A stretch of 64,000 bases of DNA from a virus (Duplodnaviria > Heunggongvirae > Uroviricota > Caudoviricetes). Location: the IMG/VR virus record IMGVR_UViG_3300029488_000242, one strand, 5' to 3'. Positions 1 through 64,000 of the stretch are shown here, piece by piece; position 1 is the stretch's first letter, and each line of letters begins with the position of its first letter. Made by a program: the position numbers and the translations under genes. The notes beneath the pieces were generated by a model. It was given only the letters and a program-made list of their open reading frames with translations. It had not been told where the DNA came from and searched no databases.

Positions 1-40
1 AATTCTTACATTTTTAGGACAGCAATCTGCTAGGAAGTCG

Positions 41-463
41 ATGAGTGTAGCTGATACATATAGAGCAGGTGTAAAGGCAAATATAAGAGAATATATAGAG
101 TTTAAAAATTTATTTGAATCATACAATATTCAAATTGTAACCGATGATAATAAACTTGAAAACCCAATAGGCAAAGTTGCACCATCAAGAGAATTATTAA
201 GAATGGCTAAGAATAATACGGAATTATTAGAACTCATAATCAAGACAATTAAAGCAATTGATTGGACAGGAAGTGAAAAGAGTGCATTTACACTTAGGCT
301 GTTCCAGATATTCAAGAAACTGTTTGCAAATTATGAAAAGAATACAGTTATTGAAGGACTTCTTGAAAACTGCAAGGGAGCTTCATATTTTGAAAATAAG
401 ATTGCACCTGTTAAGAGTAATGCTGAAATGTATGATATTTTGGCAAAGGCAATTTGTGAATAA
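41..463 (+). CDS. hypothetical protein; reading frame is open to the window start, so may be 5'-partial
   Basis: ORF track; no stop in frame upstream back to nt 2. Confidence 0.4.
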   Translation: MSVADTYRAGVKANIREYIEFKNLFESYNIQIVTDDNKLENPIGKVAPSRELLRMAKNNTELLELIIKTIKAIDWTGSEKSAFTLRLFQIFKKLFANYEKNTVIEGLLENCKGASYFENKIAPVKSNAEMYDILAKAICE

Positions 464-527
464 GAGAACATATACATATAAAGCTGCACTATCAGGCTAT
501 ACGGGTAACAGAAAGGAAGTGAGATTT

Positions 528-725
528 ATGCATAATTTTAGAAAGTCAAAGCGAATGCGTGACTTTGATATAGTTTTACGGAAGAATGGATATACACCGA
601 CAAGGTGCAAGGGAAGTCATTTCGTGTATATCAATCGTACAACGCATAGGATAATGCCTGTTAATAAGGATCTGAATGACATGGTAAGGCAGCGATTGAT
701 TAAAGAGTATAACTTGGAGGTGTAA
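528..725 (+). CDS. hicA: HicA-like (YcfA family) mRNA-interferase toxin domain protein
   Basis: 65 aa; motif DFDIVLRKNGYTPTRCKGSHFVYIN...IMPVNKDLNDMVRQRLIKEYNL matches HicA consensus (GSH motif); RBS gaaaggaag upstream of ATG 528. Confidence 0.6.
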   Translation: MHNFRKSKRMRDFDIVLRKNGYTPTRCKGSHFVYINRTTHRIMPVNKDLNDMVRQRLIKEYNLEV

Positions 726-729
726 AGAA

Positions 730-1203
730 ATGAAATGGATTGAGATTTTACGGAAAAATGATTGTGCATTATTACAAAGCGAAAGTGATACACAGTATGC
801 AGTTGTTAGTGGTTATAATCCAACGCAGCCAGAAAATAAACAGTGGGCATATGGAACTTATTTCACTTATTTCCATAATAACTTTAAGAAGATGTTATAT
901 CTTCAATCAGCTTATGATTGTTTCATGGAAAAGGTAAATGTGGATTATATTCCACGTTGCAGGTTATCAGAACTTGCAACACTTTTCAAGGACGGTTTAA
1001 TCTCTGATGATAGAGAAAGTGCAATGGAATACTTTAATGAAGTTTGTGAAATGACAGATAAAGAGAAAGGGTGGTTCGGCATTGAAGAGAATAGTCCATT
1101 AGCAAACAGTAAGTTTGAGAATCCTATGTATAACAAGGGATATGACGATGGGTTTTCGGATGCAATGAATGAGAATGAAAGCGAGGACAAAAATTATGGT
1201 TAA
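730..1203 (+). CDS. hypothetical protein (acidic); no HicB-like fold recognisable
   Basis: ORF track, RBS ggagg; directly follows hicA-like gene. Confidence 0.5.
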   Translation: MKWIEILRKNDCALLQSESDTQYAVVSGYNPTQPENKQWAYGTYFTYFHNNFKKMLYLQSAYDCFMEKVNVDYIPRCRLSELATLFKDGLISDDRESAMEYFNEVCEMTDKEKGWFGIEENSPLANSKFENPMYNKGYDDGFSDAMNENESEDKNYG

Positions 1204-1474
1204 ATTTTGTGACGAATGTATAGATAGTTCGGATTGGATAGAAGAAATAACAGGATATAGACCTGTTGATGATTTAATTACTATTAATGAACTAAATGAG
1301 ATTGCACAAGACCCAAATAAAAATGGAGGCGATGATGGTCTTGCTAATCATTGGGATTATCCTTTGAGTGAAATCCCAAACCTTGTATGTGACGGCGAAG
1401 ATGGTACAGAATATGTAATTGTCAGATTTGATGACGGGTGCAATGGATACGAATATAGGGTATGTGAAATATGA
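1196..1474 (+). CDS. hypothetical protein
   Basis: ORF track, internal ATG overlapping previous stop (ATGGTTAA). Confidence 0.4.
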   Translation: MVKFCDECIDSSDWIEEITGYRPVDDLITINELNEIAQDPNKNGGDDGLANHWDYPLSEIPNLVCDGEDGTEYVIVRFDDGCNGYEYRVCEI

Positions 1475-1529
1475 GATTCGTTGAAATAAAGTAAATGGAT
1501 ATTTCATAAGGAAGGGAAAGGTGATTGAT

Positions 1530-1802
1530 ATGTTCTTGGTATACGAAAAAAATTATTTAAGTTACGGAGATGTAGATTGTGTTGAAGAAACTGATATGAA
1601 ATTATATGACACAAAAGAAAAAGCAATAACAGAAATGGAACGGAGAAAGACAATGTATATTGAAGATACAGAAAATGACTTCACATATATGGAAAATGAA
1701 AGTTCTGAAAATTGTATTGTTTTTGCAGATGAATTGTCAGAAACAGGCGATGATAGAGAAGGTGAATTTCATATTTGTGTAGTAGAATTAGAAGTAGAGT
1801 AA
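1530..1802 (+). CDS. hypothetical acidic protein
   Basis: ORF track; ATG with RBS spacing ~9. Confidence 0.45.
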   Translation: MFLVYEKNYLSYGDVDCVEETDMKLYDTKEKAITEMERRKTMYIEDTENDFTYMENESSENCIVFADELSETGDDREGEFHICVVELEVE

Positions 1803-1841
1803 ATGCGTGTTTCCTTGGATTAGAAAGGTGGGTAAATATAT

Positions 1842-2042
1842 ATGAACGGAATGCAAATTTGGGAAGTAAATGGAATTGATGACTTAGAAGGCACTTGTTT
1901 TGCACAGTGTTCTACTAAAGAAAAGGCAGAAAAGGCAATCCAAATTCTTGAAGAAAACGGTTTTGAAGATATGCTTGAGGTTGAACAAAGTAGCTTACGA
2001 TTAGACCAGTTATTGATTGAAGATAAATTAATTCAACTGTAA
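1842..2042 (+). CDS. hypothetical protein
   Basis: ORF track, RBS. Confidence 0.45.
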   Translation: MNGMQIWEVNGIDDLEGTCFAQCSTKEKAEKAIQILEENGFEDMLEVEQSSLRLDQLLIEDKLIQL

Positions 2043-2077
2043 AAATTCGTGTTCTCTTGGAATGGAGGTAAGAGAAG

Positions 2078-2299
2078 ATGATTGTAAATGCTTATTTAAA
2101 AGTAACTCAAAAACAATGGGAAGACATTAAAGAGAAATATGTAGAACCGAATATGTATCATATTGTAAGCAGTTCAAAGCGAAAGTGCAAGCGTTGTGAC
2201 GGATGCAGTGCGTATAATCCTTGTACAACTTATGAAGGATATTGTACAGAAGTAGAAGGATTAGTTGACAGAAATTCTACTTGCGAAAGTTGGCACTAA
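2078..2299 (+). CDS. hypothetical Cys-rich (zinc-ribbon-like) protein
   Basis: ORF track; CKRCDGC...CTTYEGYC; RBS ggaggtaag. Confidence 0.45.
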   Translation: MIVNAYLKVTQKQWEDIKEKYVEPNMYHIVSSSKRKCKRCDGCSAYNPCTTYEGYCTEVEGLVDRNSTCESWH

Positions 2300-2329
2300 A
2301 TATGTGTTTTATATGGAGGAGAAATTAAA

Positions 2330-2545
2330 ATGAATGAATCATTATTAGCATTATTGAAAAAAGAGGATGGTCTTGTAAGAGATGTACGGTTAAATAAGGA
2401 AACTTATGAGATGTTGAGAGATAAAAATAAGCATCTTGCATCTGAATACATGGAAAAACTAGAAGAGTCTAAAGAGGTTCTTTTAGAGTGTCGAAAAGAA
2501 ATCTCGCAGTATTTGGATTTTTTGGAGGTTTTAAAAGAGAACTAA
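2330..2545 (+). CDS. hypothetical protein
   Basis: ORF track; RBS ggagga. Confidence 0.4.
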   Translation: MNESLLALLKKEDGLVRDVRLNKETYEMLRDKNKHLASEYMEKLEESKEVLLECRKEISQYLDFLEVLKEN

Positions 2546-2580
2546 ATTCGCATTTACTTTGGAAAGGATAGTAGATAAAT

Positions 2581-2763
2581 ATGTATAGTGGTATAGTTGT
2601 AAAACCTTATTGGGGTTTTAAAGTTGGAGATAGGATATACTTGAGAGAAACAAATATTACATTCAAATGGAGTGCTGATTTATATAGGTCAGAGGACTTA
2701 TCATCATTTGTTGTTACGGTATGGGACATTGATGAATTTAGGGAGTGTGTAAAATTAGATTGA
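2581..2763 (+). CDS. hypothetical protein
   Basis: ORF track; conserved leader shared with ORF at ~2807. Confidence 0.4.
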   Translation: MYSGIVVKPYWGFKVGDRIYLRETNITFKWSADLYRSEDLSSFVVTVWDIDEFRECVKLD

Positions 2764-2993
2764 CTGATGAAAATAGTCATTTGCTTAGAAAGGATGGTGG
2801 ATAAATATGTATAGAGTTGAATGGTTAGATATTGATGGAGAACAAAAAGTAATGAGGGGCTTTAAAACAAGTGAGGAAGCTCATGAGTGGATTAGAACGC
2901 ATCATTTTGATATGGATTTTGAAATGCCGATGGTGTTTTATGACGGAGAATAAGCAAACTAAACTAAGATTTTTTAGGAAGGAGTGAAGGGAA

Positions 2994-3185
2994 ATGGCAA
3001 AATATACATGTAGCAAGACAAAGGATGAAATTCTTGAAATTATTGCAGAGGAATTTAGAAAAGTAAATAAGGATTATGATGATGCAATGCAGAACGACAA
3101 TGATAAACTCAAAGAACGGAATCAGGGTAGATATGTAGCAATGTTTGATTTGTTACATAAGTTAGAAATTTATGAAAAGGAGTGA
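2994..3185 (+). CDS. hypothetical protein
   Basis: ORF track; RBS aaggagtgaagg. Confidence 0.4.
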   Translation: MAKYTCSKTKDEILEIIAEEFRKVNKDYDDAMQNDNDKLKERNQGRYVAMFDLLHKLEIYEKE

Positions 3186-3191
3186 AGCGAA

Positions 3192-3407
3192 ATGACAACT
3201 ATTGAAAAGTCAAAAGAGGATGCACGGAACTTAAATGAACTCACGGATCATCTGATTAAGCTGCTTGAATCGGATGACAAGCGGTTCTCATTTGAATTTT
3301 GTGCAGGTGGCACAATGGAGATTTACGACAAAGAAAAAGAAATCGGTTATGCAGTTCACATTGCACCGATTGAATATGATGAGAACGGAAAAGCAATAAA
3401 TTTATAG
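3192..3407 (+). CDS. hypothetical protein
   Basis: ORF track; RBS aaggagtgaagc. Confidence 0.45.
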   Translation: MTTIEKSKEDARNLNELTDHLIKLLESDDKRFSFEFCAGGTMEIYDKEKEIGYAVHIAPIEYDENGKAINL

Positions 3408-3414
3408 TAACCGC

Positions 3415-3455
3415 AAGGCAGTTAGGAGAATAATCTACTAGCTGCCTATTTTATT
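3415..3455 (+). terminator. rho-independent terminator (stem aaggcagttag / ctagctgcct then ATTTTATT)
   Basis: hairpin plus T-rich tail after stop at 3407; loop contains GGAGAATAAT. Confidence 0.5.
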
Positions 3456-3477
3456 ACAAGAAAGCGAGGAAATGATT

Positions 3478-4167
3478 ATGGAATTACGGAACAATTGGTA
3501 TAAAGCAGACAAAGGAAAGCATTTTGTACTTACAGAAAAAGGCAAAGAAGAGTGTGCGAGTTACAAACATAAAACAGTTGGTAAGACTGTAGACGAATAT
3601 GATTATGAAGCAACCGAATGGTCAGTTGATAAAGGTTATGTAATCGAAACTGATATTCCAGGATGGACAAAAGGACTCAAAGGATATGAAGTTGTGTATT
3701 ATCACAAAGGAAAATATAGATTATCAGCAGGTAATCCGCAAATCTTCCCAACACGCAAAGCAGCAGAAGTTTATAAAAAGCATTATGAATCATATACATG
3801 GTTCAATGATACCTTGGTAATTGAAGAAGTCGAATATGATGGTGTTCCATTAAGTGAACCGAAAATGTACAAGGGAAAGGAAGTTGTGGATAAGGAACAC
3901 TATTTTGGACTTGATGCACATGAAGTCGGTGAGTATTTCACAGAAGATATGATTGATTTCTTTATGGATTTATTACCACCTGTTTGTATGAGAAGTGATT
4001 GTTCACAGATTGGCGAGCCATGTTCAAGCAGAATTGATGAAAATGGAGAAGGTAGAACAACATATTCTACATTCAAAAAAGTAGATGAAGAAATTTGGGA
4101 ATACTGTGGAGATTGTTTCAGAGGCGAAAATTATATGCATGGAAAAGATATTCCATATGTGAGATAA
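3478..4167 (+). CDS. hypothetical protein
   Basis: ORF track (frame 3472..4167); second ATG better spaced from RBS. Confidence 0.55.
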   Translation: MELRNNWYKADKGKHFVLTEKGKEECASYKHKTVGKTVDEYDYEATEWSVDKGYVIETDIPGWTKGLKGYEVVYYHKGKYRLSAGNPQIFPTRKAAEVYKKHYESYTWFNDTLVIEEVEYDGVPLSEPKMYKGKEVVDKEHYFGLDAHEVGEYFTEDMIDFFMDLLPPVCMRSDCSQIGEPCSSRIDENGEGRTTYSTFKKVDEEIWEYCGDCFRGENYMHGKDIPYVR

Positions 4168-4180
4168 GGAGATGATACAG

Positions 4181-4450
4181 ATGTTAAATATTAAATGGGA
4201 TAACGGAGTTACAGGATATTTAAGCAAAAGCGAAAAAGAACTGTGTGAAAAGATTGATAGAGAAATCAGTGCTATCAATGCAGTAAGTAAAACGGAAATA
4301 TCTGTAGTAATCAGTATTGAAGGTGGCAATCAATTCCACATAAAGAAAGATACTGGTTCACTGATTGGATATATGAACGCAGAACAATGTTGGTATGCAT
4401 TGAAGGGAATTATGACAAGTTTGTTATACATGGAAAGGCAGGTTGATTAG
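4181..4450 (+). CDS. hypothetical protein
   Basis: ORF track frame 4172..4450. Confidence 0.45.
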   Translation: MLNIKWDNGVTGYLSKSEKELCEKIDREISAINAVSKTEISVVISIEGGNQFHIKKDTGSLIGYMNAEQCWYALKGIMTSLLYMERQVD

Positions 4451-4451
4451 T

Positions 4452-5411
4452 ATGAAGTATACAATAGATACATTAAGAGAGATTAACGCAAGATTTTGTG
4501 ATTCGCATATACTTATGAATTACGATGTAGATAAGGCAAATATGTATGTTGAACTTATAGAAAATACACGATCTGAAAAGACTCCAAGTATAGGTGATTG
4601 CGTTAGATATACAAATGAATATGGAGATTACTATGGAGCAGCTCATATTGAAAAAGCAGATGCGAATGAAATTTATATCTGTGAACGACCATATACACCT
4701 TTTATCCATGAATACGAAGGCAGAATTAGTTGTAATACAAGTGGTGGAGCATGGATATATTTACCAACAAGAGAACTGAAATATATAGGTAAAATTGAAA
4801 AGAGATTTTGTGATTGGGGTAATTGTGGAGGCTGTGCAGATGGTGCTATTGATTTTATAGCAGAAGTAAGTTTATGGGAATATGTAGATAGTAAAAATCC
4901 TTTTGTAAGTGAAAATGGATATAAGTTCACAACAAAGGATTTTGATAAACAGTATATATCATTCAATCCTAAAGATTCACCTTGTGTATATTTTGGAGAA
5001 GATTGTGCATGGAAAAGTAAAACAGATTTATATGCTTATCTGAGAACATATAGAGCAGAAATTTTTAAAGGACATTGGCAGAATCAGTTCATTATTTGGA
5101 CTTGGAAAGAGAAACAGCATCATGTATCACCAACGGAATTTGATAGTCTTAAATTAGAAGAAGATACATTCCTGATGAATGGTGACATCATGAAATGTAA
5201 AAGAAAATATGATGAAATTACTCATACTGTACACACATATTATGTTTGGTATTGGGACGATCCAACTAAAGACTTCTTTGAGGCAAGTGCAGAACAGAAT
5301 AAAATAAGAGAAAAATATTATACACTTGATAGAAGAACTCCAACATATATTGTTGCGAGAGAAGAAATAAAGTCTGGAATTGAAATTCCAAAACATAAGG
5401 AGGTGGAATAA
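4452..5411 (+). CDS. hypothetical protein (321 aa)
   Basis: ORF track frame; ATG after RBS aaggcagg. Confidence 0.55.
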   Translation: MKYTIDTLREINARFCDSHILMNYDVDKANMYVELIENTRSEKTPSIGDCVRYTNEYGDYYGAAHIEKADANEIYICERPYTPFIHEYEGRISCNTSGGAWIYLPTRELKYIGKIEKRFCDWGNCGGCADGAIDFIAEVSLWEYVDSKNPFVSENGYKFTTKDFDKQYISFNPKDSPCVYFGEDCAWKSKTDLYAYLRTYRAEIFKGHWQNQFIIWTWKEKQHHVSPTEFDSLKLEEDTFLMNGDIMKCKRKYDEITHTVHTYYVWYWDDPTKDFFEASAEQNKIREKYYTLDRRTPTYIVAREEIKSGIEIPKHKEVE

Positions 5412-5412
5412 T

Positions 5413-5760
5413 ATGAAAATTCTTGATAAAGCCATTACACAAGATGGAATAGAAATTGAGCTTAGAGATTTAAGCGATGAACACAAGCTGCTAGACTATA
5501 ACGGATTGGTAATTGTCTTCCGTACAATCGCAAAGAAAACATTTCCACCTAATCTTGGATGGTATGCACAAAAAGAAAAAGAATTTCATTCGTGTATTTG
5601 TTGCTATAAAAATTATACATCAGATATGTTAAAGGCAGATTACGAGGAACTGAAAAATGGTACAAAAACTCTTGCAGATTTGAAATCATATTTTTGGAAT
5701 GGATATAGAGATCGTTATGTACTTGGGTTGGAAGGAGGTAAAAATTATGTTAAAAATTGA
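5413..5760 (+). CDS. hypothetical protein
   Basis: ORF track frame; RBS aaggaggtgg. Confidence 0.5.
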   Translation: MKILDKAITQDGIEIELRDLSDEHKLLDYNGLVIVFRTIAKKTFPPNLGWYAQKEKEFHSCICCYKNYTSDMLKADYEELKNGTKTLADLKSYFWNGYRDRYVLGLEGGKNYVKN

Positions 5761-5938
5761 AATTAAAACAGGTAATGCAGCATTCTGTGATCCGTTTACA
5801 GGTGAACCAAGCGAATTTGATGAAGCTATTGAATGTAAAAGACTTCTTGAAGATATTTGCAGAAAACTTGAAGATGGTGTAACAAGCGGAAACATCATTG
5901 ATATAAACGGAAATAAAGTTGGTCAATGGAGCAGATAG
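5747..5938 (+). CDS. hypothetical protein
   Basis: ORF track frame; RBS ggaaggaggt. Confidence 0.45.
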   Translation: MLKIEIKTGNAAFCDPFTGEPSEFDEAIECKRLLEDICRKLEDGVTSGNIIDINGNKVGQWSR

Positions 5939-6161
5939 GAGCGTGATTATATGGCATATTACAGTAGTCCAAGAAAGTATGAAAACGCAACTGGTAAAAG
6001 ATTTACAAGCAACTGCCCATGTATACATAGAACAGGGAGCGTTAAAGGTATGGTTAAATTAGGCTTTTGGGACAAAGATAGCGATAAGGTAAGGCATGGA
6101 AACTGGATTTATCAGCAACCATAAAGCAAAGGAAATTGTAATTTATAAGGAAGTGATTGAG

Positions 6162-6455
6162 ATGAAAATAATAAAATGTTATAATGATTATGCAAGATTA
6201 CGCAAAGAGTTAAAGTTAAAACAGTATAATGAATTGAATGACAGCATTGGTCAGTATAATACAGATGAGTACAGCGTAGATGTTACATTAAGAGATTACG
6301 ATGGAAATTGGTGTATTGATTATGATGTGTACAAGCCAAATGGAAATCCCAAATATCTTGACGGTGGTAAGGTGTGCGATGCGTCTAAGATGCCATTAAC
6401 TGATAAAGGATTTTGGATATTAGTTAGAAAGAAATTTGAAGAACATATAAAATAA
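6162..6455 (+). CDS. hypothetical protein
   Basis: ORF track frame; RBS taaggaag. Confidence 0.5.
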   Translation: MKIIKCYNDYARLRKELKLKQYNELNDSIGQYNTDEYSVDVTLRDYDGNWCIDYDVYKPNGNPKYLDGGKVCDASKMPLTDKGFWILVRKKFEEHIK

Positions 6456-6473
6456 GAAAGGTGTATTAAAAGA

Positions 6474-6650
6474 ATGAAAAAAGTGGTGGTACAGTATGAT
6501 GAAGCAGTTAGGTTTTACGATAATGTGACAAAAATACAATATTTTGGGGCAGGTGATTTCTTTGAAGCATATTTTGTTATATATCAGGGAAAAGAAAAGA
6601 CGGTGATTATGCTAAGTGAAATTAATGGTCTTGAAATCAAAGAAGAGTAA
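6474..6650 (+). CDS. hypothetical small protein (58 aa)
   Basis: hand-found ORF, weak RBS. Confidence 0.3.
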   Translation: MKKVVVQYDEAVRFYDNVTKIQYFGAGDFFEAYFVIYQGKEKTVIMLSEINGLEIKEE

Positions 6651-6698
6651 AGATAGATAAGACTTGTAAGCAAGCGTAAATTAAATAGAGAATAATAA

Positions 6699-6732
6699 GG
6701 CAGATGGATAAATAAAATTCATCTGCTTTTTT
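6699..6732 (+). terminator. rho-independent terminator (ggcagatgg...ccatctgc + T6)
   Basis: stem-loop followed by TTTTTT; preceded by AGAGAATAATAAGGCAGA box. Confidence 0.7.
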
Positions 6733-6776
6733 AGTGTAACTAACAAAGAATTTCAAGAAAGGTTAAGGTAAATATT

Positions 6777-7262
6777 ATGAGAGTAAACGAAGTAAGAAAA
6801 ACAGAAACAATTGAGAAGTTAGTAAGAACAGAGTACATTGCAGAAGATGGCACAGTATTTAGAAGTGAAGAGGAGTGCAAAAAGTATGAGGAATCAGCAT
6901 TATTTGCAATTAGTAAAGAGTTAAAGAGACTTGATAATAAGAAAAATGGAGCTTCCGAATATGATATTTATGATGAATGTTCTGATGAATATCTGGTAGA
7001 GATTTTTAATGCAGAAACAGAAAGAGATATTGAGAATATTAGAAGATATGTATATCTCAAAGCTCTTTCAAATAGTTCATATGCGAGAAAGGAAGATGTT
7101 GATTTACCTAATATCACAGCAGGGCATGAAGTAATTATTCATTGGAACTATGACGAAGATAGTTGTTGGACTATTGGTAATGGAAGTATTGATGCTTTCT
7201 GTGGCTATATTAGAGAGAATCTTATGAGTTTAATCACACCAAAGGAAGAGAAAACAGAATAA
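6777..7262 (+). CDS. hypothetical protein
   Basis: ORF track; RBS aaggttaagg. Confidence 0.55.
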   Translation: MRVNEVRKTETIEKLVRTEYIAEDGTVFRSEEECKKYEESALFAISKELKRLDNKKNGASEYDIYDECSDEYLVEIFNAETERDIENIRRYVYLKALSNSSYARKEDVDLPNITAGHEVIIHWNYDEDSCWTIGNGSIDAFCGYIRENLMSLITPKEEKTE

Positions 7263-7276
7263 TACAGAGAATAACA

Positions 7277-7308
7277 AGGCAGACGCAAACAAATGTGTCT
7301 GCCTTTTG
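7277..7308 (+). terminator. rho-independent terminator (aggcagac...gtctgcct + TTTT)
   Basis: stem-loop plus T-run; same AGAGAATAACAAGGCAGA box as at 6686. Confidence 0.7.
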
Positions 7309-7328
7309 TAATGGAAGGAGTGAATGAA

Positions 7329-7667
7329 ATGATTATATTGCAAAGAGATTCACGGTATGAGGTGGGCGATCCTGATTGTGTGTTCAAAGTAAAATCAGGT
7401 GACTTAATTACGCCCATAAAGCGAATTGGATATAAAACTACATTTGATGATTGGAAAGATTACGGAGAAATTACGGATGAAGATATAGAAGATTTATATA
7501 TTTTCTGTTGTCCTAATAACAATGAAACTCAAACAGAAATTTATATTTCAATTTGTTCAAATTGGGATTTGATTTTTGTTGGTAGGTATAAAGGTGTTTT
7601 CTTTGATAATACGGAGGCTATTACAGCAAAGATTAATGCATGGATTAACAATAATATGGAGGTGTGA
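7329..7667 (+). CDS. hypothetical protein
   Basis: ORF track frame; RBS aaggag. Confidence 0.5.
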   Translation: MIILQRDSRYEVGDPDCVFKVKSGDLITPIKRIGYKTTFDDWKDYGEITDEDIEDLYIFCCPNNNETQTEIYISICSNWDLIFVGRYKGVFFDNTEAITAKINAWINNNMEV

Positions 7668-7669
7668 TT

Positions 7670-7891
7670 ATGAACACATTAGAAGATATTCTAAATACAT
7701 TAGGAAGTAAAAAACCATTCTTAGACAAGATAATAATTGATGAAGATGGTGGAAGGCAACCATTCACTAAAGGCGGTGCTAAAGCATATGAAAAATTGAC
7801 AGAAATCTTATATGCGGTTGGAGAACTTACTAACACAGATATGAATGATATTGTTGAAGAATTAGATAGTATAGCAAATCAGGATATGTAG
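7670..7891 (+). CDS. hypothetical protein
   Basis: ORF track frame; RBS ggaggtg. Confidence 0.45.
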   Translation: MNTLEDILNTLGSKKPFLDKIIIDEDGGRQPFTKGGAKAYEKLTEILYAVGELTNTDMNDIVEELDSIANQDM

Positions 7892-7903
7892 GAGGTAAGC
7901 GAA

Positions 7904-8107
7904 ATGGTACAATTACGGCAATACAAAATGGTTGAAGGAATTGGAAGTCATTGGAATAAACGATGGGAAATCCAAGAGAAATATAAATATTTTGAAAATG
8001 GAGAATGGGTTTATTCCTGGCATTTAGTATTTTGGAGCAGTGATAAAGCGAGATGCGAAGAAGTGTTTGAGAAATATAAAAAATTAGGAGGTAAGCGAAA
8101 TGATTGA
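7904..8107 (+). CDS. hypothetical protein
   Basis: ORF track; RBS ggaggtaagcgaa. Confidence 0.45.
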   Translation: MVQLRQYKMVEGIGSHWNKRWEIQEKYKYFENGEWVYSWHLVFWSSDKARCEEVFEKYKKLGGKRND

Positions 8108-8411
8108 GTTAAAAGATTTATTGGAAGAAAATGAAACACTTGTAACATTTCATCTTTGCAATGAATATTGGTCACGGAATGCAATCACAGTAAAAGGAAA
8201 TGATGATATTTCTGGTGCATTAGAAATGACATTACATAGAATACTTGAAGCTGGTGGAATAGAAGATGATGTAAAGCGAATTATGGGTGCTGAAATTCCA
8301 ACAGAAGATGAACTAAAAGAACTTGAAGAGTTTGATGAATTTAGTTGGATAGATTTAGGTTATGTATTACCTGGTTTAATTGATTTATGGGAAGAAAGCG
8401 AGGTTGATTGA
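8100..8411 (+). CDS. hypothetical acidic protein
   Basis: ORF track; identical RBS context ggaggtaagcgaaatg. Confidence 0.45.
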   Translation: MIELKDLLEENETLVTFHLCNEYWSRNAITVKGNDDISGALEMTLHRILEAGGIEDDVKRIMGAEIPTEDELKELEEFDEFSWIDLGYVLPGLIDLWEESEVD

Positions 8412-8412
8412 T

Positions 8413-9387
8413 ATGACAATAGAAATATTAAAAACCAGAATAGATGAAATATTAAAGAAAATGTGGGGTGTAAATGAAGATGGTGGCATCGAAATTTATA
8501 CTGACTACAGAGAAAGAGAACTTTCTGATAGTTTCTTAAAAGAGATATTTGAGCATGATAATCCAAGAGAGGCATTTAATGATGAATTAGCTGATTGGGC
8601 TATGGATTATGCAATGGAGTATGGAGAAGATGAGTTTGAAAAGGATATTCGTGAAGAAATGACGGATGAAGAGGAAGAGTATTTTACAGATAATTTTAAT
8701 GAGATATGGGAGTATGTAAGAGAAAATACATATTTTTATTACAACGCCGAGGATTTTAATAATGAAGTCAAAGTAAATATTATGGTGGATTGTGGTAATT
8801 GGAATTACGATTGCGTTTGCGATAATGTTCTGAATTGGTATGGAAATTCAGGAGATGGAAGTATTGACAAAGAATCATCTATGCTATGGTCAGCAAAAAC
8901 ACAAGGTAAAGCAACAGCATTAAGAAAGGCATGTAAACAAGTACATAGGGATGATGGATATTATGTAGATAGAGATAAAAACAAAGACAAATTTATAGAA
9001 AGCTGCATACAGGAATTTGAAAATCTTCCATCACATATGGCAACTGTAACATTTCTTGTAAAAATGCCGTTATTTGATTTGTTTGATTTAATCGAATTAC
9101 AGAATAAAGAATATGACGAAAAAGGAAAATATGATCCACGAAAGAATGAAAAATCAAAATCTTATATAGTTCTTGGAAAAGAAACAATGTGTGGGTTGTA
9201 TGATTCTTGGTCTGGTGGTGGTTCTGTATTAGAAGTAGAACTGGATAAGGATGTTAAACTTCCTATTAAATATGCAATCTTTTGTGTAGAGGGATGTAAG
9301 ATGCATGGATATGATATTGATGAAGTTTATGGACTGATTGATAGTTGTTGGAAAGAAACAGTAAAGGAAATAAAAGAGGTTGCATAA
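8413..9387 (+). CDS. hypothetical acidic protein (324 aa)
   Basis: ORF track frame; RBS gaggt. Confidence 0.55.
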   Translation: MTIEILKTRIDEILKKMWGVNEDGGIEIYTDYRERELSDSFLKEIFEHDNPREAFNDELADWAMDYAMEYGEDEFEKDIREEMTDEEEEYFTDNFNEIWEYVRENTYFYYNAEDFNNEVKVNIMVDCGNWNYDCVCDNVLNWYGNSGDGSIDKESSMLWSAKTQGKATALRKACKQVHRDDGYYVDRDKNKDKFIESCIQEFENLPSHMATVTFLVKMPLFDLFDLIELQNKEYDEKGKYDPRKNEKSKSYIVLGKETMCGLYDSWSGGGSVLEVELDKDVKLPIKYAIFCVEGCKMHGYDIDEVYGLIDSCWKETVKEIKEVA

Positions 9388-9435
9388 AACCAAAGGAAAG
9401 AACTGTTTCTAATGAAGAAAGTGAGGTACAAAAAA

Positions 9436-9624
9436 ATGATAGTAAAAGCAATATGGGAATTTGATGTAGATGATTCTGAAATGGATGGAAAATGTGTAGA
9501 TATAAAAGGATTATGTGAAGATCTAACAAGAAGAGAATTGGAATATTGTTTGAAACACAATCAATTAAATGCTGATGATTTTCAATATGAATGTCATCCT
9601 GAATTGCCTAGTGACTGGGATTAA
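9436..9624 (+). CDS. hypothetical protein
   Basis: ORF track frame; RBS gaaagtgaggt. Confidence 0.4.
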   Translation: MIVKAIWEFDVDDSEMDGKCVDIKGLCEDLTRRELEYCLKHNQLNADDFQYECHPELPSDWD

Positions 9625-10134
9625 GAAAGTGAGGTAACTTATGGTAACAAACGAAATGAAAGAACTATTAAAGAAAATAGCAGACTTAGCTTATCAAGCA
9701 TCAGAGGAAGTTTATGATGATGATAATGAAAATGGAACAGCAGGAATATTAAATCTTTGTGACAAATTATATGAAAAAATTGATGAATATTTAGGAGGTA
9801 ATACAAATGTATAAAAGTGCAATTGTAGATGAACTTGGACAGGTCGTGTTTTGATGTGATGAATTGTAAGGTAGTGAACGGATTAGTGTATCTTAAATAG
9901 TCATCCTGAATGGTCTATTAAATGTGTAGAAATATAGAAAGCGAAGTGCAAAAATCATGTTGGAAGATATTTATAAAATGCTTGGATTCGATGATACGGT
10001 ATTTGATACAGAAACGAAAACAGATAAGGCTCATACTAAGTTAATGAAGTTGCTTGATATGTGTGAGAGGCTTGGAATTATAGGAATAGTCGATGAGGAT
10101 ATGTTAGATAGAATAGAAAGTGAGGATTTTTAAT

Positions 10135-10395
10135 ATGTCAAATAATTCAAATTTAAGAATTACAAAATGTATAAATGTATTTTCTGATATGAATACATGG
10201 ATTGATTTTGTAATAATTCCTTGCAATGATAAGGATTTTACAAAGGCAGAAGAGATTGTTAGAAAAGCATATGATGATTGGTGGACACTTCCTGATGCAG
10301 AGTTTGAGCCAATAGCTGATTGGGTTTGCAGATGTCTGATTAATAATGATATTGAATTTGAAATTTATTTTAAAGATGAAGAAGAGAGTGCTTAA
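10135..10395 (+). CDS. hypothetical protein
   Basis: ORF track frame. Confidence 0.4.
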   Translation: MSNNSNLRITKCINVFSDMNTWIDFVIIPCNDKDFTKAEEIVRKAYDDWWTLPDAEFEPIADWVCRCLINNDIEFEIYFKDEEESA

Positions 10396-10396
10396 A

Positions 10397-10585
10397 ATGA
10401 AGAGAACACCAAAAGTAATTAAGCAGCAAACGGAAGAATGGTTAGATGAACGGTGGATGATTGCAAATATGAAAGATGCAAGACCACAAGATATGAGTTA
10501 TTACAATGGAGCTTTGAAAGCCCTTGAATTTGCAGGTTACGAATGGAAACGTGATGCAGATGGAAAACATACATTATTTAAGTAG
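10397..10585 (+). CDS. hypothetical protein
   Basis: ORF track frame. Confidence 0.4.
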   Translation: MKRTPKVIKQQTEEWLDERWMIANMKDARPQDMSYYNGALKALEFAGYEWKRDADGKHTLFK

Positions 10586-10594
10586 ATTGGAGTG

Positions 10595-10882
10595 ATGAAA
10601 ATGAAAAAAGAAAATTTTATGAGAGAAATTGCACTTCTTAAAGAAGATGGAGACAGCTTTGGATTTGTATTAGATGGAAATACACAAAAAGGTATTGTGA
10701 TATTTGTTGTTCCTGATTGTGATTCTGAAAGTGAAAATGCGATGGAATATATGATTGAAGGCAATAACATTGTAGATGGTGCTTTTGAACCATGTTCTGA
10801 TTACAATTATTCGTGTGCTTACCCAGATTGGAATGAAGCTTGGGAATTGACTCAAATGATGATTAGAGAATTGTTGAAATAG
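10595..10882 (+). CDS. hypothetical acidic protein
   Basis: ORF track frame; RBS ggagtg. Confidence 0.45.
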   Translation: MKMKKENFMREIALLKEDGDSFGFVLDGNTQKGIVIFVVPDCDSESENAMEYMIEGNNIVDGAFEPCSDYNYSCAYPDWNEAWELTQMMIRELLK

Positions 10883-10904
10883 CAATTTCATAAGGAGGTT
10901 TGAC

Positions 10905-11129
10905 ATGAGATTACATCTATTTTGGCTTGATAAGAATTGGAAGAAACGTGGTGATTGTGCAAATAATTATAACCTCATTGTTTATATGGAAAATAAAACA
11001 TATAAGGTATATACGAATGCTTTTTATGGATATTATCATCAAGAAGATATTGAAGTTAAAAAGAAATCAGATATTGAAGATTACATAGAGTATTTAAAGA
11101 GAAATGGATTTACAGAAATGGAGCGATAA
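10905..11129 (+). CDS. hypothetical protein
   Basis: ORF track; RBS aaggaggt. Confidence 0.45.
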   Translation: MRLHLFWLDKNWKKRGDCANNYNLIVYMENKTYKVYTNAFYGYYHQEDIEVKKKSDIEDYIEYLKRNGFTEMER

Positions 11130-11132
11130 ATC

Positions 11133-11369
11133 ATGACAGTGAGAGAATTAAATAGAGATCAATTAACTGAATTAAAGCGTATGTATTATGTACAACTTGT
11201 CAATGAATGCTTATTTGCAAAAGTAATGGGTGTTGATATTGATGAACCATCATATGACATGATAGAGAAAGTCAACGAATATGTCTCGGATGAAGTTATT
11301 TTCGATGCATATGATAACACTGTGTTTACAGAAGATGATTTCTTCTGTAGTGCGGAAAGGAGTGCTTAA
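11133..11369 (+). CDS. hypothetical protein
   Basis: ORF track. Confidence 0.45.
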   Translation: MTVRELNRDQLTELKRMYYVQLVNECLFAKVMGVDIDEPSYDMIEKVNEYVSDEVIFDAYDNTVFTEDDFFCSAERSA

Positions 11370-11614
11370 TATATTGGATATTACAAATTTATATGCTTAC
11401 AGAATTGAAGAATTGGCTGTTGGAATTGTAAAGGCAGAGTCATATGAAGATGCAAGAGAAAAGGTGAAAGCAGCTTATTTGAAGCACAACGATTGCTTTG
11501 ATTCTGAAAGAGATTTTATTGAGTTAAAGGAAATTGCAGAGAATGATTCGTGGTTTAGTGATAATCCTGATGTAGTTGAAGTCGATGAATTAGTGTAGAA
11601 ATGGAGTGACAAAT

Positions 11615-11950
11615 ATGAATTATACTTATTTTGGAAACAGAATTGAAAGAAGCCCATTAGGAAATATGGGGTTACAGTTATTAGAAGCTCAAGAGAAATT
11701 AGTTTCTCAGGAATATGAAGTTGAGAATCTTAGAATTAAAGCAGCTATGTATAAAGCATATTTCTTTCGTAATTCCATATTAGCAGAAAAATTAGAAAAA
11801 CAAAGTGAAGAAAACAGAGATGCACTTATTGGAGAATTTGATGGTTTTTCATATGCAAGTTGGAGAGCTAATGCTGTATATAGAACGCTTGAAGATATGT
11901 GCTATGAAGGACTATTAACTGAAAAAGAATATAGAGAATGCAAAGTATGA
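11615..11950 (+). CDS. hypothetical protein
   Basis: ORF track frame; RBS ggagtg. Confidence 0.45.
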   Translation: MNYTYFGNRIERSPLGNMGLQLLEAQEKLVSQEYEVENLRIKAAMYKAYFFRNSILAEKLEKQSEENRDALIGEFDGFSYASWRANAVYRTLEDMCYEGLLTEKEYRECKV

Positions 11951-11996
11951 AACAAGAGTTTCCTTCGGAATAAAAAGAATAAGGATGGTGACATAA

Positions 11997-12440
11997 ATGA
12001 AATATACATGTTATGATTGGTATGGAAATAAGAAAGTAGACAATATTGATAACTTAAAAGATGCTGTAAGAGAAGCATTAAAGCTAGATTGTGAAGTCCA
12101 CGATGAAAACGGAGACATTATTTATTCAAAATGGGATGGTTGGAATGGAGATTACCCAGAAATTGAAAAGAGATGGTTTCCTGTAGCTGACATGGAAATG
12201 GTCAATAAGGCAAAAAATTTCATTGAAAAGACAGGAATGTTTTATGAATGGTGCAAGTTCCAAAGAGACCAGTTCTCTAAATGGATAGGCAAAGAGTGGT
12301 TGCACAGTGACAGATGGAGTGCAGCTTATGATTGGGTAAACGATGGAAGATTTGCAAATGTAGATGTTCCAGAGGATATTGTTAATTGCTTAGTTGAAGA
12401 ATGGGAAACCAATGCTATACATTTAAAAGTAGGAATTTAA
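11997..12440 (+). CDS. hypothetical protein (Trp-rich)
   Basis: ORF track; RBS aaggatggtg. Confidence 0.5.
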   Translation: MKYTCYDWYGNKKVDNIDNLKDAVREALKLDCEVHDENGDIIYSKWDGWNGDYPEIEKRWFPVADMEMVNKAKNFIEKTGMFYEWCKFQRDQFSKWIGKEWLHSDRWSAAYDWVNDGRFANVDVPEDIVNCLVEEWETNAIHLKVGI

Positions 12441-12451
12441 GGAGAATATAT

Positions 12452-12787
12452 ATGAAGAACCCAATATATGAATGTTCAAATTGTTATAATGAATTTTCGG
12501 AGCAACTATATCCAGTTAATATATCAGATGTTAAATGGATAAATCTTATTTGCAATAAATATCCGAATGGATGTATTCAAATAACTTGTCACGATGCTCA
12601 AGAAAACGCTTATTATGCAACGAGACTTCTGAAATGTTATGTGAGTAAAAAAGGTAGATATGCAATTTGGGGTAAACATAGATTTTATGAAGGATATAGC
12701 GGCGGTCTTATATTGAGAGGTGTTCCGTATAAGTCTATTGAGACTATAAGAGATGCGGCTAAACCGTATGGAACGATAGTAGAATGA
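12452..12787 (+). CDS. hypothetical Cys-containing protein
   Basis: ORF track frame; RBS aaggag. Confidence 0.5.
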   Translation: MKNPIYECSNCYNEFSEQLYPVNISDVKWINLICNKYPNGCIQITCHDAQENAYYATRLLKCYVSKKGRYAIWGKHRFYEGYSGGLILRGVPYKSIETIRDAAKPYGTIVE

Positions 12788-12823
12788 AATGAGGATTTAC
12801 TGGTAATAACGGAGGTTAATTAT

Positions 12824-13219
12824 ATGAATATTCAAACTATTTCAAAAGAAAAACGGGAAGTAATGGTTGAGCTAACCGCAGATGATTTAGTAATTATTTG
12901 TAATGCATTGTATGCTCAATCAAGCGAAAAGAAAAACAATGATTATTTCATGCAGCTTTATAGTGACATGATGATGGCAAGAGACTTGTGCCAATATGGT
13001 CACGTAGATGATTTTTGTCTTCACAATATCATAAAGTGTCGTAGTGAATTAAGAGGTCTTTTATCAGAAGATGATATTGAAACATTCAACAAGTGTCTTG
13101 AAGATAATGACCTGTCAACAGCTTTTAAGAATTCTGATTTTGTACGAATTTATAAGAGGATTGTTGGAGACTTGAAATGCAGTGATAAACTTAAAAGCTG
13201 GATGGAACAAAATAAATAA
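12824..13219 (+). CDS. hypothetical protein
   Basis: ORF track; RBS ggaggt. Confidence 0.5.
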   Translation: MNIQTISKEKREVMVELTADDLVIICNALYAQSSEKKNNDYFMQLYSDMMMARDLCQYGHVDDFCLHNIIKCRSELRGLLSEDDIETFNKCLEDNDLSTAFKNSDFVRIYKRIVGDLKCSDKLKSWMEQNK

Positions 13220-13256
13220 CATGAAACGATGATTTATTTGAAAGCGAGGAAATAAT

Positions 13257-13553
13257 ATGATAAGAAAAATTAACAATAGATTGTATAAAGTTAATACATA
13301 TGCTTCTGCACACATTATTGAAGTAGATGATAATTATGATGAAGAAGTACAGAAACTAAGAAAAGAAATCCAGTTTGACAGTATTGGATACAAATTGAAC
13401 TTACTTGTATATCTTGCCACATTAACGGTACAAGGATATGCAATTTTAAGCGTAACAGAATTTAACATTGATGGAAGTAAGCCTAGAGTTGCTTATGCAA
13501 GTAATAAAGATTTTAAGAAAATTGTTAAGTATTATTTTGGAAAGAAAGCATAG
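13257..13553 (+). CDS. hypothetical protein
   Basis: ORF track; RBS gaggaa. Confidence 0.45.
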   Translation: MIRKINNRLYKVNTYASAHIIEVDDNYDEEVQKLRKEIQFDSIGYKLNLLVYLATLTVQGYAILSVTEFNIDGSKPRVAYASNKDFKKIVKYYFGKKA

Positions 13554-13592
13554 GAAACGGAAATTTACAGTGAAGAAAGGCAAGTAAAATTT

Positions 13593-13787
13593 ATGGATAG
13601 GAAAGAATATTTATTAAGACAGGTACTAAAATTATTTAAGCAACAGAAAGAAAGCCGTTATGTTTTAAATATTGAAGAGATGACTGTTATGTATGATGGA
13701 GCTGAATGCGATGGAAGTTGTCTTTGTGATGATATTATGGAAGAGTTAGGAATTGACAGCTTAGAAGATATTGAGGGTGAGAAATAA
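13593..13787 (+). CDS. hypothetical protein
   Basis: ORF track. Confidence 0.4.
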   Translation: MDRKEYLLRQVLKLFKQQKESRYVLNIEEMTVMYDGAECDGSCLCDDIMEELGIDSLEDIEGEK

Positions 13788-13824
13788 AGTGTGATATAAT
13801 ATGTAAGAAAGAAGGTTGATGAAT

Positions 13825-14340
13825 ATGGCAGGATATAGCGGATGGTCAATGAGTAACAATGCGGTTGATGCTTATTCAAATGGGGAGAAACCATTAAGTA
13901 AATGGACAAAGGCAGATATTTTTGATACAATAGAAGAACAGGAAATTGAATTAAAATGCTCAATGGAAAAATTTAAGAAACTACCTGTGAAAGTTTTAAA
14001 AGAAGTTTGTTTGAGGTATTCTTCGTGGCATCATACAAGTAATCATTATAATCAGACAGATTTTTATTCTTTGGATATAAGCAGAATAGAAAATTTAACA
14101 GATGAAAAAATTGATAGATTACTTGCAGATTACAAGGCAGAGAAAAAGAATGAAGAAAAGCCTACTGAAGAGAAATGGAGATGTGCTTTTTTAGAATGGT
14201 CTGGAACTAGAAAACATCCAGTTGCAAAAGAAATAGTCGAAGAGGGTATTGTAAAAGGCGATTGGTTCTATCGTAAAAATGGAACTAAAAAGAAAACAAC
14301 AGCAAATGGGTTTGAATTTATTAAAAAATTGGAGGAATGA
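13825..14340 (+). CDS. hypothetical protein
   Basis: ORF track frame. Confidence 0.5.
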   Translation: MAGYSGWSMSNNAVDAYSNGEKPLSKWTKADIFDTIEEQEIELKCSMEKFKKLPVKVLKEVCLRYSSWHHTSNHYNQTDFYSLDISRIENLTDEKIDRLLADYKAEKKNEEKPTEEKWRCAFLEWSGTRKHPVAKEIVEEGIVKGDWFYRKNGTKKKTTANGFEFIKKLEE

Positions 14341-14618
14341 TAATAATGGCATTTATAAACGAACAAGGAATAAAAATTAGTTTTGAATGTTCAGATTTAA
14401 TCAAAGAACTTAAAGAAGATATTACTGAATTTGGTGGCGACACAGTTGTTGCTGTTTGGTGTAAGGATAATTCAGGAGTTACATTATATGTAAATTATGA
14501 TTTTATTAATGAAGAACAGCCAATAACTGAAAAAGAAGTAGACAAAGATGAATACATACAAAAAATGACAATGAGTGCATTATTAATATTACTAGAAAAA
14601 CAAAATGAAATTTTGTAA
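14337..14618 (+). CDS. hypothetical acidic protein
   Basis: ORF track; RBS ggagg. Confidence 0.45.
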   Translation: MIIMAFINEQGIKISFECSDLIKELKEDITEFGGDTVVAVWCKDNSGVTLYVNYDFINEEQPITEKEVDKDEYIQKMTMSALLILLEKQNEIL

Positions 14619-14650
14619 TTAAGAATAAAATATAATATTAATTAAATTGA

Positions 14651-14685
14651 GACGGATAATTATATATTATCTGTCTTTTTTATTG
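14651..14685 (+). terminator. rho-independent terminator (gacggataat...attatctgtc + T6)
   Basis: hairpin plus T-run after stop at 14618. Confidence 0.7.
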
Positions 14686-14700
14686 GATTGGAGTGATATT

Positions 14701-14904
14701 ATGAGAAGAGAATTTAAAGTAAATAAAACAAAATGTGCGATAGTAAATCGTAATACTGGCAATCTGGAAATTAACAAATATAATCAAAAATATGAAGTTA
14801 GGTGTTTTTCACAAAAATATAATGGTTGGATTAGGTTGTGTAGTTGTGCAACTATCTCTGAAGGAAGAGAAAAGGCTGTACAAATATTATCATTGGCGAT
14901 ATAA
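14701..14904 (+). CDS. hypothetical protein
   Basis: ORF track frame; RBS ggagtg. Confidence 0.4.
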   Translation: MRREFKVNKTKCAIVNRNTGNLEINKYNQKYEVRCFSQKYNGWIRLCSCATISEGREKAVQILSLAI

Positions 14905-14934
14905 TATGTATATAATTATTTTTGGAGGTACAAT

Positions 14935-15183
14935 ATGACAAAATTGGGGTTATTAGAAGCGTTTCAATATGCTGTCGAAACAGTAAATGTTACAAAATTT
15001 GAAGAAGCTTTAATAATATTTTCTGTTGAGTATGGTGTTCAGATACCAAGGGAGGCGGCAGAGTTAATTAAAGCTCAAGATGATAATTTGTCAAAAGAAA
15101 AATTAAAGGAAATTATGCTAAAGATACAAATGCCTATCTATAATTATATTAAGACAAATGGCAATGTTAATGAGTTAAAGTAA
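14935..15183 (+). CDS. hypothetical protein
   Basis: ORF track; RBS ggaggt. Confidence 0.45.
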   Translation: MTKLGLLEAFQYAVETVNVTKFEEALIIFSVEYGVQIPREAAELIKAQDDNLSKEKLKEIMLKIQMPIYNYIKTNGNVNELK

Positions 15184-15208
15184 CAAATAGAATAATAGAG
15201 AATATAGT

Positions 15209-15240
15209 AAGAGACTTGTAAAAGCAAGTCTCTTATTTTT
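15209..15240 (+). terminator. rho-independent terminator (aagagacttg...caagtctctt + T5)
   Basis: perfect 10-bp stem plus T-run. Confidence 0.75.
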
Positions 15241-15261
15241 ATGGAAAGAACGGTGATTACT

Positions 15262-15486
15262 ATGTTTGATTACAAAGAATTTAAGAAGGAAATGTGCAAA
15301 AGAGGACATGAAGTACATAAACATGGAGATTATATAACTATTGAACCCAATAATAATTATGAAGGATATAATAAAGGATTTTTATATGCATCAGATGTCA
15401 TTAAAGGATTTGAGCATGAATTAAGACTTATTTATATGCATCATTTTAACACTTGGATATATAGTGCAAGATTTAAAATTGTATGA
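15262..15486 (+). CDS. hypothetical protein
   Basis: ORF track frame 15241..15486; the internal ATG preferred. Confidence 0.4.
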   Translation: MFDYKEFKKEMCKRGHEVHKHGDYITIEPNNNYEGYNKGFLYASDVIKGFEHELRLIYMHHFNTWIYSARFKIV

Positions 15487-15673
15487 TAGAATTAAAATAT
15501 AGTAACTGTGGGAACGGAATTTAAAAACGGAGGTAAATATTATGATAGAATTAATTAGTGTAATTATAGCTTGGATTGTTGTATTCACAATTCCAAACAG
15601 ATTTCTAAGTAAATCAGAAGCTAAGAAGAGAGAAGAAAGATATAAAAATATGTAGAAAGGAGGTTGATGTAAA

Positions 15674-16324
15674 ATGTTAGGTGCATTATTAGCATTAGGA
15701 ATTTTTGGTGGAGCTGCTGCAAAAGCAGCTTATGATAATTATGATATGAAGAAATATTCTACAAGGTATGATGAGAATGGAAATCGTCACTATTTTGATA
15801 GACTTGGTACTGATTATATTAACGGAGAAAAAATTATAAGTGGTGGTTATACAGATACTAAAGGTATTTATCATAGAACGGAGACAGGTTTAAATAGTAA
15901 CAAAGTATATACAGATTATGTGTGTCCATCTGAACAGCTAAAAAAGAAATATGATGAAGAAGATAAAGAATATTGCCGTAAAAATGGATTCCCCGCATAT
16001 CCAGCTTATAATCCACGATTTAAAAGAAAAGTAACAACTGAATTTGAAACAGGCAAAGTGGTAGCTGCCGTAGTATGGTTTCATAATATATTTACTCAGG
16101 AAAATCATTGGGTTAAGTTTTATGTTAAATCTGATGCAAAAGAGTATGAATATGATACACCAGGAGAATACGACAAAGGAATTGAGATTACTAAAGAGGA
16201 AGCTGAGTTATATGATAGAATATTAGGTAAATCTCACAGTGGTATGGTATTCGGAAACAAGATTTGGGATGGATTTGACACGAGAAAGCCTGAAGGATGG
16301 GATGAAGCACATAGGAAGAAATAA
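15674..16324 (+). CDS. hypothetical membrane-anchored protein (N-terminal TM helix)
   Basis: ORF track; hydrophobic N-terminus LGALLALGIFGGAAA; RBS aaggaggt. Confidence 0.5.
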   Translation: MLGALLALGIFGGAAAKAAYDNYDMKKYSTRYDENGNRHYFDRLGTDYINGEKIISGGYTDTKGIYHRTETGLNSNKVYTDYVCPSEQLKKKYDEEDKEYCRKNGFPAYPAYNPRFKRKVTTEFETGKVVAAVVWFHNIFTQENHWVKFYVKSDAKEYEYDTPGEYDKGIEITKEEAELYDRILGKSHSGMVFGNKIWDGFDTRKPEGWDEAHRKK

Positions 16325-16356
16325 TAGTTTCATTTGAAGATTGGAGGTAAAAATAT

Positions 16357-16770
16357 ATGAAATATGGAGACATTGTTGTATACAAAAATCAGATTGGAAC
16401 AGTAGTAAAAAGCGAAAATGATTTTAAGTTCCATCCATGTAATTATGGAAGTTGCTATTTTAGCGAGTTAGATACGATCAAGGATGCTGATGTAAGAGAA
16501 GCGACACCTGATGAAAAGCTGGAATTAATAAAGGAAGAATTTACATGGGGCAAAGTGATTGATATACATTGTATTGGAGAATATCAGATTATAGAATACG
16601 AAAGCAAAACTGCACCTAAACATTTATGGCATACATATATTAATTATGCTGATACAAATAATTCTTATATGTCTTTAGATTCGGCATTAATTGGTTGTAT
16701 TGGACGTAAATACGAAGGCGCAAATGGAAGGGCTGCTATGTATTTTGAGAAAATGATTGGTTTGGAATAG
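16357..16770 (+). CDS. hypothetical protein
   Basis: ORF track; RBS ggaggt. Confidence 0.5.
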   Translation: MKYGDIVVYKNQIGTVVKSENDFKFHPCNYGSCYFSELDTIKDADVREATPDEKLELIKEEFTWGKVIDIHCIGEYQIIEYESKTAPKHLWHTYINYADTNNSYMSLDSALIGCIGRKYEGANGRAAMYFEKMIGLE

Positions 16771-16798
16771 AATAATTAGAAATTTGGAGGTAAGCAAT

Positions 16799-17038
16799 AT
16801 GAAAGATATGAATATTACAGGAAATGCAATCGAAAATTTATTAATGTCGTATGCAGATCATAAAGTACAAGTAAGATTATTTATGGAAGACGAGAATATT
16901 AATGCTGATGAATTGGAAGAAAATTCAGAGTTTATGTATCATAAAGGATTCTGTGAATGTGCCGAAAGATGGATTAGGTGTCTTGGCATAAGTCCAGATA
17001 GTCCTAAAATCGAACAAATGATTAAAGATTGTATGTAA
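16799..17038 (+). CDS. hypothetical protein
   Basis: ORF track frame; RBS ggaggtaagc. Confidence 0.4.
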   Translation: MKDMNITGNAIENLLMSYADHKVQVRLFMEDENINADELEENSEFMYHKGFCECAERWIRCLGISPDSPKIEQMIKDCM

Positions 17039-17087
17039 ACCAATGAAACCAAGTTTTCTTGTGGAATGGAAAGGAGAATAATAGTGT

Positions 17088-17276
17088 ATGAAAATAAAAG
17101 ATTTTCTTGAAAATTTTAATGGAGATAATCATATTAAAATTTACGATAGTTATGATTTTAGTACACATAGATATAATCATGTACAGGAAGCAATTTCTTC
17201 CTATGGATATTTCACAGTTAAGAGCTGGGATATTGTAGATGGTGTATTAAAGATAACAATTCGGTCGCAGTTTTAA
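17088..17276 (+). CDS. hypothetical protein
   Basis: ORF track; RBS aaggag. Confidence 0.4.
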   Translation: MKIKDFLENFNGDNHIKIYDSYDFSTHRYNHVQEAISSYGYFTVKSWDIVDGVLKITIRSQF

Positions 17277-17318
17277 TACTAAGAAATCTAAGTTTACTAT
17301 CAAATTAAGGAGGAAGAT

Positions 17319-17543
17319 ATGGCAAAGAAAATTATATATACAGATGAATTTGGAAACAAAATAGATATTAATTCAATCGAGGGTATTCATGTTATACTTA
17401 ATGATATTTTTACAACATGCGATAATGAGAACAGTTGTTTATGCGTTAAAGAGAATATCAAAGCAAGCGTAGAAAAATGTTATGAAACCAGAAAACTAGA
17501 AATTAAAACTGGCAAACCTCAAGATAAAAGTAGCATTTGGTAA
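17319..17543 (+). CDS. hypothetical protein
   Basis: ORF track; RBS aaggagg. Confidence 0.4.
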   Translation: MAKKIIYTDEFGNKIDINSIEGIHVILNDIFTTCDNENSCLCVKENIKASVEKCYETRKLEIKTGKPQDKSSIW

Positions 17544-17583
17544 GGAATTTTAACTTTCTTTGGAAGATAGGATGGTGATAAAA

Positions 17584-17862
17584 ATGCTGAGAAGAAACTT
17601 ATTTATAGGTATTCCAAATGATAAACTGAAGGAGTGTTATGAAAGTTATAAGCGTGTTAGTTGTAAAATGGAAGAAGAAAAGGAATTATTTTCTGATTTT
17701 GTAACAGAATATAAGACTTTTGTGGAAAGCGAACATCCAAAAGCAGCAGAAGCAGTTTGTCAGGCTGATATGTTTAATGAGATTGCACATAGATTCTTCA
17801 AAGTTGTAGATGTCATTAAGGATAAAGAATTTTGTGAGATTATGGGAATTGAGGTGAAGTAA
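17584..17862 (+). CDS. hypothetical protein
   Basis: ORF track frame. Confidence 0.4.
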   Translation: MLRRNLFIGIPNDKLKECYESYKRVSCKMEEEKELFSDFVTEYKTFVESEHPKAAEAVCQADMFNEIAHRFFKVVDVIKDKEFCEIMGIEVK

Positions 17863-18150
17863 ATGGAAAGACTTGATATTTATAAAACTAATGATGGGAA
17901 ATCTTTAGTTCTTTTAAACAATGAAACTGATTCGAATGGATATATAAATTATTTACCAATTACAAATAATGCAAATGGTATGAGTGTTAATACAAAATCT
18001 GGCAATCCTGTTATTATAGATATAGACAATGTATCTATAATTAAGTTGAACGAGTTAGAGTCGTATATTGATCATGTAATAGAAAGTGATTTTGATTTTA
18101 AAATTAAGTGGTATATTGATGGTAGGCAAAGAGAAGAGGTAAAAGATTGA
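17863..18150 (+). CDS. hypothetical protein
   Basis: ORF track; RBS gaggtg. Confidence 0.45.
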   Translation: MERLDIYKTNDGKSLVLLNNETDSNGYINYLPITNNANGMSVNTKSGNPVIIDIDNVSIIKLNELESYIDHVIESDFDFKIKWYIDGRQREEVKD

Positions 18151-18329
18151 GGTGAGTAAAATGAAAGACAAACCAAATAAAATAAAGGCAAGATTAACAG
18201 TAGAAGTCGAAGCTGAATTTTATGATGACGAAAGTAGTGAAGAAACTGTTAGATATTGTGTTGAACAGGATTTAGAAGATGCAGGATTAAATGTTATTGA
18301 TGTGTCTGTGATGGAATGAGGTGATACAA

Positions 18330-18509
18330 ATGGAATTTAAGAAAGGTGATAGAGTATTTCATAAGGGCTTAAGGGTTATAGGAACTTTTATGGAATATTC
18401 ATGGAATAGTGATGAAGAAGCTATTGTGAAATTTGATAATGCTGACAATCCTGATGATTGCAGACATATATCTGTAAATCAATTACAGAAATATCCAAGT
18501 AACGAATAA
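18330..18509 (+). CDS. hypothetical protein
   Basis: ORF track frame; RBS gaggtga. Confidence 0.35.
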   Translation: MEFKKGDRVFHKGLRVIGTFMEYSWNSDEEAIVKFDNADNPDDCRHISVNQLQKYPSNE

Positions 18510-18548
18510 ATTGGTAAAAAATTGCGAGGTATAACAGTGGTAAAATAT

Positions 18549-18743
18549 ATGGAATGTTCTAAATGTGGTAAGTCATTACTTGAAAATTCAATTATTGTTG
18601 TACGAACTGGGTTTACAGATAAATATTGTTCATATGGTTGTGCAGCAATTGATAGTGGACTTTTTGAAAATATAAAATTAACTGATGAAATTGTCCAAGA
18701 ACACAAATCTTGTGATGAAAGAGATTGGCTAATAGGAGATTGA
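18549..18743 (+). CDS. zinc-ribbon small protein
   Basis: CSKCGK...CSYGC. Confidence 0.4.
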   Translation: MECSKCGKSLLENSIIVVRTGFTDKYCSYGCAAIDSGLFENIKLTDEIVQEHKSCDERDWLIGD

Positions 18744-18753
18744 GGTGATATAA

Positions 18754-19041
18754 ATGTATGAAGAAGAAATAAATGCGGCATTGATCTCCATACAACAATT
18801 TAAAATTGCATATAGTAATGAAAATGGAGTTATAACTGTTGGTGATATTAAAGATTTAATGGCTAATATAGATACTATAGAAGAATGTGTAAGAAAGCAA
18901 AAGAGAATCCCAACAACTAACGAAAGAGAATTTGGCTTATTGGGAAAATCAAAAATTGTACATCGGTGTAGTATTTGTGGTAGTAATGTATATTCTACAA
19001 ATACATATTGTCCTCAATGTGGGCAGAAATTTTGTATATGA
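18754..19041 (+). CDS. hypothetical protein with C-terminal zinc ribbon
   Basis: CSICG...CPQCG; RBS gaggtg. Confidence 0.45.
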   Translation: MYEEEINAALISIQQFKIAYSNENGVITVGDIKDLMANIDTIEECVRKQKRIPTTNEREFGLLGKSKIVHRCSICGSNVYSTNTYCPQCGQKFCI

Positions 19042-19085
19042 AGTATAAGATTTAATTGAAGAATTGATGAAATGAGGTAATGTAG

Positions 19086-19349
19086 ATGGAAAATAAAAAA
19101 ACATTAAAATATTTAAATGATATGAAGAATAGTAAAATGCCACCATTTGATAGTCAATATGAATTTTTCTTTGCTACACTGGAAGATTATTATATTGCAA
19201 AATCAAATGGTGCAAAGATAATAAAAGAGGAGCTTATGGAATGGGATTCTGAAGCACAAAAAGAAATTGTTAATATATTGGCTGATATTATAGAATCTGA
19301 TGAATTGATTGGCTTTGATAGAAATGATATTTTATCGTTAGCTGATTAA
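19086..19349 (+). CDS. hypothetical protein
   Basis: ORF track; RBS gaggt. Confidence 0.45.
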   Translation: MENKKTLKYLNDMKNSKMPPFDSQYEFFFATLEDYYIAKSNGAKIIKEELMEWDSEAQKEIVNILADIIESDELIGFDRNDILSLAD

Positions 19350-19632
19350 TTGACGATTTACTTGGCTTTTAAACAGAGAATAATACTATATAAAATTGAA
19401 ATGGAGTGTGATGCATATGTCAAAGCTTATATTACAAAGAAAAGACAGAAAACTCATAGATAATATTTTCGAGCATCCTGGAAATATTTTCAGTGTACAC
19501 TTTGCAGGATATGAAGATACAGTTTAGTGTAAATCTATTTCAGAAATTTATATGGCATTAGAGCAATTTAAGAAAAATGGATTTGTGAAGACAGATGAAA
19601 ATGCAGAGTTATTAGTATAGAAAGTGAGAATT

Positions 19633-19941
19633 ATGAGAGAAGAATGTAAGGCATTAAAGCAATTACTATCTGAACTATATCCATCATCAAAATTCAGTAT
19701 TCGATTCAAACGGGCGAGAAATTATATAGATACATCGGATATGATAATTGTAAGATGTCTATCAAGCATAGATACAGATGAACTTATAAAGCAAATCAAA
19801 CATTATTCTTCTGGAATAGCAGTATTTAAAGATGGTTCTTGTGAATCTATATGGAATCGAAAAATTGAACCTAAAATTCTCATACCATCTACAAAAACTG
19901 TAATAGATTTAGATACAACAGAATTTATAAAAATAATATAG
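19633..19941 (+). CDS. hypothetical protein
   Basis: ORF track frame. Confidence 0.45.
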   Translation: MREECKALKQLLSELYPSSKFSIRFKRARNYIDTSDMIIVRCLSSIDTDELIKQIKHYSSGIAVFKDGSCESIWNRKIEPKILIPSTKTVIDLDTTEFIKII

Positions 19942-19958
19942 AAAAGAGGGGAAATATA

Positions 19959-20237
19959 ATGACAAAAAATCAGATAGAAAAATTCGCAATAGGTTATCCT
20001 TATTATCCCACAGATTATGTTGAAGCAGTATTAAAAGTTTCAAATTTTGATACGGAGATAGCTGAAGAAATTTTAGATGATAAAGAGAAAACATTGGCAA
20101 TTTGGCAAAATGGAACAATTATGATTGATGGAATTACATCTTGTTGTGGTTATGATTTTGGAGAAGATGCATTCAGCAAAAAGATAAATATTGGTTATTG
20201 TCCGATTTGTGGAAGAAAAATTGTAATTAAAAAGTAA
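19959..20237 (+). CDS. hypothetical protein with zinc ribbon
   Basis: CCGYD...CPICG; RBS agagggg. Confidence 0.45.
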   Translation: MTKNQIEKFAIGYPYYPTDYVEAVLKVSNFDTEIAEEILDDKEKTLAIWQNGTIMIDGITSCCGYDFGEDAFSKKINIGYCPICGRKIVIKK

Positions 20238-20268
20238 TGAAAGAATTGTTTTAACGGAGGTGAATTTG

Positions 20269-20616
20269 ATGACTAAACAATATTGTGATATATGCGGAAA
20301 AGAAGTAATGCATACAAATGTAAGAAGATTATGTATTAGTGCAAATAGTTATTGGAAAAATCAAAAGGATTTTGATATTTGTGATGATTGTGAAGAAGAA
20401 TTAGTAAAATTACAAAATGATACAGAGATTAATTTTGTTAAAAAATCAAAATGGTGGGAAGAGAATTCTAACGAGACTGGTGAAATCAATTATGGTTCGT
20501 TTAAATTAAGTGGAACATTTGAACAAGGAGGATATATTTGCCCTAAATGTGGTTATTGTAATAATGCTTATTCATTTGAACATATATGTCAAAAATGTGG
20601 TTATACAACTAAATAA
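20269..20616 (+). CDS. hypothetical multi-zinc-ribbon protein
   Basis: CDICGK, CDDCEEE, CPKCGYC, CQKCGY; RBS ggaggtg. Confidence 0.5.
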   Translation: MTKQYCDICGKEVMHTNVRRLCISANSYWKNQKDFDICDDCEEELVKLQNDTEINFVKKSKWWEENSNETGEINYGSFKLSGTFEQGGYICPKCGYCNNAYSFEHICQKCGYTTK

Positions 20617-20712
20617 TAAATATTTGACTGCTAGTAGAAGAAATACTGGCAGTTATTTCATTATAAGAGAGAATATTATAATGTAAAATAATAGAAAGGT
20701 TGTGATAATCAT

Positions 20713-20910
20713 ATGGGAATAAATTCAAATATAGATGAAGTAATTTCATTTTTAAAATGTAAACAAAAAGAAGGATATAAAACTGTAGAATTAATAGATG
20801 ATGCAAGAGTATCAGGCTGGTTTCAACTTAATCCAACGATACCATTTATATTTTGTGAGCAAGAACCTACTGTTTTAGGAATTGATATAAGAAAAAATAG
20901 AATGGAGTGA
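20713..20910 (+). CDS. hypothetical protein
   Basis: ORF track. Confidence 0.4.
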   Translation: MGINSNIDEVISFLKCKQKEGYKTVELIDDARVSGWFQLNPTIPFIFCEQEPTVLGIDIRKNRME

Positions 20911-20967
20911 CAGCAATGAACAAGCTAATACAGAAAGTCAAATGGAATTTAGATGGTTCTAATATAG

Positions 20968-20986
20968 AAATATATATATATATATG
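20968..20986. repeat. (AT)8-9 dinucleotide microsatellite
   Basis: aaatatatatatatatatg read directly. Confidence 0.8.
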
Positions 20987-21003
20987 TTGAGGCAAACAAA
21001 GCA

Positions 21004-21231
21004 ATGCAAGAACCATTAGAAAAGCTGTATCAGTATGAGAATCAGCCTAATATGAGAGAGAAGGTTGATGAATATATTGGTGAGCTTGAAATGGAAATTG
21101 ATAGATGTGAACAATGTATTATTGATAATGGTATTGAAGCAGAAACTACAAATAATATGCTATTAGCACGTTGTGAGACTCTTCATGAAGTTATTAACGA
21201 TTTAAAAGGCAGATTGGAGGAAAGAGTATGA
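21004..21231 (+). CDS. hypothetical protein
   Basis: ORF track. Confidence 0.45.
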   Translation: MQEPLEKLYQYENQPNMREKVDEYIGELEMEIDRCEQCIIDNGIEAETTNNMLLARCETLHEVINDLKGRLEERV

Positions 21232-21410
21232 AATACATAAAAGAAAATGTAACTAAAGATGAATTAACAAAAATAAATAACGCTTTGATAAAATTTGATA
21301 ATTTTATTCAAGGTGAAACTAGAACTCCTACTGATGAACATATTGGAATATATGAACATTGGATTGATTGTATGTATGATATACAAAAGGTCATTATAAA
21401 AGAAAAGTAG
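21228..21410 (+). CDS. hypothetical protein
   Basis: ORF track, ATGA overlap. Confidence 0.4.
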   Translation: MKYIKENVTKDELTKINNALIKFDNFIQGETRTPTDEHIGIYEHWIDCMYDIQKVIIKEK

Positions 21411-21443
21411 AAGAAAGAGTTATTTCAAATGGGAGGTGTAATT

Positions 21444-21665
21444 ATGGAAAGAGTATATCCTTCAGATTTTAACATGTCGAAAAATAAATCACAAGAATCC
21501 TTTGTTAGAGTGAGCGAAATAAATGATATGATTGCATATGGTGTATTCAAATTAGATAGAAATAAATTAAAAGAATATAAGTTTGATACAACAGTAATAT
21601 ACAATAAGGAAAGATATACGAGAGAGGAAGCAATGAATTTGTTCGGAAGTTTGGTTGGATTATAA
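21444..21665 (+). CDS. hypothetical protein
   Basis: ORF track frame; RBS gggaggtg. Confidence 0.4.
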   Translation: MERVYPSDFNMSKNKSQESFVRVSEINDMIAYGVFKLDRNKLKEYKFDTTVIYNKERYTREEAMNLFGSLVGL

Positions 21666-21888
21666 ACCCAAAGGAAAATTGCTTTCAATAGCAGAACGGA
21701 GGATAATAAAAATGGAAAGACAGTACACTGTAGAAGTGACAATAACGGTTGATGACAAAGATTTGTTTCATGGACAAACAGTTGATGAATTAGTTTTTGG
21801 ATAGTTTAGAAGAAGCTCCTTTCCAAGTTGATACTATAGTGGTAAAATAAAGACAGTTGAAGATTGTTTTCAAGAGGAAAGTAATTAT

Positions 21889-22503
21889 ATGGAAATAAAT
21901 ATAGGTGATAAATTTGGTAATTGGACTGTACTAGCTTTGTCAGATAAAACGGATTCGTCACACAATAAGTATTACACATGTCAATGTGTGTGTGGGACAA
22001 TTAGAGCAATTAACAAAGGAAAATTAATTTCAGGAAAGTCTAAGTCTTGTGGTTGTAAAAGAAAATTAGATATGACTAGGAAAATCGTAAAAGATTTATT
22101 GTTTTTAGAGCCTTTTGGCTATGAAAATGGAAAAGTTATATGGAAATGTAAATGTCTAAAATGTGGAAGAATGTGCTACAGAACGGTATCTGAGGCAAAA
22201 AAGGTTGGTACTTGTGGAAATCATAGAGATGGGAAAACATTAAATGAAAATAGAAAAAAGCGTACACAGGTCGATGGAACGATTGTACAAACTTTAACTC
22301 AAAAAGTTTCAAAAAATAATACTTCAGGTATAAAAGGAGTTTCTTTTGACAAAACCAGAAAATTGTGGGTTGCTCAAATTGGATTTCAAGGAAAGAATTA
22401 TAGTCTCGGTAAATTTAAAAAAATTGAAGATGCAGAAAAAGCTAGAAAAGATGCAGAAGATAGATTTTTTAAACCGATTATAGATAAGTATAAAAAAGAC
22501 TGA
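21889..22503 (+). CDS. AP2-domain DNA-binding protein with tandem Zn-ribbon (CxCxCG...SCGC) repeats, homing-endonuclease-associated family
   Basis: two copies of W-x-C-x-C-x-CG...G-x-CG-C motif and C-terminal IKGVSFDKTRKLWVAQIGFQGKNYSLGKFKKIEDAEKA (AP2-like). Confidence 0.55.
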   Translation: MEINIGDKFGNWTVLALSDKTDSSHNKYYTCQCVCGTIRAINKGKLISGKSKSCGCKRKLDMTRKIVKDLLFLEPFGYENGKVIWKCKCLKCGRMCYRTVSEAKKVGTCGNHRDGKTLNENRKKRTQVDGTIVQTLTQKVSKNNTSGIKGVSFDKTRKLWVAQIGFQGKNYSLGKFKKIEDAEKARKDAEDRFFKPIIDKYKKD

Positions 22504-22520
22504 TTTGAAAGGAAGGAAAA

Positions 22521-22904
22521 ATGCCAAGAATTAGAGATTGTGTTATTTGTGGTAAGAGGTTTACAAGTTACCATGGAATAAATGTATGTAGTGAACAATG
22601 TAAAATAGAAAAAAAGAAACGACAAGATGAAAATTCGAATAAAAGAAGATATAGTAAGGAATCGAATACACCAATAATTAAAATCTGTCCTATTTGTGGA
22701 GAAAAGTTTGAAACACTTAGAAGAACATATTGTTCAGAAGAGTGTTCTGAGAAAGCACATAAAATACATGTAAAGGAAATTTCAGATCAATACTATAAAG
22801 ATCATAGAGAAGAAATAATTGATAAAGTAAAAGAAAGAGTAATAAATATTAATCATAAGGAAGCAGAAATCAACTGCTTCTTTTTTATTGCAAAAATGAG
22901 GTGA
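22521..22904 (+). CDS. hypothetical protein with three zinc-ribbon repeats
   Basis: CVICGKRF...CSEQC; CPICGEKF...CSEECSEKAH. Confidence 0.45.
   Translation: MPRIRDCVICGKRFTSYHGINVCSEQCKIEKKKRQDENSNKRRYSKESNTPIIKICPICGEKFETLRRTYCSEECSEKAHKIHVKEISDQYYKDHREEIIDKVKERVININHKEAEINCFFFIAKMR
22860..22887 (+). terminator. hairpin gaagcag-aaatcaa-ctgcttc + T6 (terminator-like, lies inside the 3' end of the preceding ORF)
   Basis: perfect 7-bp stem plus T-run. Confidence 0.45.
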
Positions 22905-22911
22905 ATAATGT

Positions 22912-23169
22912 TTGAGTAGATATAAGAATGGAAACCCAAAACATGCAAGTCGATTCATATGTTTAAAATGTATGAATGAAAATATGTTAGCCAGTGGAAT
23001 TCAGAGACAGAGACAAAGAGAACGAAAACATATTAAGGATTTGTATTGTTTGAAGTGTGGAGAGGTAACGAAGTGCATCGAAGTAAGATTTTGTGATTCT
23101 TATGAAGAAATTTTTGAGGTTGCAAAGATAAAAAGAGAGAATTATTACATAGACAATTATGAAAGGTAG
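22912..23169 (+). CDS. hypothetical zinc-ribbon protein (TTG start)
   Basis: ORF track; CLKC...CLKCGE. Confidence 0.4.
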   Translation: MSRYKNGNPKHASRFICLKCMNENMLASGIQRQRQRERKHIKDLYCLKCGEVTKCIEVRFCDSYEEIFEVAKIKRENYYIDNYER

Positions 23170-23173
23170 GTTG

Positions 23174-24199
23174 ATGATAATGTGTTATAAAATAGAAGTG
23201 CAGAATAAAAATGCGGAGAAGCTTAATAAAAAATTAGATGAGTTAAATGCACCACAATTTTTAAGAGATTACTTAAATGAGTTGGAAAGCAAAAACGGAG
23301 CGTTAAATTATCTGGTAGCAATTAAAGATTTTTTACAGTGGTTAATTGAAAATAATATCATTAATAAGAAACTAATTTCTGAAATAGAAGTTTCCGATTT
23401 TAATGACCTAAGACCACAAAATATTAGTTCATATCTTAGATATAAGGAAACAAATGGAATGTCACCAACCACAACGGAAACAAGAAAAAACATCATTAAA
23501 AGTTTTATACAGGATATTTATTCATATAGAGAATGTTTGTTGAGAGAACTCTATAACAGTATGAAAGATTTTAATAAACAAATAAAATATAAAGGAATAT
23601 CTTCTAAAAACAACTTAACACAAAAACTTCCAACAGAAAATCAGCTTAATGATATGGAAGAAAAAATAATGTGTAAAAAGGACGAATGTGTAAGGAATAG
23701 GAATATTGCTATTTTTCGTGTGTTAAGAGGAACTGGAATAAGAGAGTCTGAACTTGCTGGCTTGGATTTATCAGATTTGCATTTAGATGAAAATAGTGAA
23801 TATATTGATCTTAATGATATGTCACATATTATGGTTTTACCAAAAGGAAACCAAAGAGAAACTGAAAAAAGACCTGTATATCTTACTGGATCTGCTCTGA
23901 AAGCATTAAGAGAATGGCTAGAGTACAGAAATACATTGAATAATATTGTAGACAAAGAAGCTGTGTTCATAAATAAAAATGGTACACGTACAACAGAGAG
24001 AAATATCAAACAGATATTTGAGAATTATGGAAATGGTATTACTCCACATATGATGAGACATTATTATGCCAGTGTAATGAATCAGAATGGAAATCTTGCA
24101 TTTGTACAGCAACAGCTTGGACATAGTAGTGTGAATACAACAGTTAATAACTATGCGAATGGTGCAGTGGGAATGAAAGATGTGTTAAATAATATGTAA
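23174..24199 (+). CDS. int: tyrosine recombinase / phage integrase (XerC/D family); alternative starts 23159 or 23180
   Basis: C-terminal catalytic motifs HMMRHYYAS...LGHSSVNTTVNNYANG (H-x-x-R ... Y); N-terminal SAM-like core-binding region. Confidence 0.85.
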   Translation: MIMCYKIEVQNKNAEKLNKKLDELNAPQFLRDYLNELESKNGALNYLVAIKDFLQWLIENNIINKKLISEIEVSDFNDLRPQNISSYLRYKETNGMSPTTTETRKNIIKSFIQDIYSYRECLLRELYNSMKDFNKQIKYKGISSKNNLTQKLPTENQLNDMEEKIMCKKDECVRNRNIAIFRVLRGTGIRESELAGLDLSDLHLDENSEYIDLNDMSHIMVLPKGNQRETEKRPVYLTGSALKALREWLEYRNTLNNIVDKEAVFINKNGTRTTERNIKQIFENYGNGITPHMMRHYYASVMNQNGNLAFVQQQLGHSSVNTTVNNYANGAVGMKDVLNNM

Positions 24200-24226
24200 C
24201 ATGCTATATGTAAAGGACAATACAGA

Positions 24227-24493
24227 TTAGTTTGTGTCGTCCTTATTATTTAATTTATAAAATTCATTTGTATAAGCTAGTAATCGTTTCATTTGAGCAT
24301 CATCTGTATCAAGTATTTCAATTGGTGAACAGTTTAATTCTTTGCAGATTGATTCTAAAATATCAAATTTAATCGAGGTTGATTCACCTTTATAGATTTT
24401 GTCGATTGTTGGATATGTTACTCCTATTTTTTTAGCCAGTTCATAACGTGTCATATTTTTTTCTTTTAACTTATTTTGAATAGATAATCTCAT
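24227..24493 (-). CDS. XRE-family helix-turn-helix transcriptional regulator (88 aa), probable phage repressor
   Basis: minus-strand ORF; MTRYELAKKIGVTYPTIDKIYKGES HTH; RBS ataGGAGGat before ATG at 24493; the longer track ORF 24227..24841 N-terminus is a spurious extension. Confidence 0.8.
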   Translation of the reverse strand: MRLSIQNKLKEKNMTRYELAKKIGVTYPTIDKIYKGESTSIKFDILESICKELNCSPIEILDTDDAQMKRLLAYTNEFYKLNNKDDTN

Positions 24494-24569
24494 AAATGCA
24501 ATCCTCCTATATACATAGAGTACCATATATAAAAGAAAAAATAAATATAAAAAATAATTGTAATAATAC

Positions 24570-24598
24570 TTGACAATATATATAGTGAAGTATATAAT
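24570..24598 (+). promoter_or_regulatory. sigma70-type promoter TTGACA-17-TATAAT driving the mazF-like operon; spacer contains a TATATATAGTG half-palindrome
   Basis: perfect -35/-10 with 17-bp spacer, ~40 nt upstream of the GTG start. Confidence 0.65.
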
Positions 24599-24641
24599 AC
24601 AAAATATCAAAGGAACAAACAGAGAAAGGAGGGCTAACATA

Positions 24642-24992
24642 GTGGAAATTAAACGTGGTGAAATATATTTCGCTGATATAACTAAATATGATTCTAAAGG
24701 TTCAGAACAGAGTGGTAGAAGACCAGTACTGATATTGCAGAATGATATTGGCAATAAGTTTAGCCCTACCACTATAATTGCCATCATAACAACAAAATCT
24801 AAAAGGGAATTGCCAACACATGTAGAAATACATAAGAACAAGCTTAATGGGTTGAAATATGATTCTGTTGTGGCATTAGAGCAGATTTCGACAATTGATA
24901 AAGATAGGATTCAATTTAAAATTGGTGAATTATCTGCTGAAGATAATTTAAAGGTTATGGAAGCAATGAAAATTAGTTTGGCTATGATATAA
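24642..24992 (+). CDS. mazF: MazF/PemK/EndoA-family endoribonuclease toxin (GTG start)
   Basis: 116 aa; VEIKRGEIYFADITKYDSKGSEQSGRRPVLILQNDIGNKFSPTTIIAIITT...LPTHVEI...DSVVALEQISTIDKDRI closely matches B. subtilis EndoA/NdoA; RBS aaaggaggg. Confidence 0.85.
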   Translation: MEIKRGEIYFADITKYDSKGSEQSGRRPVLILQNDIGNKFSPTTIIAIITTKSKRELPTHVEIHKNKLNGLKYDSVVALEQISTIDKDRIQFKIGELSAEDNLKVMEAMKISLAMI

Positions 24993-25010
24993 GAGTGAGG
25001 AGAGAACATT

Positions 25011-25307
25011 ATGAAGACAGAAACTTATGATTACGCAAGTATAGATGAAGCAATTGAAAGATTACAAAAGTTAAAAGCTGAAGGTAAAAATCCTAAAAAT
25101 GTTGTTATATTAACAATGGATTTTGATAATAATACCTCTTCAAAGAAAATCACAACTCCTGATGATGGATGTTTATTAGTAAGAAAATCAAAAACAATTA
25201 TTGTGAACGAAGATGCTTATATCCCTCATATGCAGCTATTCAATACCGAACAGGATATAGAGAATATTATTAAAAGAGGAATTATGCATGACATTCTGTT
25301 AAGATAA
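25011..25307 (+). CDS. hypothetical protein (98 aa) downstream of mazF-like gene
   Basis: ORF track; RBS gaggagag. Confidence 0.5.
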   Translation: MKTETYDYASIDEAIERLQKLKAEGKNPKNVVILTMDFDNNTSSKKITTPDDGCLLVRKSKTIIVNEDAYIPHMQLFNTEQDIENIIKRGIMHDILLR

Positions 25308-25335
25308 TTTATTCGAATATTTGTTTGGTTTTATA

Positions 25336-25364
25336 TTGACACAAACGTATGTTTGGAGTAATAT
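25336..25364 (+). promoter_or_regulatory. strong sigma70-type promoter TTGACA-17-TAATAT (overlapping TATAAT)
   Basis: read directly in the 300-bp intergenic region upstream of 25611. Confidence 0.6.
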
Positions 25365-25385
25365 AATGGAAGAGGAAATAAAAAA

Positions 25386-25420
25386 TGCTTGACTAGAAAG
25401 TTGGCAGCTGGCTAGTCAAG
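25386..25420. promoter_or_regulatory. perfect 10-bp inverted repeat gcttgactag-N15-ctagtcaagc just downstream of the promoter (operator or 5'-UTR hairpin)
   Basis: seen in sequence. Confidence 0.6.
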
Positions 25421-25610
25421 CAACATACAAAGTCTATTTCTTGGGGAAATAATCAGTATGCATTCAAATTATACATAGTAATAGTTATAAAAGTCAATTG
25501 CATATCAGCAAAATTTCCAATTTTTTATCACAATTTAATAGCATTTTAATTTTTCTTTGGTATTTCCAAGGCTTATTAAAGTGCGCTAAAAATCAGAGAG
25601 GAGTGTTGTT

Positions 25611-26279
25611 TTGTTTATATTAACAGATGGAAAGAATTATGTTATGGAAAATCCTATGAAATTAGGTGAGTATATGATAACGACTTCAAGTTCTATGGCA
25701 AAGGAGTTTACCTACAAACAAGCGAGGTCGTTAGTGCAGAACAGTAGAAAGAAATATTCATGGATTAAGAAATATAATCTTATTGATGTGGATACAGGAC
25801 AGAAATCTGATAAATCTCTTTATTATAGAGGAAATGCAAATGTTTATACAGGAGATGAAGGTAATTTTGATTATGCTTTATTAGATAAGATTGAATCAGA
25901 AGCCAATTCTATCTTAGGGTTAGCAGGCTGGGACGACAATCAACTTATTACATATAAAAATTTATTAAATACTGAACTATCAAAGTGCGATAGTGCAGAA
26001 AGTGATATTAATCATGCATTAGAAAAATATAAGAAAATACATAATGGCAAGAAGCCACAAGCTCATAAGGTAGCAAAGATAGGATATTTACTTGATGACA
26101 TACGAGATAAACATAAACGAATAAAGCAGTGTATAAGGTATGTTCAGGTTATGCAAGATGCGATAGTCAAAGGATACAACATTGAGAAGATAAAATTGGA
26201 ACTTAGTAAAGTCACTAGCGATGATTATAAAGGTAGAACGGAATATTGGAAAATGGCTAATGATATTTTGGAGGATTAA
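25611..26279 (+). CDS. hypothetical protein (222 aa, TTG start), first gene of operon
   Basis: ORF track; RBS agaggag spacing 9. Confidence 0.55.
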   Translation: MFILTDGKNYVMENPMKLGEYMITTSSSMAKEFTYKQARSLVQNSRKKYSWIKKYNLIDVDTGQKSDKSLYYRGNANVYTGDEGNFDYALLDKIESEANSILGLAGWDDNQLITYKNLLNTELSKCDSAESDINHALEKYKKIHNGKKPQAHKVAKIGYLLDDIRDKHKRIKQCIRYVQVMQDAIVKGYNIEKIKLELSKVTSDDYKGRTEYWKMANDILED

Positions 26280-26281
26280 TT

Positions 26282-26473
26282 ATGGTGATATGTAAAAATT
26301 GTTTAATTGCTATGGTAGAGACTATGAGTTTTCAACCAGGAGAAAGAAATCGACATGATAGATATTGTAAGTGTCCAAAATGTAAAAGAGAAACTAAACA
26401 TATTAAAGTTATGAATTCTGAATTGTCTTTCGGTGAATATATGAATAAAGAATTGCGAAAGGCAGGTAGATGA
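26282..26473 (+). CDS. zinc-ribbon small protein
   Basis: CKNC...CKCPKC. Confidence 0.5.
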   Translation: MVICKNCLIAMVETMSFQPGERNRHDRYCKCPKCKRETKHIKVMNSELSFGEYMNKELRKAGR

Positions 26474-26474
26474 A

Positions 26475-28694
26475 ATGATTAATAAAGAGATGATGAGGAT
26501 TATTAATAGTAATCCTGAGATGATGAAAATCATTAATGATTATTCAGATGATGAAAACAAAAAATTAAAAAAATTATGTCACAAGATTTGGCGTGGGAAG
26601 ATTGATATGTATGAATATGATGATTTATATGATGTCGCTATACAATGCTTAATGGAATCTGTGTATAGTTTTAATTCAGAGAAAGCAAATTTTGAAACAT
26701 ATTTAACAGGAAACATTAAAAGAAAATTTGATACATGGATGCGAGATAATAGATTTCGACTAAAAAGAAATAATCTTGTCACGGATGAAAAAGGAAAAAT
26801 AATTTATGACGAAAACGGCACTCCAACGATAATTAAAAATATCTCATTAGATGCACATACGGAAGATGATAATAACTTAATAGAGAAATTAGATTCAGGA
26901 ATAAATATAGAAGATGAATGTAAATTTAATTTTGATTCTGATGAAAAAGTAGAAAAGTTTCTCAATTCATTATCTAAAATACAAAAAAATATCTTGCTTA
27001 TGCGGATGGAGGATTTTCCTTCTGAGAAAATCAAAGAAGAATTAGGTATTTCTAATGGAGAATATAACAGTGCAATGAAAGCAATAAAAATGAACAAAGG
27101 GCTTTCGATGTTCTCAATAAATAAAAATGATGGTGGTTATAATATGGAGGTAAATATGGAAGATAGAATTATTGAAATTAGCGAATCTGAAAATTACAGA
27201 ATGGATAAATATAGTATGTACTCGTTGTTACAAGATAAAAAAAATGGGGATATGAATTGCAACTATATCTTGCAGCGTGAACCGTTTCAATGGAGTAAGG
27301 AAGAAGCAAATAGATATTTCTGTCGTATTCTTAGCAATCTTCCAATTCCTGAAATTATACTTTGTGAACAGAAGAAAAAGGGATTAACTATATCACATTT
27401 GATTGATGGATTGCAGAGACTTTCATATGCAGAAGCTTTTAAGGAGAATCGAATTAAGATTGGTTCGGCAGGAGCGGAAAGACACTTAATTCAGTATAGA
27501 GATTATGTTTTAGATGATAATGGAAATCGTGTGCCTGATGAAGAAGGATTTCCTGAGTATGAAATGAAAGTTTTTGATGTTATTGGAAAATATTATAAAG
27601 ATTTACCAGATGAGTTAAAGAAAAGATTTAATAATTTTAATATTAATGTAACAAAGTTTTTTGATTGTACCGATGAGCAGATTGCCGATCATATTCGTGA
27701 TTACAATAATCATGCAAGTATGAATAAAGAACAGGGTGGATTACTCAACGTATCAGCCGATATTGCTGGACATATTAAAAAGATTTCTCAAAAAAATTCA
27801 TTTTTCAAAAACTGCGGTAAGTTTACAAATAATAATTCAATTAAAGGAAAACTTGAAAGAGTTGTTGTTGAATCAATTATGTTGTTATTCTTTCGTGAAT
27901 CGTGGAGAGCGAGTTTAGATTCGATTTATAAATTCGTCAATGAAAATACAACAGAACAGCAATTTTTAAAATTGAATTCACAGTTTAACAGATTGGAACT
28001 AGCATTAGGTGATAATAACAAAGATTTATCAAAGGAATTATTTACACCTACAACAATGCCAATGTGGATTTCAGTGTTTGATAAATTTACTACATATAAT
28101 ATAGAAGATAGTCGTTTCGTAGATTTCTTAAATGCATATAACATAGAACTCAAAGACAAAGAAATCAATGGTATATCAATGGCTGACTTTAAGGATCAAC
28201 AGACCAAGAAAAAGACAACTATTGTAGGTAAGATTGATTTACTTATAAGGCTTATGAATGATTTTTTACATATTGATACAACTGAAACAGAGAATAATAT
28301 AGAGTCTTCTGATAATAAGGTAACAAATGATAATGAATCTGAACAGAATACGGGTTGTGATGATGAAATATTATCATTTGTTAAAGAAAATGTTGCCGAT
28401 GATATAGAGGATATTGATATAAAGGAATACCAGGATTTCGTGGATGTGTATTTAGATATAGACAACCCTTTATATATACAATGTAAAGCTGCATTAATGG
28501 CATTAACAGCATATGCTTACAGAACTGAAAAGGATGTTGAATTAGCAACTTGGTTGGAAAATTATCAGAAGAATGCTATTGATAAGAACTATAGTTCGTC
28601 ACAGGATGTTAATTACAAGTATATTAAGATGGATTTTGATAATTATATAAATTTCTTAAAAAATTCAAAGAGAGGAGAAATTATAAATGCCTGA
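26475..28694 (+). CDS. fusion protein: N-terminal sigma-70 family module (regions 2 and 4) + central DUF262/ParB-like (GmrS-type) domain + ~330-aa uncharacterised C-terminus
   Basis: region-2-like YDDLYDVAIQCLMESVYSFNSEKANFETYLTGNIKRKFDTWMRDNR; region-4 HTH LSKIQKNILLMRMEDFPSEKIKEELGISNGEYNSAMKAIK; DUF262 motifs ILQREPFQWSKEEANRYF and LIDGLQRLSY. Confidence 0.65.
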   Translation: MINKEMMRIINSNPEMMKIINDYSDDENKKLKKLCHKIWRGKIDMYEYDDLYDVAIQCLMESVYSFNSEKANFETYLTGNIKRKFDTWMRDNRFRLKRNNLVTDEKGKIIYDENGTPTIIKNISLDAHTEDDNNLIEKLDSGINIEDECKFNFDSDEKVEKFLNSLSKIQKNILLMRMEDFPSEKIKEELGISNGEYNSAMKAIKMNKGLSMFSINKNDGGYNMEVNMEDRIIEISESENYRMDKYSMYSLLQDKKNGDMNCNYILQREPFQWSKEEANRYFCRILSNLPIPEIILCEQKKKGLTISHLIDGLQRLSYAEAFKENRIKIGSAGAERHLIQYRDYVLDDNGNRVPDEEGFPEYEMKVFDVIGKYYKDLPDELKKRFNNFNINVTKFFDCTDEQIADHIRDYNNHASMNKEQGGLLNVSADIAGHIKKISQKNSFFKNCGKFTNNNSIKGKLERVVVESIMLLFFRESWRASLDSIYKFVNENTTEQQFLKLNSQFNRLELALGDNNKDLSKELFTPTTMPMWISVFDKFTTYNIEDSRFVDFLNAYNIELKDKEINGISMADFKDQQTKKKTTIVGKIDLLIRLMNDFLHIDTTETENNIESSDNKVTNDNESEQNTGCDDEILSFVKENVADDIEDIDIKEYQDFVDVYLDIDNPLYIQCKAALMALTAYAYRTEKDVELATWLENYQKNAIDKNYSSSQDVNYKYIKMDFDNYINFLKNSKRGEIINA

Positions 28695-28887
28695 TATAAC
28701 AATGTGTACAAGTTCAACTTGCCAGAATAGAGAACAATGCTATAGAGCTATGGCTAAACCAGATAAAATGCAGAGTTATGCCGATTTTACTTCATTATGT
28801 GCTGAAAGAGATTTCAGGTGTCAATGGACTATTACAGAAAAAGAAGTTTTAGACGATAAAGCAGTCAGTCAGCTAATGAGGTGTTAA
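28687..28887 (+). CDS. small Cys-rich protein, translationally coupled to previous gene
   Basis: ATGCCTGA overlap; 7 Cys. Confidence 0.45.
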   Translation: MPDITMCTSSTCQNREQCYRAMAKPDKMQSYADFTSLCAERDFRCQWTITEKEVLDDKAVSQLMRC

Positions 28888-29061
28888 ATGAACGAATTGT
28901 TAAAATTAAGAGAATATATAACAGGATGTATCAAAGTTCTTCATATTTCACTTGTAGGTACAAAAATAAAAGGGAATATTATAGAGCAGCAAACAATTAT
29001 AGGACAGATAATGTCTTATGAAAATATTATTAAGTACATTGATGAAATAATTGGCAACTAA
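28888..29061 (+). CDS. hypothetical small protein
   Basis: TAAATG junction; hand-found. Confidence 0.3.
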   Translation: MNELLKLREYITGCIKVLHISLVGTKIKGNIIEQQTIIGQIMSYENIIKYIDEIIGN

Positions 29062-29243
29062 ATCCGTGTTTCAATAGGAAAAGAGGAGAGAATAATAAAA
29101 TGGATAAAGACGTTAATAAGCGAAATGAACTAAGAAAGCAATTACAGGTATTATCAAAAGAGAGAATTATTGAATTATATATTCACTTGTTCATGAATTC
29201 TACTAATGATAAGGATGAAGCTGATTGGGAAGATATTAAGTAG

Positions 29244-29837
29244 AGAACAGATTGCACAAGTTTGGCGACCTAACAATCTGCTCTACAGAGAATAAAATAT
29301 AGGATAAACTATATTTGTTCTATTGTAACAAATCTATTTGGTTAATTCAAGCCAGTTTATCCTATAACAATTAGTCTTTTGACTACGGGCTATTTTGAGT
29401 CCGAATAGTGAGGATTATATCACTCACTGAAAAGTATGTAATTTATATGTAATTTGAAGTTTTGGAAGTATATGAAATTACATACTAACAAAATTTTGCA
29501 GATATAGTGGCAAACTACACTTACGTTTTAAAAGTATATAAATTTATTTCTCTTTAAGAGAATATATAAATGAAATTAAAATCAATTCTATTGCGGTAGA
29601 TTTTACTGCCGAATCGTGAGTGCAATGCAACTCATGAAAATCTATGTAATAATTTTGAGGTTTAGATGTGTTTAAAATTCATAGATATAAAACAATGGTG
29701 AGCTTCTAAACGGTCTGTATTCGTTTTATATGTATATAAAATTACATAGGTATAAAACTTTGAATATGTTTAAGTTCAATGTCCCTTGGTTTTAGAGATA
29801 TTTATAATTACAAAAAATATAAAGGAGATCACAAATT
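29244..29837 (+). other. ~600-bp structured non-coding region upstream of tnpB-like gene: nested inverted repeats (ataggataaact...agtttatcctat), tandem tatgtaattt repeats, long hairpin gtatgtaattt...aaattacatac, and two copies (~29383-29452 and ~29586-29662) of a ~70-nt element with two stem-loops showing compensatory base changes
   Basis: read directly; the copies share ATTTT..CCGAAT.GTGAG-loop-CTCA.TGAAAA..TATGTAAT while their stem sequences covary. Confidence 0.55.
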
Positions 29838-31226
29838 ATGGGAAACGATAGAATGACAATTTGTAGAAAAATTAAATTATTTCCAGTAGGAGATAAGGAA
29901 GAAATCAATAGAGTATATGACTTTATTAGAAATGGTCAGTATGCTCAATACCAAGCTTGTAACTTACTTATGGGACAGCTTATGAGTGAATATTACAAAT
30001 ACAATCGTGATATTAAGAATGAAGAATTTAAGGCAAGACAGAAAGAAATAATGACAAACTCTAATATCATATTAAAAGATATTGATTTTGCAACTGGTGT
30101 AGATACCCCATCAGCCGTTACGCAGAAAGTCAAGCAGGATTTTAGCACAGCTTTGAAGAATGGATTGGCAAAGGGTGAAAGAACAGTAACAAATTATAAG
30201 AGAACTAATCCACTTATTACAAGAGGTAGAAACTTAACTTTTTATCATGAGTATGAAACATATCAAGATTTCTTGGATAAAATTAATGATTGTGATTTGA
30301 CGGTATATGTTAAGTGGGTTAATAAAATTGTATTCAAGGTTGTGTTTGGTAATCCGCATAGGTCATTAGAATTAAGATCTGTTATACAGAATATCTTAGA
30401 AGAGAATTATAAAGTACAAGGAAGTAGTATTGAAATTGATGGTAAGTCAATCATTTTGAATCTTTCAATATCTATTCCAAAACAACTTAGAGAGTTAGAT
30501 GAGAATACAGTAGTCGGTGTTGATTTGGGTATTGCTGTTCCTGCGATGTGTGCTTTGAATAATAATTTTTATGAGAGATTGGCGATTGGAAATGCAGATG
30601 ACTTCCTAAGAATAAGAACTAAAATGCAAGCTCAAAGAAGAAGATTACAGAAGTCATTGAGAAATACTTCTGGCGGTCATGGTAGAGCAAAGAAACTAAA
30701 AGCATTAGAAAGATTACAGAAAACAGAGGCACATTTTGTTGAAACATATTGTCATATGATAAGTAAAAGAGTTGTTGATTTTGCTTTAAAACATAATGCT
30801 AAATACATAAATATTGAAAATTTAACAGGATATGATACAAGCGATTTTATCCTGAGAAATTGGAGTTATTATAAACTTCAAGATTATATTACATATAAAG
30901 CAGCTAAGTACGGAATTGAAGTAAGAAAAATCAATCCTTGTTATACATCACAGATTTGCAGTGTATGTGGTAATTGGGAGTTTGGTCAGAGAAAGTCACA
31001 GTCAGTATTTGAATGTGCAAATGAGAATTGTGATAGTCATAAGAAATATGAGAAAATTGGATTCAATGCTGACTTTAATGCTGCCAGAAATATTGCAATG
31101 TCAACTCTTTGGATGGAAAGTGGACAAGTTACTGAAAAGAGTAAGCAGGAAGCAAGAGAATATTATGGTATCTCTAAAAAGTATGAACAGAATAAGAATG
31201 ATTTGGAGAATAATAAAGTAGCCTAA
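29838..31226 (+). CDS. tnpB: TnpB / Cas12f-like RuvC-domain RNA-guided nuclease homolog (IS200/IS605 OrfB family), catalytic residues apparently intact
   Basis: RuvC-I VGVDLGIAVPA, RuvC-II YINIENLTG, zinc finger CSVCG...C..C, RuvC-III NADFNAARNIA; 462 aa. Confidence 0.8.
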   Translation: MGNDRMTICRKIKLFPVGDKEEINRVYDFIRNGQYAQYQACNLLMGQLMSEYYKYNRDIKNEEFKARQKEIMTNSNIILKDIDFATGVDTPSAVTQKVKQDFSTALKNGLAKGERTVTNYKRTNPLITRGRNLTFYHEYETYQDFLDKINDCDLTVYVKWVNKIVFKVVFGNPHRSLELRSVIQNILEENYKVQGSSIEIDGKSIILNLSISIPKQLRELDENTVVGVDLGIAVPAMCALNNNFYERLAIGNADDFLRIRTKMQAQRRRLQKSLRNTSGGHGRAKKLKALERLQKTEAHFVETYCHMISKRVVDFALKHNAKYINIENLTGYDTSDFILRNWSYYKLQDYITYKAAKYGIEVRKINPCYTSQICSVCGNWEFGQRKSQSVFECANENCDSHKKYEKIGFNADFNAARNIAMSTLWMESGQVTEKSKQEAREYYGISKKYEQNKNDLENNKVA

Positions 31227-31580
31227 GTGCTACTTAATCAATCGAAAGATTGCAGGTGATTTTGCACCTGAATGGTGAGGTTGTTTAATTTAACATAGAT
31301 ACAAAACACGGTTAAGACAACATTTTACTCAGTAAAATGATTATTCAATATAGATGTTACAGAAATGTTGAGATTATCAAGTTAATGGAAGAAAAATATA
31401 ATACGGAAAGGAGAATAGTTAAATGTCAGTATTTTTTATATTAGTTTTAATAGGATTAATAATTTTATGGTTTCTACTGTCACCTTTATTTGTAAAAATT
31501 GGTGAGTTTGTTATCAACATTATAAATAAGGTGTTTTCGACAGATGAAATAAATAATAATGAAGAAAAGGAGACAAAAAG

Positions 31581-32441
31581 ATGAAGAAATCAATTGGAGG
31601 AGTAGTAACAGTGGTAGTTATTATTGTGGCGGTAATATTATTATTAATATCAACGGTGCGTGTACCAGCAGGGTATATTGCTGTACAGTACAGTATGTCG
31701 GGTGGCGTAAAGGGCGATATTCTTACACAAGGATGGCATTTAAAGTCACCAACTGTAAAAACGACACTTTACTCGGTGAGTCTTGAACAGAGTTATTTAA
31801 CGTCTAGTAAGGACGGAGACTCTAAAGACGATGACAGCTTTTCAGCAAGTTCATCTGAAGGTAAGGCTATGCAGATAGATCTTACTTTTACATATCAGTA
31901 TAGTCCTGATAAGGTAGCTGATTTATTTACAAGATTCAGAGGTCAGTCTGGTAAGGAAGTAAGAGATAGTTTCATCAAACCAAACATTATTAGCTGGACT
32001 AAGGAAGTTGTTGCAAATTATAAGGTATCAGACATTCTTGGTTCTGAGAGAGCAAACGTTAATACAGCATTAACTGATTATCTTAATAAGAAGTTTGAAC
32101 CTTATGGAATTGCAATTAGCAATGTATCATTAATTAACATTTCTGTGGATGAGAAGACACAAGAAGCTATTAATGCAAAGATTACAGCACAGCAGGCAGC
32201 CGAAACTCAGGAAATTAACAATCAGACAGCTATTAATAAGGCAAAGGCAGATGCAGAAGTAACTAAGGCAGAAGCAAAGGCTAAAGCTGATGCACAGCTC
32301 ATAGAAGCTCAGGCACAGGCAGAAGCTAATAGTAAATTAAGTTCTTCAATCACTGATGAACTTATAAGAATGAAGGAAGCAGAAGCAAGAGTTGAACATG
32401 GCTGGGTCGAAATTCAGGGTGTCAATACTGTAGTTAAGTAA
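31581..32441 (+). CDS. SPFH/band-7 (prohibitin/HflC-like) membrane protein with Ala/Lys-rich coiled-coil tail
   Basis: N-terminal TM then PAGYIAVQYSMSGGVKGDILTQGWHLKSP...MQIDLTFTYQY; RBS aaaggagaca. Confidence 0.75.
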   Translation: MKKSIGGVVTVVVIIVAVILLLISTVRVPAGYIAVQYSMSGGVKGDILTQGWHLKSPTVKTTLYSVSLEQSYLTSSKDGDSKDDDSFSASSSEGKAMQIDLTFTYQYSPDKVADLFTRFRGQSGKEVRDSFIKPNIISWTKEVVANYKVSDILGSERANVNTALTDYLNKKFEPYGIAISNVSLINISVDEKTQEAINAKITAQQAAETQEINNQTAINKAKADAEVTKAEAKAKADAQLIEAQAQAEANSKLSSSITDELIRMKEAEARVEHGWVEIQGVNTVVK

Positions 32442-32484
32442 TTATAAAGTAAATAAGGGTGTGGTGAAATTCCGCACCTGACTG

Positions 32485-32557
32485 ATAGCTGTGGTGAAGT
32501 GGTCAACACAACAGATTTTGATTCTGTCATTCGTGGGTTCAAATCCCACCAGCCTAG
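32485..32557 (+). tRNA. tRNA-Gln(TTG)-like sequence; D-arm to 3' end canonical, 5' acceptor strand does not pair (probable partial/pseudo-tRNA)
   Basis: anticodon stem acaga/tctgt with loop ttTTGat; T-arm gtggg-ttcaaat-cccac; aligns with Bacillus tRNA-Gln from position ~10; 5' strand atagctg cannot pair with cagccta. Confidence 0.45.
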
Positions 32558-32561
32558 TTTT

Positions 32562-32599
32562 GTACCATTAGCTCAGTTGGTAGAGCATTTGATTTTTAA
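32562..32599 (+). other. tRNA-Lys(TTT)-like 5' half (acceptor strand + D-arm + anticodon-loop start), then divergence; no T-arm
   Basis: gtaCCATTAGCTCAGTTGGTAGAGCATtTGAtTTTTAA is near-identical to Bacillus tRNA-Lys positions 1-38. Confidence 0.5.
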
Positions 32600-32867
32600 G
32601 ATGTTGGAAGACAGAAATGCAAAGAAACTAATCAAGATGAAAGTAACGTAGCATTTCAGGAGGTAGAATTGTATGAAAAAGATAATTAAAAGCTATATGG
32701 AATACGGAGAACATTGTGGAATTGCGAAACAAGTCGAAGGAAAGGTCGTTGATGCAGAATTAGGAAAAGATAATCTTTGGCATTTTGAATTTGGTGGATA
32801 TAAATGGGTAGCAAGCGACTATGCATTTAAAGAGTAAAATTCTTTTCTTTGAATTATGAGGTGAAAT

Positions 32868-33122
32868 ATGGAGATACAAGAAATGGAAGTACATCAAACA
32901 GTAAAAAAATATATCTTAACAGAGGACGAATATCATAGTTTAATAAACCAAAATAGAAAATATGGAAGCAGAAAAATTAAAGAGTATATTATTTTTTGCA
33001 TAGAGTATTACAAATTTGAATTAAACGTTCGTGGAAGGCAAGAATTAATTCAGGATATTATTAATTTTGTAGAAGGAAACAGAAATGATATTCCGAATTT
33101 ATATGACAAGAATTTTTTTTAA
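32868..33122 (+). CDS. hypothetical protein
   Basis: ORF track; RBS gaggtg. Confidence 0.45.
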   Translation: MEIQEMEVHQTVKKYILTEDEYHSLINQNRKYGSRKIKEYIIFCIEYYKFELNVRGRQELIQDIINFVEGNRNDIPNLYDKNFF

Positions 33123-33195
33123 ATGGTTGGATGAAAATAGGTAAATGATAACAAGAATTAAATGTCCGATTTTTTTGGAAGAGAGGTAGAAAAAG

Positions 33196-33441
33196 ATGTT
33201 TAGAAGAAAAACAAAACTTAAGAAAGTATTAGATAAGAGAACAAATTATGTAACATTTAGAGATTTTCTAAAATCGTTATCACACAAGGAGTTACATATC
33301 TTGGCAGAAGAAATTATCTGGAAAGAATACGATGGATATAATGGTTCATCTTGTTATATGGAACAAAATCATTATGACTTAATGGATAGGTGGCAGAAAG
33401 AATTTTATATAGAGGAAAGAGAGTATTTATTGCCACATTAA
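33196..33441 (+). CDS. hypothetical protein
   Basis: ORF track; RBS agaggtag. Confidence 0.45.
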   Translation: MFRRKTKLKKVLDKRTNYVTFRDFLKSLSHKELHILAEEIIWKEYDGYNGSSCYMEQNHYDLMDRWQKEFYIEEREYLLPH

Positions 33442-33472
33442 CGTTAGGTTTCATAGGAAGAAAGGTGAAAAG

Positions 33473-33844
33473 ATGCAAATAAATATTAGTTATACATTAT
33501 ATACAGACGGTGATTACAATTTAAGGGATGTCGAAGATTTTGGCTGTACTAATAGAGATATAGTAGTTGATGATTTTGAATATTATGATTATGTTGGTTC
33601 TATGGAATTTAAATATGAAGAGGAGTGGCGTTGTAAAAGAGAAGCAAAAGATTTTCTTTGGAGATTTTTATGTGATGGAATTCATATATCTTATACACAT
33701 CCTTGGTTGCTTAAAGATTTTTATGATATTATGGAATATTTAGAAAATGTTATCAATGAATATCAAGAGGGAATATCTGTAGCAAAAAGGCAAATAACAG
33801 GTAATTATGAAGGTACTGAAATTAAAATAGAAATATCACAGTAA
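33473..33844 (+). CDS. hypothetical acidic protein
   Basis: ORF track; RBS aaaggtga. Confidence 0.5.
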   Translation: MQINISYTLYTDGDYNLRDVEDFGCTNRDIVVDDFEYYDYVGSMEFKYEEEWRCKREAKDFLWRFLCDGIHISYTHPWLLKDFYDIMEYLENVINEYQEGISVAKRQITGNYEGTEIKIEISQ

Positions 33845-33879
33845 AGTTCGATTTCTTGGGAAAATGAAAGGAGATTTAT

Positions 33880-34272
33880 ATGGGCGTATCATGTGATGTT
33901 TGTAAGTATGGATGTGAACACGATTATGTGAGAGGTAATTATTATTGTTCAAACAAGAATAGTGGTCATCCAACAGCGGATTCTCCAATTATAAATAATT
34001 GTACACATGGAGAAATAGATCAGTGGAAATATAATTTTAAATATAAACCAGATAAAAGTGATCGTAATGTATCAAAGAAACTTATGTATGAAGAATTAAA
34101 AAAGATTCTTTTTGGGATTAAACTCAAAGACATTGATACTATTATGACAGAAATTAACGATTTACAAGAAAAGATTACATCGTATAGAGAGCCTTATAAA
34201 TGCGAAACTTGTGCGGTTAAAGAGTGTGATGTATATGCATTAGGTTGTAGAGATTGTAGTGGTTGGAAGTAG
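33880..34272 (+). CDS. hypothetical Cys-rich protein
   Basis: ORF track; 12 Cys; RBS aaaggaga. Confidence 0.5.
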   Translation: MGVSCDVCKYGCEHDYVRGNYYCSNKNSGHPTADSPIINNCTHGEIDQWKYNFKYKPDKSDRNVSKKLMYEELKKILFGIKLKDIDTIMTEINDLQEKITSYREPYKCETCAVKECDVYALGCRDCSGWK

Positions 34273-34314
34273 TAAGAAAACTTCGTTTCATGCGAAATTA
34301 AGAAAGGAGACAAT

Positions 34315-34626
34315 ATGTTAAACGTAGGAGATTATGTAGGACAGATTAACAAAGATTCATCTGGTGTATGGAAGTTATATAAGGATAAGATAAATAAAAT
34401 CACTACAACAAAAAAATATGGTAGAAGATATTTTACCAAAACAGTGTTTCGACCATTAGATGCAGATGATGTAGATAACAATACAAAAGATATGGAAGAG
34501 TCGATTTGTGAAGGATATATCATCGTAAGAGAAGTGTTTGGGTTAAATAATAAGACTGAACCTTATGCTGAAAGATGGATAAAATGGGCTAATGAAAATC
34601 CAGATAAAGCGACTGGTTTGATATAA
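34315..34626 (+). CDS. hypothetical protein
   Basis: ORF track; RBS aaaggaga. Confidence 0.45.
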   Translation: MLNVGDYVGQINKDSSGVWKLYKDKINKITTTKKYGRRYFTKTVFRPLDADDVDNNTKDMEESICEGYIIVREVFGLNNKTEPYAERWIKWANENPDKATGLI

Positions 34627-34690
34627 ACGGAGAATATAATAATAGAAGCAATTAACAAAAAATAAATATAAGAAAGAAGAGGTACAAAAC

Positions 34691-36748
34691 ATGGATGGAT
34701 TTATGATGTTTAAGAAGGCTTTACAGAAGCACTTCGATGAAATGCAGAAAGAGGCAACACATTTATTTGAGGTAAATGTAGATAAGGATGAATTATGGAA
34801 TACATATCTTGATAGCTTCCCTGCTGGTACAAATGAGATTTTCAGAGAGCGTAGAGAGCATGATTGTAGTTGTTGTAGACAGTTTATTAAGAATATTGGT
34901 TCTGCTGTCACTATCAAGGATAACCAGATTCATACGATTTGGGAACTGAATCTTGGTGATACAACATATCAGCCAGTATGTGATGCACTTGATACTTTTG
35001 TAAAAGCTCATACAGTTACAGATATTTATACAACTAAGTTCCCCAAAATTGGTACAGATTTTAACTTTGAGGAAATCAATGAAAAATCTCATCAGTGGGA
35101 TCATTTCTTCTTAGAGCTTCCAAACAAGTTCGTAAATAGAAGTAGTCGTTCTAACGAGGAAGTTAAAGGACAGTTCAGAGATACAAGAAATGTATTTAAG
35201 CGTTCTCTCGATGAAATTACTATGGAAGCACTTGATACAATTCTTGAACTTATCAATTCAAATACACTTTACAAGGGCGAAGAGTGGAAAGGCGTACTCA
35301 CAGAGTTCAAGAAGTATAAGAAGGAATATGATAAGCTGACTTCTGATACTGAAAAGGATTTATATGCTTGGGAGAAGTCGGTAACAGCAGGTATGGCTAT
35401 CGGTAGAATTAGAAATCATTCCATTGGAACACTTCTTATTAATGTAAGTGAGGATATGGATCTTGACACAGCAGTTAAGAAGTATGAGCAGATTGTCGCT
35501 CCAAGCAATTATAAGCGTCCAAAGGCTATTTTTACAAAGAAGATGCTTGAGGATGCAAAGAAGACCATTACAGAACTTGGATACATGGATTCATTACAGA
35601 GAAGATTTGCTAATCTTAATGATATTACTGTAAATAATGTACTGTTTTCAAATAAGAGTGCTGCAAGAAGAATGGTTAGTGCAGATGATATCTTTGGACA
35701 GATGGAAAAAGATGTTGCTGTAAGTCCTAAGAAGTTTTCTAAGGTTGAAGAGATTTCAGCACAGGATTTCATTAATAAGGTACTTCCAACTGCAAAGGAG
35801 ATTGAAGCTTTTGTAGAGAATAAGCATGAGAAGAACTTTGTTTCTATGATTGCACCTGTTAATCCAGACGCTAAGACAATGTTCAAGTGGAATAATGGAT
35901 TATCTTGGGCTTATTCAGGAAACATTACTGATTCTGATATGAAGCAGAATGTAAAAGCTGCTGGCGGTAATGTCGATGGTGTACTCAGATTTTCTATTCA
36001 GTGGAATGAAGATGGTCATGATAATTACGATCTTGATGCACATTGTATTGAGCCAGATAAGAATGAAATTTTCTTTAGTAATTGTAGAAAGCCAAGTGTT
36101 TCAAGAATGGGTGGTCAGTTAGACGTTGATATTATTCATCCAGATGGAAAGGTTGCAGTAGAGAATATTACTTGGGAAGACCTGTCAAGAATGAAACCAG
36201 GTGTTTATAAGTTCTTTGTACATCAGTATTCAGGAAGCGTAAGGCATGGATTTAGAGCTGAGATTGAATTTAATGGAGAAATTTACAAGTTTGATTACGA
36301 TAAGTCGATGAGAACTGATGAAAAAGTTCAGGTTGCAGAAGTAACACTCGATGAGAATGGAAACTTCTCAATTAAGGAGAAATTAGCAGGAAATTCATCT
36401 ATTTCAAGCCGTGAGATTTGGGGTGTAAATACAAATCAGTTTGTTCCTGTATCAGTAATTAGTTACAGTCCAAACTATTTTGACGAGCAGGATGGAATTG
36501 GTCATAGACATTTATTCTTTTTCTTGAAGGATTGTGTAAATAGCGAAGAGCCTAATGGATTCTATCTTGAGTTCCTTGATAATGATTTAATGAAGCATAA
36601 GAGAGTGTTCGAGGCTTTAGGTGCTAAGTGTCATGTAGAAGATACTGATGATCAGCTTTCAGGAATTGGATTCTCTATGACAAAGAGAGAAGATTTAATT
36701 ATTAAGGTTAAGGGCGCAACAGAGCGTGTAATGAAGATTAAGTTTTAA
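34691..36748 (+). CDS. large hypothetical protein (685 aa), no confident domain assignment
   Basis: ORF track; RBS aagaggta; C-terminal part has D-rich DLDAHCIEPD/GGQLDVDI segments. Confidence 0.6.
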   Translation: MDGFMMFKKALQKHFDEMQKEATHLFEVNVDKDELWNTYLDSFPAGTNEIFRERREHDCSCCRQFIKNIGSAVTIKDNQIHTIWELNLGDTTYQPVCDALDTFVKAHTVTDIYTTKFPKIGTDFNFEEINEKSHQWDHFFLELPNKFVNRSSRSNEEVKGQFRDTRNVFKRSLDEITMEALDTILELINSNTLYKGEEWKGVLTEFKKYKKEYDKLTSDTEKDLYAWEKSVTAGMAIGRIRNHSIGTLLINVSEDMDLDTAVKKYEQIVAPSNYKRPKAIFTKKMLEDAKKTITELGYMDSLQRRFANLNDITVNNVLFSNKSAARRMVSADDIFGQMEKDVAVSPKKFSKVEEISAQDFINKVLPTAKEIEAFVENKHEKNFVSMIAPVNPDAKTMFKWNNGLSWAYSGNITDSDMKQNVKAAGGNVDGVLRFSIQWNEDGHDNYDLDAHCIEPDKNEIFFSNCRKPSVSRMGGQLDVDIIHPDGKVAVENITWEDLSRMKPGVYKFFVHQYSGSVRHGFRAEIEFNGEIYKFDYDKSMRTDEKVQVAEVTLDENGNFSIKEKLAGNSSISSREIWGVNTNQFVPVSVISYSPNYFDEQDGIGHRHLFFFLKDCVNSEEPNGFYLEFLDNDLMKHKRVFEALGAKCHVEDTDDQLSGIGFSMTKREDLIIKVKGATERVMKIKF

Positions 36749-36775
36749 TTAGAATTAGAAAAGGAGATTATTATT

Positions 36776-37165
36776 ATGACAAACAACGAATTATTTATCA
36801 ATGCAACAAGAGCAAACTATCAGTTCCCATTCAGAGGAATGATTAACGTAATTGATTTGTGGGATTTATCTCTCACAAATCTGGACTCAGTATTTAAGAC
36901 ACTCAATGCGGAAGTAAAGAAGTCTGAGGAAGAGAGTCTTCTGAATACTAAGTCAAAGAAAGATGAGGAGATTTCTAACAAGATTGAAATTGTTAAGTAT
37001 ATTGTTGGCGTGAAGTTGGATGAGAAAAAGAAGAGAGAAGACGCTAAGAAAAATGCTGAGATGAGACAAAGATTGCTTGAAATCAAGGCTAAGAGACAGG
37101 ATGCAGCACTTGAGAACATGTCTGATGAGGATCTGGATAAGGCACTTGCAGAATTAAGTGAGTAA
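36776..37165 (+). CDS. hypothetical protein with Lys/Glu-rich coiled-coil C-terminus
   Basis: ORF track; RBS aaaggaga. Confidence 0.5.
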   Translation: MTNNELFINATRANYQFPFRGMINVIDLWDLSLTNLDSVFKTLNAEVKKSEEESLLNTKSKKDEEISNKIEIVKYIVGVKLDEKKKREDAKKNAEMRQRLLEIKAKRQDAALENMSDEDLDKALAELSE

Positions 37166-37172
37166 TTGTTAC

Positions 37173-37227
37173 AAATATACCATATATAGTATTAATAAGC
37201 AATATATACTATATATGGTATATATTT
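37173..37227. promoter_or_regulatory. 20-bp inverted repeat aaatataccatatatagtat-N13-atactatatatggtatatattt (paired TACYATATATRGTA palindrome boxes)
   Basis: seen in sequence; related boxes at 47451, 60447 and in the int-proximal promoter region. Confidence 0.6.
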
Positions 37228-37276
37228 TACGCTAGAAAGAAACGCACATTTCTTGAGGAATTTTGGAGGTTAAGAC

Positions 37277-37648
37277 ATGAAAAATAGAAATAGTTATGAA
37301 CGATTAAAACGCATTCAGACATCGTTATCTGAATTGTCAAAGAGTCTTGACGAACAGTATTGCAAGATGCGTCAGGAATGTATGGATGAAATTATTGAGG
37401 ATAGAAAAGAATATGTGACAAAGAAAAATGAAATGTATTCACTGTATGAGAAAATTTCTGAAAGCGATTCTATGAGAATGACATGGATTAAGAATAAATT
37501 ACCATGGTATATTACAAAATTTTGTAAGATTTCAAGTACAGAAATATCATTGAGAGATACAAGTATTTTAATTGGTGTAAATTTTGGAAAATCATATAGA
37601 CCAAATTGTTATATTGAGATTACACCAAGAGATATTGGATGGATTTAA
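37277..37648 (+). CDS. hypothetical protein
   Basis: ORF track; RBS ggaggt. Confidence 0.45.
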   Translation: MKNRNSYERLKRIQTSLSELSKSLDEQYCKMRQECMDEIIEDRKEYVTKKNEMYSLYEKISESDSMRMTWIKNKLPWYITKFCKISSTEISLRDTSILIGVNFGKSYRPNCYIEITPRDIGWI

Positions 37649-37661
37649 GGAGAATAATACA

Positions 37662-38216
37662 ATGTCAAACTTATATGTATATCTAATATGCTCTCGTAAC
37701 AAGGATAATAAGGATATTCCAAATTTCAAGGAACGAGCCGAGACAATCCTTGAATATAGAGAAAATGAAGATAAGGTAATTGATGCTTTTAAGAGTTTTG
37801 CAGTCAAAGGACTTACTGGCGAACAGACAAGGTTATACAGGTCAGTTAATTCAAGAAATGAAGAAAAAATCAGAGAAGAATTTATTATCCGTCTGTTGAG
37901 AGACAAACCAAGTATGACACAGCTTAATCGTACATTAGCATCCGTTGCACAGCAGGTACAAAATCGTGATGAGAGTAAATGGCTGTTTGATTTTGATGTG
38001 GATGATAGAGAAATGGCGGCTAATTTTCTTTCTGATATTAACCATTTTTCGGGAATTAAGCTCATTGATATGAAATGTCATAAGACTCCTCATGGCTATG
38101 TTATTGTAGTTCCGCATGGTTTTGATACAAGAAAACTTATGGAAAAGTGGAAAGGTTATGATATTACATTAAAGAAAGATGGGCTGTTGTTTTTGGATAT
38201 GATAACGAATAAGTGA
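37662..38216 (+). CDS. hypothetical protein
   Basis: ORF track frame; RBS aaggagaataatacaATG. Confidence 0.5.
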   Translation: MSNLYVYLICSRNKDNKDIPNFKERAETILEYRENEDKVIDAFKSFAVKGLTGEQTRLYRSVNSRNEEKIREEFIIRLLRDKPSMTQLNRTLASVAQQVQNRDESKWLFDFDVDDREMAANFLSDINHFSGIKLIDMKCHKTPHGYVIVVPHGFDTRKLMEKWKGYDITLKKDGLLFLDMITNK

Positions 38217-38223
38217 GGTAAAA

Positions 38224-38670
38224 TTGATGAAATATAGAGAAGAAAATAAAGACTTGTTTACAGTACCAGAAGATTATTATTTAGCACATTGTATTAGTGC
38301 TGATTTTGGAATGGGTAAAGGAATTGTAGTTGAGTTCAATAAAAGGTTTGATATGAAAAGAAAACTACTAACAAAATATCCAGATTATCTTAATCAGTAT
38401 ACTCATAAAAGAATTGATAGTGACTGTCTTTTAGAAGGTAGAGTATTAAATCTCATTACAAAAGAGAGATATTTTCACAAGCCAACAATTATCACAATGA
38501 GACTTGCACTTGAAAAAATGAAACAGATTTGTTTAAAGAATAATATCAAAAAGATTGCAATGCCTGTAATTGGTTGTGGTTTAGATAGGTTGAACTGGAA
38601 TGATGTCTCAGAACAGATTAAAAGTATTTTTGCGGATACGGATATTGAGATTTTAGTATGTAAGAGGTGA
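38224..38670 (+). CDS. macro-domain-like (ADP-ribose binding/processing) protein
   Basis: LAHCISADFGMGKGIVVEFNKRF ... IAMPVIGCGLDRLNWNDVSEQIKSIF resemble macro-domain core motifs. Confidence 0.5.
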   Translation: MMKYREENKDLFTVPEDYYLAHCISADFGMGKGIVVEFNKRFDMKRKLLTKYPDYLNQYTHKRIDSDCLLEGRVLNLITKERYFHKPTIITMRLALEKMKQICLKNNIKKIAMPVIGCGLDRLNWNDVSEQIKSIFADTDIEILVCKR

Positions 38671-38673
38671 ACT

Positions 38674-39447
38674 ATGGCAGTATTTGTAACAGGCGATATA
38701 CATGGAAATCCTGTAAGATTAAGTAAAGATAGTTTCTATGAACAGAAAGATTTCTCTGGAAATAAAGATGAGAACATTGTAATTATTCTTGGCGATTTTG
38801 GTCTTGTATGGAACAGAGATGGTGAAAGCAAACAGGAAAAATATTGGTTGGATTGGTTAAATCAGAAATCATTCACAACTATATTTGTTGACGGAAATCA
38901 CGAATGTTTTCCAAGAATCTATAGTTATCCTATAAAAGAGTGGCGTGGTGGTAAGGTTCATGAAATTAGATCCAATGTATTACATTTAATGCGTGGCGAA
39001 GTGTTTACCATTGAAAATAAGAAATTCTTTGCATTTGGTGGTGCATCAAGTCATGATATTCAGGATGGCATTCTTGATTACAATGACGAAGATTGGAGAG
39101 AAGAAGCCAAGAAGCTTGATAAGCAAGGTAAGTATATGTATCGTATCAAGGATTTATCTTGGTGGAAAGAGGAATTGCCAACAGATGAAGAAATGCAGTA
39201 TGGACTAGAGGTTTTAAAAGAAAATAACAATATAGTTGATTATATTATTACACATAGCCCTTCTACATCAGATTTGTATCTTATGGGTGGTAAAGGATTA
39301 TATGAATCAGATATATTGACTAATTATTTGGAAGAAGTGAAAGCTACAACTGAATACAAAAAACATCTGTTTGGTCATATGCATTTAAATAAGGCAATCA
39401 ATGACAGAGATATTTGTTTGTATGAACAGATTGTTAGGATATTGTAA
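38674..39447 (+). CDS. calcineurin-like metallophosphoesterase
   Basis: GDIHGN, GDFG, GNHE, GH motifs in canonical order. Confidence 0.8.
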   Translation: MAVFVTGDIHGNPVRLSKDSFYEQKDFSGNKDENIVIILGDFGLVWNRDGESKQEKYWLDWLNQKSFTTIFVDGNHECFPRIYSYPIKEWRGGKVHEIRSNVLHLMRGEVFTIENKKFFAFGGASSHDIQDGILDYNDEDWREEAKKLDKQGKYMYRIKDLSWWKEELPTDEEMQYGLEVLKENNNIVDYIITHSPSTSDLYLMGGKGLYESDILTNYLEEVKATTEYKKHLFGHMHLNKAINDRDICLYEQIVRIL

Positions 39448-39461
39448 AGTGAGGTGAGAAT

Positions 39462-39851
39462 GTGAAAATAAAAGATAAAATACGAAATAAATTAAGAACT
39501 TGGTTCTTTGAGACTGAATTAAAGGACTTGCAAAAATCTACTATACAGATGCAAATGGCACGAAACCAATATTCAGACGCATATAGATTAGTCAATGATT
39601 GTCATCAATTAATAAATTCAATGATGGATGTCGGAACTGATATTCATTTACATAGCGACTATTCTTGGGCTGTTGTATGTATTAAAGGTCACCCAGAGTA
39701 CGTATCATTTATGCCATTATCATCTGGTGATGCTCGTGATGTAATCAGATTTTTACAACAATTCAAATATTCAGATAGGGTGATTGATTCACCTTTTGCA
39801 TTTAAAAATATGATTAATGACCATATTATGGATAATCCATTTGTAAAGTAG
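39462..39851 (+). CDS. hypothetical protein
   Basis: ORF track; RBS gaggtgag. Confidence 0.5.
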   Translation: MKIKDKIRNKLRTWFFETELKDLQKSTIQMQMARNQYSDAYRLVNDCHQLINSMMDVGTDIHLHSDYSWAVVCIKGHPEYVSFMPLSSGDARDVIRFLQQFKYSDRVIDSPFAFKNMINDHIMDNPFVK

Positions 39852-39885
39852 AGAATAATCTAATATAGAAGTAATTCTATTCAAA

Positions 39886-39904
39886 GGCTGGTCAGCCAAA
39901 TTTT
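39886..39904 (+). terminator. short hairpin ggctg-gtca-cagcc followed by AAATTTT
   Basis: seen in sequence after stop at 39851. Confidence 0.4.
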
Positions 39905-40115
39905 CCAAAAAAGTAACAAGAAATATTTTTTTCTTTATTCTCTGTCAAAATCCTTTAATCTACAGAGATTGCGCAATCATTTATCCTAGAATTTACTGTT
40001 AAACCCTTTCTTCTTAATTATTTTGTTGTAAAATCCTATGGAATTAACACGTCTGCTAAAACCATAGGAAAAAAATAATTATTGTGAGTTAAATGTATTA
40101 AGTTTATGCGATGGT

Positions 40116-41039
40116 ATGTCATGTGGACACATTGCATTAGAGAAAGCAGGATTTAATGTTGGTAAATATTTTGCATCAGAGATTAAGGACGTGGCAATTA
40201 AGGTAACAAGAGACAACTATCCTGAGACAATTCACATTGGAGATGTGAACAAGATTACATATAAAGATGGTGTATTACATACAGAAGTCGGAGACTTTGA
40301 AACAGATATTGATATTGTAATGTTTGGTAGTCCTTGTCAGAGTTTTTCAAGAGCAATGATTAAAGAGAGAAAGATTGGTCTTGAAGATCCAGAACGTTCA
40401 GGTCTGTTTTATGAGTGCAATAGAGTATTGAAAGAAGTAAATCCAAAGTATTTCCTTATGGAAAATGTAGTGATGAAACCTGAAGATGAAGCCGTTATTA
40501 GTGAAATGATGGGAGTAAAACCTATCAGAATCAATTCTTCTCTTGTAGTAGGACAGCTTAGAGATAGATATTATTGGACTAATATTCCAGGAGTAACAGT
40601 TCCAGAAGATAAAGGAGTTACTTTACAAAGTGTACTCAATGATGGATATGTACCAAACGAGAAAGCAAAATGCCTTTGCAAGAATGATTCTCACGGATAT
40701 TACAACGGCTGTTTTTGGACACCAATTAAGAGGTTTCACAGATTCTATTATAAGTCGTTTGGAACAATGGTGTTCCCATCGAAAGAGTATTTTGATAACT
40801 GTTTAGAGGTTACAAAGAGAATATTAGATGGAAGAAAATCTTCTGCAAAAATCTATGATGATTACAATGGTCATGATTTTGATGAAGCAAGATATTTATG
40901 GAAAGAAGAGAGAGCAAGATTGCAAGGAGTTCCAGAAGAATATGTAGAAAATATGACTGAAAAAGATGCGGCAGATGTTCTTGGTGATGGTTGGACTGTA
41001 CCTGTAATCGCACACATTTTCAGTTTTATGAAATTTTAA
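40116..41039 (+). CDS. DNA (cytosine-5)-methyltransferase; motif I continues in-frame upstream of the only ATG with no start codon available (N-terminus unresolved)
   Basis: GSPCQSFS (motif IV), ENV (motif VI), motif I ...LNVLSLCDG|MSCGHIALEKAGF split by the ATG; in-frame TAG at 40065-40067. Confidence 0.75.
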   Translation: MSCGHIALEKAGFNVGKYFASEIKDVAIKVTRDNYPETIHIGDVNKITYKDGVLHTEVGDFETDIDIVMFGSPCQSFSRAMIKERKIGLEDPERSGLFYECNRVLKEVNPKYFLMENVVMKPEDEAVISEMMGVKPIRINSSLVVGQLRDRYYWTNIPGVTVPEDKGVTLQSVLNDGYVPNEKAKCLCKNDSHGYYNGCFWTPIKRFHRFYYKSFGTMVFPSKEYFDNCLEVTKRILDGRKSSAKIYDDYNGHDFDEARYLWKEERARLQGVPEEYVENMTEKDAADVLGDGWTVPVIAHIFSFMKF

Positions 41040-41138
41040 CAGAGAATAACAGAATATGAAGTTCGTAGGAAAGCGGAATTTCTTCTGAGTTTTCAGAGAA
41101 TAAATACATATAAAAACAAAGAAAAGAGGATTAAATGT

Positions 41139-41444
41139 ATGAGTAAAGCTATTTTAGTGTTAGATATGCCTGGAACTTGTTGTGATTGTAATTTTTGTAG
41201 AGAAATACAAGAAGGTATTGAAGCATGTTGTGAATTAATGGATGAGCCAAATGATAATACTCTTTGTAGAATAGTTGATAGTGAAAATGGATATTGTCAA
41301 GAAAAACCAAATTGGTGTCCATTAAAAGAATTGCCAGATGAGACACACAATGATGTATATATGGATGAATATTGCGATGGTTATGATGATGGTTGGAACT
41401 CATTAAGAAAGGAAATTTTAGGCGAAGATGAGGAGAATAAATAG
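41139..41444 (+). CDS. hypothetical Cys-rich acidic protein
   Basis: ORF track; 10 Cys. Confidence 0.45.
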   Translation: MSKAILVLDMPGTCCDCNFCREIQEGIEACCELMDEPNDNTLCRIVDSENGYCQEKPNWCPLKELPDETHNDVYMDEYCDGYDDGWNSLRKEILGEDEENK

Positions 41445-41948
41445 ATGACAGTTGGTGTAAAAATATGTGAAGCAAAAGATACAATTAAGAAATACGAAAA
41501 CCTTGGGTATAGATTTGTTAGTGAAGAAAATGTGGGTGAAGGATATTTAAAACTTAACTTCAGAGATCCAATTGTTCCAGAAGAGAATAATACAACAGAT
41601 ATTCAATTTCATGAAGGTGATTATGTAGAAAATAGTGATGGCAAAGTTGGATATATTTCATCCATTTGTCATTGTGATGAGTGCAAGAGGCGTGGATTCT
41701 TTGAACCAACTATTAAATATTCCGATGGAACAACAGATTACATTAGCAATTATTCTGTTAAAACTGTTTCGTCTGATTATAAGCAGATTGGAACTCAGAA
41801 GTTTTCAACAGAAGATATATTGAAAAATAAAATAGCTGCACTTGAAAAAGAGAATAAAGAATTAACTGAAAAGGTAAATTATTTGACTGATAGAAATCAT
41901 GAATTGCTCAGTCTATGCTGCTTTTATGATATGGAAAGGAACGGATGA
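41445..41948 (+). CDS. hypothetical protein with C-terminal coiled coil
   Basis: ORF track, ATAGATG junction. Confidence 0.5.
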   Translation: MTVGVKICEAKDTIKKYENLGYRFVSEENVGEGYLKLNFRDPIVPEENNTTDIQFHEGDYVENSDGKVGYISSICHCDECKRRGFFEPTIKYSDGTTDYISNYSVKTVSSDYKQIGTQKFSTEDILKNKIAALEKENKELTEKVNYLTDRNHELLSLCCFYDMERNG

Positions 41949-41952
41949 GACA

Positions 41953-42150
41953 ATGGTAGATATTCAATGTAAAGACGGAAAATATATTATTGACGCAAGA
42001 ATTCATAGTGAAGTTGATACAAATGATATTGCAAAAGTGCAGGAAAGATTTACTTCTGATTGTGCTTATGAGTTTGCAGAAGCTATGAGAGAAGCAGTAA
42101 ACGTTAGCCATTTGGTAATGAAAGAACAAAGAAAAGAGGTAACAAAATGA
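41953..42150 (+). CDS. hypothetical protein
   Basis: ORF track frame 41899..42150; ATG after previous stop. Confidence 0.35.
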   Translation: MVDIQCKDGKYIIDARIHSEVDTNDIAKVQERFTSDCAYEFAEAMREAVNVSHLVMKEQRKEVTK

Positions 42151-42659
42151 GAGAAACATTAATTGTTGTAGATATGCAGAATGATTTTATTGATGGAACA
42201 CTTGGTACAAAGGAAGCACAGGCGATTGTATCAAATGTAGCAAAGAAAATTAAGGAGTACAAGGATGCTGGTAAACAGGTAATCTTTACAAGAGACACAC
42301 ATCCCGAGAATTATTTAGAGACATATGAAGGTATACATCTTCCTGTTACTCACTGTGTAAAGAATACTGCTGGTTGGCAGATTTCAGATAAGTTAGATTT
42401 TGATATTGATAATGACATTCTGATTGACAAAATTACTTTTGGATGGACTCATTGGGATGATTTTAGATTTGAAAGCGTTGAGATTTGCGGATTATGCACC
42501 GATATCTGCGTGATTTCAAATGCACTTATTATTAGAGCAAACTATCCTGAGATTGATATTACAGTAGATGCAAGCTGTTGTGCAGGTGTCACACCTGATA
42601 CTCACAAGGCTGCATTAGCAACTATGAAGATGTGTCAGATTGAAGTGATTGGAGAGTAG
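42147..42659 (+). CDS. pncA: isochorismatase-family cysteine hydrolase, nicotinamidase (PncA)-like
   Basis: LIVVDMQNDF start, conserved Lys and catalytic Cys (ICGLCTDICV). Confidence 0.7.
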   Translation: MRETLIVVDMQNDFIDGTLGTKEAQAIVSNVAKKIKEYKDAGKQVIFTRDTHPENYLETYEGIHLPVTHCVKNTAGWQISDKLDFDIDNDILIDKITFGWTHWDDFRFESVEICGLCTDICVISNALIIRANYPEIDITVDASCCAGVTPDTHKAALATMKMCQIEVIGE

Positions 42660-42662
42660 AAT

Positions 42663-43499
42663 ATGATTAAAATTAATGGCGATATTGTAACAATCAATAA
42701 GTTCCCAGATGGAACACCAAGAGTAAATATTGATATAAACAACATTGAGGAAGACTCTTATGATGGCTCTCCTTGTATTTGGATTGAATGGATTTATGAG
42801 AGTAACGATGAGATATTTTATCTGATGTTAGTAAAGAAACATCTTGAAAGATTTTTTACTAATGTGGATTATTATTTGTCTCTTCCATATATTCCTAATG
42901 CACGAATGGATAGAGTAAAAAATGATGATGAAGTATTCACATTGAAGTATTTTTGCGATTTTATCAATTGGTTAGGATTTTCATCAGTTTATGTTTTAGA
43001 TGCTCATAGCGATGTTTCTACTGCATTACTCAATAATTGTGTAAAAGAAAATCCAAAAGAGTATGTTGATAAAGCTATTTCAAAGATTGGTATGAGAAAT
43101 CTTGTACTTTATTTTCCAGATGCAGGTGCAGCTAAGAGATATTCAGATTTATTCCCTGAGTTACCGTATTGTTATGGTGAAAAGAAGAGAGATTGGAAGA
43201 CTGGTAAAATCCTTGGATTAGACATTAGAACAAATGGTATTGATTTGAAGGATAAAGCTGTGTTAATGATTGATGATATTATCGCATATGGCGGTTCACT
43301 TTATTATAGTGCAGAAGAATTAAAGAAACATGGTGTAACTGAGATTTATGCGTATGCAACACATACAGAGAATTCAATTCTTGATAAAGAAAAAGGAACG
43401 TTGATCAAGTCTTTGGAGAATAATACAGTGAACAGATTATTTACGACAAACAGTTTATTTAATGGTAGTCATGAAAAAATTACAGTTATGGAGGTTTAA
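42663..43499 (+). CDS. ribose-phosphate pyrophosphokinase (PRPP synthetase)-like protein; could instead be an ADPR-pyrophosphate synthetase (Adps) type
   Basis: VLDAHSD, FPDAGAAKR, PRPP-binding loop VLMIDDIIAYGGSL. Confidence 0.7.
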   Translation: MIKINGDIVTINKFPDGTPRVNIDINNIEEDSYDGSPCIWIEWIYESNDEIFYLMLVKKHLERFFTNVDYYLSLPYIPNARMDRVKNDDEVFTLKYFCDFINWLGFSSVYVLDAHSDVSTALLNNCVKENPKEYVDKAISKIGMRNLVLYFPDAGAAKRYSDLFPELPYCYGEKKRDWKTGKILGLDIRTNGIDLKDKAVLMIDDIIAYGGSLYYSAEELKKHGVTEIYAYATHTENSILDKEKGTLIKSLENNTVNRLFTTNSLFNGSHEKITVMEV

Positions 43500-43503
43500 A
43501 ATT

Positions 43504-44964
43504 ATGGATAACACAATGGCTTTATTATTATCAGATACTTATAAACAGTGTCATGATCGCATGTACCCAAATGGTTTGACTAAATTGGTGTCGTATTGGG
43601 TGCCTAGAAAATCAATGTTAGAGAATCAGAATGAAATGGTTTTCTTTGGATTACAGGCATTTATCAAAGAATATTTAATGGGATATTTTCAGAAAAATTT
43701 CTTCGATTTATCGGAAGATGAGATGCTAACTCTTTATACAGATTCGATGGACGTACAGATTGGTAGAGACAACTATGATTTAGATAAAATTGTAGAGCTT
43801 CACAGATTAAGATATTTACCACTTGAGATTAGAGCATTACCAGAAGGTACACTTGTTCCTATGGGTGTTCCTTGTATTGAGATTACAAATACGGATGATA
43901 AATTTGCTTGGCTTGTTCAGTGGATCGAATGTATTCTTCAGGTAGAATTATGGAAGCCTTGTTGTCATGCAACTATCGGTCATATGTATCGTGAGATTGC
44001 AGATTATTGGTATAACAAGACAACAGACGGGTTGCCTGGAAATATGGCTTGTGCAGATTTTGGCATGAGAGGAATGTCTTGTATGGATGAAGCTACAAGA
44101 TGTTCAGCATCATGGTTGCTTTCATTTAATAAGACATCTACAATTCCAGCAATTAATTATATTGATAGATATTACAATGCCGATTGTAAGAATAATGGTA
44201 TTGGAATCGGTGCTGTCTCAACTGAGCATTCTGTAATGGGGGCTAATTTCTCAATTGATGGAGATGAGATTACGTTCGTTAAGAGACTTTTAACAGAGTT
44301 ATATCCAAATACATCATTTAGTATGGTTTCAGATACTTATGATTATTGGAATATGGTAAATAATATTCTTCCACAGTGTAAAGAAGAGATTATGAATCAT
44401 AATGGAAAGCTCTTGGTTCGTCCTGATAGTGGTGATATTGTAGAGATTTCAGTTAAGACAGTTGAAAGGTTATGGGAGATTTTTGGTGGTTCTGTAAATG
44501 GTAAAGGTTATAAGGTATTAAATCCGCATATCGGTATTATTTATGGTGATGGCTGCACACTTTCTAATGTAGAAACTATTTGGAAAGAATTAGAAAAGCG
44601 TGGTTTCGCAGCTAATAATATTGCTTATGGTGTAGGAGCTTTTTGCTTCACTGCAATCGTTGAAAATGGCAAGATGATTGTTGTTACAAGAGATACTTTT
44701 GGTATTGCAATGAAAGCTACATATGGAGTAATTGATGGTAAGAAGTTAATGATTTTCAAAGATCCTAAGACAGATACGAGTCACTTAAAGAAATCTCATA
44801 AAGGATGTTGTAGAGTATACGATGATAACGGTGAATTAAAGTGTCAAGATCAGTTACTTGAAATGAGTGATAACAGTTTACTTACTACCGTATTTAAAGA
44901 TGGAGAGTTAGTAAGAGAAGATACATTTGCGGATATCAGAAACAGAATGTACGGAGGTAAGTAA
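43504..44964 (+). CDS. nadV: nicotinamide phosphoribosyltransferase (NadV/NAMPT family)
   Basis: N-terminal LLLSDTYKQCH signature, ~486 aa; RBS ggagg. Confidence 0.8.
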   Translation: MDNTMALLLSDTYKQCHDRMYPNGLTKLVSYWVPRKSMLENQNEMVFFGLQAFIKEYLMGYFQKNFFDLSEDEMLTLYTDSMDVQIGRDNYDLDKIVELHRLRYLPLEIRALPEGTLVPMGVPCIEITNTDDKFAWLVQWIECILQVELWKPCCHATIGHMYREIADYWYNKTTDGLPGNMACADFGMRGMSCMDEATRCSASWLLSFNKTSTIPAINYIDRYYNADCKNNGIGIGAVSTEHSVMGANFSIDGDEITFVKRLLTELYPNTSFSMVSDTYDYWNMVNNILPQCKEEIMNHNGKLLVRPDSGDIVEISVKTVERLWEIFGGSVNGKGYKVLNPHIGIIYGDGCTLSNVETIWKELEKRGFAANNIAYGVGAFCFTAIVENGKMIVVTRDTFGIAMKATYGVIDGKKLMIFKDPKTDTSHLKKSHKGCCRVYDDNGELKCQDQLLEMSDNSLLTTVFKDGELVREDTFADIRNRMYGGK

Positions 44965-45425
44965 TGATTAAAATTATTGATGGAGACTTGCTCACTTCGA
45001 ACACTGATATTATTGCGCACCAGGTTAATTGCAAAGGTGCTTTTAATTCTGGTGTTGCAAAAGCGATCCGTGATTATGATGCGCAAGTATATAAAGATTA
45101 TCATAGTTTTTGTTCGATTAACACACCTGAACAATTATTGGGTTCTGTTAGATATTTTCAGTCTAATATTGACGCAAGAATATATGCAAATTTATTTGCA
45201 CAAAAATCATATGGCTATGACGGAAAACAGTATACAGATATTAATGCTTTAAGAAAATGTTTTGAAAATTTGAGATCATATGCAGTTTTGGAAAATATGA
45301 GTATTGCAATGCCATATAAAATTGGATGTGTTCGTGGCGGTGCAAATTGGGAAGAAGTGTATCAAATGATAAATGATATATTTGAAAATTGTAATATTGA
45401 ATTATGGAGGTTAGATAAAGGATGA
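44964..45425 (+). CDS. macro-domain protein (ADP-ribose / ADPR-1''-phosphate processing type)
   Basis: IIDGDLLTSNTDIIAHQVNCKGAFNSGVAKAIR matches macro-domain N-terminal motif; ATGA overlap with nadV. Confidence 0.7.
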   Translation: MIKIIDGDLLTSNTDIIAHQVNCKGAFNSGVAKAIRDYDAQVYKDYHSFCSINTPEQLLGSVRYFQSNIDARIYANLFAQKSYGYDGKQYTDINALRKCFENLRSYAVLENMSIAMPYKIGCVRGGANWEEVYQMINDIFENCNIELWRLDKG

Positions 45426-46180
45426 GTAATTTTGATGCTAAGAAAGTAAAGAATGAGATCGTAGAGTGGATTAGAGATTGGTTTGAACAGAATGGTAAAG
45501 ATTGTATGGCAGTAGTTGGAATTTCTGGCGGTAAGGATTCAAGCGTTGTTGCTGGCTTATGTTGTGAAGCTCTTGGAAAAGATAGAGTTTTTGGTGTAAT
45601 GATGCCACAGGGAGAACAGCCAGATATTGATTATTCTCGAATGCTTATAGACCATCTTGGAATCGACAGTTGTGTTGTAAATATAGGCAATACAGTTCGC
45701 ACTTTAAAGCATGAGATTAAACCACAGTTGGGAGATCATTGGTCAAAGCAGACTTCTACAAATCTCCCTGCTCGTATTCGTATGACTACGCTTTATGCAG
45801 TATCGCAGACAGTAAATGGTCGTGTCGCTAATACGTGTAATCTTTCAGAAACATTACTATCTTGGGAAACCAGATGGGGTGATGCAGTTGGAGATTTTGC
45901 ACCAATTAGCGACTTAACAGTAAAAGAAGTGAAAGCTATTGGATATGAACTTGGATTGCCAAATGAATTAATCGAAAAAATTCCGTCTGATGGACTGTGT
46001 GGAAGTACAGATGAAGATGCATTGGGATTTAAATACTCTGTTATGGATAGATATATTAGAACAGGCGAGATTGACGACAAAGATATTAAAAAGAAAATTG
46101 ATAATCGAGTAGAAAAATATCGGTTTAAGAGAATGCCTATTCCTTATTATAAAACAGGTATGGAAAGATATGTAGACTAA
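45422..46180 (+). CDS. nadE: NH3-dependent NAD+ synthetase (NadE)
   Basis: PP-loop VVGISGGKDSSV (SGGxDS) and overall NadE-like layout. Confidence 0.85.
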   Translation: MSNFDAKKVKNEIVEWIRDWFEQNGKDCMAVVGISGGKDSSVVAGLCCEALGKDRVFGVMMPQGEQPDIDYSRMLIDHLGIDSCVVNIGNTVRTLKHEIKPQLGDHWSKQTSTNLPARIRMTTLYAVSQTVNGRVANTCNLSETLLSWETRWGDAVGDFAPISDLTVKEVKAIGYELGLPNELIEKIPSDGLCGSTDEDALGFKYSVMDRYIRTGEIDDKDIKKKIDNRVEKYRFKRMPIPYYKTGMERYVD

Positions 46181-46181
46181 A

Positions 46182-47381
46182 ATGGCAGAAGACTTAACTA
46201 ATTTACAATTTGGAAAATTAACAGTCATCAAACGTGGAGACAACGATAAAAGCGGACATGTGAGATGGTGGTGTAAATGTGACTGTGGCAACCCTAAATT
46301 GATTTTAGTTGCCGCAGGACATTTAAAATCAGGACATACTCAATCATGTGGATGTATAAGAAGAGATAATATTAAACCACAAAAGAATTTAGAAGGAAAA
46401 AGATTTGGGAAATTAATTGTAAAAGAATTTCTTGGTATAAAAAATCATAGATCATTATGGAGTTGTGATTGTGATTGTGGTAAGAAAATTAACGCTTTAT
46501 CATCGTCTTTAACTTCTGGAAAACTTAAGTCATGTGGATGTTTATCTTCTGTAGCTGAGTTCGAATTAAGCCAGTTCTTGACAGATGAACAAATTATATT
46601 TGATACGCAATATAAGTTTGATGATTGTAAATATAAAAGAAGATTGCCATTCGATTTTACAATTTTTCATCCACAAAATAAGAAACTCTTATTTTTAATT
46701 GAACTACATGGAGAACAGCATTATTTTCCGTTTACATTTAATAGTGAGTCTGATATGCAAAAGAAGGAAAATTTTTTGCATAGAAAACATTTGGATAAAT
46801 TAAAAGAAGATTATTGTAGTGAAAATAATATTCCATTGTTAATTATTAGATATACAAATTTTCAAACAAAAGAAAAAATTGTAAAAGGGTTTTATGAAAA
46901 GCTCTTGCAAAAGAATATTACATTTGATGATTATATATTTTCATCAAAACAAATAAAGGATGATTTACAAGTAAAGCATAAACGTGTCTATAAAAGAAAA
47001 GTAGTCCAAATAGATATACCCAACAAGAATATTATAAGAGAATATAATAGTATGGAAGAGGCATATAAGATAACTGGAATATCATCTGGACAGATTTCGG
47101 ATTGTTGTAAGGGTAATTGTAAAACAGCAGGTGGATATGCTTGGGCATATAATAACGGAAACGTTAATATTGAAGAAGTAATTAAACGTGCAACAATTCC
47201 AAATAGAACAAATGCAGTTGTGATTTTCCAAAAAGATAAAAATGGAAATATTATAAAAGAGTGGCAAAGTATAACAGAAGCAGCACATTCTTTGGGAGTA
47301 AGTCATCAAGGTATTCAAGCGTGTTGTTCAGGAAAGCAGAAAACTTGTAAAGGATTTGTTTGGAATTATAAGAAAGATTGA
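46182..47381 (+). CDS. homing-endonuclease-like protein: two Zn-ribbon (W-C-x-C-x-CG...SCGC) repeats + Vsr/DUF559-like PD-(D/E)xK core + two C-terminal NUMOD/IENR-type DNA-binding repeats
   Basis: WWCKCDCG...SCGC x2; PFDFTIFHP...IELHGEQHY; EAYKITGISSGQISDCCKGNCKTAGGYAWAY and EAAHSLGVSHQGIQACCSGKQKTCKGFVWNY. Confidence 0.55.
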   Translation: MAEDLTNLQFGKLTVIKRGDNDKSGHVRWWCKCDCGNPKLILVAAGHLKSGHTQSCGCIRRDNIKPQKNLEGKRFGKLIVKEFLGIKNHRSLWSCDCDCGKKINALSSSLTSGKLKSCGCLSSVAEFELSQFLTDEQIIFDTQYKFDDCKYKRRLPFDFTIFHPQNKKLLFLIELHGEQHYFPFTFNSESDMQKKENFLHRKHLDKLKEDYCSENNIPLLIIRYTNFQTKEKIVKGFYEKLLQKNITFDDYIFSSKQIKDDLQVKHKRVYKRKVVQIDIPNKNIIREYNSMEEAYKITGISSGQISDCCKGNCKTAGGYAWAYNNGNVNIEEVIKRATIPNRTNAVVIFQKDKNGNIIKEWQSITEAAHSLGVSHQGIQACCSGKQKTCKGFVWNYKKD

Positions 47382-47450
47382 TTCAATGCATGAGAAAAAT
47401 CTGTTTAAATTACAGCTAATGCCAAGTTTTGTGTATCAGGCGTAAATGAG

Positions 47451-47498
47451 ATACTATATATAGTGTTTATAGAAAATATAGACACTATATATAGTAAT
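47451..47498. promoter_or_regulatory. paired palindromic boxes atACTATATATAGTgt-N15-acACTATATATAGTaat
   Basis: seen in sequence; ~31-bp centre-to-centre. Confidence 0.6.
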
Positions 47499-47555
47499 AT
47501 TTTTACCAAGAAACATAGATTTCTTTTGGAGAATATATTAGCAGGAGGTGATGCG

Positions 47556-48239
47556 ATGAGCAAGATATACGATTATGAAGAATATCAAAATCAACGAGTA
47601 AAAGTTACATATACTGATAAAAGAAAATACAGAGAAGAAAACATTGTTGGTCTATATGGACAAGTTATTAAGACTACAAGTGGATCAATAGCGGTTCAGA
47701 TTGATGGAATGTATAATGCAGCAAGCTCCAATGGATTATATTGGTTTAAAAGAAGTGAATTGGATATTATTAGAGATGAAAGTGAGGATAATAAAATGAC
47801 AGGATTTAATAAAGTGGCGATTGTAAATTTGGTAGATGATTACAATAAGAAGGATTATGGATTTGCTTTATATGATGAAGATATGAATGAAATTGTTAAG
47901 TACGATACAAACCATCCGTTATATGTGATTGTAAATGCAAGAGGAAAAGATAATAGAGTCCTTGGAATTTTAAAAGAAGTAAAGTCAGTAGAAGCATATG
48001 GCAAGTGCGTAACGGCACAGATCGTTGGAGTTGTTAATATGAATGCGTATAATGCAAGAATTGATAAGGAAAATTATCAGAAAGAAATCGCAAAGCAGAA
48101 AGCTTCTATTGAGAAGGAGTTAAAGTCTGAGATTGAAAAGATGAATAATATTGCTTTATATGAAAAGATGGCAAAGGAGCATCCTGAAAATCCAAGACTC
48201 ACTGAACTTGTTAATGCACTAAAAGAGTTAGGAGAATAA
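47556..48239 (+). CDS. hypothetical protein
   Basis: ORF track frame; RBS aggagg spacing 7. Confidence 0.5.
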   Translation: MSKIYDYEEYQNQRVKVTYTDKRKYREENIVGLYGQVIKTTSGSIAVQIDGMYNAASSNGLYWFKRSELDIIRDESEDNKMTGFNKVAIVNLVDDYNKKDYGFALYDEDMNEIVKYDTNHPLYVIVNARGKDNRVLGILKEVKSVEAYGKCVTAQIVGVVNMNAYNARIDKENYQKEIAKQKASIEKELKSEIEKMNNIALYEKMAKEHPENPRLTELVNALKELGE

Positions 48240-48240
48240 T

Positions 48241-48501
48241 ATGGCAGGATTTATATCAAAACAGCCAAATGGATTATATTGTAGATTTTCGAGTGTCACG
48301 GATTGTCCTACGGCATGGAACATGACACGAGAAGATTATATCAATATGAAAATGCAGGAAGCAAAAGAAGATGCTGAAGATGTGTTGGATAATTATTTGA
48401 AGCCGTTTGATATGGTGGTAGATATGTATTATCCAAACAATATGACAAAAGAGGAATTTGATGAATTTCTTGAAGAGACTGGATATAACAAAGGAGAATA
48501 A
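48241..48501 (+). CDS. hypothetical acidic protein
   Basis: ORF track. Confidence 0.45.
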   Translation: MAGFISKQPNGLYCRFSSVTDCPTAWNMTREDYINMKMQEAKEDAEDVLDNYLKPFDMVVDMYYPNNMTKEEFDEFLEETGYNKGE

Positions 48502-48661
48502 TCTATATGAAGAACTGTGTAATTTTAGAAATGGAAAATAGTAATGATTTTGAGAATGCTATGAATGATTATTTGGATGATGGATATAAAGTAGAATCCA
48601 GCTCATGTAATAGTAGATACTATAAAGCAATTCTTGTGTTAAAGGAGGATGAATAAAACAT

Positions 48662-49021
48662 ATGAAGAAGAAAATTTTATATAGTTTGGCTTTGCTATTA
48701 GCATTTATGTTTATATTAACTGGCTGTGCAAAATGCATTAGTACCGAAACATCTACAGTTCAAGTAAAAATAATAGATGAATATCACAGGGCTGCTTATA
48801 CAACAATGTATTATAGTCCTGCGACTAAAACAATGATGCCACAATCGCATCCAGCAGTTTATAGAATCACTGTTGAATATAACGGTGTAGAATATAATAT
48901 TTCTGGTAGTAATACATATAACAAATATTCAGACAAAATTGGAGAATATGTTGATGGAATATTAGAAACCAAGAAATATGACGATGGTACTGTTAGGTAC
49001 AATATTGTTGACTTACCATAG
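48662..49021 (+). CDS. putative lipoprotein (signal peptide + lipobox LTGC)
   Basis: MKKKILYSLALLLAFMFILTGCAKC. Confidence 0.55.
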   Translation: MKKKILYSLALLLAFMFILTGCAKCISTETSTVQVKIIDEYHRAAYTTMYYSPATKTMMPQSHPAVYRITVEYNGVEYNISGSNTYNKYSDKIGEYVDGILETKKYDDGTVRYNIVDLP

Positions 49022-49353
49022 TAAATAAATGATATTACAAAAGACATAGTAAACCGAAGTTTCTTTGGAGTTAGGAGGTAGAAATAGCAAATTTAAATTT
49101 AGAAGATTTTAGTGAAGAATACAGAAAAACAGCACCAATGGAATGTTCTTTGTATTTAGTTTCTTGTTTAGATAAAGATACACAAACGCAGTTAAAGAAA
49201 GATTGGAATGAAGCTGGTGGTGTTAAAGTAATTCCATATTGGAAATGGTGTATGGAACATATTGATGTAATCTATCACAAATAAGAGAATAATACATTGA
49301 AAGGAGCGAGAGATTTGCTGCAGCATTAAATCTGGATTTGCTCTGAGTAAGAA

Positions 49354-50229
49354 ATGTTAGAGATTAACAAAATATACAATGAAGATTGCCTTGAAGGTAT
49401 GAAAAAGATTGATGATAAATCGGTCGATTTCATCTTCACAGATCCACCTTATAATACGACTAATAATTCTTGGGAATGTGAAATGCCGTTAAATGATTAT
49501 GTCGAGTTATCAGGACAATATTTCTATGAAACAGATCTATTTAATTTGGCTCAAGTAACAAATAGTAGTCTTGAGTATACAAGAGATTGGTTTTATGAGA
49601 ACAAAAAAGATGGTTTATGGACTCATTACAATCGAATTATCAAAGATAATGGTTGCATTGCATTATGGGCGCAATCACCATTTGATAAGAGGCTCGCTTG
49701 TAGTAATGAAAAGCTATATCGCTATGAATGGATTATCGAAAAGACCAAAGCAACTGGTCATCTAAATGCAAAGAAAATGCCTATGAAGGCACACGAAAAT
49801 GTCTTGATTTTCTATAAGAAACTCCCTACATATAATCCACAAATGACAGAAGGACATACGCCTGTTCATTCTTATACAAAGCATACGACAGATGGTAACT
49901 GTTATGGTGCTACAAAGACTGGTATTTCAGGTGGTGGCAGTACACAAAGATATCCAAGAGATGTTCTGCAGTTCAAGTGGGATACTCAGAAAAGTAGCTT
50001 ACATCAGTGCCAAAAGCCTGTTGAAGCGTGTGAGTATTTTATTAAGACATATACCAATCAAGGAGATTTAGTTCTTGATTCATGTGCAGGAAGTTGTACA
50101 ACTGCAATTGCAGCTTTAAATACAGGTAGAAATTACATATGTTTTGAGAAAGATAAGGATATTTTTGAGGTTGGAAGTAAGAGAGTAGCTGAATATGCTA
50201 ATCAAGATTTGTTGATGAGTGCTACATAA
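49354..50229 (+). CDS. beta-class DNA amino-methyltransferase (N6-adenine or N4-cytosine)
   Basis: DPPY (motif IV) near N-terminus, motif I DSCAGSCTT near C-terminus. Confidence 0.75.
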   Translation: MLEINKIYNEDCLEGMKKIDDKSVDFIFTDPPYNTTNNSWECEMPLNDYVELSGQYFYETDLFNLAQVTNSSLEYTRDWFYENKKDGLWTHYNRIIKDNGCIALWAQSPFDKRLACSNEKLYRYEWIIEKTKATGHLNAKKMPMKAHENVLIFYKKLPTYNPQMTEGHTPVHSYTKHTTDGNCYGATKTGISGGGSTQRYPRDVLQFKWDTQKSSLHQCQKPVEACEYFIKTYTNQGDLVLDSCAGSCTTAIAALNTGRNYICFEKDKDIFEVGSKRVAEYANQDLLMSAT

Positions 50230-50272
50230 GAAGCAATAAAGAAATCTTTCATGTGAAGATTGGAGGTAAACA

Positions 50273-50488
50273 ATGGGTAAAATTAGTAAACAGACATTTA
50301 TTGTAGAAGTTGCAACTGATAAAGATTCTTTTGAAGATTGGTTAGCAGAGAAGTGTTCAGAAATTTATAATATGGCAATTGATGATTTTATGGAAGCTAT
50401 TGACGAAGAGGATAGAGACGAATGCTTAGTTGATGATATGAAAAGAATCGAAGAATTAGCAGAAAAGGTTAAAGGAAGTAGAGAATAA
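50273..50488 (+). CDS. hypothetical acidic protein
   Basis: ORF track; RBS ggaggt. Confidence 0.4.
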   Translation: MGKISKQTFIVEVATDKDSFEDWLAEKCSEIYNMAIDDFMEAIDEEDRDECLVDDMKRIEELAEKVKGSRE

Positions 50489-50552
50489 TTAACTAAATAA
50501 TACGAAAGGAGTGAGTGGCAGCCTTAAAGATATATCGCTCTGAGTAGATTAA

Positions 50553-51284
50553 ATGGTATATCAAGGAAGTAAAAACAGGTTGGCAAAATTTTTAGTGCCG
50601 ATTATTCAGAAGTATATTGATGATAATAATATTAAAACTTACATAGAGCCTATGTGTGGTGGAGCTAATCTTATTGATAAGATTAAATGTGATAATAGAA
50701 TTGGAGCAGATATTAACGAAGAGTTGATTGCTTTGTTGAAATATGCTCAGATAGACAACGGTTTATCTATTGCACCTGAAGTATGTACATTTGAACATTA
50801 TGCAGAGGTTAGAGAGGACAGAAAACTTGGAACTCATAAGTATTCGCCAGAATATATTGCATTGATTGGATATATGGCAAGCTATGGTGGCAGATACTTT
50901 GATGGTGGTTATGGTAGAGATTCAAAGGGTGGCAGGAGTATTTATAATGAGAGATTAAATAATTTCAAGGAACAAGCACCGAATTTGAATGATATTGAAT
51001 TTATGTGCTGTGATTATAAGAATTTCTCAGATTATAAAAACTGTGTATTTTATTTTGATCCACCTTACAAAGATACAAAACAGTATTCTAAACAGTCAAT
51101 TGACTACGATTCTTTTTACGATTTTCTTCGTAAACTTTCAGAGAACAATATAGTGTTGGTAAGTGAATATAATATGCCTAATGATTTTAAGTGTATTTGG
51201 CAGAAAGAGCGTAAAGTGTTGCAGAAGTCAGATAGAGTAACAGGCGAAAAAGCAGTAGAAAAGTTGTTTGAAATAAGAGAATAA
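50553..51284 (+). CDS. Dam-like (D12 class) N6-adenine DNA methyltransferase
   Basis: YQGSKNRL, EPMCGGA (motif I), DPPY. Confidence 0.75.
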   Translation: MVYQGSKNRLAKFLVPIIQKYIDDNNIKTYIEPMCGGANLIDKIKCDNRIGADINEELIALLKYAQIDNGLSIAPEVCTFEHYAEVREDRKLGTHKYSPEYIALIGYMASYGGRYFDGGYGRDSKGGRSIYNERLNNFKEQAPNLNDIEFMCCDYKNFSDYKNCVFYFDPPYKDTKQYSKQSIDYDSFYDFLRKLSENNIVLVSEYNMPNDFKCIWQKERKVLQKSDRVTGEKAVEKLFEIRE

Positions 51285-51303
51285 ATATCTGGGAGGTGAC
51301 AAT

Positions 51304-51693
51304 TTGATAGAACCACAGTTTTGTGTTGTAGAGGAATTAATATCTATGGAATATATGGACAGAAGTGTTTTAATCCTATATCCATATGAACTTAGCAATG
51401 AACCAATATTAAAAGACAATATTCCAAAAATGACAAAAGTGATAAGAGAATATATAAAAGAGTCTGAAATGTATAGCAAGTGTGTAGATACAATTCCAAA
51501 TCTTATATGGGATTCTCAAAAAATATCTATGCAAAATGAAGCTGATGAACATCAAAGAAAAGCTGATGAACTTGCAAAAATAATGAATGAAGGTATCAGC
51601 CCTTATGCATGGTATGTCAAAGGTAGGTTTAATGGAGAGATAGGTGGGTTTCATTATAATGTAGATAATATAGTTTATTTGGATAGAAACTAA
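51304..51693 (+). CDS. hypothetical protein (TTG start)
   Basis: ORF track; RBS ggaggtg. Confidence 0.4.
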   Translation: MIEPQFCVVEELISMEYMDRSVLILYPYELSNEPILKDNIPKMTKVIREYIKESEMYSKCVDTIPNLIWDSQKISMQNEADEHQRKADELAKIMNEGISPYAWYVKGRFNGEIGGFHYNVDNIVYLDRN

Positions 51694-51812
51694 CAAGAAA
51701 TTTTGGTTTCTTGGCTTGTCACGAAACTAAGTAACAATGTAGATATAATTTTATAAGAAAGGAAAACGTTCACATGTGAGTAAAGCTGCGCAGCTACTAT
51801 TGGTGAACAAAT

Positions 51813-52649
51813 TTGAAAAATACATATATTAAATCGCCTCTAAATTATATCGGAGGCAAGTATAAGTTACTACCAATCATTGTACCAATGTTCCCAGATA
51901 AGATAAATACTTTTGTGGATTTATTTGGTGGAGGTTTTAATGTTGGTATTAATGTAAATGCTGAACATATTATCTATAATGATATATGCAAGCAGGTAGT
52001 TGGTTTTCTAAGATATTTACAAGGTTCAAATATTGAAGAAGTGTTACAGAAGATTGATTCATATATTGATAAGTATGAATTAACAAAAGAAAATAAAGAA
52101 GGATATTTACTGTTTAGAGAAGAATATAACACAGGTATCAAAGATCCAATTAAATTCTATACGCTTTTATGTTATGCGTTCAATAATCAAATCAGATTCA
52201 ATTCCAAAGGTGAATATAACATGCCTTTTGGCAAAGATAGATCAAGTTTTAACCCCACTCTTAGACAAAAATTTATAGATTTTCATAAGCGACTGAATGA
52301 AATAGATTGTAGTTTCTTAAATATTCCATTTGAGAGATTTGATTTTTCTGATTTTATGGAAGGTGATTTTGTTTATGCAGATCCACCATATTTTAATTCT
52401 GTTGCTACATACAATGAAAACGGTGGTTGGACAGAAGAAATGGAGAATAAATTATTAGAGACTCTTGATACTTTAAATGATAAAGGCGTTAAGTTTGCAT
52501 TGAGTAATAATCTCAAATATGACAATCCATTACTTGATAAATGGAAAGATAAATACATAGTTCATTATTTAAAGCATGATTATAGCAACTGCAATTATCA
52601 GAAAAAGGACAGGAGTGCCGATTGTGAGGTATTAATTACAAATTATTAA
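51813..52649 (+). CDS. dam: T4-Dam-like N6-adenine DNA methyltransferase (TTG start)
   Basis: NYIGGKYKLL, FVDLFGGGFNVG, DFVYADPPY; layout and several blocks align with phage T4 Dam. Confidence 0.8.
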   Translation: MKNTYIKSPLNYIGGKYKLLPIIVPMFPDKINTFVDLFGGGFNVGINVNAEHIIYNDICKQVVGFLRYLQGSNIEEVLQKIDSYIDKYELTKENKEGYLLFREEYNTGIKDPIKFYTLLCYAFNNQIRFNSKGEYNMPFGKDRSSFNPTLRQKFIDFHKRLNEIDCSFLNIPFERFDFSDFMEGDFVYADPPYFNSVATYNENGGWTEEMENKLLETLDTLNDKGVKFALSNNLKYDNPLLDKWKDKYIVHYLKHDYSNCNYQKKDRSADCEVLITNY

Positions 52650-52742
52650 AATCTCAATCTCTGAAATGCCTTAAAATCAAGGCTTCAGAGGTTGGAAAAA
52701 CACAGTAAAACCACGTTTCATTGGTTAGAAAGGAGAATTTGA

Positions 52743-53147
52743 ATGGGATGCGAAGTAATAGAATATGATCCGTTAAATTTACAAGAAGAATATCAATATA
52801 TGGCAAAAGATATGAATGGAAAATATATCATTGGGTGGGTTGCAATCGAAAAACCTTGGTACTCACCTGAATCAGCATGGACATATTATATTATTAAAAA
52901 TAATTATGGTAGTAATGGATTTTATGGTGGCTGTACTGATTTAGGATTTGAAAAAATCATTGTGGATAGCAGTACGATAGAACCATATAACCAGATTGGG
53001 AAAATTAAATACAATCAGTCTATAAAAATTGACACAAAAATTGTCAAAGAGATGAATTTTTTAGACGAGGCAAAAGAAGAATTGGTCATCTATATTGGGG
53101 TAGATGATGAAATTCCATATAAGTTGTGGAAAAATCGAATCCAATAA
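52743..53147 (+). CDS. hypothetical protein
   Basis: ORF track; RBS aaaggaga. Confidence 0.45.
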   Translation: MGCEVIEYDPLNLQEEYQYMAKDMNGKYIIGWVAIEKPWYSPESAWTYYIIKNNYGSNGFYGGCTDLGFEKIIVDSSTIEPYNQIGKIKYNQSIKIDTKIVKEMNFLDEAKEELVIYIGVDDEIPYKLWKNRIQ

Positions 53148-53243
53148 AGAAGCATTTCCTGTTAATTTTGTCTAAGAGCATTTCTACACACGGTTTTCCA
53201 AAATAAAAAAGAGAGAATAACTAAATATAAGGAGGTATAGAAC

Positions 53244-53501
53244 TTGCATATAAGAATTGTTGGTTTTAGCGACAGATATGATGATTATAAACTTCTTGGA
53301 TATACAGAAGTAGAGAATATATCAGAAGTTTTTAAGACGCTAGATTATATGAGAAAGAACGAAATTCCATTAATAATCAATACTAATGATGTCATTGATA
53401 CAGACGGAGAAGAATATTACATAGATAGTATTACAATGGTATTCCCAAAAGTGAGTGGTGAGATTGGAAGTTGTATTACTGTTTATGTGGAAGATGTTTA
53501 G
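53244..53501 (+). CDS. hypothetical protein (TTG start)
   Basis: ORF track; RBS aaggaggt. Confidence 0.4.
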   Translation: MHIRIVGFSDRYDDYKLLGYTEVENISEVFKTLDYMRKNEIPLIINTNDVIDTDGEEYYIDSITMVFPKVSGEIGSCITVYVEDV

Positions 53502-53513
53502 AAGGATAAAGAT

Positions 53514-53996
53514 ATGAAAATAGAATTGATTAGATTAAAATTTAATGGCACTCATTCGTACAAGTATAATCCATTTAAGCATTGCTGTGATGAAATTCAG
53601 AAGGATAAAACTATTGTATTTACAGGTGAAGATATAAATGATATTGGTGGAGAATATGAAGATGATGGCATCTATATTCCACAATTTTGTACTTCCTATA
53701 CACAAACAGTTGGTTCTTGGGAGGACGAATGGGAGCAGACAGACAATTTTCCAATTAAATTCTGCCCTCATTGCGGTGAAAAGATTGAGATTTCAGTTGT
53801 AGATAAGATTGATGTATCTGATAAATATGAAGAATTAACTAAGCAGCGTGATGAATTATGGGAGAGGTGTCAGAGAACAGATAGTAAGAAGAAAGAATCT
53901 GAACTAAGAGAGCAGGTTGGAAAGCTTGATAAGCAGATTGACAGTTTCTATTGGTTGGATGAGTGGAAAGGAGAATATTATTATGGCAGTATTTAA
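53514..53996 (+). CDS. hypothetical protein with zinc ribbon
   Basis: ORF track; CPHCGEKI. Confidence 0.45.
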   Translation: MKIELIRLKFNGTHSYKYNPFKHCCDEIQKDKTIVFTGEDINDIGGEYEDDGIYIPQFCTSYTQTVGSWEDEWEQTDNFPIKFCPHCGEKIEISVVDKIDVSDKYEELTKQRDELWERCQRTDSKKKESELREQVGKLDKQIDSFYWLDEWKGEYYYGSI

Positions 53997-54258
53997 AAAT
54001 TTTAAAGATGATGAATTGATTGTAAGTTGTAAGTGTGGATGTGACGAAGGTATTCATTTTAAAATTCATGATTATGGAGATGGCGACTATGCTTTCTTAT
54101 CATATACAAATGGTAACTTTTACACTCAGCAAAGACCATTCTTTGAAAAATTGAAGAAGATTTGGGCGATTATTATTAATAAGGATTTTTATTATTCTGA
54201 TATTGTGCTTACAAAGGAAGATTTTAAAGAGTTTAAGGAATGGATTAATAGAAAGTAA
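53983..54258 (+). CDS. hypothetical protein
   Basis: ORF track frame 53917..54258; ATG overlapping previous 3' end. Confidence 0.4.
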   Translation: MAVFKNFKDDELIVSCKCGCDEGIHFKIHDYGDGDYAFLSYTNGNFYTQQRPFFEKLKKIWAIIINKDFYYSDIVLTKEDFKEFKEWINRK

Positions 54259-54269
54259 AGGAGATTGCT

Positions 54270-54470
54270 ATGAATAGAAATTTGGATGGATATTATTTTA
54301 GAGTTAAAAGAGATGGAAAATGGGACAATGTTTGTTGGTCTGATATGACAGATGAAGAAAGAGACGAGCAAATGACTAATCGTAGTGAAGAATGGTTAAA
54401 GTCGCTATGTAAGGGACTTGGTAATGTTATTCATAAGATTGGTGAAGATTTAGATATTGCGTGTGAATAA
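54270..54470 (+). CDS. hypothetical protein
   Basis: ORF track; RBS aaggagattg. Confidence 0.4.
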   Translation: MNRNLDGYYFRVKRDGKWDNVCWSDMTDEERDEQMTNRSEEWLKSLCKGLGNVIHKIGEDLDIACE

Positions 54471-54531
54471 AAGTAAATTCAGGATTTTTTTGAATGAAAA
54501 GAGAGAATATTAAAGCAAGGAGGTAAGAAAA

Positions 54532-55182
54532 ATGTCGTATTGGACATATATTCAGGGTACAATAACAGTTCGTCCTATGGGTAGAACACAGCCTGAGAAG
54601 AGATATATTCTTGAAACAGTGTTAAACCATTTGCCTAGAGTGACAGGTTCTGAAGGGGACATGAATACATATATCATTCAGAAAAATGGTCATAACAGTT
54701 CGTGTTCATGTGATGAATTTGGTGAAGTGACAAATAATTTAACTGATTGGTACGGTAATAAAAGTCATACTAGAGGAGCATTGAGAACGCAAGACGAATA
54801 TATCCTTGTTGTAAATGCAGCTTTAAGAGACAGAGAATTTGAACAGACTTACAGAGAATTTATGAAATGGTTTGTACGACTTTGCAAGAGAGTAGGCTGT
54901 GAAGATGTTCTTGTAGAAATCAAAGGATATAATAAGTCAACTGTTATCAAAGATAGAAATATTCAGAGAAAAAAGTATTCGTTTAAGAGTGTTTTCGATG
55001 GCTTATTTGAAAATCCAAGCTGGTGCAACGACAGTAAAGATGGATACAAAGAGCCGAACTGGTGTGAATTTATGATGTGGGACAGAGCAAAAGATTCTAA
55101 CTATCCTATGACTCTTGCTTACAAATATTTCAACGATGAAGAAAATGACAAGGAAGTTGAGAGAAGAATGAGTTATAGATAA
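54532..55182 (+). CDS. hypothetical protein
   Basis: ORF track; RBS aaggaggtaag. Confidence 0.5.
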   Translation: MSYWTYIQGTITVRPMGRTQPEKRYILETVLNHLPRVTGSEGDMNTYIIQKNGHNSSCSCDEFGEVTNNLTDWYGNKSHTRGALRTQDEYILVVNAALRDREFEQTYREFMKWFVRLCKRVGCEDVLVEIKGYNKSTVIKDRNIQRKKYSFKSVFDGLFENPSWCNDSKDGYKEPNWCEFMMWDRAKDSNYPMTLAYKYFNDEENDKEVERRMSYR

Positions 55183-55229
55183 TTTCAAAAGAAAGCAACA
55201 TATCATTGGATTTAGAAAAGAGGTATCAA

Positions 55230-55526
55230 ATGGATGATTATAAAAAGCTAATTGATTCAACCGAATTACAGAAAACAGTATTGAATTTCATTGGTTCTGA
55301 AGAATTTAATAAGATGGTCAATTGTTCAATATTCAAGGATAATCAAGAGTGCAAATCTGCTATTATTTACGGAATGTCGATCGCATCAATGTTGGTCTGT
55401 GATTGTACCCCATTTTATATTAAATTTAATGAAGAAACTGATGAAAATAATAATAGACCACAATGTTGCATAGACCATGACAAATATTTTTCAACATGTG
55501 ACACTTGTGAGTTTGGAGGTGATTAA
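55230..55526 (+). CDS. hypothetical Cys-rich protein
   Basis: ORF track frame; RBS agaggt. Confidence 0.4.
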   Translation: MDDYKKLIDSTELQKTVLNFIGSEEFNKMVNCSIFKDNQECKSAIIYGMSIASMLVCDCTPFYIKFNEETDENNNRPQCCIDHDKYFSTCDTCEFGGD

Positions 55527-56003
55527 GTGTTAGTACCTGCAATTTTATATAAAGAACAGATTAAGAAAGAATTTCAGAAATATTACTATACAACAGATAT
55601 GATGTATGAAACAGGTTGTATGTGCAATTGGAGCCCTGAAATTGCAGAATGTCCAAACGAGAGTCAATTCCAATATGCAATAGTTGATAAGAACGAAAAA
55701 CTCGTTGGCTATTTAGGATATTCAGTAGATTGGTATGTGTCTAAAGCGTATAATTTTGGATTATTTTCATTCGACAGAGGAAATATCTTGGTTGGAAGAG
55801 ATGTATTCAATAAATTAGAAGAATTGATTAAAACATTACATAGAGTTGAATGGAGAGCTGTTGGTGGCAATCCTGCTTGTAGAGGTTACGATAGCTTTAT
55901 CGAGAGACATAATGGAACGAAACATGTTCTGAAAGATTCAATTAAGGATAAGAATGGTGAGTATCACGATGATTTTATTTATGAGATTGTATCATCGCAG
56001 TAA
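55527..56003 (+). CDS. hypothetical protein, possibly GNAT-like acetyltransferase fold (GTG start)
   Basis: ORF track; weak GNAT-like pattern ...LHRVEWRAVGGNPACRGYDSFIERHNG. Confidence 0.4.
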   Translation: MLVPAILYKEQIKKEFQKYYYTTDMMYETGCMCNWSPEIAECPNESQFQYAIVDKNEKLVGYLGYSVDWYVSKAYNFGLFSFDRGNILVGRDVFNKLEELIKTLHRVEWRAVGGNPACRGYDSFIERHNGTKHVLKDSIKDKNGEYHDDFIYEIVSSQ

Positions 56004-56141
56004 ACCAATCTTTCATTGGAAAATTTTTAATCATATCTAAGCCATTCGGCTACGGGAATCCCAGTAAATAAGAGAATAACTAAATGAAAGGAGTATGAGG
56101 TTTGGTATACCATAAAGAATTCTTTACTCTGAGTAAATTAA

Positions 56142-56873
56142 ATGAATTTTGACAAAATTGACGATAAAAAACATCTGATTTTTAACGAGAATGCAATGGA
56201 TGTTCTTAATTTAATGATTGAAAAAGGTAAGAAAGTCGATATGATTTTCACAGATCCACCATATAAAATTACTGCTCGTGGTAATGGCGGTAATTCAGGT
56301 GGAATGTTTCAGAAAAAAGAAGTAAATAATGGCAAAGTTTTCAAAACTAACGATTTAGAAATTGAAGATTGGTTGCCAAAATTCTATGAAGTTCTTAAAG
56401 ATAATTCCCATTGTTATATTATGACGAATAATAAAAATATTACACATTATCTTGATGTTATTGACAAATCTGATTTTCATTATATTAAGTGTCTTATTTG
56501 GGTTAAAGATAACAAAATTATGGGACAAACATATATGAGCCAGTTTGAATACATAATTATGCTAAGAAAAGGTGCTCATAAGAGAATAAATAATTGTGGA
56601 ACAAGTGATGTGTTACAGATTTCAAATAAAAAGATGAAAGATAGAAATGGCAAAACAGTTCATGATACTGAAAAGCCAGTAGAACTTACAGATATCTTAA
56701 TCGGAAACTCATCTAATGATGGTGATACAGTGTTTGATCCATTTATGGGAATTGGTGGTTGTGGTGTAAGTGCTGCAAAGTTAAACAGAAAATTCATTGG
56801 TTGTGAACTAGATGAAAAATATTATGATATCGCAAAAAATAGAATTACTGAACAATGCAACATATCGCAGTAA
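56142..56873 (+). CDS. beta-class DNA amino-methyltransferase (N6A/N4C)
   Basis: MIFTDPPYK early, HDTEKPVEL, motif I VFDPFMGIGGCG late. Confidence 0.75.
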   Translation: MNFDKIDDKKHLIFNENAMDVLNLMIEKGKKVDMIFTDPPYKITARGNGGNSGGMFQKKEVNNGKVFKTNDLEIEDWLPKFYEVLKDNSHCYIMTNNKNITHYLDVIDKSDFHYIKCLIWVKDNKIMGQTYMSQFEYIIMLRKGAHKRINNCGTSDVLQISNKKMKDRNGKTVHDTEKPVELTDILIGNSSNDGDTVFDPFMGIGGCGVSAAKLNRKFIGCELDEKYYDIAKNRITEQCNISQ

Positions 56874-56895
56874 ATTTTTCTTTCTTTTGGGCAGA

Positions 56896-57288
56896 TTGGA
56901 GGTGATTAATATTTTAGAGCTACATGGTAAATTTGAAAAAATAAGTGATGCTACAAAAGTCTTAATAGTTGGTAAACAGATAGATACCATAGGGAAAATG
57001 ATAAGTGTAATAGCAGAAGCTCGAACAAAAAATGAACTTGAACAAAAATATAAAGACTTAGGCATACAAGTACAAGAAGATCCGCTTGCAAAGCTTCTTG
57101 AAACAATTAATGAAATGCATTTTGGCGATAATTTTCCTATTGAATGTCTTGAACCTCCAAAACAAGAGATATCTACTCTTAAAAAGAGAATAAAGTATTG
57201 TAAGAATCCTATGGAGAAAAAGAAATTAGAGCAGGAATTAAATGCTTTATATAAAGAACAGAAGAGAAATAGGAGAATAATATCATGA
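56896..57288 (+). CDS. hypothetical protein (start uncertain; track ORF begins inside the MTase gene)
   Basis: ORF track frame 56812..57288. Confidence 0.35.
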   Translation: MEVINILELHGKFEKISDATKVLIVGKQIDTIGKMISVIAEARTKNELEQKYKDLGIQVQEDPLAKLLETINEMHFGDNFPIECLEPPKQEISTLKKRIKYCKNPMEKKKLEQELNALYKEQKRNRRIIS

Positions 57289-57479
57289 AAGGTAAATATA
57301 AAGGCTGTGACATAGAAGTAGGACTAGATAGCTTAGGTTTCTTAACCTTTGCAGTGTTCGATAATGGATACGAAGTAACAAGTGGATTTTCTGAAAGTAG
57401 TGATTCTGTAAGAGATTATTTTAGTTATATGAAAAGTGTAGTAGATGACTATAAAGAACATCCAGAAGATTACGAATAG
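57285..57479 (+). CDS. hypothetical protein
   Basis: ORF track, ATGA overlap. Confidence 0.4.
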   Translation: MKGKYKGCDIEVGLDSLGFLTFAVFDNGYEVTSGFSESSDSVRDYFSYMKSVVDDYKEHPEDYE

Positions 57480-57491
57480 GAGAATAATATT

Positions 57492-57809
57492 ATGAAGTTG
57501 ATTAACAAATATGCAAATACAAGATATTCAAAAATGAATGAATATTATTGTGAAATTACAACAGAGTTGGACAAGCTTGCAGGACTTGATCCTAATGGAC
57601 ATTGGAAACATTATGTGCTTTGTGATTATGAGGATAGTTGTTTGCCCATCAGAATTCCAGGTGGAACACTTGGAAGTATTGAGTATGATGAGAATAAGAT
57701 TATTACAAAAATTCATGTTTGCACTGATTATGTTGTGAAAACTTATCCTGATGATGTAAATGAACAGCTTCAGAAGTTCATTGGTCAGAAGATAGAAATG
57801 GGAGACTAA
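57492..57809 (+). CDS. hypothetical protein
   Basis: ORF track; RBS GGAGAATAATattATG. Confidence 0.45.
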   Translation: MKLINKYANTRYSKMNEYYCEITTELDKLAGLDPNGHWKHYVLCDYEDSCLPIRIPGGTLGSIEYDENKIITKIHVCTDYVVKTYPDDVNEQLQKFIGQKIEMGD

Positions 57810-57813
57810 CATT

Positions 57814-58071
57814 ATGGCACAGTTAATTGATAAAACAGTATTACGAAAAGAATTATCTAAGTTGCCATCTGAAATGGGATTTGTAAGAAAGTCTGATGTA
57901 ATGCAAACTCTTGGCAGTCAGAAATGTGCCTACGATATAAAAGAAGAGAGAAATAAAACTCTTGATGAAGTTCTAAAGGCTTGTGACATTGAATGTGGAT
58001 TTTATAGTGGTGATGTTAAAAATCTCACAAGACACGTTTTGATGAGAGTATTGAATGGATTGAGAGAATAA
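57814..58071 (+). CDS. hypothetical protein
   Basis: ORF track. Confidence 0.45.
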   Translation: MAQLIDKTVLRKELSKLPSEMGFVRKSDVMQTLGSQKCAYDIKEERNKTLDEVLKACDIECGFYSGDVKNLTRHVLMRVLNGLRE

Positions 58072-58116
58072 TTTAACAGGAATGATTCGTTCCTTTTGGA
58101 AATGTGAGGTGGAATA

Positions 58117-58689
58117 ATGGAGAAATTTTATATTGTAACAAATGAGAAATTCTTAAAAGAGATTAATGATTATAGAAAACATGAAGAAGAAAGAAGAATA
58201 GTAGCAAATAATTTTTTTGAGAACAAAGGTATTGTAGGGGAAGAATATTATATTAGTGGAGATGGATTTGTAAATCGCCCATTTAAAGAGCATGAAAAGA
58301 ATAATATCAGATTATATATATCTGATTGTAATGAAAATGATCAGAAATTTGGAAAAGAGTTACTGAAGCCAACGAAACTATTCAGTGATTCTGATGTGTT
58401 AATGAGAAAGTTTAGAGCTAACAGCAAGACTTTAAAAGAGTTTCAGAATTTATGCATCGAAAAGAATATTGTCATTAACAATCATTTGATTCGTGAAGGA
58501 GATTATTTTAAGGAACTACATTTAGGTGGGTATTCAGTTTCAAGATTTAAGTATGAGAATAAATTATACTTGAAAATTTCTACAATAAAACATGAAACTA
58601 TCACACCAGATGATAGTACAGGTTTTATAGAAATTAAAGGTAGTGAATTTTATAAAGCACTTGAAGAATTTGAATCGAAGAATGAATAA
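58117..58689 (+). CDS. hypothetical protein
   Basis: ORF track; RBS gaggtgg. Confidence 0.5.
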   Translation: MEKFYIVTNEKFLKEINDYRKHEEERRIVANNFFENKGIVGEEYYISGDGFVNRPFKEHEKNNIRLYISDCNENDQKFGKELLKPTKLFSDSDVLMRKFRANSKTLKEFQNLCIEKNIVINNHLIREGDYFKELHLGGYSVSRFKYENKLYLKISTIKHETITPDDSTGFIEIKGSEFYKALEEFESKNE

Positions 58690-58741
58690 ATATCGTTTCC
58701 TTTAGAAATAGTTTTACACAAAGAAAGGAGAGAATAATACA

Positions 58742-60004
58742 TTGAATAGTAGCATTTTTGTTCCTAAAACGATAAATGTTGGATATCAAAATCGTTCAGG
58801 AACTTACACAGGAAAACTTGCCTATGTCATTTACTATGACGAAAAAGGTAAGTTGCGAAAAGAAGCATCATGGAATAGTTGGCGTGACGATAAAATTCCG
58901 AATGATGAATTTGATAATGTCCCAACAGAAGGATTTGTACTAAATAAGAAAGCTGGCGATTACTCTACAGGATGGGATCGCAGACATGCTTATTGTAGAG
59001 TATATGATCCAAGAGGATTTGAGTTTGAAATTACCATTGAAAATTTATTGTATATTCTCGAAAATGCGAACTGTATCAAAGGTAAGGGACTTGAAGGAGA
59101 ATTTATATATGGATGGGATGGTAAGGATTTAGTTCTTATGCCAGTTGAGTCGCCTGATTATAAACAGATTGCAGCTTATAATAAGATTGTACATAATAAT
59201 GAATCCATTAAGACAAAAGATTTAATTCTTGGTGCAACATATCTTACAAAAGAGAATATTGAATGGATTTACATGGGACGTTTCGAAACATGTGGATATG
59301 GTTACGAATTTATGCAGGATGGTAAAATTGTAAGAATAAAATCTTATAAAGATATTCCAACCGAACTAACTCGTTTTGGATATACAAAAATTTCTTATAA
59401 AGGAATTAACAATCTCTCATATGGTAAAATGCATTGGTTCGCAAGATTAAGTGATGGAAAGTATAAATTTGAGCAATTCAAAAGTGTTCCTAAAAACAAA
59501 CTTATTAGTTGTCTCGATGATAAATGCACATCTAAATATTCTGAAATTTATGATTCAATGGAATCATCTTATCAATTCTCCTCTATAGACGATAGCAAGG
59601 ATAAAATTGTAAATATCTCATTTGAAGATTTTTATGAAAAAGCAATTAATAAATATGTTGATGATGATATAACAAGAAAATATGTCGATGTTCGCTTTAT
59701 GGTAAACAACAATGGAGAATATATTAAATATGAAATGACAACGCCATATAGGTCAGAAGATAACGGCAAATATACTGTTTATAAATATAGTACCAAAAAT
59801 ATGTATCATGGAGATAAGGAAGCAATTGATATTTTTCCGACAGAAGAAAGAGAAGTGGAAGTACGTTATGGTCAAAAAGAAATTCAGACGCATATGATCC
59901 CAGTTTCTATTGAAACAGTTTTTGAAAAGTTAAAACCAGTATATAAGCAGAAATATTTAGCAAATGGTAGAGAATATAAAAAGGAGTACGAGTTTAATGA
60001 GTAA
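58742..60004 (+). CDS. hypothetical protein (420 aa, TTG start)
   Basis: ORF track; RBS aaaggagag. Confidence 0.55.
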   Translation: MNSSIFVPKTINVGYQNRSGTYTGKLAYVIYYDEKGKLRKEASWNSWRDDKIPNDEFDNVPTEGFVLNKKAGDYSTGWDRRHAYCRVYDPRGFEFEITIENLLYILENANCIKGKGLEGEFIYGWDGKDLVLMPVESPDYKQIAAYNKIVHNNESIKTKDLILGATYLTKENIEWIYMGRFETCGYGYEFMQDGKIVRIKSYKDIPTELTRFGYTKISYKGINNLSYGKMHWFARLSDGKYKFEQFKSVPKNKLISCLDDKCTSKYSEIYDSMESSYQFSSIDDSKDKIVNISFEDFYEKAINKYVDDDITRKYVDVRFMVNNNGEYIKYEMTTPYRSEDNGKYTVYKYSTKNMYHGDKEAIDIFPTEEREVEVRYGQKEIQTHMIPVSIETVFEKLKPVYKQKYLANGREYKKEYEFNE

Positions 60005-60404
60005 AAATGATGACAGAATTTTAGAATTAAAGAAACAGATTGAAACTAAGAAGAAATCAATTTCTGAGAAGAAGGTTAGGTTCATTCCTGAAACAAATTG
60101 CGTTCTTAATATGGATGGTATGACAATTAATCTTAATGTATGTTCAGATGATGCGTTGTTGTTACTTTTGATTAAATTGAATTCATATTTGATGTCTGCC
60201 AAGGATCTCAATATGGCTGATTTTGAAATTTCAGGATACAGTGTGACAGCATGGATTAAAGATATTAAGAGTAAGTTAGAAGTATCTGGTCTGAAGAAGG
60301 AAGAGTCTGATTTGAAGAAAATGGAGAGTAAGTTGGACAAATTACTTTCTGATGATAAAAAAACAGAACTGGAAATTGATGAGATTGCTGCTTTATTGAA
60401 GTAA
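59997..60404 (+). CDS. hypothetical coiled-coil protein
   Basis: ORF track frame; ATGAGTAA overlap. Confidence 0.45.
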   Translation: MSKNDDRILELKKQIETKKKSISEKKVRFIPETNCVLNMDGMTINLNVCSDDALLLLLIKLNSYLMSAKDLNMADFEISGYSVTAWIKDIKSKLEVSGLKKEESDLKKMESKLDKLLSDDKKTELEIDEIAALLK

Positions 60405-60446
60405 AAGAGAGAATAATACAATAGGTAGTATATTTTATAAAATCAA

Positions 60447-60494
60447 ACACTATATATAGTGATTAGATGGATTAAAACTACTATATATAGTGAC
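60447..60494. promoter_or_regulatory. two palindromic boxes acACTATATATAGTga-N15-actACTATATATAGTgac
   Basis: seen in sequence. Confidence 0.6.
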
Positions 60495-60535
60495 AAAATA
60501 GACAAGAAATATCGGTTTCCTTGGGAGGTAAAATA

Positions 60536-60961
60536 ATGGAGATTTTAGGAAATAAATTAAAAAGATTTTTTGACATTGTAGATAATCCACCAAATGATGC
60601 TGAAATTACATATGCTGGAAATAGATATGAGGTATGGGAAATATCTGGAAACCTATTTAATAAGATGTGTGATATGTCAGAAGATGAATTTGTTAAATTA
60701 GCAGGCGAAGATGCATGGTGGAGACAGTGTGATGGTAGTGTACTTGGAGTACCTGATACAAAATTCATTATTAGTGGTGAAGAAATGGTAGGTTGGAATA
60801 CAAGAGGAGAATATGAAAATTTTCAGTATGCTAAATTGACTGATTATCTGTGCTATGGAATTGGAGCATCGCAACCTAAAAATGTATGTGCTTGTTGTGT
60901 GGATCTTGCAAAATACAATGATATGACAATGGCAGAATTATTTGAAAAGTATGGAGAATAA
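60536..60961 (+). CDS. hypothetical protein
   Basis: ORF track frame; RBS gggaggt. Confidence 0.45.
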   Translation: MEILGNKLKRFFDIVDNPPNDAEITYAGNRYEVWEISGNLFNKMCDMSEDEFVKLAGEDAWWRQCDGSVLGVPDTKFIISGEEMVGWNTRGEYENFQYAKLTDYLCYGIGASQPKNVCACCVDLAKYNDMTMAELFEKYGE

Positions 60962-61207
60962 CCTATTAGGGAGGTGCATGACATATCGAAAAATATCTAA
61001 GTATCAAAGATGCGTCAAATTACTTAGTTGAAGAAATGAAGAAGCATGACGAGTCTTATGGTGGTGAAGTAAAAGATGTTGAGTTTGACAAAGAGCAAGC
61101 AGATAAACAGACATTAGGATGGATAAAATTGGCTTTATCTAATTCTGGTTATCCAAGTAGAGAATGTAAAGAAAGATTAAAAAGAATATATGAAGGAGTT
61201 AAACACG

Positions 61208-61465
61208 ATGGAGAATAACAAAGTAAGACAGTTTATAGATTTACTTATCAATGAGGAAGTGACAATCGAAAATGCAGTTAAGACATCGGGTGTTGGCAAT
61301 ATGAAATTAGTTGATGTTTTAAAGTCTATTTCAGAGATGGAGTTTGAAAGTATTAAAGCCTTTTCAAGTGCTGTTTCTGGTATGAATAGTATGAAGGAAG
61401 CCATTCAGACGGTCAAGGATCTGGATGATGCGTTAGTAGAACTAAAGAAAACTTCTGAAAAGTAG
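61208..61465 (+). CDS. hypothetical protein
   Basis: ORF track frame 61190..61465; RBS aaggag. Confidence 0.4.
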   Translation: MENNKVRQFIDLLINEEVTIENAVKTSGVGNMKLVDVLKSISEMEFESIKAFSSAVSGMNSMKEAIQTVKDLDDALVELKKTSEK

Positions 61466-61494
61466 AGAATATATAACTGTAAATATAAAAGGAA

Positions 61495-61899
61495 TTGAAA
61501 ATGAAGAAAGAACATATAATGAGAAAATATTATCATGAATTATTTTTTAAATTATATAATCCTCAATATATACATATAGGAAAATATTGGTTAGAAAAAA
61601 TAAAACGAAAAACACATTATACATATAAATCTATGCAAAAGACGTGTATTTGCGAAAAATGGTTTATTGATAATTATGATACTGATAATCTTATAGGTTT
61701 ATTAACCGTTTATAATAATCGGTATGAAGTTTTTATTCATAGGAAAAAAGATGATAAAATAGTTGGTTGTTTTTTTCTAAAATCAAAAAATGGCGTGTAT
61801 GTAATGGAATCACTTGATAGTGATGAAATATATGAAAACATAGATCAATGTGAATACTTGAAAAATGAAGAATTGAAGGAGACTACAGATGAAAAATAG
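61495..61899 (+). CDS. hypothetical protein
   Basis: ORF track. Confidence 0.45.
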   Translation: MKMKKEHIMRKYYHELFFKLYNPQYIHIGKYWLEKIKRKTHYTYKSMQKTCICEKWFIDNYDTDNLIGLLTVYNNRYEVFIHRKKDDKIVGCFFLKSKNGVYVMESLDSDEIYENIDQCEYLKNEELKETTDEK

Positions 61900-62080
61900 G
61901 CTTGATGAATTAGTAGAAGATTACAAAGTGGCTGTAAAGAATAATGATGAGTTCAAAGTTAAAGAACTTGAAAAGTTCTTTGAAGAAAAAATTGGACTTA
62001 CGCCACTTGGTTTACAGATAGTTGCATTTGGATAATACTAAGAATTTTCGATTTCTTGCGAATGAAAGGAGAATATACAT

Positions 62081-62434
62081 ATGAATGAAGAAATTAAGAA
62101 TGACGAAGTAGAAGAAGTTAATCCAGTAGATGAGTATTTAAATGATTATAAAGAACAGAAACTTGCTGAATTTTGTGTTCAGAAAGATAAAGAGATTGCA
62201 AACCGTAAGGAAGAAAGACAGAAACTCATGGAACAGATTTCAGATATGAAAGTTACGGTTAAGCAGCATGACGAAACATGGAATAATATGGATAGTTTGT
62301 ATGCCAAGATTAAGAAATTATCTGTAAATGATTATTTGAAGTTATATCATATGATGAATAACGATATTGCAGGAAATTACTCAACAATTACAACTGTACT
62401 TCCTGGTTATGTTGGTATCAATGGTAATCGGTAA
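62081..62434 (+). CDS. hypothetical protein
   Basis: ORF track; RBS aaaggaga. Confidence 0.45.
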   Translation: MNEEIKNDEVEEVNPVDEYLNDYKEQKLAEFCVQKDKEIANRKEERQKLMEQISDMKVTVKQHDETWNNMDSLYAKIKKLSVNDYLKLYHMMNNDIAGNYSTITTVLPGYVGINGNR

Positions 62435-62492
62435 AGTAAGAGTACATGAAACTGACATTTCTTGGTGTAGATTGAATATAAGGAGAAATAAA

Positions 62493-62780
62493 ATGTGTTC
62501 TAATGCAGTAATTTCTTTATTAAGCATATTTGTAATATTGAGTATATTATTTGCAGGTTTCTATATAGCCTACAAAGCGGATATCGAAAATATATATATT
62601 CTCAATTCTATAAAGAATTTTGTTGTTGATTTATTTAAAAATAGAAATATTTTAGGTAAATTTCTTTCAAGTGTTGTATTTTTATTATCTATTCCAGGTA
62701 TATTATTTATGATTCTTTTAGTAATAGCGGATGTGCTCATAAAGTTATTTATAAAAATATGGAAGTTAGGAAATAGATAA
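62493..62780 (+). CDS. small membrane protein (2 predicted TM helices)
   Basis: ORF track frame 62367..62780; RBS aaggag; hydrophobic segments VISLLSIFVILSILFAGFYIA and FLSSVVFLLSIPGILFMILLVIADVLI. Confidence 0.4.
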   Translation: MCSNAVISLLSIFVILSILFAGFYIAYKADIENIYILNSIKNFVVDLFKNRNILGKFLSSVVFLLSIPGILFMILLVIADVLIKLFIKIWKLGNR

Positions 62781-62825
62781 AACTTTATATAAATAAGAGA
62801 ATATATAGTTGAGGGAGGTGAGAAT

Positions 62826-63110
62826 ATGATTCAAGTAATTGAGACAAATTTGAGTATTGATAATGATAATATCATAAGAGATCATCAGTCACTAATTGTT
62901 GAAGTTGAAGATTGGGATACATATTGCAAAGCATTTGAAAAATACAATGGCAAAGCTGTTTATTTCAAGTCAAAGACTATGCCTGGTAACAGTATCTTAT
63001 CGAATTGCTCTATAACAGATCTGATATATGATGACATTCATTTATCTTGTATGATCTTACACCAATCAGGTTTTATTACGAAGAAACTTGCATATAGAAT
63101 TGTTTTATAA
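62826..63110 (+). CDS. hypothetical protein
   Basis: ORF track; RBS gggaggtgag. Confidence 0.4.
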   Translation: MIQVIETNLSIDNDNIIRDHQSLIVEVEDWDTYCKAFEKYNGKAVYFKSKTMPGNSILSNCSITDLIYDDIHLSCMILHQSGFITKKLAYRIVL

Positions 63111-63184
63111 TCTATGATTCATTCGAGTCACAATTTCCAATAAAAATGAAAATCAAATAGAGAATAAACATATGGGAGGATCTT

Positions 63185-63388
63185 ATGTGGATTAACAGAA
63201 CAAAATATGAAGTTGAAAAACTGAAATATAGACAGAGAATATCTTATTTGGAGAATCTTATCTGTCCATGTGAGTCACATGATTATGTTGAAATAGCTCA
63301 CGAAATTATAGACGAATATAGTACAGTAAAACACATTTTCAGATGTAAGAAATGTGGAAAATTACACGATGAATTAAGTTCAGTGTAA
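63185..63388 (+). CDS. zinc-ribbon small protein
   Basis: CPCESHD...CKKCGKLH; RBS gggagga. Confidence 0.4.
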   Translation: MWINRTKYEVEKLKYRQRISYLENLICPCESHDYVEIAHEIIDEYSTVKHIFRCKKCGKLHDELSSV

Positions 63389-63425
63389 ATCACTGTTTCA
63401 TTGGAAAATTTGAGGAGGTGAGAAA

Positions 63426-63869
63426 GTGGCAGATTTTAGATTTAATGAAGACTTTGCAAATAATTGGAAGTCAGGTCAGATAGTTACTTGTGAAGAAAAA
63501 GAGGATGGTTACTTAGTTGATAAGGTGGCATTGATTGAAAAGGACGAACTTTTAAAACATGGTGAATTTATCACAATGAATGTTGAGATATTAGGACATA
63601 TGCAATCAAATGGTGTAGATGATTTATTCATGTATGATAGAGATTTTCAACCAGGAGACACAGTACAACATTTCAAAGGTGGTTTCTATAAGATTGTTGC
63701 CATTGGAACTAATACAGAAACAGAAGAAAAGATGGTTGTATATCAGAGTTTAAAGGATAAAAGAGTATGGATTAGACCATATGATATGTTTATCAGTAAA
63801 GTGGATAGAGAGAAATATCCAAACGCTTATCAGCCATATAGACTTATCAAAGTAAAGATTACTGCTTAG
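63426..63869 (+). CDS. hypothetical protein (GTG start)
   Basis: ORF track; RBS gaggaggtg. Confidence 0.45.
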   Translation: MADFRFNEDFANNWKSGQIVTCEEKEDGYLVDKVALIEKDELLKHGEFITMNVEILGHMQSNGVDDLFMYDRDFQPGDTVQHFKGGFYKIVAIGTNTETEEKMVVYQSLKDKRVWIRPYDMFISKVDREKYPNAYQPYRLIKVKITA

Positions 63870-64000
63870 TAATTAGTCTTGAACAATTCAGTTCAAAAAT
63901 TCCAAAACAAATAACTGAACAGAGAATAAATAATGGGTGGTTAGCAGCATACCCTTGGTTAAGTACACCAAAAATCACTGTTTATGGATAAATTTTTATA

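Follow-up and report, generated by a model that had tools for sequence, protein, structure and literature searches.

A probable compact type V-F CRISPR-Cas12f locus with scaffold and mini-array modules in a Herelleviridae-like gut phage

The cas12f gene and its surroundings

The window analysed in this work, a stretch of 64 kb, derives from a ~160-kb Herelleviridae-like gut phage; a 685-aa protein encoded near the locus shares ~60% identity with proteins from Bacillus Herelleviridae phages. The locus comprises the cas12f gene (29838..31226, plus strand, 462 aa), defined by the ORF list and by profile and structure-database matches, two predicted scaffold and mini-array modules in the non-coding DNA 5′ of the gene, and the remnant of a third module downstream, all three modules being predicted on the cas12f strand. 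The related contigs are IMG/VR viral contigs, and the position of the locus is the same in 22 of these phage contigs. Megablast found no counterpart of the locus among GenBank phages, and no relative was found in GTDB genomes with the single Cas12f protein as the query.

The 462-aa ORF announced in the original prediction is present at these positions, intact, single-copy within the window and 95-98% identical to its relatives. Its product had been described as a phage-borne RNA-guided nuclease of the TnpB/Cas12f lineage with a complete RuvC triad, and the alignments agree with this: residues D229, E327 and D412 are intact, fall within the motifs already pointed out (GVD229LG, INIE327NL and NAD412FNAARNIA) and align with CnCas12f1 and RhCas12f, so that the nuclease can be predicted to be catalytically intact, judging by its residues. 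In the zinc finger, the first cysteine pair was found as claimed (C374xxC377), while the second turned out to be Cx4C and not CxxC (C393x4C398). The protein passes the NCBIfam model guided_TnpB (169 bits), matches Pfam Cas12f1-like_TNB, and is recognised by PADLOC both as Cas12u3 (372 bits) and as Cas12f (370 bits). Its best PDB matches are 8hr5 (CnCas12f1, E = 4e-88) and 9nzp (RhCas12f, E = 9e-82), with identical catalytic motifs, and the residues by which RhCas12f reads the PAM, D77/R117/R119, are conserved here as D89/R129/R131. On sequence grounds, the protein is a member of the V-U3 / C-rich-PAM clade of Cas12f. The Cas12p 'hacker', which represents a different phage-borne family, was matched with E = 4e-4 only and was set aside.

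A domain search of the 86 ORFs in the 64-kb window detected no Cas9, Csn2, Cas1 or Cas2 domain, and no Y1 transposase (Y1_Tnp) domain either, in accordance with the earlier remark that no TnpA lies nearby. The stretch 29244-29837 is indeed non-coding, as it holds no ORF of at least 40 aa. Rfam identified no known RNA in the non-coding region, either when the whole window was searched or, permissively, in 28600-32000, and on this result a group I intron or IStron was discarded as an explanation. The part lying 5′ of the first module (29244..29368, plus strand), distinguished by its conservation and an inverted repeat, is conserved 94-99% in L001-L022. The inverted repeat is perfect and carries a nested hairpin, as had been noticed, yet it measures 13 bp instead of 12 (29298-29310 / 29354-29366). 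A weak sigma-70-like site (CTAACA-17-TAAAAT) occurs at 29270-29298; the region shows no excess of promoter-like sites over shuffled sequence, and no terminator-like site was found on its plus strand.

Scaffold modules and CRISPR mini-arrays

The two hairpin elements that had been singled out as covarying ~70-nt copies are predicted tracrRNA-like scaffolds, each composed of stem 1, stem 2 and an anti-repeat and each located directly 5′ of its own CRISPR mini-array. Both copies are confirmed by a covariance model derived from related modules and searched across the window and the related loci, which gave 117.9 bits (E = 6e-19) for 29369-29494 and 100 bits (E = 1e-15) for 29577-29693. The model produced 69 matches in 25 loci, every one of them on the cas12f strand.

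Scaffold A (29369..29458, plus strand), delimited by the covariance model, covariation and fold, starts with hairpin 0 (29373-29384), followed by stem 1 (29386-29391 / 29398-29403) with the loop ATTTTG (29392-29397), stem 2 (29408-29415 / 29419-29427), the anti-repeat (29433-29444) and the leader end ATTTGAA (29452-29458). In the minimum-free-energy fold (z = -3.8), both stems and the helix between anti-repeat and repeat are recovered, and the layout agrees with the published RhCas12f1 tracrRNA. The hairpin previously described around the tatgtaattt repeats corresponds to the pairing of 29433-29444 with 29475-29486, which is a perfect helix of 12 bp and not of 11. Scaffold B (29577..29659, plus strand), located by the covariance model, repeats this order with hairpin 0 at 29583-29593, stem 1 at 29594-29599 / 29606-29611 with the loop ATTTTA, stem 2 at 29616-29635, the anti-repeat at 29641-29650 and the leader end TTTTGAG at 29653-29659. 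Its anti-repeat (CTATGTAAT) and the loop ATTTTA fit the repeat variant of its own array (ATT-CATAG, TAAAAC) and not that of array 1.

The module C remnant (31236..31307, plus strand; covariance model, 32.9 bits) retains hairpin 0 (31240-31251), stem 1 (31253-31258 / 31265-31270) and the start of stem 2 (31274-31279), which a deletion has joined to the final ~22 nt of a repeat (31286-31307), and contains no spacer. The CAGGTG/CACCTG hairpin reported after the stop codon (31253-31270) is therefore present as stem 1 of a truncated third copy. Relatives hold at this position, right after the stop codon, an intact scaffold and an array of 0-1 spacers; in the relatives with a 417-aa protein, the scaffold reaches into the final codons of the gene and is followed by one repeat-like unit without a second repeat. 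Since relatives keep a 3′ module, the 5′ arrangement that had seemed unusual loses its peculiarity, and the two 5′ modules can be regarded as additional paralogous copies.

The region beside cas12f is organised in CRISPR mini-arrays with 36-nt repeats and spacers of about 30 nt. The repeats, located by a Hamming scan, follow a 66-nt period and are found nowhere else in the window; these direct repeats had been overlooked in the original prediction. Both arrays lie on the plus strand and were delimited by the repeat scan and strain comparison. Mini-array 1 (29459..29560) consists of a 36-nt repeat (29459-29494), a spacer (29495-29524) and a degenerate terminal repeat (29525-29560), and the 3′ end of its repeat, CAAAAT (29489-29494), pairs with the loop of stem 1 as a pseudoknot. 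Mini-array 2 (29660..29824) opens with a repeat of 34 nt holding two 1-nt deletions (29660-29693), followed by a spacer (29694-29722), a second repeat (29723-29758), another spacer (29759-29788) and a degenerate terminal repeat (29789-29824) that overlaps the ribosome-binding site of cas12f.

The covariation claimed for the hairpin elements is genuine, lying far above the slid-partner and shuffle controls. When 19 modules are aligned with MAFFT in an unbiased way, 85.8% of the cells pair, compared with 30-47% when the partners are slid, and both sides change in 21 of the 32 pairs; the observed values were reached by none of 500 shuffles. For 53 distinct modules from related phages the paired fraction amounts to 88.4%, and four helices covary, the pseudoknot among them even though it is absent from the model. 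The anti-repeat:repeat helix is 87-88% paired, and of its 12 pairs 8 to 9 have changed on both sides. The transcribed strand is fixed by G-U pairs, of which one position in stem 2 alone has 22.

Considering the window together with 22 near-identical phage contigs (23 loci), 34 distinct spacers were parsed automatically and 43 with manual additions. Their lengths range from 28 to 31 nt, and they differ between near-identical phages in a particular way, trailer-end spacers being common to strains and scaffold-proximal spacers being unique. This polarised turnover between strains shows that new spacers enter at the scaffold-proximal repeat.

Spacer targets and the PAM

True protospacers came from a metagenome scan and one IMG/VR scan. 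The spacer at 29495-29524 has matches beside 5′-CCA/CCG in 20 gut-metagenome contigs and 8 genome contigs, with positions 1-26 identical to the target and mismatches at 27 and 29, while the spacer at 29759-29788 matches IMG/VR contigs L071 and L072 in 30/30 positions next to a 5′-CCA flank. No target was found for the spacer at 29694-29722, for which the exact IMG/VR scan returned only the array of a near-identical contig. Of four spacers scanned in this way, three gave only the arrays themselves. The 43 spacers concatenated and compared with GenBank phages and PLSDB yielded chance-level matches only, 29 of the 43 are left with no match, and inside the 64-kb window itself the spacers are unmatched.

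All 13 distinct protospacers carry CC at positions -3/-2 (CCA in ten cases, besides CCG, CCT and CCC), which at a background CC frequency of 0.04 corresponds to P ~6e-19, and no common 3′ motif is found beside them. The spacers have their PAM end towards the leader. The published PAM of RhCas12f1 is 5′-CCD with a preference for CCA, and the 5′-CCN of the phage agrees with it.

The identified targets comprise small plasmids of the Rep_3/Mob type from gut Clostridia and a tailed phage of 40-46 kb. Plasmid target contigs encode Rep3_N/Rep3_C and Mob_Pre, and are matched mostly in one conserved, terminator-ended non-coding element that resembles RF02442, scoring 45.7 bits against this Rfam family (gathering score 42) and 35-37 bits in other contigs. 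The same element is also present in complete plasmids of Waltera intestinalis, Mediterraneibacter gnavus, C. perfringens, Butyricicoccus and Ihubacter, as well as in Lachnospiraceae MAGs. In the phage target (L071/L072), the matches adjoin or fall within a tape-measure-like gene, and BLAST of L071 against GenBank phages gave nothing. The proposed use of the nuclease against competing mobile elements is thus supported by the spacer matches, which lie in foreign plasmids and in a foreign phage beside a 5′-CCN PAM.

Interpretation of the locus and comparison with known systems

The phage locus is very probably a compact type V-F CRISPR-Cas12f system, arranged in three modules of a scaffold and a mini-array and directed against plasmids and a rival phage. 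Among the options originally offered, the guide/scaffold RNA pair and the mini-array proved to be right together, while the IS ends of a TnpB-only element did not hold. It is extremely improbable that the locus is an IS200/IS605-type TnpB element devoid of TnpA, whose hairpins would be transposon-end or omegaRNA fragments and whose nuclease would home to its own flank. Such a reading could draw on the protein passing guided_TnpB, on module C lying exactly at the omegaRNA position, and on the 417-aa relatives, with their scaffold over the last codons of the gene and a single repeat-like unit. However, the repeats are separated by spacers of 28-31 nt which vary from one near-identical phage to the next and match foreign plasmids and phage instead of flanks, the 86 ORFs contain no Y1 transposase domain, the gene is single-copy in the window, and its position is fixed in 22 contigs.

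A non-cleaving regulator similar to TldR or dCas12f-sigmaE is also very unlikely. dCas12f-sigmaE systems do exist, and a possible partner would be the sigma-like 739-aa protein encoded 1.1 kb upstream (ORF 26475-28694), which is syntenic with cas12f even in distant relatives and gives a weak Sigma70_r2 match of 23 bits; this score is nevertheless under the Pfam threshold (cut-off 24), and PDB and PHROG searches of the protein were empty. Moreover, the three RuvC residues, the zinc finger and the C-terminus are intact, whereas dCas12f proteins are without part of RuvC, and the spacers find their matches not in the 64-kb window but in other mobile elements, beside a CCN PAM of the nuclease type. 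A further possibility, that the family is functional and the locus in this particular genome is a largely non-functional, decaying relic, is unlikely as well. Decay could be read from the truncation of module C, the leader end ATTTGAA instead of ATTTGAG in module A, the two 1-nt deletions in the 34-nt first repeat of array 2, and the presence of only three spacers, one of them without a known target. Against this stand the intact ORF at 95-98% identity to relatives, scaffolds A and B reaching 100-118 bits, the 30/30 fit of spacer 29759-29788 to the phage target with the correct PAM, and the fit of spacer 29495-29524 over positions 1-26.

If the locus is a Cas12f system of this kind, each module would be transcribed, with the 5′ part of its RNA forming stem 1, stem 2 and the anti-repeat. 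The anti-repeat pairs with the 3′ half of the adjacent repeat, and the loop of stem 1 with the last 5-6 nt of the repeat as a pseudoknot, a structure that covariation shows together with its pairings. The scaffold-proximal spacer could in this way become part of a natural single-guide RNA in cis, while spacers further along the array would use the scaffold in trans. Guide-loaded Cas12f would recognise 5′-CCN and then the spacer match, and would probably cut the target DNA, since the RuvC site is intact and relatives have been characterised. The integrase for new spacers would presumably be supplied in trans. As the targets are plasmids and a phage, the system would thus serve the conflict of mobile elements inside a shared host.

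In the effector family, the RuvC motifs and the PAM-contact residues, the system resembles the type V-F1 C-rich-PAM clade (CnCas12f1, RhCas12f1, Cb3/Cs1/Bc2Cas12f1), with which it also shares the 5′-CCN PAM and the preference for CCA. Its scaffolds follow the tracrRNAs of RhCas12f1 and Cs1Cas12f1 in the succession ACGG..ATTT.G..CCGAA..TGAGG..CACTC and in stem 1, stem 2 and the anti-repeat; in those systems, too, the loop of stem 1 (ATTTA) is complementary to the end of the repeat (TAAAT). V-U clades are not known to carry adaptation genes, and here too no cas1/cas2/cas4 lies beside the effector. Unlike its bacterial relatives, for which one tracrRNA and one array are listed per system, the system is phage-borne and has two to five scaffold and mini-array modules per gene, each with a co-varying repeat. 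The phage scaffold of ~90 nt runs straight into the first repeat, without the 'GGGTTAACC...stem 3' segment of the bacterial tracrRNAs, and the phage repeats are 36 nt long, end in AAAAC and follow the leader end ATTTGAG, while the bacterial repeats listed are 29-32 nt long and end in AAAT or GAAT. With IS200/IS605 TnpB-omegaRNA the locus has in common the TnpB protein fold and domain order, ancestral to the phage Cas12f, a guide located 3′ of the scaffold, and a pseudoknotted scaffold at the 3′ end of the gene (module C); it differs in the absence of a transposon and TnpA, in guides that are CRISPR spacers exchanged over time, and in the CCN PAM.

Among phages, the CRISPR system of ICP1 is reportedly directed at the PLE element (Seed et al. 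2013). Phage-borne location, compact arrays, no cas1/cas2 nearby and competing mobile elements as targets are likewise features of the CRISPR systems of huge phages (PMC7162821). The present locus departs from the huge-phage and ICP1 systems in its 462-aa Cas12f effector with cis-linked tracr modules, and many of its identified targets are small cryptic plasmids, hit at one non-coding element, in contrast to the other phages or host genes targeted by phage systems. A large lytic-type gut phage spends CRISPR memory on small cryptic plasmids of Clostridia, aiming at the single non-coding element conserved among them, which implies that such plasmids are of importance to the phage. The locus presents a miniature Cas12f in nature with readable guide architecture, PAM and targets, which is rare for V-U3-type systems, otherwise known mostly as genome-editing tools. 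The arrangement of one scaffold per mini-array, with co-evolving pseudoknot and anti-repeat, could provide many candidate orthogonal scaffold/repeat pairs for one compact nuclease, including a candidate short scaffold (~90 nt) for a 462-aa CCN-PAM enzyme.

Regarding spacer gain, Group 1 type II-A arrays are characterised by the leader end ATTTGAG, a 36-nt repeat with GTTT at its 5′ and AAAC at its 3′ end, and leader-proximal insertion (PMC5382924), and the phage arrays carry all of these DNA hallmarks, with the junction ATTTGAG/GTTT...AAAC and spacers of about 30 nt. Across 48 distinct modules, ATTTGAG is exact in 20 and present as a one-base variant in most others, and repeats start with GTTT in 37 and end with AAAC in 29. 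Differences from type II-A are seen in the absence of Cas9, Csn2, Cas1 and Cas2 from the window, in the repeat interior serving the Cas12f tracr, and in the 5′-CCN PAM, as opposed to the 3′ PAM of type II-A. Spacers selected by Cas9 have their PAM end on the side opposite to the leader-proximal one of the phage arrays. A hijack of the full Cas9-dependent type II-A pathway in its simple form was considered, and is weakened by the leader-proximal PAM end and the absence of a 3′ motif.

It is possible, although rather doubtful, that the arrays are chimeras by which the phage hijacks the type II-A Cas1-Cas2(-Csn2) integrase of its Clostridial host to load Cas12f arrays. If so, this hijack would represent a clade-specific re-tooling that keeps an adaptation-less phage system adaptive, and the choice of 5′-CCN would have to be made by Cas12f itself or through selection, and not by Cas9. 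To the question of how adaptation-less phage CRISPR systems gain spacers, the leader-repeat signature of type II-A kind offers an answer that is concrete and testable. In such a chimera, the repeat interior and the cis scaffold would serve Cas12f, while the 'address' in the array DNA would copy that of Group 1 type II-A.

The cas12f gene and its CRISPR arrays

The locus around the cas12f ORF (29838-31226, + strand, 462 aa) very probably encodes a CRISPR-Cas12f system of type V-F, in which the modular layout of the guides is unusual. In profile searches the protein matches Pfam Cas12f1-like_TNB and OrfB_IS605 and NCBIfam guided_TnpB (169 bits), its top matches being the PADLOC models Cas12u3 (372 bits) and Cas12f (370 bits). 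The best solved structure in the PDB is 8hr5 (CnCas12f1, 497 aa, E = 4e-88), followed by RhCas12f (9nzp, E = 9e-82) and then by MG119-28, AsCas12f and Un1Cas12f. In alignments, the catalytic motifs GVD229LG, INIE327NL and NAD412FNAARN are identical in kind to those of Cas12f structures, and with these motifs intact the nuclease looks active, as had been expected. The RuvC-I, -II and -III motifs are as the original prediction described them; in the zinc finger, the first CxxC pair stands (C374xxC377), while the second is C393x4C398 and not CxxC. Among the solved structures, ISDra2 TnpB reaches only E ~7e-3. The original observation is confirmed and its interpretation partly right, with an active-looking phage-borne nuclease, functional RNAs and a use against competing elements; the IS/TnpB framing is wrong, the guides being array spacers that match foreign plasmids and a foreign phage.

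The non-coding region upstream of the gene (29244-29837, 594 bp) contains no ORF of at least 40 aa, and all the structures reported from it are there: an inverted repeat, hairpins and two copies of a ~70-nt element. It also holds a feature not seen in the original prediction, arrays of a 36-nt repeat at a 66-nt period (for example GTTTTATATGTATATAAAATTACATAGGTATAAAAC at 29723-29758), a repeat not found elsewhere in the 64 kb window. On the + strand, array 1 consists of a repeat (29459-29494), a spacer (29495-29524) and a degenerate repeat (29525-29560), and array 2 of two units (repeat 29660-29693 with spacer 29694-29722, repeat 29723-29758 with spacer 29759-29788), followed by a degenerate repeat (29789-29824) in overlap with the cas12f ribosome-binding site. 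Each array forms a module with the hairpin element preceding it (A and B upstream of the gene, C with array 3 downstream). The sole downstream module trace in the window is a deletion remnant of module C (31236-31307, +), whose stem 1 is the CAGGTG/CACCTG hairpin already noticed after the stop codon.

A protein 95-97% identical to the window's Cas12f is encoded on 22 IMG/VR contigs, whose upstream regions vary in length in steps of ~66 bp and which, when parsed, carry two tandem arrays upstream of cas12f and a third downstream. Together with the window, these loci contain 43 distinct spacers of 28-31 nt. The trailer-end spacer of each array is common to strains (array 1 ATCTGGCAACAG..., array 2 ACTTGCGTTG...) and the spacers adjoining the hairpin element are strain-specific, which is the signature of polarised acquisition. 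In one related contig (L015, 4723-4818) the same spacer, GTAAAAGGAAAGTGGTCTGATGCTGATCTT, stands twice in tandem in array 2, and it recurs in array 3 of another (L022), which indicates repeat-mediated duplication and exchange between modules. The window's own locus is somewhat worn, with module C truncated, one junction mutated and one repeat shortened. The gene looks functional, as do two of the scaffolds and no fewer than two spacers.

Scaffold RNAs and modular architecture

One hairpin element lies directly 5' of every array. In distant relatives on other IMG/VR contigs (Cas12f of 517-557 aa, 50-61% identical), two to five mini-arrays surround the gene, each with its own repeat variant and the same module ahead of it. 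Nineteen modules were aligned by MAFFT, in an alignment not fitted to any structure, and four helices were tested: stem 1, stem 2, the anti-repeat:repeat helix, and a pseudoknot of the stem-1 loop with the last six repeat nucleotides. Pairing cells amounted to 85.8%, against 30-47% with partners slid, both sides changed at 21 of the 32 pairs, and none of 500 shuffles reached the observed values. With a covariance model built without the pseudoknot, 69 modules were recovered from 25 loci, every one of them on the same strand as cas12f. Across 53 distinct module sequences the pseudoknot was 80% paired, with compensatory changes, for example at one position (G-C 34, A-U 11) and at another (U-A 42, C-G 6); by eye, loop and repeat end pair as ATTTTG/CAAAAT, ATTTTA/TAAAAC, ATTTCG/CGAAAC, ATTTCA/TGAAAC and ACTTTG/CAAAGC. 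G-U pairs are frequent, numbering 22 at a single stem-2 position, and mark the + strand as the RNA strand. The minimum-free-energy fold of module A (z = -3.8) recovers both stems as well as a long helix of anti-repeat and repeat.

For RhCas12f1 and Cs1Cas12f1, tracrRNAs have been published that start ACGGTTG-ATTTAG-CAACCG-AAGT-CTGAGGG...CCACTCGG-AAAG, with a loop ATTTA complementary to the repeat end TAAAT. Since the phage hairpin elements share this start, and since the loop of those tracrRNAs complements the repeat end, the elements are tracrRNA-like scaffolds. The covariation first seen between the two copies is real and extends further, each scaffold co-varying with its own repeat. Because the scaffold adjoins the first repeat, an RNA that ran from the scaffold through the repeat into the first spacer would act as a natural single guide. 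Upstream of scaffold A, a 6-bp hairpin is nested in a perfect inverted repeat of 13 bp (29298-29366, +). Close relatives conserve this structure at 94-99%, whereas modules B and C are not preceded by it; possible roles are those of an operator, of a 5' stabiliser or of a segment of a longer tracr A.

Earlier work had already reported V-F and V-U systems that are carried by phages and lack adaptation genes (PMC7162821), so this kind of system is known. The present loci have several modules per gene with one scaffold per mini-array, and inside a module the stem-1 loop diversifies together with the anti-repeat and the repeat; no description of such a layout was found in the literature searched, the main virus-encoded CRISPR survey lying outside that search. 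Relatives of 417 aa (65% identical over 91% of the query) occur on mouse-gut phage contigs of 42-45 kb (L034, 11247-11400; L035; L036). Their single scaffold overlaps the last codons of the gene and is followed by one repeat-like unit (TTATTGAG|GTTTTTAATTG...), with no detectable second repeat after it, and by tRNA-like sequences. The arrangement may represent either an array that has decayed or a lone, fixed guide resembling an omegaRNA.

PAM and targets of the spacers

The spacers had no match elsewhere in the 64-kb window and no significant match in GenBank phages and PLSDB. An exact scan of metagenome contigs found the core of the window's array-1 spacer in 20 human-gut contigs, none of them arrays. 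BLAST of all spacers against these and two IMG/VR contigs found via spacer 29759-29788 gave 13 distinct protospacers for 14 matching spacers (two being variants of one), with all three arrays represented. CC occupies positions -3/-2 in all 13 (CCA ten times; CCG, CCT and CCC once each), the chance of which is ~6e-19 at a CC background frequency of 0.04, and no common 3' motif was seen at them. The PAM is the same as that of RhCas12f1, 5'-CCD with CCA preferred, and the PAM-reading residues of RhCas12f (D77, R117, R119) have conserved equivalents in D89, R129 and R131 of the phage protein.

Five spacers fall inside a single conserved element, non-coding and ~330 nt long, which has a promoter and ends in an intrinsic terminator; it is located beside Rep_3 genes of small Clostridial plasmids (contigs L041-L060, e.g. 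L047 858-1074, -, and L057 8948-9177, -). Among the products encoded by the target contigs are Rep_3 initiators, Mob_Pre relaxases and SSB. The element is also found in small plasmids with complete sequences from Waltera intestinalis (5.6 kb) and from Mediterraneibacter gnavus (6.9 kb), in plasmids of C. perfringens, Butyricicoccus and Ihubacter, and in Lachnospiraceae MAGs. It matches Rfam RF02442 ('Streptococcus sRNA SpF66') with 45.7 bits in one contig (gathering score 42) and 35-37 bits in others; given its place beside Clostridial Rep_3 genes, RF02442 may not be an sRNA specific to Streptococcus but an RNA of plasmids, associated with the origin or controlling replication. The second target is a 40-46 kb IMG/VR phage contig, matched by three spacers around a tape-measure-like gene. 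One of the three is the window's spacer 29759-29788, which matches at 30/30 positions. The window's array-1 spacer and its targets agree at every one of positions 1-26, and no target was found for spacer 29694-29722. The choice of targets is unusual: a large share are cryptic plasmids of small size, struck at the one non-coding element that they conserve. The plasmid and phage matches with their 5'-CC flank support the suggested use against competing mobile elements.

Loading of the arrays and genomic surroundings

Pfam searches of the 86 window ORFs found no Cas1, Cas2, Cas4, Csn2 or Cas9, nor a Y1 transposase, in agreement with the TnpA reported missing nearby. The seven bases 5' of the first repeat read ATTTGAG in 20 of 48 distinct modules and a one-base variant in most others, and the repeat starts with GTTT in 37 and ends with AAAC in 29 of the 48; repeats are 36 nt and spacers ~30 nt long. 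Leader end, repeat length and repeat ends are the exact hallmarks of Group-1 type II-A arrays, namely ATTTGAG, 36 nt, GTTT and AAAC (PMC5382924). In such arrays, the last 10 leader nt and one repeat are enough for acquisition. Bacterial Cas12f1 relatives with CCN-type PAMs differ, their repeats being 29-32 nt long and ending in AAAT or GAAT. In the predicted hairpin of anti-repeat and repeat, the leader-repeat junction falls at the apex, so its conservation is more easily explained at the DNA level. The array sequences thereby suggest that the phage arrays may be loaded by an integrase of type II-A kind, acting in trans. Cross-type hijacking of type II-A adaptation is a tentative idea, which we consider rather unlikely, and in its simple form, as a hijack of the Cas9-coupled pathway, it is weakened by the leader-proximal PAM end of the spacers and by the lack of a visible 3' PAM.

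The window has a G+C content of 31% and nearly all genes on one strand, and it encodes a 685-aa protein that shares ~60% identity with proteins from Herelleviridae phages of Bacillus with genomes of ~155-165 kb. Relatives of the locus occur on IMG/VR contigs of up to 186 kb, and more distant Cas12f relatives (417 aa, 533 aa) also lie among terminase, scaffold and capsid genes. A 739-aa ORF (26475-28694, +), 1.1 kb upstream of the locus, has a weak N-terminal Sigma70_r2 match (23 bits, below the cut-off of 24) and no relative in PDB or PHROG. It is syntenic with cas12f in close relatives, at 40-50% identity in most against 95-97% for Cas12f, and in distant relatives (L025-L028) at 27-36%. It could be part of the phage backbone or, by analogy with dCas12f-sigmaE, may be linked to the RNA-guided system.

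NAD+ reconstitution is a phage counter-defence, and the window's NAD+ salvage set resembles it, comprising a phosphoribosyltransferase-like ORF (42663-43496, +), a NAMPT/NAPRTase-family ORF (43462-44961, +), an NAD synthase and an isochorismatase-domain ORF. At 40116-41036, 49354-50226, 51813-52646 and other places, the window ORFs give five Pfam DNA-methyltransferase matches (one C5, two N6_N4, two D12-class), and two ORFs match the PADLOC DarG model; this part of the genome looks like an anti-defence island. The window also carries a tyrosine-recombinase gene of the phage integrase family (23159-24199), though the genome is otherwise of lytic, Herelleviridae-like type, an HNH/NUMOD homing-endonuclease gene (46182-47378) and, a short distance downstream of the CRISPR locus, a tRNA-Gln(ttg) (32485-32557).

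Follow-up and report, generated by a model that had tools for sequence, protein, structure and literature searches.

Within the 64-kb window (the whole stretch of DNA analyzed, from a gut phage), all five open reading frames of the NAD+ gene cluster described in an earlier note were found on the + strand, and the motifs named there (LIVVDMQNDF, VLMIDDIIAYGGSL, LLSDTYKQCH, and SGGKDSS) were each located in them. The features are as follows.

42147..42659, + strand: PncA-type nicotinamidase (ORF1, 170 aa; Pfam Isochorismatase, E 8.5e-28)
42663..43499, + strand: Adps-like Prs homologue (ORF2, 278 aa; PHROG 619, E 1e-64)
43504..44964, + strand: Namat-like ADPR transferase (ORF3, 486 aa; mechanical ORF from 43462, 500 aa)
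44964..45425, + strand: Poa1p-like macro domain protein, Adpp candidate (ORF4, 153 aa; PHROG 335, E 3.8e-39)
45422..46180, + strand: NH3-dependent NAD+ synthetase NadE (ORF5, 252 aa; Pfam NAD_synthase, E 1.4e-50)
42663..45430, + strand: exchangeable cassette of Adps, the Namat-like gene, and Adpp, between conserved PncA and NadE arms

Neighboring genes abut or overlap by 1-4 nt, and no terminator-like sites beyond weak 5-bp stems were found inside the cluster. The five genes form a single tightly packed operon. ORF3 probably starts at 43504 rather than 43462, since GGAGG lies 9 nt upstream of the former and close homologues are 486 aa long.

The gene identities given in the earlier note were all backed by profile searches. 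Among solved structures, the nearest relative of ORF1 is 1IM5/1ILW (E 1.7e-16), a nicotinamidase from Pyrococcus horikoshii. D9, K95, and C121 of the catalytic triad and the metal ligands D50, H52, and H69 all align with the P. horikoshii residues, and both the Asp-Lys-Cys triad and the Asp-His-His metal site of nicotinamidase are present in ORF1. At the other end of the operon, ORF5 scored 168 bits against TIGR00552 (cut-off 63.65) and contains the SGGKDSS PP-loop. ORF2 matched PHROG 619, named 'ribose-phosphate pyrophosphokinase', but fell under the NCBIfam Prs cut-off (91 vs 113 bits). It shared 36% of residues with SPbetaL1 Adps, an assayed enzyme (E 4e-43), and its top match among solved Prs structures reached only 52 bits. 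ORF1 and ORF2 were 54% and 41% identical, respectively, to their counterparts in a bacterial operon (locus L323). ORF4 gave a weak Pfam Macro match (20.3 bits vs a cut-off of 22) and only E 0.03-0.08 in direct sequence comparison with yeast Poa1p (6LFQ). It was 34% identical (E 3e-25) to the macro gene that Vibrio phage 184E37-3b has between its Adps and Namat genes. Annotations of related phage genes read Poa1p-like or Appr-1-p processing. The ORF4 gene lies directly 3' of the transferase, that is, within two genes of Adps/Namat. The function of the Adpp macro family was shown in the NARP1-AP preprint of January 2026 (bioRxiv 10.64898/2026.01.28.702374), in agreement with the earlier suggestion of a macro domain that converts ADPR-1''-phosphate back into ADPR.

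ORF3 matched the NAPRTase and NAMPT_N profiles as well as NF006629 (464.6 bits, cut-off 405), and scored 384 bits against the SPbetaL1 Namat structure 9W5X vs 186 bits against human NAMPT. An Adps-clade Prs homologue thus adjoins a Namat homologue in the window. The earlier note had left two routes open; these scores, together with the identity of ORF2 to Adps, favor the Adps/Namat (ADPR-PP) type over synthesis of NMN from PRPP and nicotinamide. ORF3 retains the core residues Y, F, R, H, R, and D. The nicotinamide-specifying Asp (D219 of human NAMPT, D215 of SPbetaL1 Namat) is replaced by Ser, and homologues in phages MT835544 and Phass-1 have Ala at this position. The pocket motif reads NKTST in ORF3 vs GTDT in Namat and NAMPT, and ADF vs HDF; the whole D219-H191-G217-Y188 network is replaced. 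In NAMPT, D219-H191-water(G217)-Y188 has been described as a hydrogen-bond network at the tunnel wall beside the nicotinamide site, where G217R creates a basic patch. According to accounts of Khan et al. 2006 given in PMC4919578 and PMC7096376, D219S switches the substrate of human NAMPT. The D219A mutant of NAMPT loses activity. In SPbetaL1 Namat, D215A lowers nicotinamide activity 8-fold.

The adenine clamp of ORF3 (GAFCFT-AIVENGKMI-VVTRD) retains the aromatic residue at position 3 (F) and has none at the position-7 equivalent. Because Met replaces the clamp-loop Arg (SPbetaL1 R40 position) and 9 aa are inserted in the clamp helix, use of ADPR-PP by ORF3 itself appears less certain than for most members of the Asp-less clade.

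Our survey of such transferases drew on viromes, metagenomes, and genomes and covered about 360 loci. Among 150 representatives of 50% identity clusters, the Asp position was occupied by Asp in 95, by Glu in 2, and by Ala, Ser, or Val in 51, with Ala rather than Ser the commonest replacement. All 51 Asp-less representatives also lacked His191 and most lacked Gly217; position 217 was Lys in 46% of the group. The ten alignment columns that best separated the groups were NAMPT D219, H191, A244, V242, G217, S241, P273, Y188, I309, and K189. The catalytic core (Y18, F193, R196, H247, R311, and D313) was conserved in the Asp-less group, as were the Arg (42/51) and the aromatic residue (48/51) of the ADPR-PP clamp.

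The loss of Asp was found to track the neighboring genes. When 281 loci were pooled (200 Asp-less and 81 Asp/Glu-type; neighbor range about 7 kb), PncA and/or NadE were present at 199 of the 200 Asp-less loci, the lone exception being a 3.7-kb contig, vs none of the 81 Asp/Glu-type loci, even at E <= 1. Counted by 70%-identity clusters, the linkage was 18/18 vs 0/49. Every surveyed Asp-less transferase with readable flanks adjoined PncA and/or NadE, and 80 extra metagenome loci showed the same linkage while adding new lineages. Both genes were absent from four Asp/Glu-type loci of the same gut virome dataset (L119, L120, L152, and L167). Bacterial loci showed the linkage as well, as did lineages with identities as low as 32% in which the genes were rearranged. 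At least five gene orders occurred, and two types of NadE were linked, one using NH3 (~250 aa) and one using glutamine (~655 aa). Gut Clostridia and the phages that infect them commonly carried the gene set of this operon. A macro gene was adjacent in 62 of the 200 Asp-less loci (31%), which suggested that ADPR chemistry is retained. The Asp-less group is essentially one clade; the pocket change may therefore be a single historical event, with a linkage that is persistent but does not represent many independent events.

Sibling phages revealed a cassette swap at this locus. They matched the window at 99% identity on both sides, as far as 42662 and from 45431 onward (98.7% in one sibling, L071); between these positions DUF5662-PncB-NadD precisely replaces Adps-Namat-Adpp. 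Of 80 sibling loci, 40 had the PncB-NadD form and 39 the Adps-Namat form, and one was unreadable. PncB and NadD constitute the textbook route from nicotinate to NaAD. Both are absent from the window, and a tblastn search of all 64 kb (E <= 0.01) found no NadD-type adenylyltransferase; the earlier observation that no NMN adenylyltransferase lies nearby held for the window with this NadD-type query. The departure of NadD when Adps-Namat enters fits a transferase product that is already NaAD, not NaMN.

Most likely, the operon restores NAD+ from its breakdown products after bacterial defenses have destroyed it; the purpose proposed in the earlier note is thus supported in general terms. Judging from the sequences, we think it probable that the operon is a deamidated variant of NAD+ reconstitution pathway 1 (NARP1) running through nicotinate and NaAD. 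A defense NADase would cleave NAD+ into ADPR (or ADPR-1''-phosphate) and nicotinamide. PncA would deamidate nicotinamide to nicotinate, and the macro protein Adpp would take off the 1''-phosphate where present. Adps would then convert ADPR and ATP into ADPR-PP, from which the Namat-like enzyme, with its rebuilt pyridine pocket, would form NaAD using nicotinate. Finally, NadE would amidate NaAD to NAD+, and the host would supply none of the five steps. For Adps and the transferase, we infer these substrates and the NaAD product; the gene identities, pocket change, linkage, and swap were observed directly. Since Asp loss tracks the PncA/NadE neighbors and the same frame holds PncB-NadD in siblings, the five genes would make up one closed pathway rather than NARP1 with accessories. 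The earlier interpretation stands as to identities and general purpose, but it missed the Asp loss and the sibling PncB-NadD frame, by which PncA and NadE would be more than extras. Besides the single-clade origin of the Asp-less group and the altered clamp of ORF3, three further points speak against the deamidated route. D219A inactivates human NAMPT, yet Ala is the commonest natural replacement, although that assay presumably used nicotinamide. The route spends one ATP more than NARP1. PncA alone or NadE alone was seen on further gut phage contigs.

Such solitary genes count in favor of another reading, ordinary NARP1-AP with helpers, in which the transferase still converts nicotinamide directly to NAD+ while PncA and NadE, the first and last steps left over from a Preiss-Handler cassette, boost host PncB and NadD in parallel. 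The assayed enzyme closest to ORF3 is indeed Namat, the swap reveals PncA and NadE as shared arms of homology, and Preiss-Handler clusters are already known in phages. We nevertheless consider this reading unlikely: PncA and Namat would compete for nicotinamide, the nicotinamide-specifying Asp is gone with its entire network, D215A lowers Namat activity 8-fold, and a passive remnant does not account for a linkage that was exceptionless in our sample, across bacteria, distant lineages, and shuffled orders. Asp loss would also fit a nicotinate phosphoribosyltransferase that uses PRPP made by the Prs-like protein, its NaMN being converted to NaAD by host NadD and finished by phage NadE. Namat retains PRPP activity in vitro, and to our knowledge NadD is nearly universal in hosts. 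This route is less probable still, as ORF2 groups with the assayed Adps and not with Prs, the clade conserves the adenine-clamp Arg and an aromatic residue that is absent from human NAMPT, genes resembling ADPR-1''-P phosphatases are linked in 31% of loci, and the sibling cassette has its own NadD with PncB, lost when Adps-Namat replaces them. Classical NadV salvage, in which PRPP and nicotinamide give NMN, a host NMN adenylyltransferase completes the pathway, and the remaining genes are unrelated auxiliaries, agrees with the names used in databases ('nicotinamide phosphoribosyl transferase', 'ribose-phosphate pyrophosphokinase'). It is highly improbable, as the evidence against the other two alternatives applies here too, the NadD-type query found no Nmnat in the window, and translational coupling joins the genes into one operon.

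The deamidated NARP1 route was not described in the literature searched. NARP1 consists of Adps and Namat (Osterman et al. 2024, bioRxiv 10.1101/2024.02.11.579819; Namat structures 9W5X/9W5W, PMC12774641). The window shares with it the adjacent Adps-clade and Namat-clade pair, the catalytic core, the clamp aromatic, and presumably the rebuilding of NAD+ from ADPR. It differs in the replacement of Asp215 and the His187/Gly213 network by Ser, Ala, and Lys, in the altered clamp (9-aa insertion, Met for Arg), in the accompanying PncA and/or NadE, and in its predicted product, NaAD instead of NAD+. NARP1-AP is the Adps-Adpp-Namat system of Vibrio phage Gary (bioRxiv 10.64898/2026.01.28.702374). It likewise has a Poa1p-like macro gene inside the operon, though the match reported above is to the protein of 184E37-3b, a Vibrio phage with the same three-gene layout; in the window the macro gene comes after the transferase, not before, and the operon holds two more enzymes. 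Phage Preiss-Handler clusters are known as pncB-nadD-nadE in gut jumbo phages (PMC11662467). PncA and NadE belong to that pathway, and in siblings this locus carries all four genes, PncA-PncB-NadD-NadE, whereas the window has Adps-Namat-Adpp in place of PncB and NadD. At about 90-196 kb, moreover, these phages are smaller than jumbo phages. The human NAMPT D219S mutant has Ser at the same position as ORF3, but here the family is natural, the surrounding network is rebuilt too, and the predicted donor is ADPR-PP, not PRPP. NARP2 (Nampt and Nmnat, KVP40) and NARP3 (PnuC and NadR, PMC13464706) are also NAD+-restoring phage pathways; the window lacks PnuC and NadR and, by the NadD-type query, Nmnat, and the ribose donor and pyridine substrate differ.

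What is new here is the loss of the pocket Asp, the PncA/NadE linkage, and the cassette swap; the middle three genes match published NARP1 and NARP1-AP. On balance, we lean towards the Asp-less Namat relatives being nicotinate ADP-ribosyltransferases, which would catalyze an undescribed reaction (ADPR-PP and nicotinate to NaAD). PncA-Adps-transferase-NadE would then be a self-contained NAD+ recycling system, native to many gut Clostridia chromosomes, repeatedly carried by phages as an anti-defense module, and in balanced polymorphism with PRPP-based PncB-NadD in one phage species. If true, this would be an enzymatically distinct new branch of phage NAD+ reconstitution with a new NaAD-forming reaction. 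Plain NARP1 or NadV labels would mis-predict the substrates of such loci, for which the Asp219-position motif and NadE/PncA neighbors provide a simple sequence rule. NARP1-like genes in bacterial chromosomes have been noted, with a role called unclear (Osterman et al., bioRxiv 10.1101/2024.02.11.579819); the bacterial copies found here form a four-gene operon, which suggests that Clostridia routinely recycle ADPR and nicotinamide. The swap between Adps-Namat-Adpp and PncB-NadD in one phage population would offer a natural experiment on which host defenses favor ADPR-based over PRPP-based rebuilding.

The five open reading frames that make up the operon abut or overlap by 1-4 nt. The earlier note had read a nicotinamidase, a Prs-like enzyme, a NadV/NAMPT-type transferase, a macro domain and NadE in this stretch, and profile searches bore out all five motif assignments:

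42147-46180, plus strand, contiguous operon of ORF1 to ORF5
ORF1 (PncA), isochorismatase/nicotinamidase
ORF2 (Adps-like), Prs-like, under the NCBIfam Prs cut-offs
ORF3 (Namat-like transferase), NAMPT family, 464.6 bits against a cut-off of 405
ORF4 (candidate Adpp), macro domain, PHROG 335, E 3.8e-39
ORF5, NadE, TIGR00552, 168 bits against 63.65

In an alignment, the nicotinamidase was found to keep the Asp-Lys-Cys triad and Asp-His-His metal site of P. horikoshii PncA. Shine-Dalgarno-like sequences precede the gene starts (three starts inspected), the transferase gene most likely starts at 43504, and a hairpin check of 42147-46180 found no convincing terminator. Past the end of the operon, no strong terminator-like site comes before a hairpin with a 20-bp stem and T-rich tail (47452-47496), 3' of an endonuclease gene. 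The window has a low GC content (~31%), carries nearly all its genes on the plus strand and is 98-99% identical to viral contigs from human gut samples that are about 90-196 kb long. Among 50,697 phage records, nucleotide comparison returned no near-identical cultured phage. A relative, phage Phass-1, is translated with code 15; stop-codon recoding was nevertheless rejected for the window, as TAG, TGA or TAA readthrough did not really yield more long frames.

With ADPR, ATP and nicotinamide as inputs, NARP1 (Adps and Namat) regenerates NAD+ (bioRxiv 10.1101/2024.02.11.579819). A January 2026 preprint reported that the Poa1p-like macro phosphatase Adpp turns ADPR-1''-phosphate, the product of aRES defence, into ADPR, and that an Adpp-type macro gene occurs in 15% of NARP1 operons (bioRxiv 10.64898/2026.01.28.702374). 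The middle three genes of the window match this combination, NARP1-AP. ORF2 shares 36% identity with SPbetaL1 Adps, whereas it scores 52 bits to the best solved Prs; ORF3 scores 384 bits to the SPbetaL1 Namat structure 9W5X but 186 bits to human NAMPT; and ORF4 shares 34% identity with the macro protein of a Vibrio phage NARP1, whose gene is flanked by Adps and Namat. The interpretation in the earlier note was supported in part; its macro part, the return of ADPR-1''-phosphate to ADPR, stood and is already published. Other described systems are NARP2, NARP3 (PMC13464706) and the Preiss-Handler clusters of gut jumbo phages (PMC11662467). The NARP literature searched makes no mention of NadE, PncA or nicotinic acid, and a search for NARP1 together with NaAD or nicotinamidase gave nothing relevant among the matches listed. 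The coupling to PncA and NadE, a rebuilt transferase pocket, the occurrence on bacterial chromosomes and a cassette polymorphism appear to be undescribed.

We aligned ORF3 with Namats and with human NAMPT, whose F193 and D219 match the published F189/D215 equivalents. At the GTDT motif, which contains the specificity Asp (D219 of NAMPT, D215 of Namat), the window has NKTST, phage MT835544 has LNTAT and Phass-1 has DRTAT, and HDF is changed to ADF or GDF in these transferases. In all three, PncA and NadE adjoin the Adps/Namat-like pair. According to published work, the substrate specificity of NAMPT is determined by Asp219: the D219S mutant changes substrate (Khan et al. 2006, as cited in PMC4919578, PMC7096376), and D219A is reported to lose activity. 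The Namat structure paper defined an adenine 'selectivity clamp' and found 8-fold lower activity for D215A (PMC12774641).

Among 150 representatives (50% identity clustering), the D219 position was occupied by Asp in 95, Glu in 2 and Ala, Ser or Val in 51. His191 was missing in all 51 of the latter, which fell together in distance clustering. The ten columns that best separated the groups were NAMPT D219, H191, A244, V242, G217, S241, P273, Y188, I309 and K189. D219, H191, a water (at G217) and Y188 form a described network in the tunnel wall beside the nicotinamide site of NAMPT, where G217R creates a basic patch; position 217 is Lys in 46% of the Asp-less group. The catalytic core, clamp Arg and clamp aromatic were conserved in this group. 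The pyridine side was thus rebuilt, and the side facing ribose-phosphate and adenine was retained. In window ORF3 itself, Met replaces the clamp Arg and 9 aa are inserted into the clamp helix. Three Asp-type Namat homologues (P0150, P0205 and P0224) carry ~300-aa insertions with intein-like ends (Cys ... His-Asn) exactly within the clamp-helix motif.

For each of PncA, NadE, Adps, macro, PncB and NadD we built a small profile, and with these we scanned the flanks of Namat-like genes. In a first sample of viral contigs, one or both of PncA and NadE were found at 10/10 Asp-less loci but at 0/70 Asp/Glu-type loci; in a second, 69/69 Asp-less loci were linked (65 with both genes) against 0/9 of the Asp-type. 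Species-representative genomes contributed 80 loci, all Asp-less and nearly all PncA-Adps-Namat-NadE, mostly from Clostridia MAGs and including the isolates Pseudoruminococcus massiliensis and Clostridium sp. HCP1S3_C6. Pooled linkage in viral contigs and genomes was 199/200 for Asp-less and 0/81 for Asp/Glu-type loci, or 18/18 against 0/49 per 70%-identity cluster. Beyond this pool, metagenomes added 80 further Asp-less loci with new pocket variants (C/NSS, S/KTA, S/NTA and S/GTA); there, only contigs < 4 kb were without both PncA and NadE. Gene order varied by lineage, and NadE was of the NH3 or glutamine type. Viral-collection scans with two Namat-like representatives (P0160 and P0135) returned other useful loci but none of their own lineages, and one with P0156 gave a single match to an unrelated locus.

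Because the linkage extends to bacteria and to remote lineages and persists across several gene orders, chance neighbourhood or cassette-swap remnants were rejected as the main explanation. Host-taxon confounding was also rejected: Asp/Glu-type loci from the same gut virome were without PncA/NadE, and the 81 control loci gave not even weak matches at E <= 1.

The neighbourhood of the operon contains further features:

38224-38670, second, more distant macro-domain gene, ~3.5 kb upstream of the operon
38674-39447, calcineurin-like metallophosphoesterase gene directly 3' of it
46182-47381, HNH/NUMOD homing-endonuclease gene, 3' of NadE
47374-47442, 23 codons right after the endonuclease gene, 96% identical to the C-terminus of another NadE allele
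23159-24199, 29838-31226, 40116-41039 and 49354-50229, an integrase-like gene, a transposase-like gene and two putative DNA methyltransferase ORFs, one of them 40116-41039

The second macro protein matched the Vibrio NARP1 macro at E 7e-07 only. Only a subset of the siblings carries it together with the metallophosphoesterase gene; this pair might act on other molecules derived from ADPR. As the PHROG 335 model is 422 aa long, fusion of the two is possible in other phages. Given that the 40116-41039 region diverges greatly between siblings, this accessory region is highly mosaic.

Among 80 sibling loci with a PncA 91-100% identical to that of the window, 39 carried PncA-Adps-Namat-(macro)-NadE, 40 carried PncA-DUF5662-PncB-NadD-NadE and one was unreadable. 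The sibling PncB scored above its NCBIfam cut-off (483 against 379 bits) and NadD just under (102 against 112). The 99% DNA identity of the two forms ends at 42662, three bases beyond the PncA stop, and restarts at 45431, nine bases inside NadE (98.7% in the sibling locus L071). These sharp borders define 42663-45430 as an exchangeable cassette. Homology searches of the 64-kb window found neither PncB nor NadD. The DUF5662 gene (6503-7069 in sibling L010) always lies 5' of PncB. Four siblings (L007, L025, L043 and L045) have partial operons, with Adps but no detectable Namat or without the macro gene; decay, rearrangement or faulty assembly may account for them. NadE identity among siblings ranges over 50-100%, independent of cassette type; together with the NadE-allele fragment, this suggests endonuclease-driven replacement of NadE alleles.

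The conversion of nicotinate to NaAD by PncB and NadD is exactly the gap between the PncA product and the NadE substrate. We consider it probable that the Adps-Namat cassette fills this gap as part of a five-step pathway. PncA would convert nicotinamide to nicotinate, Adpp would convert ADPR-1''P to ADPR, Adps would turn ADPR into ADPR-PP, the rebuilt transferase would combine ADPR-PP with nicotinate to give NaAD, and NadE would convert NaAD to NAD+. This is the simplest route that uses all genes and leaves no gap. A transferase product that is already NaAD would also explain why NadD departs together with PncB in the swap. Several points caution against this reading: the Asp-less sequences make up a single clade, Asp is most often replaced by Ala, one extra ATP is spent, PncA or NadE also occurs alone on other gut phage contigs, and the window protein has the altered clamp.

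An ordinary NARP1-AP with helper genes would fit the middle three genes and is possible though unlikely; a nicotinamidase would there compete with a nicotinamide-using Namat, a paradox that a nicotinate-using transferase removes. Still more doubtful is a PRPP/NaMN route depending on host NadD, as ORF2 resembles Adps and not Prs. Classical NadV salvage, to which the NAMPT-family assignment would point, is very improbable given the closer match of ORF3 to Namat.

The operon was also found in bacterial chromosomes. In Clostridia, PncA-Adps-Namat-NadE(Gln) lies among ordinary cellular genes at three loci (L323, 6424-11495; L385; L330), and a 4.78-Mb Cellulosilyticum contig (Cellulosilyticum sp. 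WCF-2) encodes a protein identical to one from this operon in metagenome scaffolds. PncA-Adps-Namat-NadE may thus be primarily a cellular pathway and secondarily a tool of phages.

Follow-up and report, generated by a model that had tools for sequence, protein, structure and literature searches.

A portable leader with a putatively masked SD box precedes DNA methylase genes of unrelated Firmicutes phages

Introduction

The 64-kb stretch of phage DNA analysed here (the window) carries several DNA methyltransferase genes that a sequence-only reading had described as a battery sharing one conserved 5' leader, and it had proposed that this leader is a post-transcriptional control element timing an anti-restriction arsenal. 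The locus thus raises the question of what the leader is and what it does to the genes behind it. We found that it is a portable module: in Firmicutes phages that are unrelated to one another it stands before numerous DNA methylase genes, themselves unrelated, and before some genes for nucleases or modification enzymes; it is most plausibly a cis-acting mRNA element of 45-55 nt. The reading that we favor, with a probability of about 0.45 and thus a little short of even, is that it would be a portable device that clamps or attenuates the translation of risky genes that act on DNA and are traded horizontally.

Results

The pattern GAAAGGAG-N(27,33,34)-CTCTGAGTA has exactly three matches in the 64-kb window, all on the + strand (49299-49349, 50504-50546 and 56086-56135); it was absent from 100 dinucleotide shuffles, chance expectation is none, and CTCTGAGTA has no exact copy in the 64 kb outside these three. 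Each match lies immediately 5' of the ATG of a Pfam-confirmed DNA methyltransferase gene (Table 1) and ends 4, 6 and 6 nt before it in copies 1, 2 and 3, and these ATGs have no SD of their own except a bare GAG. The shared leader, the SD-less starts and the palindromes claimed for the middle segments are therefore all present in the window. Two details needed correction: the spacing of 41-48 nt is that from GAAAGGAG to the ATG (47, 41 and 48 nt in copies 1, 2 and 3), not that from GAAAGGAG to CTCTGAGTA, and the tail (A/G)(A/G)(A/T)TAA holds in two of the three copies but not in the remaining one. Our covariance model R1 scores copy 1 at 64 bits (E=2e-15) and copy 3, the nearest to the general consensus, at 63.6 bits (E=3e-15; nhmmer E=4e-10). 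The shorter copy 2 reaches 18 bits (E=0.01) with a match confined to the outer helix, and its GGAGUGA can be read as complementary to UCGCUCU. Copy 1 is predicted to fold into a rod in which GGAGCGAG pairs with UUUGCUCU; the predicted fold stability of the window's three copies is not better than that of shuffles (z -0.1 to +0.8). No sigma-70-like promoter was found inside or beside the leaders, and no + strand terminator beside them.

Table 1. Positions of the leaders, their parts and the methylase genes in the window.
Feature	Position	Strand	Sequence, basis or remark
Decayed leader 3' end before C5 methylase	40070..40115	+	TTATTGTGAGT, aligned to TTACTCTGAGT of intact C5 leader
C5 cytosine methyltransferase ORF	40116..41039	+	Pfam PF00145, E=1.7e-28; profile begins at position 14
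Leader copy 1, type T1	49299..49353	+	exact pattern match; palindrome listing; fold prediction
Copy 1 SD box	49299-49306	+	GAAAGGAG
Copy 1 palindrome P1	49316-49325	+	TGCTGCAGCA
Copy 1 palindrome P2	49328-49339	+	AAATCTGGATTT; centre U.G
Copy 1 anti-SD strand	49340-49344	+	GCTCT
Copy 1 GAGTA	49345-49349	+	then spacer AGAA, ATG 49354
Beta-class N6/N4 DNA methyltransferase, 291 aa, behind leader 1	49354..50229	+	N6_N4_Mtase, Pfam PF01555, E=3e-25
Leader copy 2, type T2, shorter	50504..50552	+	exact pattern match
Copy 2 SD box	50504-50511	+	GAAAGGAG
Copy 2 odd palindrome	50517-50523	+	GGCAGCC
Copy 2 palindrome	50529-50536	+	GATATATC
Copy 2 GCTCT	50537-50541	+	
Copy 2 GAGTA	50542-50546	+	then GATTAA, ATG 50553
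Dam-like (D12) N6-adenine methyltransferase, 243 aa, behind leader 2	50553..51284	+	Pfam PF02086, E=7.5e-15
Sister leader, type Q	51757..51812	+	fold, palindromes, conservation
Type Q GAAAGGA	51757-51763	+	
Type Q GTTCAC	51768-51773	+	overlaps palindrome TCACATGTGA 51770-51779
Type Q palindrome	51784-51795	+	AGCTGCGCAGCT
Type Q real SD	51802-51808	+	GGTGAAC; TTG start 51813
T4-Dam-like D12 methyltransferase, 278 aa, TTG start, behind type Q leader	51813..52649	+	PF02086, E=2.9e-36
Leader copy 3, type T6	56086..56141	+	exact pattern match; palindrome listing
Copy 3 SD box	56086-56093	+	GAAAGGAG, then GAGGTTTG
Copy 3 palindrome P1	56103-56112	+	TGGTATACCA
Copy 3 palindrome P2	56113-56126	+	TAAAGAATTCTTTA
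Copy 3 CTCT	56127-56130	+	
Copy 3 GAGTA	56131-56135	+	then AATTAA, ATG 56142
Beta-class N6/N4 DNA methyltransferase, 243 aa, behind leader 3	56142..56873	+	PF01555, E=2.6e-33

The leader of the T4-Dam-like gene, which had been taken for a fourth relative, is missed by both the family HMM and R1 and belongs to a separate conserved family, type Q. At least 120 viral contigs have a leader of this family; the gene that follows always starts with TTG and encodes one of several different NPPY/NPPF/DPPY methylases or a PAPS-reductase-like protein. In the window's type Q leader GUUCAC has two possible partners, its own palindrome or the SD GGUGAAC, and the predicted fold (-12 kcal/mol) pairs it with GUGAAC; GGTGA, 5 nt before the TTG, would thus be an SD masked at functional spacing (~5-10 nt), an arrangement that the window's three copies, at 41-48 nt, do not have. 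The C5 methylase gene had also been counted among those with the leader, and what we found there is a decayed 3' remnant that has lost the SD box and the palindromes; the conserved N-terminus NVLSLCDG no longer has a start codon. This ORF is probably 5'-disrupted, as its translation has no in-frame start before one that falls within motif I.

Beyond the window, many phages of Gram-positive gut hosts carry the modular leader; more than 200 viral contigs have it, among them ~150 kb gut phages, the Enterococcus faecalis Phifelvirus prophages phiFL1A and phiFL3A, in which it is the 55-nt gap 5' of a methylase gene, and a Clostridium scindens phage. The window's own motif retrieved the architecture from at least 119 viral contigs and the anchor GAGGTTTGGTCGACC from at least 120, and the T2 type (anchor AGTGGCAGCCTTAAAG) occurred in 71. 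Conservation in related phages, which had been proposed as a test, thus extends to unrelated ones, and the notion of an arsenal particular to this phage falls away: ~90% of the 178 distinct products behind the leader are methylases (classes C5, D12, N6_N4 and N6_Mtase), and the remainder are GIY-YIG/HNH/NUMOD homing-endonuclease-like proteins, PAPS reductases, a sigma factor and a few others. Leader and gene form cassettes that occur in tandem and are reshuffled, and the leaders of one genome differ in their palindromes. Such a spread across unrelated genes and unrelated Firmicutes phages makes it most likely that the leader is served by host machinery (probably the ribosome) and not by a factor of the phage. 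It is not among the Rfam families: at the gathering threshold the whole window yielded tRNA only, and in scans of three leaders at permissive E-values the best scores were 9-18 bits, against gathering scores of 39-102.

In the general layout the stop of the upstream gene precedes a strong SD box, (A)AAGGAG, followed after 1-5 nt by GAG(G/A)UUUG and a palindrome, P1; 2-5 nt later come a second palindrome, P2 (AAA-N4-7-UUU), the box (A/G)CUC(C/U), ~9 nt and an SD-less start codon. An unbiased anchor gave ACTCC(T) as the general 3' box, which is complementary to GGAGT. CTCTGAGTA is merely a local spelling of the general ACUCC box, and CUCY mimics the anti-SD tail of 16S rRNA. Judged by its pairing statistics, a covarying helix, H1, joins the SD box to the CUCY box; it encloses the whole leader and ends ~9 nt before the start codon, the usual position of an SD:anti-SD helix (CUCY to start codon, mode 9 nt; 82 of 101 within 8-11 nt). 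In 57 distinct sequences, in an alignment whose H1 and stems had been fitted to the model, pairing is 97.4% versus 87.6% in shuffles and at most 56% in slid controls, with a covariation score of 0.333 versus 0.149 that 0 of 500 shuffles reached; the pair adjoining GGAG/CUCY is UA in 31, CG in 12 and UG in 6, so the covariation proposed as a test was found at this pair. Because GGAG and CUC never vary, the GGAG:CUC pairing itself rests on conservation and the neighboring pairs, not on covariation. Cognate 5' and 3' strands pair over longer stretches than non-cognate ones (permutation p=0.0008), and the non-Watson-Crick pairs on the sense strand are ten G.U and no A.C. In Enterococcus leaders AAAGGAGUGGA pairs with UUUACUCCUUU over 11 bp, and the folding of the Enterococcus and ACUCC versions beats shuffles (z -2.1 to -2.5). 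When 72 leaders were folded as ensembles within their native context, the predicted median unpaired probability of the SD was 0.05 and P(SD:anti-SD) was 0.81, with the start codon ~0.59 unpaired; the SD is thus predicted to lie in an RNA helix whose flanking pairs covary. The box that had been called too distant to serve the ATGs is indeed far from them, but it is also one strand of a helix whose partner mimics the anti-SD.

These properties bear on three readings other than a clamp. The leader could be a split (discontinuous) RBS of the kind known from T4 genes 38 and 25, one that raises translation through a folded insert bringing GAAAGGAG near the ATG: covarying structure fills the long interval, the ATGs lack an SD of their own, removal of the insert leaves what reads as a canonical RBS (e.g., GAAAGGAG-TAAATTAA-ATG), and the T4 hairpins shorten such spacings from 22 to 5 nt and from 27 to 11 nt (PMC3014915). 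We nevertheless consider this unlikely: the T4 SD is single-stranded, whereas here a conserved CUCY is complementary to an SD predicted to be almost always paired, and even if only GGAG:CUCY opened, the spacing would be 4 nt plus the modal 9, i.e., 13 nt or more, which exceeds the ~5-11 nt of the T4 type but is conceivable. A stabilizing or processing signal, either a STAB-SD-like landing pad for 30S or a 5'-end hairpin shielding a cleaved methylase cistron from 5'-exonuclease, would accord with GAAAGGAG, which matches the STAB-SD type of an SD far from any start (for which PMC12970973 offers a precedent), and with a stable predicted rod at a cistron start within a long operon; but a STAB-SD must be free for 30S, and neither the narrow 9-nt spacing nor the conserved CUCY would be accounted for, which makes this reading improbable. 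Finally, the SD box could drive a short ORF from the UUG of GAGGUUUG, 7-8 nt downstream, whose termination re-initiates on the methylase. The spacing to the UUG is ideal, an ordinary gene of the window shares this 5' half and has ATG in place of the UUG (AAAGGAAGTGAGATTTATG, 510-529), and in the most frequent Enterococcus form stop and ATG overlap (ATGA). Among 81 distinct leaders, however, the stop comes early in 25, adjoins the start in 20 and lies past or in frame with it in 23, no better than in the other two frames, and types T2-T5 have no UUG; we regard such a relay as highly improbable, and as a conserved feature the short ORF is largely refuted. Translational coupling, one of the mechanisms initially suggested, thus finds no support in the form of a conserved upstream ORF, and a shared cis element, most plausibly acting at the RNA level given the covariation and the sense-strand-only G.U pairs, is what stands of that suggestion.

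The palindromes are a separate matter. P1 and P2 are complete over 8-14 bp, with variable 6-bp cores between constant arms, and they are self-complementary through the very center with many compensatory changes. In each hairpin the four positions expected to form the loop, which the model had left unpaired, are complementary: pairing reaches 99.1% for columns 29-32 and 30-31 and 91.1% for columns 54-57 and 55-56, with many double changes (CG 32, GC 17, AU 5; GC 18, AU 16, UG 9, CG 5, UA 3) and exceptions that are sense-strand U.G. Directly neighboring bases are unable to pair with each other in a monomer, and the symmetry goes beyond what a monomer hairpin can explain. One could envision the palindromes as the functional core of a new class of cis-regulatory RNA in which two copies of a leader pair through self-complementary hairpin tips, as a kissing or domain-swapped homodimer, with the SD:anti-SD helix formed in trans. 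In five of six leaders the predicted homodimer is 13-19 kcal/mol better than two monomers, as compared with 7 +/- 3 for shuffles, and the different palindromes within a genome imply that no cross-pairing is expected. If this were so, methylase and endonuclease mRNAs would be translated or would decay according to their own concentration, a dose-dependent self-control, and every leader variant in a genome would have a private 'address'. The cofolding gain is, however, a trivial consequence of palindromy, only ~3 independent wobble events favor RNA over DNA at the center, and dimerizing bacterial mRNA leaders have no known precedent; we hold both the dimer and the RNA class that it would define to be doubtful.

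The same palindromes could instead be symmetric duplex sites for dimeric proteins of the restriction-modification world, whether as a methylation-sensing operator, for autoregulation or as restriction-targeted recombination handles that swap methylase cassettes. Their completeness, their variable cores within constant arms, the tandem, reshuffling cassettes and the near-exclusive association with DNA methylases, nucleases and PAPS reductases would suit such sites. The mapping is many-to-many, however: one leader, with the GTCGAC/GAATTC palindrome pair, stands before 11 protein clusters of four methylase classes, and single clusters carry up to 5 different pairs. GAATTC is not avoided in phiFL1A (16 versus 17.5 expected), leader hexamers are not specially depleted in the window, imperfections are sense-strand G.T and never A.C, orientation to the gene is fixed, and the outer helix needs its G.U pairs. 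Taken together, we judge the DNA-level variants quite unlikely. Autoregulation of a methylase via its own site is not borne out: judged by protein clusters across the four methylase classes, the palindrome does not track the downstream enzyme.

Discussion

In the clamp that we favor, H1 would hold the sole strong SD, and the downstream gene would be translated weakly or conditionally, when the mimic strand gives way to the 16S tail or to a ribosome that comes in from the cistron before. Such a clamp could keep mutagenic or toxic DNA-acting genes at low dose as they are exchanged, independent of genomic context. The two palindromes may be a second layer beside it, and RNA dimerization or a DNA-level reader is possible there.

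Some observations sit uneasily with this model. A simple mask has no obvious ON state, and with H1 open the SD would still be 41-48 nt from the ATG, or ~13 nt with the inner domain folded. Complete palindromes are neither required nor accounted for by a clamp.

Among known systems, HIV-1 DIS and other palindromic-loop RNA dimers resemble the leader hairpins in having self-complementary loops whose core varies by lineage yet stays palindromic; unlike the leader, retroviral dimerization hairpins are packaging signals of genomic RNA with 6-nt loop palindromes, and we know of nothing comparable in bacterial or phage mRNA leaders. Integron attC sites are likewise short, variable in sequence and conserved in structure, with palindromes between promoterless, reshuffled cassettes and inverse boxes at the ends. 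The leader, however, goes with the gene downstream of it, has SD and anti-SD as its conserved boxes and lacks the R''/R' core sequences (RYYYAAC/GTTRRRY), and no integron integrase was seen. The STAB-SD of Bacillus thuringiensis cry3A is also a strong SD-like box in a Firmicute 5' leader far from the start (PMC12970973), but it is single-stranded and binds 30S near a processed mRNA 5' end, whereas the leader's box is predicted to be paired. T4 genes 38 and 25 share with the leader a long SD-AUG spacing bridged by conserved structure (PMC3014915); they leave the SD free, their insert is about half as long, and the leader's residual spacing is at least 13 nt.

The SD- or AUG-sequestering hairpins of T4 (e, soc, 49, I-TevI, mobE and segB) likewise place an SD within a cis RNA helix, on phage genes that are harmful if untimely or in excess, including free-standing endonuclease genes (PMC3014915). 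They offer the clamp its precedent, since hairpins masking the SD limit the endonuclease genes I-TevI, mobE and segB in a comparable way (PMC3014915). The T4 hairpins mask an SD adjacent to the start and are relieved by a late promoter inside the hairpin, whereas here the masked SD is distant, the start codon is SD-less and no sigma-70-like promoter was found inside or beside the leaders. Unlike the T4 hairpins, moreover, the leader is a conserved, portable module of unrelated phages and carries two complete palindromes.

Results

A leader shared by three methylase genes

The pattern GAAAGGAG-N20..48-CTCTGAGTA has exactly three matches in the window, all on the + strand, and matched in 0 of 100 dinucleotide-preserving shuffles of it. 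Because each exact copy precedes, by 4–6 nt, the ATG of a methyltransferase gene confirmed by Pfam (see table), the shared 5′ leader described in the sequence-only reading is real for these three genes. CTCTGAGTA by itself has three exact copies in the window, all within the leaders, and an upstream stop codon lies 14–15 nt 5′ of the leader in two of the three. The spacing of 41–48 nt given in that reading is correct as the distance from GAAAGGAG to the ATG (47, 41, and 48 nt) but not as the gap to CTCTGAGTA, and its statement that the ATGs have no Shine-Dalgarno (SD) sequence of their own is borne out, as they carry a bare GAG at most.

Coordinates of the leaders and of other features in the window
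Feature	Position	Strand	Start codon	Remarks
Leader copy 1	49299-49349	+	ATG at 49354, after 4 nt	N6_N4_Mtase (Pfam)
Leader copy 2 (short type, T2)	50504-50546	+	ATG at 50553, after 6 nt	D12 class methyltransferase (Pfam)
Leader copy 3	56086-56135	+	ATG at 56142, after 6 nt	N6_N4_Mtase (Pfam)
Type Q leader	51757-51812			Before T4-Dam-like gene
Long imperfect hairpin	52660-52695			CTCTGAAATGCCTT...AAGGCTTCAGAGG; without T-run; directly 3′ of T4-Dam-like methylase gene
C5 methylase (gene at 40116)	40068-41039			Decayed 3′ leader remnant
Palindrome (C)ACTATATATAGT(G), first pair	47453-47464; 47484-47495			Intergenic
Palindrome (C)ACTATATATAGT(G), second pair	60448-60461; 60480-60491			Intergenic
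Weak covariance-model match	513-569			Rejected
Small ORF	527-725			MHNFRKSKRMRDFDIVLRKNGYTPTRCKGSHFVY...
tRNA gene	32488-32553			Rfam RF00005, 53 bits
AGAGAATAA, examples of exact copies	49284, 50480, 51276, 53212, 56071, 58063, 63159

Across the window, AGAGAATAA has 117 matches with at most one mismatch (66 ± 8 expected), almost exclusively on the + strand, about 24 of them exact. It often provides the stop codon of an ORF, 6–15 nt 5′ of the next SD or just 5′ of a terminator, and, given its mixed contexts (gene ends, before terminators, inside ORFs), may be a gene-end signal, a promoter element, or a codon habit. The tRNA gene is the sole Rfam match in the window.

Distribution and modularity

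The sequence-only reading had proposed looking for the leader in related phages, and it is conserved there. In IMG/VR, the window pattern is present in at least 119 contigs; the internal anchor GAGGTTTGGTCGACC, which leaves both leader ends unconstrained, in at least 120, many of them prophages of 35–40 kb; and an anchor specific to short T2 leaders in 71. True copies of the window pattern, most of them from gut UViGs of ~150 kb, have a long ORF starting 0–10 nt after them, which cleanly separates them from chance matches. By BLAST, the prophages are Enterococcus faecalis Phifelvirus phages (phiFL1A, phiFL1B, phiFL1C, phiFL3A, phiFL3B, and EFC-1), in whose records the leader is a 55-nt stretch that carries no annotation, with a small ORF on one side and a “DNA methyltransferase” gene on the other. 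The leader also occurs in one Clostridium scindens phage. Among the matches listed for the window motif in bacterial genomes, most were due to chance and two loci (L201 and L222) looked real; megablast of an 8 kb region against INPHARED phages gave no match.

Among the matches listed, the downstream genes encode 178 distinct proteins in 47 clusters. By Pfam, or by catalytic motifs read from the sequence where there was no Pfam scan, ~90% of these proteins are DNA methylases (C5, D12/Dam, T4-Dam-like, beta N6/N4, and gamma N6_Mtase), the remainder being GIY-YIG/HNH/NUMOD endonuclease-like proteins, a CoiA-like protein, PAPS reductases, one sigma factor, and one zinc-ribbon protein. Because, among these matches, one identical leader (GTCGAC/GAATTC) stands 5′ of 11 different protein clusters and a single cluster has up to five different palindrome pairs upstream, the leader is a module that recombines at both flanks. 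E. faecalis prophages often carry two tandem leader-gene cassettes ~800 bp apart with differing palindrome pairs (e.g., locus L305, at 522-568 and 1319-1364; also L298, L324, L307, and L322), ordered GTCGAC/GAATTC first and GCGGCCGC/AAGCTT second, which gives the look of a cassette array.

Anatomy and the SD:anti-SD helix

From the unbiased anchor, the leader reads upstream stop - N0-15 - (A)AAGGAG - N1-5 - GAG(G/A)TTTG - P1, followed by N2-5 - P2 (AAA-N4-7-TTT) - (A/G)CTC(C/T) - ~9 nt - start codon, P1 and P2 being two palindromes; CTCTGAGTA is merely the local spelling of a general ACTCC box. The 5′ purine strand is complementary to the 3′ strand, which resembles the 16S 3′ tail (CCUCCUUU), and the Enterococcus versions of the two strands, AAAGGAGUGGA and UUUACUCCUUU, form 11 bp. 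The distance from the CUCY box to the start codon has a mode of 9 nt (8–11 nt in 82 of 101), and this narrow spacing places the end of the outer helix (H1) where an SD:anti-SD helix usually lies.

A covariance model built from 14 sequences recovers all three copies of the window, as well as 71 leaders from 67 sources. The alignment of leaders and test for covariation suggested by the sequence-only reading gave, over 57 distinct sequences, 97.4% paired cells as compared to 87.6% in shuffles and a covariation score of 0.333, which 0 of 500 shuffles reached, as compared to 0.149 in shuffles; slid controls were at most 56% paired. The pair adjoining GGAG/CUCY is UA in 31 of these sequences, CG in 12, and UG in 6, and is unpaired in 6. 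Because this alignment was fitted to the covariance model, we also ran a model-free test, in which the 5 nt after GGAG paired further with their cognate 3′ partner than with those of other leaders (permutation p = 0.0008). Non-Watson-Crick pairs within the helices comprise 10 sense-strand G.U and no A.C, which supports sense-RNA pairing over duplex-DNA symmetry.

When 72 distinct leaders were folded as ensembles in native context, the median predicted SD:CUCY pairing probability was 0.81, with median unpaired probabilities of 0.05 for the SD, 0.00 for the CUCY box, and ~0.55–0.59 for the spacer and start codon. The predicted stability of the window's own copies is not above that of shuffles (z −0.1 to +0.8); that of ACUCC versions is (z −2.1 to −2.5).

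Several other readings of the leader were rejected. A conserved upstream ORF or leader peptide would keep its frame and stop, and neither is kept; for a mini-ORF from the UUG of GAGGUUUG in particular, stops are scattered and no better placed than in other frames. The junction strand lengths resemble those of a hammerhead-like three-way junction, but by eye the CUGANGA/GAA core is missing, and Rfam gave no match. No sigma-70 promoter was found inside or beside the leader, nor a terminator. The weak covariance-model match near the window's 5′ end is the ordinary RBS and ATG of a small ORF and no leader; this RBS, AAAGGAAGTGAGATTTATG, echoes the leader's 5′ half except for an ATG in place of the UUG, and by eye the ORF looks like an mRNA-interferase toxin of the HicA type.

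Palindromes that covary through their centres

P1 and P2 are perfect palindromes of 8–14 nt in nearly every variant, each with a variable 6-nt core within constant arms (TG...CA and AAA...TTT, respectively). The cores include CTGCAG, GTATAC, GTCGAC, TCCGGA, GCGGCCGC, TGTACA, GAATTC, AAGCTT, CAGCTG, ATGCAT, and GACGTC, among others. The four would-be tetraloop columns of each palindrome are unpaired in the model, and the alignment is hence unfitted there; nevertheless 99.1% of cells in these columns are complementary in P1 (innermost CG 32, GC 17, AU 5, UA 1) and 91.1% in P2 (innermost GC 18, AU 16, UG 9, CG 5, UA 3). A monomer hairpin cannot pair two neighbouring nucleotides, so complementary centres require either pairing between two copies or a dyad-symmetric reader of DNA.

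Some of the evidence leans towards pairing between two RNA copies, possibly as a homodimer or kissing complex. The handful of imperfect centres carry U.G on the sense strand, leaders within one genome always differ in core, and predicted homodimers are better than two monomers by 13–19 kcal/mol (7 ± 3 in shuffles), although this gain already follows from palindromy. Alternatively, the palindromes could be sites for a dyad-symmetric reader on duplex DNA. In its restriction-modification form, this explanation meets several difficulties. The many-to-many mapping of leaders to genes led us to reject the palindrome as the downstream methylase's own site, and the palindrome as a restriction-avoided site kept only in the leader is not supported, as GAATTC has 16 occurrences in phiFL1A where 17.5 are expected. 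Leader hexamers show no special depletion in the window (GTATAC 10 vs. 10.8 expected; CTGCAG 2 vs. 6.2), nor are long perfect palindromes enriched window-wide (68 vs. ~95 simulated).

As a separate observation, palindromic hexamers as a class are depleted across the window (896 vs. 1126 expected), with GTTAAC (0 vs. 12), ATCGAT (0 vs. 10), GTGCAC, TAGCTA, and GGATCC absent and CAGCTG present once (10 expected), which looks like restriction-site avoidance despite five methylase genes. The palindrome (C)ACTATATATAGT(G) occurs as two intergenic pairs 13 kb apart, with member starts separated by 31–32 bp, resembling paired operator sites for one putative dimeric regulator.

A sister leader and a decayed copy

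The sequence-only reading had counted the leader of the T4-Dam-like gene as a related fourth copy, but the family's models do not match it: it is a separate, conserved, and modular leader (type Q), present in at least 120 contigs and reading GAAAGGA - N - GTTCAC overlapping TCACATGTGA - GTAA - AGCTGCGCAGCT - ACTA.. - GGTGAAC - N5 - TTG. It precedes several NPPY/NPPF/DPPY methylases and a PAPS-reductase-like gene. GUUCAC is predicted to have two possible partners, its own palindrome and the true SD, GGUGAAC, which precedes the TTG by 5 nt. By this predicted pairing, type Q is a classical SD mask that may also adopt an alternative fold. Because it too has two complete palindromes, it is a sister family. 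A long imperfect hairpin lies directly 3′ of the same gene (see table).

Neither does the C5 methylase gene share an intact leader, as had been supposed, since only a decayed 3′ remnant is left. The gene itself is likely 5′-disrupted or decaying, judging from its sequence: there is no in-frame start for the conserved N-terminus (NVLSLCDGMSCG), and the first ATG lies inside motif I.

Discussion

We show that a portable phage leader contains a conserved helix between a strong SD box and an anti-SD mimic, ending 9 nt short of a start codon with no SD of its own. In kind, folding predictions make it a cis-regulatory leader that masks its SD. No Rfam family matched it at the gathering threshold or at permissive E-values, and full-text literature searches on the motif and on methylase leaders of the phiFL phages returned nothing relevant. 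What is new is the placement of an SD:anti-SD-mimic helix as far from an SD-less start codon as an SD would be, the portability of the module across unrelated phages, its tie to DNA-modification genes, and palindromes that covary through their centres.

Phage-borne orphan methylases are a main escape route from restriction and are constantly traded between phages. Here, one portable leader is common to small temperate Enterococcus phages, a Clostridium phage, and gut phages of ~150 kb, and its sharing across all methylase classes and some homing-endonuclease-like genes points to a common, host-ribosome-based control that travels with the genes. The leader is easily testable in phiFL1A and phiFL3A, both of which can be cultivated; it also offers a handle by which to find methylase cassettes in metagenomes and is a candidate new Rfam family. 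Its centre-covarying palindromes fit no standard hairpin logic and could reveal RNA dimerisation in mRNA control or a reader at the DNA level.

A module that is carried between unrelated phages in this way most likely depends on universal host machinery. Our preferred reading is that H1 would clamp the SD, such that translation of the downstream gene would be weak or would depend on displacement of the mimic strand by the 16S tail or by ribosomes arriving from the upstream cistron. The weak point of this clamp is its ON state, as a freed SD would still lie ~13 nt or more from the ATG. A split RBS, as in T4 genes 38 and 25, and a STAB-SD-like stabiliser are both weakened as alternatives because the SD is itself predicted to be paired. 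A clamp would suit genes that move constantly into new contexts and whose excess is mutagenic or toxic, and T4 limits I-TevI, mobE, and segB by the same logic (PMC3014915).
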